A DNA stretch of 32,000 bases from Candidatus Saccharimonadota bacterium (GCA_027925225.1 AP027131.1:90001-122000); one strand, 5' to 3'. Positions 1-32,000 are shown, numbered from the stretch's first letter. The notes: generated by a model from the sequence alone, not told the origin. A program made the numbers and translations.

Positions 1-479
1 AAATTAAAGAAGGTGAAGAAATAGCTATTGTTGGTATGAAAGATACTAAAAAAGCTGTTGTTACTGGAATTGAAATGTTTAGAAAATTATTAGATCATGC
101 TGAAGCTGGAGATAATGTTGGTCTTTTACTTAGAGGAGTTGGAAGAGAAGAAATCCAAAGAGGACAAGTAATTACTAAACCAGGAACAATGACTCCACAT
201 AAAAAATTTAAAGCTGAAGTTTATGCTTTAAAAAAAGAAGAAGGCGGAAGACATACTCCTTTTTTCACAAATTATCGTCCACAAATTTATTTAAGAACAA
301 CAGATGTAACAGGAACTGTTACTTTGGATAAAGGTATTGAAATGATAATGCCTGGAGATAATGCTTCAATTACAATTGATTTAATTTCACCTATTGCTAT
401 TGAAAAAAATACAAAATTTTCAATAAGAGAAGGCGGAAGAACTGTTGGAGCAGGAACAATAACTGAAATTATAGAATAG
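1..479 (+). CDS. tuf: Elongation factor Tu, C-terminal part (5' end lies outside the window)
   Basis: Translation from base 3 ([46 protein letters not shown]...[17 protein letters not shown]) matches EF-Tu domains II/III. TAG stop at 477-479. Confidence 0.97.
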
Positions 480-498
480 AAATAATTTATTATTTATA

Positions 499-533
499 TA
501 AAAAAATAGTTCTTTAAAAGAACTATTTTTTTA
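499..533. terminator. Bidirectional intrinsic terminator between convergent tuf and the hypothetical gene
   Basis: Near-perfect palindrome: TAGTTCTTT (507-515) pairs with AAAGAACTA (517-525). An A-run lies on the left and a T-run on the right, so it reads as hairpin plus U-run on both strands. Confidence 0.6.
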
Positions 534-539
534 TATAAA

Positions 540-1184
540 TTAAACTTCAATATCAGTATTAGATTGATAAATTTCAGAAATACCTATATCATATCTATTA
601 TTATTTGTATCAAGAATTTTAAATTCTTGTTTTATAAAATTTTTTTGATCTCTTGTTATACGTAAATATACGCCATTTCATGAATATAAAAGAAAATTTT
701 CATTTTCTACAAATTTAGCTGTATTTATTTTTGTAGTTTGAAATTGAGAATTACTTAAATATCATTTAACAAAAATAAAAGGATATTGATCAATATCTCC
801 ATTAATTTGAACTCATTTACAAATATTTGACCCACTTGTAGTTTTTCCACAGCTTATATTTTTTAAAGGATATTCAACATGACCATTATTTTTTTCGGCA
901 TTTTCACTTTTAAAACATTGAACAATAAATTCACTATCACCATTTAATTTAGTTATTGCTTTATGAAGCGCATTTACTTGAAATTCATCTTCATTTAATT
1001 TTATTTTAATATCTTTATTAAAATTTTTTTTAAAATCTATTTTTGCAAATTTAATTATATTTGAATTATCAGATTTATCTTTTAGACTAAATGTTACTAC
1101 TTCTGTATCTTTTGGAATTAAAATAAATTTTTTAAGAGTTATTTCATTTTGACTAAATTCTTGTATTACTACACTACTTTTCAT
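540..1184 (-). CDS. Hypothetical protein, 214 aa, no TM segment seen, no family recognised
   Basis: The track ORF 813..1184 ends at a TGA. Reading that frame by hand, I found no TAA/TAG until 540-542 and three in-frame TGA codons (813, 762, 678). C-terminal continuation: ...SNICKWVQINGDIDQYPFIFVKWYLSNSQF...DIGISEIYQSNTDIEV. Confidence 0.7.
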
Positions 1185-1335
1185 TTTCTTTAATTATTTC
1201 TTTCGTTAGTTTTTTATGTTCTAAGGGAAACTTAGTTTCCTCAAACTAATTTATATCTTATATTTTTTTAAAAATACTAAAAATATTTAAATTAAGTTCA
1301 TAGATTTTTATAAAAAATAATAATTTGTTTAAATA

Positions 1336-1341
1336 TATAAT
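1336..1341 (+). promoter_or_regulatory. Candidate -10 box (TATAAT) for tRNA-Cys
   Basis: Exact TATAAT 11 nt upstream of the first tRNA base. No convincing -35. Confidence 0.4.
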
Positions 1342-1352
1342 TAGATTGTGGT

Positions 1353-1427
1353 GGCACAGTAGCCAAGTTGGTAAGGCAAGAGGCTGCAACCCTCTCATCG
1401 TCAGTTCGAATCTGTCCTGTGCCTCCA
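1353..1427 (+). tRNA. tRNA-Cys (anticodon GCA), CCA encoded
   Basis: Acceptor GGCACAG/CTGTGCC. Anticodon arm AGAGG-CTGCAAC-CCTCT. T-loop TTCGAAT (one U-U mismatch in the T stem). Discriminator T plus CCA. The track ORF 1258..1530 (-) overlapping it is spurious. Confidence 0.92.
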
Positions 1428-1496
1428 TTTTTTTTATTAATTTTTTTATTTTTTTAAAAATATATACATTTTTTAAAAATTGTATATAATCCAATT

Positions 1497-1700
1497 GTGA
1501 GATAAAAAAACATTGTCTCACACAAAACACAATTGAGTTATTTATTAGCTCGGCATGAAATGTTTAAAAATGATTCACCTCCTTCTTTTAAGCATTAGAT
1601 AAAATTTATTTTTTTATTACATACACACATAACACACCCAATTTAGAACTTTTATTAAGTTTTAAATGCTCCAACAAGATTTGTTGGAGCATTTTTATTT
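1497..1700 (+). ncRNA. Candidate orphan ~200-nt transcript (function unknown)
   Basis: TATAAT at 1485-1490. 5' hairpin TGTGAGA (1496-1502)/TCTCACA (1516-1522). Internal CACCTCCTT (1576-1584), CA-rich tract 1619-1640 and a strong terminator at 1664-1700. No ORF of meaningful length on either strand. Confidence 0.3.
1664..1700 (+). terminator. Intrinsic terminator (usable in both directions) separating the tRNA-Cys side from arcA
   Basis: 14-bp perfect stem AAATGCTCCAACAA (1664-1677)/TTGTTGGAGCATTT (1681-1694) with a 3-nt loop, followed by TTATTTTT. Confidence 0.75.
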
Positions 1701-1752
1701 TTAATAAAAAATCTTGAGATTCTCTTTATTTTTTTTACTATTATGCTTTTAC

Positions 1753-1758
1753 TATAAT
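1753..1758 (+). promoter_or_regulatory. Candidate -10 box for the arc operon
   Basis: Exact TATAAT about 140 nt upstream of the arcA ATG. No clear -35. The 5' UTR contains the repeated 12-mer described in the findings. Confidence 0.3.
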
Positions 1759-1898
1759 TTTTCTGTGTTAGTTATTTTTACTAATCAATTACATTAAGAT
1801 AAATAGTTATTTTTAATACATTTTTTAAAAAAAGAAAAGGATTATTAACAAAATTAAATAATCTTAAATAAAAGGAGATTTTATAATAACAAAAAATT

Positions 1899-3119
1899 AT
1901 GGAACCAATTTACGTACATTCAGAATATGGTAAATTAAAAAAAGTTTTACTTCATAGGCCAGGAGCAGAAACTGAAAACTTAACTCCTTCAACATACGTT
2001 GAATTGCTTTTTGATGATGCTTACTTTTTACCTCAAGCTCAAAAAGAGCATGATGCTTTTGCAAAAATTTTAAGAGACAATGGTGTTGAAGTCATTTATT
2101 TAGAAGATTTAGTTGCCACTGTGCTAAGCATCAGTAAAGAAATAAAGGATGATTTTATTGAAAGATTTATTATTGAAGCTGGGGTAGATAGAGAAAGCAG
2201 TTTATTTCATAGAGTTGTAAATTATTTTGATACTTTTAAAAATAATAAGGAGCTTGTTGTCAAAATGATGGCAGGTGTAAGATTTTCAGAATTACCAAAT
2301 TCAGAAAAAAAAACATTAAGAGAGTTAAGCCAAAATGAATTATTTGCACTTAAACCAATGCCAAACTTAATTTTTACAAGAGATCCATTTTCAACAATAA
2401 ATAAAGGCGTTTCACTTCATACAATGTTTTTTGAGACAAGAAGAAGAGAAACATTGTTTGGGGAATATGTTTTTAAACACCATCCAGACTATAAAACAGT
2501 AGAGCTTTATTATGATAGATATCAAAATACATCAATAGAAGGAGGAGATGTAATGATTCTGAGTGATAAAGAAATTGCTGTTGGAATGTCACAAAGAACA
2601 AATTCTTCTTCAGTTGAAAAATTAGCACATAATATTTTTAATAAAAAAGGTACTACAATTGAAAGAATTTATGCAATTGACATTCCTAAAGGTAGGTCAT
2701 GGATGCATCTTGATACAGTTTTTACACAAATTGATAAAAATAAATTTGCTATTTTTAGTAATTATCAATTTACAATTTTTAAAATTACAAAAAATGAAGA
2801 TGGAACTCATAGAATAAAAAAATACAAAAAAAGTATTGATGAAATTATGGGAGAAGTTTTTAAACAAAAAGATGTGAAATTAATTCATTGTGGTAATGGG
2901 GATCCGTTAATTTCAGAAAGAGAACAATGAAATGATGGGTCAAATGTTCTTGCCATTTCTCCAAATGTAGTTGTTGCATATGAGCGAAATTATGTTACAA
3001 ATAAAGCATTAAAAGAAGCAGGAGTTAAAGTATTTGAAATTCCTTCTGGAGAATTATCAAGAGGTAGAGGCGGACCTAGATGTATGTCAATGCCTTTAAT
3101 AAGAGAAGATGTTAAATAA
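1899..3119 (+). CDS. arcA: Arginine deiminase, 406 aa
   Basis: Track ORF 1899..2930 continues through one TGA (..[68 protein letters not shown]). It contains the conserved ADI catalytic-Cys motif ([10 protein letters not shown]) and the FTRDP and HLDT motifs. Confidence 0.95.
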
Positions 3120-3204
3120 TTTTAAATATTGAGATAAAATTATTTAAAATGAGTTTTTATTTTAATATTTTTTACATAATTTGTAAAAAAACAAAGGAGA
3201 ATTT

Positions 3205-4209
3205 ATGCCAATAAATTTAAGAGGTAAAAGTTTACTCTCAGTCGGAGAATGAACAACAGATGAAGTTAATTATGTTTTACAACTTTCAAAACAATTAAAA
3301 GATCAAAAAAGAACAGGATCTAATCAAAGAATTCTTTTAGGCACAGCAGGAACAAAATCTATTGTTGTTATTATGCAAAAGGATTCTACAAGAACAAGAT
3401 CAGCATTTGAAACAGCAGCATTTGATTTAGGAATGAATGTTTCTTACATTGGTCCTACCGGTTCACAAATTGGTAAAAAAGAGTCTATTGCTGATACCGC
3501 AAGAGTTTTAAGCAGATTTTATGATGGTATTGCTTTTAGGGGATCTGCGCATTCAGATGTTGTTGAATTATCTGAAAATTCATTGGTTCCAGTTTGAAAT
3601 GGTCTTACTGATAAATGACACCCCACACAAATGTTTGCAGATTATTTAACAATTTATGAACATTTTGGTAGAACAAATGTAAAATTTGCTTTTTTTGGTG
3701 ATGCTAAAAATAATATGGGAAATTCATTAATGGTTATGGCAGCTCATATGGGAGCTGAATTTTGAGCAGTCGCACCTAAAAAATATTGACCTTCAAGAGA
3801 AATTGTTGATATTGCCAAAAAAATTGCAAAAGTTACAGGAGCTTCAATAAATATGACTGAAGATCCAAAAGTTGGCGCTAATAATGCTGATGTTGTTTAT
3901 ACGGATGTATGAGTATCAATGGGAGAGCCAGATGAAGTTTGAGAAGAAAGATTAAGAGACCTTAAACCTTATCAAATTAATTCACAAATTATGGGACAGA
4001 CAAGTAAAAATTCTATTTTTTTACATTGTTTACCAGCATTTCACAATACTGATACAAAAGTTGGTGCTGAAATTGCTGCAAAATATAAAGTTAAAGAAAT
4101 GGAAGTTACAGACGAAGTCTTTGAGTCAACAAAATCAAAAGTTTTTGATGAAGCAGAAAATAGAGCCCACACAATTAAAGCAATTATGCTTGCTACATTA
4201 GGATATTAA
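3205..4209 (+). CDS. arcB: Ornithine carbamoyltransferase (catabolic), 334 aa
   Basis: ATG at 3205 preceded by AAAGGAGA. The same frame joins track ORFs 3373..3597 and 3991..4209 through several TGA (Trp) codons. Motifs STRTR, HPTQ and HCLP are present. Confidence 0.95.
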
Positions 4210-4270
4210 TTTTAATCAAATAAAATAAATTTAAATTTTTATCTAAACACATTTTAAAAAAGTCAAAATT

Positions 4271-6139
4271 ATGAATATGAATAATGAAATCGAGAGCATA
4301 GTAGAAGAAGTTGTTGATAAAAAAGATGAAATCACAATAGATTTAAAAGAAAACACATCTATTGTTTTTTCTAAAGAAAAAAAATCAAAAGAAAAAAAAT
4401 CAAATGAAGTTAGTTCTGTTGTTTCTAAAGAAGCAACAGAAAAAACAAAAGTAAAAGTAAGCGAAAAAGAAAAAGAAAAAAATAAAAAGAAAAAATGATA
4501 TCAAAAATTTAAAATACCCAAAGCTCTTACAATTATTGTAGGAATTCTTTTAATTTGTATATTTCTTACATGAATTATTCCTCATGAAGGTTATTTTAAA
4601 GTTGAAGATAGTTCGGGAAATATTATTCACCAACAGTATTCTGAACTTTACCCCGACGGTATACAGCCAGGAGATATAAATTGGTTTGATAGTACACCTT
4701 TCGGCTTAAATTTTGTCTCTGATTATTGGTATATGCCAGGCGGAGGTATGGATCCTCGCTATGGTTTTTTTGACACAATTGAAGTAATTATTGCAGGTTT
4801 TTTAGGAGCAGCAGGAGTTATATTTTTTGTATTTGCAATTGGTGCTTTTATTGAAGTTATGATGTCTTCAGGAACACTTGAAAAAGGTGTTGGAGCATTA
4901 GAAAATAAATTAAAAGGAAAAGAAATTATTCTTATTCCTATTTTATTTACTTTATTTGCACTTGGAGGAACTACTTATGGAATGCAAGAGGAAACTATAG
5001 GATTTTTCCCAATAATTATTCCTTTTCTTCTAATTGCAGGATTTGATTCAATGACTGGGTTTCTTGTAATTGTTATGGGGTCAACAACAGGAATTGCAGC
5101 CTCAACTGTTAATCCGTTTTCAGTAACTGTTTATGCTGATGCGATGGCTAATTCCGGTGCAGATTATGTAACCACTGCTTCTTCATCAATGGGAATGGGA
5201 GGTAGATTTGCAATATTTGCTTTATTTACAATAATAGGGGGCTCAATTATAACTTTTTATGCAGCAAGAGTTAAAAAAGACAAATCACACTCACTTCTTG
5301 CCGATCAATATGAAGATGATCTAAAATGAGCTCGTGATCAATATGGTGGTATTGATGAACATGCTGAGTATAAAAAAATGTCCAAAAGACAAGTGATAGC
5401 CATTTGGATTTTTGGAGGAACATTTCTTTTAATGGTTATAGGTATGATGCCATGGGGTGATTGATTTGGATTTGATTCTAGTACTGCCCCTGATGGATTT
5501 GCAATTTTTTCATCTCTATTTTTTGGTTCGGCAATGATTGGAACATGATATTACATTCAATTAATATTTCTATTTTTAATAATGACCATTATTTTAGGAA
5601 TAATTTTTAAAATGAATGGTAAAGATATCAGCAAAACAATGATTAGAGGTGCTAAATTCATGTTAAGTGTTGCTATCATTATTGGAGTCGCACGTGCTAT
5701 TTCTTATGTTTTAATTTATTCTGGTCTTGCAGATACAATAGTTGTATCTTTACTTTCAAGTATTGGTGATGTTAGTCCTATTGCATTTTCAATTATAGTC
5801 TTCCCAATATTCTTAATTTTAGGAGCATTTATTACATCAACTTCAGGTCTTGCATCTGCTGTTGGTGGAATTATGGGAACATTTATTTCTGGAATAGCAG
5901 TAAATTCATCAGACCCACAAGCAACAGCAGATGCATTAATTATAGGAACAATGCTTGCTTATACATTAGCAACCGGAATTATGAATATGTGATCTCCGAC
6001 AAATGGATTACTTCTTGCACAAGCAGAGGCGGGTCACTTAGATTATCCGAAAGTTTTTAAACCATTATTCTCTTATGCAATTTTAATTACTATTCTCTCA
6101 TTTTTAGTGATTCCAGGTGTTACCGCACTTTCAATGTAG
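4271..6139 (+). CDS. arcD: YfcC/ArcD-family (TC 2.A.118-type) membrane transporter, putative arginine/ornithine antiporter, 622 aa, with a 75-aa Lys/Glu-rich N-terminal extension
   Basis: One frame joins track ORFs 4271.., 4733.. and 5582.. through TGA codons and ends at TAG 6137-6139. The canonical YfcC-like N-terminus (WYQKFKIPKALTIIVGILLICIFLTWIIPHEG) starts only after the charged extension. Its position between arcB and arcC supports the call. Confidence 0.85.
4373..4402 (+). repeat. Perfect 15-bp tandem duplication (AAAGAAAAAAAATCA x2) inside the arcD N-terminal extension
   Basis: 4373-4387 and 4388-4402 are identical and encode KEKKS twice. Each copy carries an A8 tract. Confidence 0.9.
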
Positions 6140-6176
6140 AGTCAAAAATTTAATTTAAAAGGAAAGGTAAAATTTT

Positions 6177-7115
6177 ATGAATAAAAAAAGAAGAATTGTT
6201 GTAGCTTTAGGAGGTAATGCTCTTGGAGATACACCAAATGAACAAAAAGAAGCAGTAAAAATTACTGCAAAATCAATTGTTGATTTAGTTGAAAAAGGAA
6301 ATGAAGTTATTGTTGGTCATGGCAATGGCCCGCAAGTTGGAATGATATCTTCTGCTTTTGAAGAAGCGACAAAAGTAAATAAAAAAATTCCATCAATGCC
6401 TTTAGCTTTATCTGGTGCAATGAGTCAAGGTTATATTGGTTTACATCTTGAACAAGCTATTAAAAATGAATTTTTAAAAAGAAATCTTAAAAAAGATGTA
6501 ATTACTATTGTTACGCAATCAATAATTGATGAAAATGATCCTTCTTTAAAAAATCCAACAAAACCAATAGGTTCATTTTTTAAAGAAGATGAAGCAAAAA
6601 AACTTGCAAAAGAAAATGATTGATTTGTTGGAGAAGATGCCGGAAGAGGTTGAAGGAGAATGGTTCCTTCACCAAAACCAATAGACATTGTTGAAAAAAA
6701 TGTTATTAAATCACTTGTAGAACAAGGAGTAATTGTAATTGCTGGAGGAGGCGGAGGAATTCCAACTCTTTTAAAAAATAAAACTCTTGTTGAAATCGAT
6801 GCAGTAATTGATAAAGATTTTACTTCTGAAAAAATGGCAGAACTTTTAGAAGCTGATTTATTTATGATTGTTACCGCAGTAGACGGAATTTGAAAAGATT
6901 ATGGAAAAAATACTGCAAAATTTATTTCAGAAATTTCTCCAAAAGAATTAGATGATTTGGTTGCAGCAAAAGAATTTCCTTCAGGATCAATGGAACCAAA
7001 AGTTATCGCAGTTTCAAAATTTGTTAAATCAAAAAAAGGAAGAAAAGCAATAATAACTTCTCTTGAAAAAGCATCAGATGCTTTAATAGGAAAAGCAGGA
7101 ACAAAAATTATTTAA
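6177..7115 (+). CDS. arcC: Carbamate kinase, 312 aa
   Basis: Track ORFs 6177..6623 and 6660..6893 share one frame and are joined through TGA codons (..ENDWFVGEDAGRGWRRMVPSPKP..). N-terminal VVALGGNAL and GHGNGPQVG motifs are present. Confidence 0.95.
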
Positions 7116-7177
7116 TAATTAATTAAATTAAAAATTTTAATGAGAAAAAATGTATCTTTTTATATTAATTTTATTTA

Positions 7178-7930
7178 ATGAAATATATATGTGGAGTAGA
7201 TGAATCTGGAATTACAAATAATCATAATAACCTTTTAAAAAAAATTCTTAATAATTATGAATTAAAAGAAAATCAAAAATTTTCTCTTATTACAATGATT
7301 TTAATAAAGGAAGATGAGTATTCTTATTTTAAAAAAGAATTAAAAATACTAAAAATAAATTTATTGAAAAATAAGAAAATAAAATTACATACTTCAGATT
7401 TTTTAAATAAAAGAAATTTATTTTTAAATTATGAAATAAGTGAATTAAAAGAGTTTTTATTTTCTTTTTTAAACATAATAGAAAATTTAAATTTTAAAAT
7501 TTATCAGGTTTTTATCGATAAGGAGTCACATCTTAAAAAATATAAGGAAAAATCTATAGATCCATATTTTTTGGCATCAAAATATTTTATTAATAAAATT
7601 TCTAAATTAAAATTACCAATTGATTTAATTTTTGAGAGAAGAAGTTATAATTTAGACATAGAATTATTAAAGAATTTATACACTTGAAATTACTTTAAAA
7701 ATGATGATTTGAATATTTATTTTTTAAATAAAAGAATTAATGATGATTATGAAATTATTGAATTAGCAGATTTTGTATCATATTTTTTGTTTATAAGTTA
7801 TTTAAAATATGATGATAAGTATTTTGCTAAAGTAAAAGTTTTATCAGAAGAAAACGAAGATTTACTTGTTATGATCAAAAGAATTTTGTTTTTAAAAATA
7901 AGCAATTATTCATTTAAAAAAATAGATTAG
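7178..7930 (+). CDS. DUF3800-like protein, 250 aa
   Basis: Track ORFs 7178..7687 and 7709..7930 share one frame and are joined by a TGA. Motif pattern: N-terminal GVDESG, mid KLHTSDF, C-terminal IELADFVSY. This matches the DESG / H..D / (Q)LAD pattern I associate with DUF3800. The gene is visibly more AT-rich than the flanking arc genes. Confidence 0.6.
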
Positions 7931-8047
7931 TTATTTTTATTAAAAAAAATGATACTTTTTTTTCTATTTTAATATAATGATTATTGATTGCCAAGTCTTT
8001 TTCGTAACAATAAATAATTGGTGTTGTCCATAACATAATATTGTTAT

Positions 8048-8420
8048 GTGAGACTTGGCGGTCTATGGGCAGCACCAATTATTTTTATATAGTTTAAGCA
8101 GAAAAAAATTATTTCTTTTTATGTTGTTTGTTGTATAATAGGGTATGTCAGGTATGGACAAGGCACTTAAAATATTAAACTGAATGCCTTTGAAGAATTT
8201 GTTTTGTCTGAAGCCTGATGTGAGAAGAGAAGGTATTCGTTAAGGTTTATATATTTTACTTTTATGCTAGTTTTATTTGTGTTTGAGTGTGTGTTTAATT
8301 ATATTTATTATTTCTAATAAAAAGGGAGGACGTAAGTTCTCTCTTTTCTTTTTAAATGAGAAAAAAATTAATATCAAATATATAATTTTATTGCTAGAGA
8401 ATCCGACCGCCAAGTCTCAC
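8048..8420. repeat. Pair of 16-bp perfect inverted repeats enclosing 341 bp
   Basis: GTGAGACTTGGCGGTC at 8048-8063 and its exact reverse complement GACCGCCAAGTCTCAC at 8405-8420. The right arm is followed by ATTTTTTG. Confidence 0.9.
8145..8353 (+). ncRNA. Candidate structured sRNA (alternatively a leaderless 32-codon sORF at 8145..8243)
   Basis: TATAAT at 8134-8139. Nested helices 8148-8152/8214-8218, 8156-8160/8205-8209 and 8161-8165/8185-8189 lie in a locally GC-rich patch. A terminator-like hairpin 8320-8347 is followed by CTTTTT. Confidence 0.3.
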
Positions 8421-8458
8421 ATTTTTTGTTTGCGTTAAAGGATTCTTTAGTCTTTTTT
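8394..8458 (+). terminator. Terminator- or attenuator-like hairpin in the cysS leader
   Basis: 11-bp stem 8394-8404/8440-8450 (one G-U) with a 35-nt loop that contains the right inverted-repeat arm. T6 follows at 8453-8458, 43 nt before the cysS ATG. Confidence 0.35.
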
Positions 8459-8500
8459 ATCTCTTTAATGTTAAAATTCTAATAATATTTTTATTTTATT

Positions 8501-9733
8501 ATGGAAATAATTGATACATTTAGTAATAAAAAAATTAAAATAAATCTGTCGCCAAATATATATCTTTGTGGTCCAACAGTTTACGATTATGTTCATATTG
8601 GTAATGTTAGACCTTTAATTATTTTTGATATTTTAAATAGAGTAATGTCTTTAAATGGTAATGTTACATATGTTCATAATTTAACTGATATTGATGATAA
8701 AATAATTGCTCAAGCACAAAAAGAAAACAAAAATGAATTAGATTTATCTTTTTTTTATGCAAAGGATTATTTAAATTTAATTGATAAATTAAATATTAAA
8801 AAACCTACCTATTTACCTAAAGTTTCTGAAAATATGAATGAGATCATTAAAGTAATTGATGAATTAATAAAAAAATCATTTGCATATGAAAAAGAAGACG
8901 GAATTTATTTTTCCATTAAAAAATGAGATAAATATTTTAAAATAAATAATTTTTCTGTAGATAAATTAAAAATTTCAGATTTATCAAGAGAAAAAAATTC
9001 ATTTGATTTTTCATTGTGAAAAATTACAAAAGATAATGGAATAAAATTTAAATCAAAATGAGGTGATGGACGTCCTGGTTGACATACTGAATGTGCAGCT
9101 TTAATAATGAAATATTTTAAAGGTAAAACTATTGATTTACATGGTGGAGGAGTAGATTTAAAGTTTCCTCATCATATTAATGAGTGGGCACAATTTAGTG
9201 CATTAACAGGGAGCGATATAACAAGAGCTTGAATGCATATTGGACATGTAAATTTTGATAATAAAAAAATGTCAAAATCATTGGGAAACACAATATATGT
9301 AAGAAATTTTTTAAAAAAATATTCAAGTAATGTTTTGAAATTTTTATTAATTAGTAGTTTTTATACTAAACCAGTAAATGTTAATGAAAACAGTATAAAA
9401 AATGCACAAATGCAGGTTGATAAAATAAGAAACTTATTATTTAAATTAGTCTATTTATATGATCTAAAGGAAAATAATTTTCTTATTAAAAAAGATGAAG
9501 AATTTCTAAAAATTATTAATAATAATCTTAATATTCCTAATAGTATTTCACTCTTAAATTTATATATAAAAAAAATTAATAAAAACTACGATAAGGAGAT
9601 TATTAAGAAATTTCTTTTCATTTTAAATATTTTTGGAATTTCCTATAATATTGATTTTAAATTACTAAATGAATTAAAGAACAAGAAAATGGAAACAGAT
9701 GATTTAAAAATTAGAGAGGTTATTAAAATTTAG
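8501..9733 (+). CDS. cysS: Cysteine--tRNA ligase, 410 aa
   Basis: Track ORFs 8501..8926 and 9233..9733 share one frame, and the middle part is joined through TGA codons. HIGH motif (VHIGN), WHTECAA zinc-site region, FPHHINE and KMSKS are present. Confidence 0.95.
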
Positions 9734-9735
9734 AG

Positions 9736-10440
9736 ATGTTTATTTATGGGAAAAATTCAATTGTTGATTTATTTAAAAAAGATAAAACTCAAATAATAGA
9801 AATTTATTTGGATAAAAAAAAATATGAAAAGTTTTATAACATTTTATTAGAAAATAATATAAAAACTTTTCCATATGAAAAAATAAAAATTAAGGAATTT
9901 GAAAAAAAAAATACTCAAAAAATAATTGCCAAAATAAAAGATATAAAATATTTAACTTTAAATGAAATTATTGAAAAAAATAAAGATAACAATAAATCAA
10001 TATTAATTATTTTAGATCAAATACAAGATACACGTAATTTTGGTTCAATTGTAAGGTCCGTTTCGGCTTTTGAAGGGAATGGAATAATTTTTTCAAAAAA
10101 TAATTCTGCTCCATTAAATGCTTCATCCATTAAATCTTCTTCTGGAACTTGAATGGATGTAGATTTTTGTGAAGTAAATTCCTTAAATTCAACAATTGAA
10201 ATTTTAAAGAAAAAGGGTTTTTGGATTTTTGCAGCAGATTCAAAAGCAAAAGATTCAATAGAACATTTTAAGAATTTTAATAAACCAATTGTTTTAATTT
10301 TGGGTTCAGAAGGATTTGGAATTAGAAAAACATTAAAAGAAAAGACTGATTTTTTAATCAAAATAAAGATTTCAAATAAAGTTGAATCGCTAAATGTTTC
10401 TGTAGCTGCTGCTCTTGCACTTTATATTCTAAAAAATTAA
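9736..10440 (+). CDS. rlmB: TrmH/SpoU-family rRNA 2'-O-methyltransferase (RlmB/YacO-like), 234 aa
   Basis: Track ORFs 9736.. and 10153.. share one frame and are joined by a TGA. SpoU motifs are present (DQIQDTRNFGSIVRS, LILGSEGFGI, ESLNVSVAAALALY). The position after cysS matches Bacillus. Confidence 0.85.
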
Positions 10441-10465
10441 GTATTTCTTTTTAGCTTTAAAATAG

Positions 10466-11035
10466 ATGCAAAAAGATGATTTGTATGCAAAACAAAAGGA
10501 TTTTATTAAAAGATTTCAAAATACCGGAGATATTAAAATTGTTTTTCAATTAATGGAAGATTATAAGGGGATGATTATTAAAATTTCTAAAACAATGCAA
10601 CAAAGATTTAGATCTTCTCCTCTTACATATGAAGATTATTTTCAATTTTTAATTTATAGATTTATAGAAAGAACAAAAAAGTATAATTTGGATTCACAAA
10701 TGAAATATCCAAATTATATTCAAACTTTTTTAATTATGGATATTACAAATTATGCAAGAAAATTTTTAACTCATTCTCATAGAATGATGAATTATTCTAG
10801 TCTTCAAAATTATGAAGATAGTACTTATTTTTTTGAAGAAAATTTGAAAATTACTTTTGATGACATTAATTATAATTCGCTAACGAATAAACAAAAAGAT
10901 CTCTTTTTAGAAATATTAAAAAATGAAGGGAGCGTAAAGAAAACTTCAAAAAAGTTGAAAATTCCTGAAAAAACAATATATAGACATAGAAAAGAAATTA
11001 TTAGAAAATTGAATAAGGATAATGGTGTTGATTAG
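10466..11035 (+). CDS. Sigma-70-family alternative sigma factor in the sigH position, 189 aa
   Basis: Region-2-like segment (TYEDYFQFLIYRFIERTKKY). C-terminal region-4 HTH (LTNKQKDLFLEILKNEGSVKKTSKKLKIPEKTIYRHRKEIIRKL). Located between rlmB and rpmG, as sigH is in Bacillus subtilis. Confidence 0.7.
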   Translation: MQKDDLYAKQKDFIKRFQNTGDIKIVFQLMEDYKGMIIKISKTMQQRFRSSPLTYEDYFQFLIYRFIERTKKYNLDSQMKYPNYIQTFLIMDITNYARKFLTHSHRMMNYSSLQNYEDSTYFFEENLKITFDDINYNSLTNKQKDLFLEILKNEGSVKKTSKKLKIPEKTIYRHRKEIIRKLNKDNGVD

Positions 11036-11082
11036 AAAACACCATTTATTTTATGCTTAATTTTTTGTATAATGTTTTTATA

Positions 11083-11238
11083 GTGAATAAGAAAAATAAA
11101 GTTACTATTGCGTGTGAAATTTGTTTTTCAAGAAATTATCTTAAGAACAAAACAGATTCTTTAAGCAATGAGAAGTTGGTATTAAAAAAATATTGTTCAA
11201 AGTGCAATGCTAATACAATTCATCATGAGGTTAAGTAA
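11083..11238 (+). CDS. rpmG: 50S ribosomal protein L33, 51 aa (GTG start preferred)
   Basis: (M)NKKNKVTIACEICFSRNYLKNKTDSLSNEKLVLKKYCSKCNANTIHHEVK has the two CxxC pairs and the normal L33 length. The track start at ATG 11053 would add a hydrophobic 10-aa extension not typical of L33. TATAAT lies at 11068-11073. Confidence 0.85.
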   Translation: MNKKNKVTIACEICFSRNYLKNKTDSLSNEKLVLKKYCSKCNANTIHHEVK

Positions 11239-11402
11239 TGAAATTTTTTGAGAGACTAAGAGTCGAGAGAAGAAAGGTTCGATGATCTAGTTTTTCTAAA
11301 ACAACAAAAGTTTTTTTCATAACTTTGCTTATGATTATAATACTTACATTAATTATTGTTTTATTTTCTTTTGCAGCAGAATCAATTTTAAATTTACTTT
11401 AA
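11238..11402 (+). CDS. secE: Preprotein translocase subunit SecE, 54 aa
   Basis: MKFFERLRVERRKVRWSSFSKTTKVFFITLLMIIILTLIIVLFSFAAESILNLL: basic N-terminus plus a single TM. The start overlaps the rpmG stop (TAATG). Absent from the track because it is short and contains a TGA. The position matches conserved synteny. Confidence 0.85.
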
Positions 11403-11422
11403 AATTAAAGAAGGGTTAATTA

Positions 11423-11998
11423 ATGAGCGAAGCTAAATGATATATTATTCAAGTTGTTTCTAACCATGAACAAAAGGTAAAAGAAGCATTGGAAAAAAGA
11501 GATTTTGAAGATTCCGGAATTGATGAAATAGAGGAAGTATATTTACCTTACACAATTTATCGTACAAAGACAGGAAAAACAAAAAGAAGATCTATGTTTC
11601 CTGGTTATCTTTATGTAAAAGTAAAAATGACTGATGATTCATGATATATAATAAGAAACACAGAATATGTTACTGGGATTGTTGGTTCTTCTGGTCAAAG
11701 AACAAAACCAACACCAATTCCTGAAGAACAAATAGAAAAAATTAAAAAAAGAGAATCAGAAGATTTACTTTCACAAGAAAATATAAAAACTATTTCAGGA
11801 AATGACAAAATTCTTACAGAAGTTGATTTTTCGGTTGGCGATTTTGTAGAAATCACAGAAGGTGAATTTGTTGGTAAAAAAGCAAAAGTTGAAGATATTT
11901 TAATATCAAAGCAAGTAGTTCTTTTAAAATTTGAAATGTTTGGAAGAGAACAGAAAATAGAAATTCCCATTCTTTATGTTAAAAAAAATGAAGTTTAG
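11423..11998 (+). CDS. nusG: Transcription termination/antitermination factor NusG, 191 aa
   Basis: MSEAKWYIIQVVSNHEQKV...MFPGYLYVKV...(KOW) FSVGDFVEITEGEFVGKKAKVEDI... Not in the track because of TGA codons. The antisense track ORF 11695..11970 is spurious. Confidence 0.92.
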
Positions 11999-12206
11999 TA
12001 AAAAAAATTTATTTTTTTATTAATGTTTATTTTATTTATAAAATTGTATGTTATCATAACTTTATGGTAATTTAATTGGGCTTGAGATAATAGCTGTCTT
12101 TTTTGACTTAATTTGCTATTGAAGTTATTATTAAATTTTTTATATATTTTTATGTTCTTAAGTGACATTTTTATTATCAAATGAAAATTATTGAAGTGTG
12201 AGCAGT

Positions 12207-12620
12207 ATGGCAAAAAAAATAACAAGAATCGCTAAATTACAGTTTCTTGCTGGGCAAGCAAAACCTGGTCCGGCACTTGCTGGGCTTGGTATAGATATGC
12301 CAAAATTTACTAAAGCTTTTAATGATGCTACAAAAGATAGAAATGGAGATATTGTCCCTGTTGTAATTACAGCATATGGTGATAGAAGTTTTGATTTTGT
12401 TTTAAAAACAACTCCAGTTTCAGCAATGATAAAAAAAGTTTTAAAAATAGAAAAAGGTGCTAAAAATTCTAAAAAAGAGGTTGTTGGTACTCTTTCTAAA
12501 ATACAATTAGAAGAAATTGCAAAACATAAACTTGTTGATCTTAATACTGATGATATAGATATGGCTATTTCAATGGTAAAAGGTACTTGCAAAAACATGG
12601 GTGTTAAATTTGAGGAGTAA
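12207..12620 (+). CDS. rplK: 50S ribosomal protein L11, 137 aa
   Basis: MAKKITRIAKLQFLAGQAKPGPALAGLGIDMPKFTKAFN... The ATG at 12207 gives the canonical N-terminus. The track's GTG at 12198 adds 3 residues. Confidence 0.95.
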   Translation: MAKKITRIAKLQFLAGQAKPGPALAGLGIDMPKFTKAFNDATKDRNGDIVPVVITAYGDRSFDFVLKTTPVSAMIKKVLKIEKGAKNSKKEVVGTLSKIQLEEIAKHKLVDLNTDDIDMAISMVKGTCKNMGVKFEE

Positions 12621-12629
12621 TCAATTAAA

Positions 12630-13319
12630 ATGGGAAAAAATTTAAAAGAAGCCTATAAGCAAATAAGTAAAGAAAAAGTTTATTCAATAAGAGATGGAAT
12701 TGATTTAATTAAGAAACTTTCATTTGAAAAGTTTAATTCATCTGTTGAAGTATCTTTTAATTTAAATTTAAATGCCAAGAAAGCAGATCAACAATTAAGA
12801 GGTTCTATTGTTTTACCTCACGGAAATGGTAAAATTGCAAAAGTTTTAGTTGTTGCTGAAAAAGACGATCAAGAAATCGCTAAAAAAGCAGGCGCTGATT
12901 TTTTTGGAGATGAAACAATTCTTAATAAAATTGAAAAAGAAAATTGATTTGATTTTGATTTTATTGTTACTACACCCAAATTTATGCCAAAATTTGCAAA
13001 ATTTGGTAAACTTCTTGGACCAAAAGGATTAATGCCTAATCCAAAACTTGGTACAGTTACAACAGATATTGAAAAAACTTTAAAAGATATCAAGCATGGC
13101 CAAATAGAATATAGAACAAATCAACAAGGGATTGTTAATCTTTCTATAGGGAAAAAATCATTTAAAACTGATATGCTTGTAGAAAATTACAAATTTGTTT
13201 TTAGTACAATAAAATCAAAAAAACCCGCATCATTAAAAGGTGATTTAATTAAAACAATTCACGTCTCAACAACAATGGGACCTGGAATTTTAATTGATAA
13301 GGATGGAGGTGTAAATTAA
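12630..13319 (+). CDS. rplA: 50S ribosomal protein L1, 229 aa
   Basis: Track ORFs 12630..12947 and 12984..13319 share one frame and are joined through a TGA (EKENW FDFDFIVTTPKFMPKFAKFGKLLGPKGLMPNPK). Confidence 0.95.
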
Positions 13320-13321
13320 TT

Positions 13322-13813
13322 GTGTTTTTAACTAGAGAAAAAAAAGTTCAACAAATAGAAGATATAAAAAATAAAATTAAAAAAGCAAATTCAATTATTG
13401 TTTGAGATTTTTTTGGAAATAATTCTAATTCTATTTCATATATAAAAAGCAATGTTGCTAAGTTAAATGCAGAAGATATTGTTTATAAAAATAGAATTGC
13501 AAAAATTGCTTTTGAAAGAAGTAATAAAAATGAAATTTTAGAGCATCTTACTGGACCATCAGCTTTTCTTTTTATTTACGATAAAGAAAATAAAGCTTTA
13601 AAAGTGTTAGATAAATACTTTAAAGAAAAAAAAGAATATGGTTATAAAGTGGGTTATATAGATGGCAAATTTTATCTTAAAGAAAGCATAAAAGAAATTG
13701 CATCACTTCCTTCAAAAAATGAATTACTTGCAATGTTTCTTTCAACATTACAAGGAACAATGAGAAATTTTGCATATCTTTTATCTCAAATTGAAAAAGA
13801 TAAAGACAAATAA
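13322..13813 (+). CDS. rplJ: 50S ribosomal protein L10, 163 aa (GTG start)
   Basis: The frame of track ORF 13604..13813 extends upstream through a TGA to GTG 13322, 2 nt after the rplA stop. Sequence: (M)FLTREKKVQQIEDIKNKIKKANSIIVWDFFG... Its position before rplL supports the call. Confidence 0.8.
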
Positions 13814-13840
13814 AAAAATAATTTAAAAAAGGAGTATGAC

Positions 13841-14197
13841 ATGAGTATCGATAAAAAAGAATTTATAAATCAACTAAAAGAAATGAAAGTTTCTGAGTTA
13901 AGTGAACTTATAAAAGCAATTGAAGAAGAGTTTGGAGTTAAAGCTGCAGCACCAGTAACAGCTAATGCAGCAGTTGTTGAAGAAGAATCTTCAGAAAAAA
14001 CAGTTGAATTAATTTCAGCAGGTGGAAATAAAATTGCTGTAATTAAATTAGTAAAAGAACTTTTAGGGCTTGGTTTAATGGAATCAAAACAATTTGCTGA
14101 AAAAGGTGGAATATTAAAAGAAAAAGTTTCACCAGAAGAAGCAGAAGAAGTTGCTAAAAAATTTACAGATGCTGGAGCTGAAGTTAAAATAAAATAA
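13841..14197 (+). CDS. rplL: 50S ribosomal protein L7/L12, 118 aa
   Basis: AGGAG lies upstream. Typical Ala-rich hinge and C-terminal domain (KIAVIKLVKELLGLGLMESKQFAEK...AGAEVKIK). Confidence 0.96.
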   Translation: MSIDKKEFINQLKEMKVSELSELIKAIEEEFGVKAAAPVTANAAVVEEESSEKTVELISAGGNKIAVIKLVKELLGLGLMESKQFAEKGGILKEKVSPEEAEEVAKKFTDAGAEVKIK

Positions 14198-14244
14198 AAA
14201 ATAACTATTTTTAAAGTAATCAAATTTATTAAAAAGGGAAATAT

Positions 14245-17200
14245 ATGAATTATAGAGTTAGGGATTTTGGAAACAATACAAAAAGACGTGATTATCAAAA
14301 AACTGAAAAAAATTTAGAAGTTTTAGATTTATTAAAAATTCAAAAAGAAGAATTTGATAAGTTTTTAAATTATGGAATTTTAGAAGTTATGGAGGAAATA
14401 TATCCTATTTATTCTGCAAAGGATAGAATAAAAGTAGAATTTCTTTCTTTAAACATTGATATTCCTGAAAATTACGAAGAAAAAATAAGAAATGCTAAGG
14501 CAAAGGGTTCTAATTTTTTTGCACCAGTAAAAGCAAATTTTAGAATGATAAATCAAAAAGAAGGGGAAATTATTGATGAAAAAGAAGCGTTCATCCTTAA
14601 TCTTCCTCTTATTACTGAAACTGGATCATTTATTATAAATGGTTCTGAACGTTTAGTTATTTCTCAAATAATAAGAGCGCCAGGAATATATTTTGAAAAA
14701 TTAAAAGCATCGCGTGCTCAATCAACTTCTGATTCGTCAGTATTTAAAATTGTGACAATAATTCCTGATCGTGGTTCATGAGTGGAATTTGACTACAAGG
14801 ATTATAAATTACTAAATATTGATTCAACAGACATTAAATTAAGAATTGATAAATCAAAAAGAATAAGAGCAATTACACTTTTAAATTCATTAGGTATGAC
14901 TAATGAAGAAATTTTAGATTTATTTAATCATAATGTTTTAATAGAAGAATCAATTAAGAAAATTAAAAAAAATCAAGAAAATTCTTTTGAAGCAAGAAAA
15001 ATTATTTTTAAATTAATAAATAGTGGAGATAGATTTGCCGAAAGGGAAATTAATGAACTTATTTATAATCTCTTTTTTAATAAAAAAAGATATGATCTTT
15101 CTGAAACTGGAAGATATAAAATAAATAATAAATTTTCTCCAAGAAATCGTTTATTAAATAAGGTTTTAGCCGAAGATTTAAGAGACGCTTCAGGGAATGT
15201 AATTTTTCTAAAAGATACATTTATGGATTTAGAAAAAGTTGAAAAAGTCCAAAAAGAATGAGAAAAAAATAATCTTGAATTTGCAGAATATACAATTGAT
15301 GATGTTGCTTTTGGAAGTAAAAATGAAGGTATGACAGAAGAAGAAAAGAAAATTTTTTCAAAAGTGCATTCAATTAAAGTTTATTCTTCACTTTCAGATG
15401 ATAAAGATATTGAAATTACCAAAAGACCAATTCATAATTTAATTGCAACACCTTATTTTGATAAACAACATTTAACAATAGCTGATTTAATAGCTACATT
15501 TGGTTATCTTATAAATTTAGAAGATGAGATGTTTGAATATGATGATATTGACTCTCTTTCAAATAGAAAGATAAAAACAGTAAATGAATTACTTAAAAAT
15601 CAATTTAGAATTGGAATGACTAAAATGGAGAAAAATCTTAGAGAAAGAATTTCTTCAAAAGATACTTCAAATGTAACAATTAAAAATGCGACAAATCATA
15701 AATTAATGGAATCTGTATTCAAAGAATTTTTTAATTCATCACAACTTTCACAATTTATGGATCAGATAAATCCGCTTGCTGAAATTTCGAATAAAAGAAG
15801 AATTACATCTCTTGGTCCTGGTGGTCTTTCTAGAGACACTGCTTCTCTTATTGTTCGTGGAATTCATGATACTCATTATGGAAGGATTGATCCTATTGAA
15901 ACACCAGAAGGACCAAATATTGGTCTTATATTAAATTTAGCAATTTATGCAAAAATAAATAAATATGGACTTCTTGAAACTCCCTATTATAAGGTAAACA
16001 AAGGAAATGTTGATTATAAAAATCCTATTTATTTAATTTCTGATGATGAAAAAGGTCATATAATTGCTCCTGGTAATACTTTAATAAAAAACGGAAGAAT
16101 TGTAGAAGAAGAATTGGTTGCAAGAGTAAATGGTTCTTTTGTAAATGTAGCAAGAGAAGAAATTACTCTTGTAGATGTTTCTCCTAGACAAACTGTTTCA
16201 ATTGCCACTTCTCATATTCCATTTTTGGAAAATGATGATGCAAACCGTGCTTTAATGGGTGCTAATATGCAGCGTCAAGCAATTCCTTTATTAAAAAGCG
16301 AAGCTCCAATTGTGGCTACTGGAATTGAAGAGATTTCAGCTAGATTTTCACCATCAATTTTAAAAGCAAAAGAAGATGGAGAAGTTATTGAAGCAAATTC
16401 TTCTTATATTGTTATTCAAGGAAAAACAAAAAAATTCTATGAACTTAAAAAATTTGCAAGATCAAATCAAGCTACAGTTATTAATCAAAGAGCAATTGTA
16501 GAAATTGGTGATAAAGTAAAAAAAGGACAAGTTATTTCAGATGGATCTGCCATTAATAATGGAGAAATGGCTATTGGTAAAAATGTTTTAGTTGCTTTTA
16601 CAACATGAAGAGGATACAACTATGAAGATGCAATTATTCTTTCTGAAAGACTTGTAAAAGATGACGTTTATACTTCTCTTCATGTAGAAGAACATCATTT
16701 AGAACAAAGAATAACAAAACTTGGCGAAGAAAAAATAACAAGAGATATTCCTAATGCTTCTAAAGAATCAATGCGTAATTTAGATGGTGAAGGAATTATT
16801 GTTGTTGGTTCTGAAGTGAAAGTTGGAGATGTTCTTGTTGGAAAAATAACTCCAAAAGGTGAAGACGATCTTTCTCCAGAAGAAAAACTTTTAGATGCAA
16901 TTCTTGGAAATAAAATTAAAAATACAAAAGATTCATCATTAAGACTTCCTTATGGTGCAGAAGGTATTGTTCAAGATGTAAAAATTTTATCTCGTAAAAA
17001 TGGAGATAAATTAGATGATGGTGTTGAACAAATAATAAAAGTTTTTATAGCTCAAAAAAGAAAAATTAAAGAGGGAGATAAAATGTCGGGAAGACACGGA
17101 AATAAAGGTGTTGTTTCTAGAATTCTTCCAGAAGAAGACATGCCCTATTTAGAAGATGGGACTCCAATTGATATTATGTTAAATCCACTTGGTGTTCCTT

Positions 17201-17787
17201 CTCGTATGAATATTGGTCAAGTTCTTGAAGTTCATTTAGGTATGGCTGCTAAGAAACTTGGTGTAAAAGTTTCTACTCCAATTTTTGATGGTGTTAATTC
17301 AGAAGATTTAAGAGAAATTTTAGAAGAAGCAAAAATTGACCAATCAGGTAAGTTTACTCTTGTAGATGGTATAACTGGTAGAAAATACGATAACAAAGTT
17401 ACAGTTGGTGTAATGTATATGTTAAAACTTTCGCATATGATTGATGATAAAATGCATGCGCGTTCAATTGGTCCATATTCATTAATTACACAACAACCAC
17501 TTAGAGGAAAATCACAAAATGGTGGTCAAAGATTTGGAGAAATGGAAGCTTGAGCTCTTGAAGCATATGGGGCAAGTAATTTACTTCAGGAAATGATTAC
17601 TCTTAAATCAGATGATATTAAAGGACGTAATGAGCTTTATAACGCAATAGCAAAAGGTAAAAAAATACCAAAACCTAATATTCCTGAAGGATTTTGGGTT
17701 CTTTATTATGAGCTTAGAGGTTTAGGTCTTAGCTTAGAATTTTTGGCTGATGATGATAATAAAATAGAGATTGATAATTCAATTTAG
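14245..17787 (+). CDS. rpoB: DNA-directed RNA polymerase beta subunit, 1180 aa
   Basis: Five track ORFs (14245, 14782, 15331, 16771, 17593) share one frame and are joined through TGA codons that I checked by hand. Conserved motifs include the rifampicin cluster [18 protein letters not shown] and GEMEAWALEAYGA. Confidence 0.98.
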
Positions 17788-17797
17788 GGAGTAAATA

Positions 17798-21748
<3,951 letters not shown>

Positions 21749-21772
21749 ATTAAATAACAGATATTAATAATA

Positions 21773-22444
21773 ATGAATTTTAAAAAAAAACTTAGTGAAA
21801 ACAAAAAGCTTATTTCCTTTTTTACAGCTAACATTTTAGCTAGTGAATATTTAAATATAGATAATTTAGAAGAAATTTCTAAGGAAGAAATTTTAAAAAT
21901 TGAAAAGCTTTTTGAAACTAAGTTTTTTTATATATATAAAAAGAAATTATTTTGAAAGTGAGATAAAAAAAATTTTGAAAATACAACTGAGTATTATAAA
22001 AAGTTTTTTAAAATTTTTAGAAAACTAAATATAAAATTTGAGGATTTTGAAAAAAATAAGTTAGAACTTTATAAAGCAAAATATTTTACTAAGGTAAGAA
22101 ATCTAAAAACAATGGAAACACCTTATAAAAAAGAAGGAGTAAATCCTATTATTTATTTTAATTACAAAGATGTATCTTTATTTTCTCAAAATGGTTTTCT
22201 TTTTGATAAAGTGGTAACCTCAAATTTAGGAATTTCTTATAATGAAATGGTTTTTTATAATAAAAAAAATAAAGAAATAAATCTAATTTTTTATGTAAAA
22301 GATATTAAAGAAATTTTTTTAAAAGAAAAATGAGTTGAAATCATTCTAAAAAATAAAAAAGTATTTTTTTTAAGATATCTTGAAAATGAAATAATTTATA
22401 TTTCACTTAGAAGAATTTGGTCAAAACAATTAAATTTTTTCTAA
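21773..22444 (+). CDS. Hypothetical protein, 223 aa
   Basis: Track ORFs 21773.. and 22112.. share one frame and are joined through TGA codons. Ends at TAA 22442-22444. No family recognised with confidence. Confidence 0.6.
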
Positions 22445-22825
22445 TTCTTCTTTAAATGCTTCTATTACAAAAAGAACACATTTTTTTCTTGATTTATGTT
22501 TTTTGAGAAGTGAAAATATTTTAAATTCATTTTTATAATTATCATTTTCAATTGAGTTTTTAAATAAATCTAAAAACTCTTTCCCTTTTTTTATATCATT
22601 TATTTCTTTAAGATTTTCTACAATAAAAGAACTTGAAGCACTAAATATAGCACATCCTTCACCATCTCATTTTACTTCTTCTAATTTATTTCCATTTTTT
22701 TTTATATAAGCAAAAATTCTATCATTACAATTATTAGATTTTAAAGTAGAATTCTTTCTCTCTTTTTCGGTTAGTTTGTTTCCATTTTTTTTTTCTATAT
22801 AATCTCTAAGTTTTAAATCTTCCAT
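22430..22825 (-). CDS. sufU: SufU/IscU (NifU N-terminal type) Fe-S cluster scaffold, 131 aa
   Basis: Hand translation: MEDLKLRDYIEKKNGNKL...NNCNDRIFAYIKKNGNKLEEVKWDGEGCAIFSASSS...SRKKCVLFVIEAFKEELEKI. Three conserved Cys lie in the expected contexts. Absent from the track. The start lies 2 nt after the sufS stop. Confidence 0.85.
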
Positions 22826-22827
22826 TT

Positions 22828-24051
22828 TTACTTATTAATCAACTTTCTAAATGTCTTTAATGCATTTTCCAACTCATTTACAAATTTATCTATTTCCTTT
22901 TTTTCATTATAAATATGAAAAGATAACCTAATTGTTTTATTTTGATTAAAATATTCATTTTTTATTTTTACGCAATTTGTTCCGCTTCTAAAAAGAATAT
23001 TTTTCCTTCCTAAAAGATACGAAATATCTTCCGCTGGTATATTTTTCATTTCTAAAAATAAGATGGAAGATTTTACATTTTTATTTATTATTTTAATTTC
23101 CTCAAAATTTTTTAATTTTTCTTCTGCATAATTTTTTAATTCGTTACAATAATTTTCAATATTTTTTATTCCAATTTTTTCTATAAAATCAATTGCTTTT
23201 GAAAGAGAAAATATTCCAGGGTAATTTAAAGTTCCTGAATAAAAATTTTTAGGAACATTTTTATAAATTATCTTATCTTTTTGAAAATCAATATTATTTC
23301 CTCCTCCATATTTAAATGGTTCAATTTTGTTTAAAAGATTATTTTTAATATAGCAAATACCCACTCCATTTGAAGCAAACATTTTGTGTCCGCTAAATAA
23401 ATAACAATCAGGATCTAATGTTTTTAAATTTGTTTCAATATGACCGACTGCTTGTGCACCATCCACTACTAAAATGCAATCTTTATTTTTTTTATTTATT
23501 GCTTTTCTTATTTCTTTAATGTTATTAGTTGTTCCTAATGTATTGAATACATGTGCTATAGATATAATTTTTGTTTTTTCATTTATTTTTTTTTCTAAAT
23601 CACTAACATCAATTTCAAATTTTTCATTTATTTTATAATATTTAAATTTAATTTTCTTTTCTTTTCCATATTCTATTCAAGGTAAAAAATTAGATGCGTG
23701 TTCAAAATCCCCTAAAATAATTTCGTCATTTCTTTTTAATCTTTTTATTAATACTCTTGCAAGATCATTTAATCCATCGGTTGCTCCTGCTGTAAAAATT
23801 AATTCCTCTTTTTGTACATTTAAAAAATTAGCTATTTTTTCAATTGCTTCTTCAAATTTTATATTTATTTTTTCTGATAAAACATTAACAGATCTAAAAT
23901 TTGAATAATTTAATTTTGTATAAAAATTAGTAATTTCATCAATTACTAATTTTGGTTTCAAAGAAGTAAGGGCGGAATCAAAATAAATAAGTTTCTTATT
24001 TTCTTTAAAAAAGGGAAACTCTTTTTTTTTATTTTTATCTAAATTATTCAT
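22828..24051 (-). CDS. sufS: Cysteine desulfurase, class V aminotransferase (SufS/NifS-like), 407 aa
   Basis: Track ORFs 22828..23466 and 23677..24051 share one frame and are joined through a single TGA. I checked that the joining segment has no TAA/TAG. PLP-Lys motif SGHKMF and active-site RSGTNC are present. Confidence 0.9.
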
Positions 24052-24121
24052 TTTAATAATTATAATTCATTTTTTTTTAAGTTTTTTTAAAAAAATAAAT
24101 GTAAATTGTACTTTTATTAAT

Positions 24122-24130
24122 TGCTATAAT
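24122..24130 (+). promoter_or_regulatory. Extended -10 promoter (TGCTATAAT) for the 24168 operon
   Basis: Exact TGnTATAAT 38 nt upstream of ATG 24168, in the divergent sufS/membrane-protein intergenic region. Confidence 0.5.
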
Positions 24131-24167
24131 TTTTTTAGTTATTTTTAAAATTTAAAAATAAATTATT

Positions 24168-26345
24168 ATGGCACAAGTTTTAGAGAAAAATATAGAAAAA
24201 GAATATGAAAAGGAATTAAAAAATTTTCCAAAAGATGATTTTTTAATGAAAGGAAAAGATAAAAATAAATCTAATTCTTCTTCACCTTCTCCTAATAAAA
24301 AGAAAAAAAACCAGAAAAATCTTATTTCAGAAAAAGAACAAGAAATAAAAAAAAGTAAGAAAAAAAAATGAATTATTATTGTTTTAATAGTAATTTTTGT
24401 TTTAGCACTTGGATTGGGATTGGGTCTTGGTTTAGGATTAAAAGACAGTGAGGAAAATTCATCTGGTTTTCCTGGTCCGGATAATATTGATACTGATATG
24501 AAAGAAGTTGAAACCTTAAAACAACAGGCTGCGGGTTGAGCATACAATCAATTATATTATACTTATGGACTTATCGATGAAAGTGATTATAATAAAAAGA
24601 TTGATAAAGTAGAAAAAGATGTTGATAATCAAATTGATAATGAAAAAGAAAGTTATAGAGATCAATATGGGGATAATTGAGAAGAAGAATGAGATAAATA
24701 TTTAACAGAACAAGGTTATGATGATGAAGAAGAATATAAAGATGCACTTATTTCAGAGTCATTAAAAAATGAAACTGACGACATTATTATTAATAATCTT
24801 TTAAGACAAATTATTATTGAAGATGATTCATCTGATGTAACTTATCATTATAAATCAACAATTCCTGATGCAGACAGCACAAATGCATATTGAGTTATAG
24901 ATAATGGAGAAACTCCATTAGGTGATGGTAATGTTCATTCGGTAAATGGTGAAGCGCTTTATGAAGGATATATAAATTTAACAAATCCCATTTCTTATTA
25001 TGATTTACTTATTCCTTTTACAATGAATGGATTAAATTCTTATAATGGTCTTTATGGAAATAGAATAGTTTTTGATTCAGATGGTACTACAACTAATCTT
25101 AAAACAGCTTGAGATATTGCTGCTGATTATTATCTTTCTTGATATCAAACAAGTTTAGATGGTGGTGGAACAATAGAAAAGAATTTTGGCAATTATGATA
25201 ATGCCTCTATTGTTCAAACGAGCTTAAATGAAACAAGCGATAATAAATTTACAGCAATTCCTCTTTTTGAAATGTTTATTAGTGATGTTAATACAAATTT
25301 TGATTGATCAAGTATTAGTGAAAGTATGAGTTATGAAGATGTTGCTGAAAATTTTTATTTATTAAATGATATTATTGGAAAAACTTCATTTCTTACCGCT
25401 ACTGATGTAAATAATGGTAGAGAGGTTTGACCTGGATATACATATAATTCTGGTACTGATAATTCAGTTCCTTTAGAATCATCGGATAAAGCTGATTCTA
25501 TTAGTGGCGTAAAATCTGGGAAAGGTACAGGAACTGAACAAGATTATTTTGATGCTCTTCTTCCTGGGCAAATTGATTTAGTTGGTTTACAATTAATGAG
25601 AAGTCTTCAAGAGACTAATTTATTTAAAAATCCAGATGATACATCTAATAGATATATTTATTCGCAAGTTCCTTTTAATTACAATTCTTATTTTTATTCA
25701 ATAGATGAAAATGGAGAATTAGTAGGACAATCAGATTTTAGTGATACAACAACAACATTAGAAGAAAATGTTTATTTAGTATTGGATTCTACTGGATTAC
25801 ATATTTTAGCGCCTACAATTTATTATGATGATTCGATTGCATCAAATTTAGAAACAGGTTCAAATCAATATAATTATGGAGATTTAATGCTTATCGGTGA
25901 TCTTGATAGATTGGCTCTTGATGGTACAAAAGAAGATAAACCACCAAGCTCAAATGTTAGATCAAATTTTACAACATGATTTACTTCGGTTTCGGATTTA
26001 ATTTATTTAAACTCTGCACTTAATGATCAAAATTTCTTAGATGATTATCTAAAAGATGTTAATAAAGATGGTAATATAGATGATTTGGATTTAGATATTA
26101 TTGTTCAAAATTTTTATAATGATTTTTTTAATAAACAATATAACAAATTTTTAAATAAATGTGATTCAGCAATTTCTTTTCTTAAAGAATATTTAGGATT
26201 ATATGATCTTGCTGGTTATAGTTTTTTAACTAATATAAGCTTTATAAAAGATTCTCTTGTTTTTTTACAACATTCTAATCAATATCAATTAACATCTACA
26301 ATAGATATTTTAGAAACCGGAAATCTTTCTGGAGGTGAAATTTAA
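24168..26345 (+). CDS. Membrane-anchored surface protein, 725 aa (charged cytoplasmic N-tail, one TM, large aromatic/Asp-rich ectodomain), possible HinT-partner (P60/P80-like) protein
   Basis: I translated the whole frame by hand. There is no TAA/TAG between 24168 and 26343, and there are many in-frame TGA codons. TM segment: WIIIVLIVIFVLALGLGLGLGLGL. No lipobox Cys. Confidence 0.8.
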
Positions 26346-26346
26346 A

Positions 26347-28098
26347 ATGAATAATATTATTTGAAAAAAAACTTTTTCAGTATTTTTTATTACAGTCTTT
26401 TCAATTTCTGCACTTTCTAGTTTAATTTTTTGGAGTTTATCTTCAAAGACAGAAATTTTATTTCATTTTGGTAATAAAGAAACAATTAAATTAGATAAAA
26501 ATGAAATAAACAATTTAGAAGATTATGTATCTTTAAAAAACTCTGATTTAGATTCAGATATTAATTATTATTCACTTCCTAATTTTAAAAAATATGAAGA
26601 TGATACAAGTGATGATAGTGGAGATGATACAACTACTCCAGAAATTGTTTTTGGTAATCAAACAGTAAATGAGATGACTGCTGATTGAATGACTGTTGGA
26701 TTTATGAATTATGCTTTAACTGGAGATACACATTATCCTGACGGATCTTTTAATCCTGATGATGATTATCCAGATTATGGTTCAACAATTTTAAATCCAA
26801 GTTCAGAAGACACCTGAATTACACCCCATCTTTTTGATACAGAAAATACTCTACAAACATTAGATTATCAAACATTTTATGATTATTCTTCTTATGTTAA
26901 ATTATTTACAGAAACAATTGGAAAAAATGCAAAAGAAGATTATCTTGCACTTTATTTAAATGCTTTTGCTACCAAATATGATGAAATAAGTAAACAAATT
27001 TGATTAGATCAACCAAGTCCTGCTCTTGAATTTAGTATTTGAACTAATTATTATATAAGAGACAATTATCCAGAATATATAGATGATTTTGGCAATCCTA
27101 TTTTTGAAACAGAAACAATGAATTTGATTTCAACAACTATCGAATATGAAAAAGACATATCTAATTTTATGTATATTTATTCATATCTTTGACAAGAGTA
27201 TTCGGACAAAAAATACGATTATTTTATTACAAGTATGATGAATCAAAATAGATTTACTTATTATTGAAGTATGCAAATAAATGATAAGGATGGTTTTTTA
27301 ATATCTTCAAACTTTGATCCCACTGATGGTGCTGATGTAGATGAATGAAATAGTACTGGTTTTAATATAACTGAGGGAACTTCAAAAACACAAATTGAAC
27401 CAACTTGGAGACTTTCTCCAGAAGGATATATGGGCTTTTCTGGACTTTCATCTCAAAGTGATTCATCAATTAGTCTCCTTATAGGAGAAGATGATTATTC
27501 TGATGATTTTTGAAATTATTCAAATGTTTGAAGTATTACTGAAAACTTAAATGATGAAATTGATAATTATAGTACTTCTTATATATCATCTTATAACCAA
27601 GAAGACTTTGTAAGTAATGGGCTTTTTTATGATAATAATAATTATATTTTTTCTTCAACCACTTCATCAGATTCAGAAGATACAACAACAACAACAGATT
27701 ATATTTATATGAAATATTTATTATATCCATTTGTTTTTACAAATAATATACAACCTGATGGCACATCTTCTTATTGAGTTTATAGATTAGATGCATATAC
27801 AGATGGAAATGGACAATTTTATCCAACAGCAGAGGTTGCTCCTTCTGGTGCAAATAAAATTAATTATTTTGATTATATAGATCAAGTGTTACAAGATACA
27901 TATGACAATTATAATTATTATGGTTTATTTGAAATTTTAACAATTTATCAAATGTTAAATTATACAACAGAAAATTTTAATGTATGAGAAAATAAAGCAT
28001 ATAATTATTGAAATTCAAAGGGATTTTATATTGAACTTCATGGTCAAGCAAAAGATGATTATGGTAGCTTAATTCCTGATGGATTACAAAGGGATTAG
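26347..28098 (+). CDS. Membrane-anchored or secreted aromatic-rich protein, 583 aa, possible second HinT-partner protein
   Basis: Completely absent from the ORF track. The hand translation is open from ATG 26347 to TAG 28096-28098, with 13 in-frame TGA and 2 TGG by my count. N-terminal signal/anchor: MNNIIWKKTFSVFFITVFSISALSSLIFW. Confidence 0.8.
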
Positions 28099-28100
28099 TT

Positions 28101-28502
28101 ATGGAAACAATTTTTAAAAAAATAATTGAAAAGAAAATAATTTCATATACAATTTACTCTGATAGTGAATTTATAATAATTCTAGATATCAACCCTAAGA
28201 ATCCAGGACACTCATTAATAATTCCTAAAAAATGAAGTGAGAATGTTCTTATGATGAATGATAAGAGCTTTTCAGAAATGTTTTTACTAGCTAAAAATTT
28301 TTCTAATTATTTAAAAGAAAAGTTAAATGCAGAGGGAATTAAATGAGTTGTTAATAGTGGAAAAGAAGCAGGACAAGTCATTTTTCATACTCATTTACAT
28401 CTTATTCCTTATTATAAAAATGTAAATGTGTATAAAGATTTTGAAATAAAAGATATTTATGAAAGGTTAAAAAATAAAGAAAATAATTATGGAGAAATCT
28501 AA
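28101..28502 (+). CDS. HIT-family (HinT-like) nucleotide hydrolase, 133 aa
   Basis: METIFKKIIEKKIISYTIYSDSEFIIILDINPKNPGHSLIIPKKW...QVIFHTHLHLIPYY contains the histidine triad HxHxHxx. Absent from the track (TGA codons). Overlaps the next gene by 14 nt. Confidence 0.9.
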
Positions 28503-29616
28503 AAAATTAAATTCTGAGGAAAAAAAATCAAAAAAAACTTCCCCAAAATTAGATGAAACAAAAAAAAATAAAGAAGAAACTTTAAATAATAGAGATAGTT
28601 CTTATGTTTTTCGTGCAAAACATATTACGAAATATTATGGAAAAACAGAAGTATTAAGAGACATTTCTTTTGATGTTAAAGAAGGAGAAAGAATTGCTAT
28701 TGTTGGAGCAAATGGTGCTGGTAAATCAACATTAAGCGAAATAATCGCTCAAATAAAAGAACCCACATCTGGTGAACTTTATTATTCTTTTGGAAAAACA
28801 AAATCTGAAATTTCTTCAAAAATAGGAATTCAATTTCAAGATTCATCATATCCAGATTTTTATAAAGTTAAAGATTTAGTTGATTTTATGATTGATGTTT
28901 CAGATGTTCATATTTCAAAAGAAGATTTAAATAATTTATATAAACAATTTGATCTTTTTAATTTAATACGTGAATATGCAAAGGGTCTTTCAGGCGGGCA
29001 ACAACAAAGATTAAACATTTTGCTTGCAATTGTTCATAATCCAAAATTAATTATTTTAGATGAAGTTGGAACTGGATTAGATGTTGAATCACGTACAAAA
29101 ATTAAATCATATATAAAAGATTATTTAGCAAATCATAAAGCAACTCTTTTACTTGTTTCTCATAATGCTGATGAAGTAACAGAACTTGTTGATAGAGTAA
29201 TTGTTATTCATGATGGAGAAATTTTTGAAGATAAACCTTTAAAAGAAATTTTAAGTAAATGAGAACATTTTGATAATTTTATGAATAATCTTTATTTAAA
29301 TGTTTTTAAAGATAAAGTAGATAGTCGTGTTAATAAAACAAAACAAAAAGAAGATAAAAGACAATTTAAAGATGATAAAAAAAGAATTCTTAGAGATATA
29401 GAAATTGCTAAAGAAGAAGGCAAGACTAAAGAAGTTGAAAAATTAGAAAAAAAACTAGAAAAATTAATGAAAGAAAATAGTGATTTTAAACAAACATTAA
29501 TACAAAGAAGAATAGAAGATAGAAGAATAAGAAAAGAATCTAAAGAAGCTAAAAAAGCAAGAAAAAAAGAAGAAAAAAAATCAAAGAAAGCAGAAAAATT
29601 AGGAGATAAAGAATAA
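28489..29616 (+). CDS. ABC transporter ATP-binding protein with a ~115-aa Lys/Glu-rich C-terminal tail, 375 aa
   Basis: Walker A GANGAGKST, signature LSGGQQQR and Walker B LIILDE are present. Track ORFs 28489..29262 and 29281..29616 share one frame and are joined by a single TGA (..LSKW EHFDNFMNN..). Confidence 0.88.
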
Positions 29617-29617
29617 G

Positions 29618-30445
29618 ATGTTTGCACTTTACAAATTACAAGCAAAGATATTTTTAAAAGGCCCTACCCTTATATTTTTAATAGTCTCATCTATAATTTA
29701 TCTTTTAGTATTTGGCTCTATTGTTAAATATTCAGGACTTAGCCCAGATCAACAACAGGTTTCATTATTGTTGGTTTTTGGTTCTGTTACTGCAATTTCT
29801 TTAATGAATATTGCATTAAATACTTTTGGATATTCATTTTTTGATATGAAAAATTCTGTTCTAATTAAAAGAATAGGAGCAACAAATCTTACAAAAATTG
29901 ATGTTTTAACAGGTTTTATTCTTTGGGGAATAACAACAGTTTTTATTGCTCTTGGAATAATGCTGTTTTTAATGGCCTTTTTTAGTTCTTGAACCGGTTA
30001 TTTTGCTATATTTGATTTTGGAGCTATAAATTGAGTGGGTCTTATTGTTGGAACTTTTATTGGTAGCGCAGCAATGTTTTCTGTTGCTTTGCTTTTAATT
30101 TCTGTTAGTCCTTCAACACAAATTTATCAAATATATTCATTTTTATATTTTTTTATTTTTGCAGCATTTGGCGGATTATTTACTCCAACAAATACACCTC
30201 ACTGAATGGAAATTGTAGGATGATTTTCACCTATTACTTGAACATCTGAGTTTATTACTAATTCGGCTCTAGGCGCAGATGTATTCCATGTTGGTGGTTA
30301 TGCAATAAGTCAAGTTGGGAATACTCCTATTGCTGATCCCATTACAGTTAATACAGCAAATGCGACATTAGATTTATTTATGCCGATAATTTATATTGTA
30401 TTATTTTTAGGATTAACTACTAAAACATTTAAGTGAGATAGTTAG
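29618..30445 (+). CDS. ABC-2-type transporter permease, 275 aa
   Basis: Track ORF 29618..29992 continues through TGA codons to TAG 30443-30445. The product is multi-TM and hydrophobic throughout. Confidence 0.8.
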
Positions 30446-30468
30446 AAAGGTAGAATGAGGTAAAAAAT

Positions 30469-31260
30469 ATGTGATCGTTTTTTAAATTACAAGCAAAAGT
30501 TAGATTCAAATCACCTGAATTAATTTTTCCAATTATATTTCCTTTGGTTCTTACACTTCTTTTTGGTTCATATTTTGAATCTGATTCTGAAGTAACAAGA
30601 GCATATGGAGCTTTAATTGCACTTTCGATAATGCAGGGCGGACTTTTTGGTATGGGATTTACTCTTATAGACACAAAAGAATCAGTTTTAATGAAAAGGG
30701 TTGGTGCAACAAGTATTACTAAGAGAGGCATATTAATTGGACTTATGATGGTTACACTTATCGTCATGTTAATTACATTGCTTTGACAAACAATATTATT
30801 TGCAATTTTTTCTGGCACAGGTATTTTTAATAATTATGATATGCAATGAGGGCAAATTGCATGAGGAGGATTTATTTTTGGAATAATAATTGGTGCAGCA
30901 TTAAGTTTATCAATTGGTATGTTTTTTGCAGTTGTATCAAAAGATCAAAATACATTTTCAACATATGCATTCTTATATTTCTTCGGAGCTGCTTTCCTTG
31001 GAGGTATGATGGTTCCAAATTCAGGAATTCCATGAACTCGTTATGTTGGTTATGTTTTCCCAAGTTCATGAAATGCTAATTTAATTATGGGAGCATCTTT
31101 AGGTGGCGATGTTTTCAACTTTGCTAATGGTTATGGTTCTACTGTGATTGTTGGAGCAGATTCAGTTCAGGGTTGAGAAGCAGCATATAATTGCTTTATG
31201 CCTATATTATTTATTCCTTTTATGTTTTATATTGATAATAAATTATTTAAAATAGATTAA
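30469..31260 (+). CDS. ABC-2-type transporter permease, paralogue of the preceding gene, 263 aa
   Basis: The N-terminus MWSFFKLQAKVRFKSPELIFPIIF parallels MFALYKLQAKIFLKGPTLIFLIVS of the upstream permease. Both share (V/I)LxKRxGAT. The frame is open through TGA codons to TAA 31258-31260. Confidence 0.8.
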
Positions 31261-31299
31261 TTAATTTAAATAATTTATATAAAATTACTTACCATTATT

Positions 31300-31305
31300 T
31301 ATAAT
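31300..31305 (+). promoter_or_regulatory. Candidate -10 box for the tRNA cluster
   Basis: Exact TATAAT 24 nt upstream of tRNA-Tyr. Confidence 0.35.
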
Positions 31306-31329
31306 AGTAATGCTGTAAGTAATTTTACT

Positions 31330-31415
31330 GGAGGGGTAGCGAAGTCTGGTTAAACGCGGATGACTGTAGATCATTTCCTTCGGGTTCGGGGGTTCGAATC
31401 CCTCTCCCTCCACCA
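31330..31415 (+). tRNA. tRNA-Tyr (GTA), long variable arm, CCA encoded
   Basis: Acceptor GGAGGGG/TCCCTCC. Anticodon arm GATGA-CTGTAGA-TCATT. T-loop TTCGAAT. 86 nt. Confidence 0.92.
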
Positions 31416-31419
31416 GTAT

Positions 31420-31494
31420 TGGCCCGTAGCCAAGAGGCAAGGCATCTGGTTTTGGTCCAGAAATTCGTAGGTTCGAGTCCTGCCGGGCCAGCCA
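31420..31494 (+). tRNA. tRNA-Gln (TTG), CCA encoded
   Basis: Acceptor TGGCCCG/CGGGCCA (U1-A72). Anticodon arm TCTGG-TTTTGGT-CCAGA. T-loop TTCGAGT. 75 nt. Confidence 0.92.
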
Positions 31495-31498
31495 ATAT

Positions 31499-31574
<76 letters not shown>

Positions 31575-31577
31575 TTA

Positions 31578-31663
31578 GCCCAGGTGGTGGAATGGTAGAC
31601 ACGAGGGACTTAAGCTCCCTTGGCAGTATTGCTGTGCGGGTTCAAGTCCCGCTCTGGGCACCA
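31578..31663 (+). tRNA. tRNA-Leu (TAA), long variable arm, CCA encoded
   Basis: Acceptor GCCCAGG/TCTGGGC. Anticodon arm AGGGA-CTTAAGC-TCCCT. T-loop TTCAAGT. 86 nt. Confidence 0.92.
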
Positions 31664-31667
31664 ATGA

Positions 31668-31712
31668 TTAGTTTAATTTTGCTTTTTTGTAATTATTAAA
31701 CTAATTTTTTTT
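31668..31712 (+). terminator. Intrinsic terminator after the tRNA cluster
   Basis: 10-bp perfect stem TTAGTTTAAT (31668-31677)/ATTAAACTAA (31695-31704) followed by T8. Confidence 0.6.
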
Positions 31713-31737
31713 ATATTTTTTTTATTATAATTTACTT

Positions 31738-32000
31738 ATGATACCTTTTTTAAATATGTCTGATCCAGATATGCAGAATCAAATTAGAAGAATGATGAAG
31801 ACATTTCGGACAAAGGCATCAATTAAATGAGCTTTAATTCTCATTCTTGGTGTGTTTCCAATGTTATTAGGATGAATTTTATTTGGCGGAGGAGATGGAA
31901 CAAATAAAATTTTTACAAGTGGAGATAATGGCAATCCTGTTATTGATATTGGTATGGGTTTCCAATGATTAGTTGCCTTATTAATAAGTGTTATGTCTTA
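31738..32000 (+). CDS. Hypothetical membrane protein, N-terminal part (3' end outside the window)
   Basis: ATG 31738. MIPFLNMSDPDMQNQIRRMMKTFRTKASIKWALILILGVFPMLLGWILFGGG... stays open through TGA codons to the window edge and contains a hydrophobic segment. Confidence 0.55.

Follow-up and report, generated by a model that had tools for sequence, protein, structure and literature searches.

Aminoacyl-tRNA synthetase genes in the Firmicute relatives of the Mollicutes are usually under T-box control, and the cysE-cysS unit of Bacillus is one of those regulated in this way. To our knowledge, very few regulators are known in the Mollicutes. In some members of the group, aminoacyl-tRNA synthetase genes still have a T-box in front of them (bioRxiv 10.1101/2025.10.23.681674). 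The genome paper of Candidatus Hepatoplasma vulgare makes no mention of riboswitches, T-boxes or the cysS spacer region (PMC10928387), and nothing on the element described here was found in Rfam or the searchable literature.

Here we analyze an inverted repeat that lies upstream of cysS in a 32-kb stretch of DNA, called the window throughout. Judged by comparison with related genomes, the two arms of this repeat form a long-range RNA helix that has been conserved in a probable cysS leader of Hepatoplasma symbionts, an RNA studded with predicted terminators and not described before. The leader resembles a T-box in that it stands 5' of a synthetase gene in a Firmicutes-derived lineage, appears to oppose a terminator and an antiterminator that exclude one another, and occurs in tandem in some genomes. 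It differs in having no covariance-model match, Stem I, specifier codon or T-box sequence. It also differs in logic, since the putative Hepatoplasma antiterminator would exclude the terminator by topology, with the 5' arm of the terminator held in the antiterminator loop, and not by sharing nucleotides with it. There is a further likeness to the attenuators of trp and pheST and to those of the PyrR and TRAP type, where a second segment (here A') chooses between a first (A) and a third (A'') and thereby decides the fate of a downstream terminator. Unlike these, the Hepatoplasma leader has no conserved leader peptide or known protein-binding motif, and its predicted terminators are two in series (three in the window), the first of them placed within the switch itself.

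Source organism and gene neighbourhood

The window has 26% G+C and reads UGA as tryptophan (genetic code 4), and its CysRS matches the one from the isopod symbiont Candidatus Hepatoplasma vulgare at 100% identity. Its genes run in the order tuf, tRNA-Cys, arcA, arcB, a DcuC-like transporter, arcC, a DUF3800-like ORF, the spacer and cysS, followed by a SpoU-family methyltransferase, a sigma-like protein, secE, nusG, rplKAJL and rpoBC. We compared eight Hepatoplasma lineages, namely the window, L001, L002, L003, L005 (Ca. H. scabrum), L006, L008 and L009, of which the first three form the H. vulgare clade.

Several features of the neighbourhood may be recorded. The arginine deiminase cluster (arcA, arcB, DcuC-like transporter, arcC) lies together with the DUF3800-like ORF between tRNA-Cys and the cysS leader in the vulgare clade (window 1899-7930), and H. 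scabrum has one unknown ORF alone in that place (L005 4650-5470). The DUF3800-like ORF of the window falls below the Pfam DUF3800 threshold (E <= 0.01), and its L002 orthologue is annotated DUF3800. The tRNA-Cys gene is found on the same strand upstream of cysS at 1353-1427 in the window, 2648-2722 in L001, 3023-3097 in L002 and 4575-4649 in L005. Like other first genes of units in the window, cysS has no Shine-Dalgarno sequence.

An 18-bp inverted repeat in the cysS spacer

The intergenic spacer between the DUF3800-like ORF and cysS measures 570 bp (7931-8500), the length reported in the initial annotation. Within it, GTGAGACTTGGCGGTC occupies 8048-8063 and recurs as an exact reverse complement in 8405-8420, with 341 nt separating the arms; a renewed search confirmed these positions and the separation as first given. 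The repeat is real and perfect but longer than the 16 bp originally assigned to it: the AT on the outer flank of each arm is complementary to the other, so the perfect repeat extends to 18 bp (8046-8063 / 8405-8422). The 2-bp AT flanks had been noted as too short to be informative about a transposon; they lengthen the helix and form no target-site duplication. The right arm is followed directly by ATTTTTTG.

Chance had already been thought very unlikely, and a chance origin of the 18-bp repeat is excluded. With up to 3 mismatches allowed, the 16-mer has only its two arm sites in 32 kb, and dinucleotide-preserving shuffles produced a match in 0 of 100 trials. We estimate the probability that an exact 16-mer of such composition recurs inverted within 570 nt, at 26% GC, as ~1e-6. 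The arm 16-mer has 19 matches in viral contigs, all single and unpaired, which is about chance level for a collection of that size. Besides a terminator palindrome at 492-540, the 18-bp repeat is the sole long G+C-containing perfect inverted repeat in the window. That palindrome is a perfect 24-bp one with 1 nt between its arms (ATTTATATAAAAAAATAGTTCTTT / AAAGAACTATTTTTTTATATAAAT); it separates the end of tuf from a convergent ORF and resembles a bidirectional terminator.

The syntenic relatives L001 and L002, with CysRS 85% and 63% identical, both carry a 574-bp spacer in the same place. Both arms are kept in each, contrary to the loss from close relatives that the initial annotation had allowed for. 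In L002 (GTAAGACTTGGCGGTC / GACCGCCAAGTCTTAC) the third arm position has changed from G-C to A-U on both sides, a compensatory change in a syntenic copy of the kind that had been proposed as a mark of an RNA helix. The spacer of the window is 68% identical to that of L002, on a par with the flanking coding DNA (72% for cysS and 68% for DUF3800). The features of the locus are collected in Table 1.

Table 1. Positions of genes, pairing segments, hairpins and promoter-like sites around the cysS spacer, counted from the first letter of the window.
Feature	Coordinates	Strand	Remarks
DUF3800-like ORF	7178-7930		Upstream border of the spacer
P1, promoter-like site (ATGATA-18-TATAAT)	7949-7978	+	Consensus match; -10 ends 8 nt before segment A
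Segment A (GAUUGCCAAGUCUU)	7986-7999	+	Upstream partner of A'
Segment B	8003-8012	+	Pairs with B' (8039-8048), stacks on A:A'
Segment C	8012-8032	+	5' arm of terminator-like hairpin T1
Segment B'	8039-8048	+	Pairs with B, or with local 8033-8039 in the T1 fold
Segment A' = left repeat arm (AUGUGAGACUUGGCGGUC)	8046-8063	+	Contains invariant CUUGGC
Segment C'	8064-8086	+	3' arm of T1, into U-tract
Insertion	8085-8393	+	H. vulgare clade only (window, L001, L002); between T1 and D
TATAAT	8134-8139		Conserved; in the insertion
Hairpin H1	8145-8221	+	Inside the insertion, covarying
79-nt invariant stretch	8246-8324	+	Identical in window, L001 and L002 save a 1-nt indel; U/G-rich
Mini-ORF (MLVLFVFECVFNYIYYF)	8264-8317		17 codons, inside the 79-nt stretch
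T3, canonical intrinsic terminator (stem, GUAA loop, UUUUCUUUUU)	8320-8353	+	Terminator scan: 1 found, 0.1 expected
TATAAT, second	8381-8386		Conserved; just before D
Segment D	8394-8404	+	5' arm of terminator-like hairpin T2
Segment A'' = right repeat arm	8405-8422	+	In the 35-nt loop of T2, then U6
Segment D' and U6 run	8440-8450 and 8453-8458	+	3' part of T2
TGTTAAAAT, extended -10-like	8469-8477	+	Conserved in three vulgare-clade loci; from sequence and alignment
cysS (cysteine--tRNA ligase)	8501-9733	+	Genetic code 4 translation

Two mutually exclusive folds in the 5' module

The left arm, A', is part of an ordered set of segments that pair in two ways. The A:A' helix has 14 bp in the window, G-U pairs included, and is valid on the plus strand only. 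It is significant against shuffles in 7/9 modules and weak in H. scabrum (L005), and the core of segment A, GCCAAG, is kept everywhere except H. scabrum. The D-arm of tRNA-Cys (GUAGCCAAGU) has GCCAAGU in common with segment A, with a 10/10 match in L002, a likeness that may be coincidence or a trace of the origin of the element.

The alternative helix, C:C', has 21 bp in the window. Its loop-proximal pairs form in 13 of 13 positions in each of 10 modules with wholly different sequences, and exchanging arms across lineages brings C:C' pairing down to 43%. (These pairs were counted by script; MAFFT left the variable arms out of register.) The helix contains 18 G-U pairs, which would be A-C mismatches on the minus strand, and it is significant against shuffles in all nine modules tested. 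Strand preference is also seen in the 5' module as a whole, which folds at -35.8 kcal/mol (z = -5.1) on the plus strand versus -24.7 on the minus strand.

The two folds exclude each other, since C is enclosed in the A:A'+B:B' hairpin loop and C' comes immediately after A'. They are also close in energy: forced A:A' and C:C' folds are 0.2-5 kcal/mol apart in six lineages (-35.8 and -35.2 kcal/mol in the window), and the A:A' fold is the minimum free energy structure of the window while the C:C' fold is its ensemble centroid. In the C:C' fold, A' makes a small hairpin with a UGGC loop. Over the 10 modules the invariant letters are those of the A and A' cores only. The loops are variable and share no common Cys codon, and no conserved unpaired nucleotides that could serve as a ligand or tRNA site were found in the genus-wide 5' module.

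The right arm and a second terminator-like hairpin

The right arm, A'', lies within or against a second hairpin, T2, situated 40 nt before the cysS start codon. Its D:D' stem amounts to 11-12 bp on folding and, by eye, shows one compensatory change (C-G to U-A) in L002 and two wobble-compatible changes in L001. A'' is inside the T2 loop in the window, L001, L002, L003 and L009; in L006 and L008 it abuts T2, and its duplex with A' takes in the lowest 2-3 nt of the T2 stem. A canonical plus-strand T2 was called by the terminator scan in L005, L006 and L008. T1 and T2 of the window, as obtained from folding, have long predicted stems followed by U-tracts, and their loops of 31 and 35 nt put them outside the loop limit of that scan.

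Between the arms themselves, the A':A'' helix comprises 18 bp at ~-35 kcal/mol. With internal loops allowed, the duplex is significant in 7/9 modules (z -3.1 to -10.3) and weak in H. scabrum only, and positions beside the invariant core vary between clades and stay paired. This conserved plus-strand pairing, with its compensatory changes, supports the early suggestion of a structured RNA or cysS leader helix. What must be given up is the simple closing stem of one 370-nt fold, the arms being one of three alternative partners.

An insertion between the arms in the vulgare clade

The cores of A' and A'' are 79-115 nt apart in L003, L005, L006, L008 and L009 and 354-370 nt apart in the vulgare clade, which indicates a clade-specific insertion of ~300 nt. 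The initial annotation had pictured an ancestral terminator with an invaded loop, and it was right about the invasion; the ancestral form was more than a simple hairpin. No similarity to the insertion was found elsewhere.

Hairpin H1 of the insertion has the stem AUGUCAGG/CCUGAUGU in the window and AUGCUAAG/CUUAGCAA in L002, three base pairs having changed on both sides (by eye), and its G-U pairs favour the plus strand. T3 shows one compensatory and several wobble-compatible changes among the close genomes. The 79-nt stretch between these two is conserved in another manner. Flanking coding DNA is just 68-72% identical between the window and L002, unlike the stretch itself. Folding gives the stretch no significant structure of its own (z = +0.8), and when its complement was searched for with mismatches allowed, nothing but the stretch came up. 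An invariant 24-mer from it had 0 matches in metagenome and viral contigs, and 0 in species-representative genome contigs, from which the source locus itself was also not returned. With regard to a metabolite riboswitch, the invariant stretch of the insertion is unstructured and is present in three genomes only. It may serve as an sRNA seed, as a protein-binding strand or as a tiny hydrophobic peptide under added antisense constraint. The mini-ORF was considered as a leader peptide and rejected: no Shine-Dalgarno sequence precedes it, the conserved DNA is not confined to the ORF, and control through such a peptide would work in the wrong direction.

Conservation and distribution in the genus

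The A-B-C-B'-A'-C' module is found upstream of cysS in all 8 Hepatoplasma lineages fetched. In L003, L005, L006, L008 and L009, with CysRS 46-53% identical, it is co-oriented with cysS despite differing upstream genes. The genus-wide order is A (..CCGCCAAG..), B, C, B', A' (CUUGGCGG), C' and a U-tract. Downstream of C' come an A''-like segment in or beside a second hairpin with a U-run, then 22-85 nt, then the cysS start codon.

The module is missing in three more distant relatives (Tyloplasma litorale L090, L091 and L092), as judged by a covariance model and by cysS abutting the upstream gene. R1, the covariance model of the 5' module, was run over 161 kb of Hepatoplasmataceae loci and brought up no additional copies; its minus-strand matches are echoes of the same hairpins. 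A degenerate pattern of the 5' module had 0 matches in the metagenome collection, and a CysRS alignment search for related loci returned distant Firmicutes and others only, with no Hepatoplasma.

Additional copies occur within some leaders. In H. scabrum (L005 5495-6000) the whole ~259-bp leader unit is tandemly duplicated, the unit consisting of a promoter-like site, the 5' module, T1, an A''-like segment and a canonical T2. L008 has an additional partial 5' module at 5563-5830, and L006 an apparent degenerate B'A'-like remnant (UUAUGUUUUGAAUUUGGUGGU) upstream of its module.

Promoter-like sites and known RNA families

Sites similar to P1 are present just upstream of the module in L003, L005 and L009, with a TTGAGA -35 in L005 and L009. 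The second plus-strand site, TGTTAAAAT, is missing from the output of the promoter scan, which accepts no site lacking a -35. Extended -10-like counterparts between T2 and the cysS start are found elsewhere (TGCTATAAT, TGTTATATAAT; L009 about 4879-4887, L003 about 5982-5992). A cysS-proximal promoter at this site is possible: given the -10-like sequence between T2 and cysS, the gene may be transcribed separately from the RNA that precedes it.

On the minus strand, segments A and A'' read TTGGCA/TTGGCG, and the scan pairs them with a TAAAAT-like -10 placed 17 nt away, giving promoter-like sites at 8385-8413 and 7966-7994 in the window, 5670-5698 in L006 and 4650-4678 in L009. A weak minus-strand MicC-like Rfam match (8308-8413, E = 0.017) is T3 read in reverse, and an antisense transcript across T3 is conceivable.

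The early view that the element fits no RNA family stands. Besides the weak MicC-like match, Rfam at gathering thresholds and at permissive E-values reported tRNAs only in the window and no family in the spacer region or in orthologous leaders, and ARAGORN found no tmRNA. RNase P RNA, SRP RNA and 6S RNA, considered for size or local resemblance, gave no match or motif. A Cys-codon ORF at 7977-8033 (MIIDCQVFFVTINNWCCP) was rejected as a leader peptide, as its start codon is missing from both L001 and L002 and it runs across the P1 -10.

A model for the cysS leader

Building on covarying, strand-specific helices, a bistable 5' module and its linkage to cysS, we propose that the spacer encodes a terminator/antiterminator leader for cysS with A' as its pivot, a reading to which we assign a probability of about 60%. 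The use of P1 as a promoter, the release of RNA polymerase at T1, T2 and T3 and the direction of control are inferred from the sequences. In this model, a plus-strand leader of ~0.5 kb would start at P1, just upstream of A, and run into cysS. In a first state, A' would pair with A and, together with B:B', form a long 5' hairpin that prevents T1. In a second, topologically exclusive with the first and about equally stable, A' would sit in the loop of the C:C' hairpin, which with its U-tract would act as T1. In a third, A' would pair with A'', T2 would be prevented and RNA polymerase would read into cysS. Without A':A'', under the A:A' or the C:C' fold, transcription would end at T2 or T1. The assignment of A':A'' as the antiterminator follows from geometry: an 18-bp duplex between two loops is longer than one helical turn, so by our reasoning at least one hairpin must open, and a helix incompatible with both hairpins closed is the likely antiterminator. 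In the vulgare clade, the insertion carrying H1, the invariant strand and T3 would have pushed A' and A'' apart, and it is there that their complementarity is longest. Less easily fitted to the model are the weak A:A' and A':A'' helices of H. scabrum, the placing of A'' beside T2 in L006 and L008 and the lack of conserved unpaired nucleotides that would mark a ligand or tRNA site. Moreover, as no obvious antiterminator opposes the strong T3, A' and A'' may seldom be joined on one transcript in this clade.

This last point leads to a real rival, which we consider rather improbable. The spacer could encode one or more independent sRNAs: one of ~100 nt from P1 to T1, one within the insert that stops at T3, and a short one closed off by T2. 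A promoter close to cysS, formed by the conserved TGTTAAAAT, would serve the gene itself. A':A'' would have no part in read-through, being instead an RNA-RNA contact in trans or within one molecule, or the pairing of an sRNA with its target. Every one of these units is bounded by a promoter-like and a terminator-like sequence, cysS is preceded by the extended -10-like sequence downstream of T2, and the strong T3 intervenes between the arms. The insert is laid out like a trans-acting sRNA, a hairpin on the 5' side being followed by the invariant, unstructured stretch and then by a terminator, and the arms are complementary over the greatest length (18 bp) where they are most widely separated. 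However, the element stands throughout immediately 5' of cysS and in the orientation of the gene, though the upstream gene changes, and the loci that have lost it are exactly those in which cysS adjoins its upstream neighbour. The scan finds no -35/-10 promoter between T2 and cysS, and tandem duplication of a whole unit, as in L005, is typical of serial attenuators.

We give little credence to a tRNA-sensing descendant or analogue of the T-box, in which uncharged tRNA-Cys would contact CUUGGC of A' through the UGGC loop and shift the switch. The idea draws on the T-box over cysE-cysS in Bacillus and the persistence of T-boxes in some Mollicutes, on the terminator/antiterminator logic with a UGGN-like loop offered by A', and on the syntenic tRNA-Cys gene upstream. 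Yet Rfam gave no match to the T-box (RF00230) in 7800-8600 even at E <= 10, and none in the leaders of L003, L005 and L006 at E <= 1; the same tool found the T-box of an unrelated Bacilli locus (L063). No Stem I, specifier loop or conserved unpaired Cys codon (UGC/UGU) is present in the 10 modules. Pairing of A' with the tRNA-Cys acceptor end was rejected for a mismatch at the discriminator base, since tRNA-Cys ends in UCCA (U73) in four genomes and the UGGC loop would match GCCA.

Two readings treat the repeat as a DNA element. An invertible switch, in which the 18-bp repeats are recombination sites and the 341-bp promoter-bearing segment flips to control cysS, is known in kind from the mpl promoters of Mycoplasma penetrans. 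The likeness lies in short perfect inverted repeats around a few hundred bp of promoter-like sequence beside a Mollicute gene, and a compensatory change that keeps the arms identical is also expected of recombination sites. We nevertheless regard a switch of this type as decidedly unlikely. The segment has the same orientation in all three vulgare-clade assemblies (window, L001, L002), and no recombinase occurs among the window ORFs or the called neighbour genes. In the other lineages the homologous arms are imperfect, short-range RNA helices with internal loops, 79-115 nt apart, and A:A' pairing through G-U wobbles makes sense in plus-strand RNA only; cysS, moreover, is an essential housekeeping gene.

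The remaining reading, a MITE-like transposon with terminal inverted repeats of a suitable 16-18 bp and a size near 375 bp, or else a chance or recent local duplication-inversion, is rejected: the locus is syntenic and shared by species whose CysRS are 63% identical, sequence outside the arms is conserved as well, the arms are older than the insert and occur without it in five other lineages within a larger conserved module, the AT flanks are helix and not a target-site duplication, the interior holds covarying RNA helices, and no second copy was found in the 32-kb window, in 42 kb of L001 and L002 or in the genome, metagenome and viral scans.

It is tempting to take the terminator/antiterminator leader one step further. 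A genus-specific family of RNA switches may have replaced an ancestral T-box over cysS, and in the vulgare clade it may have split into a trans-acting sRNA-target pair joined by the 18 bp, with the 79-nt strand as a new sensor or seed. We offer this extension tentatively, as possible but doubtful.

Implications

If the model is correct, the leader combines an antiterminator that excludes its terminator topologically with a long-range helix that couples this choice to a second terminator. That helix has survived an insertion of ~300 nt in an RNA with two equally stable folds and two to three predicted terminators, and the locus would offer a natural example of a cis-acting switch that has been stretched, perhaps into a trans-acting pair. 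The alignment offers RNA-family curators a starting point. If cysS is indeed regulated in this way, the leader would represent a new solution to synthetase homeostasis in an uncultured isopod symbiont.
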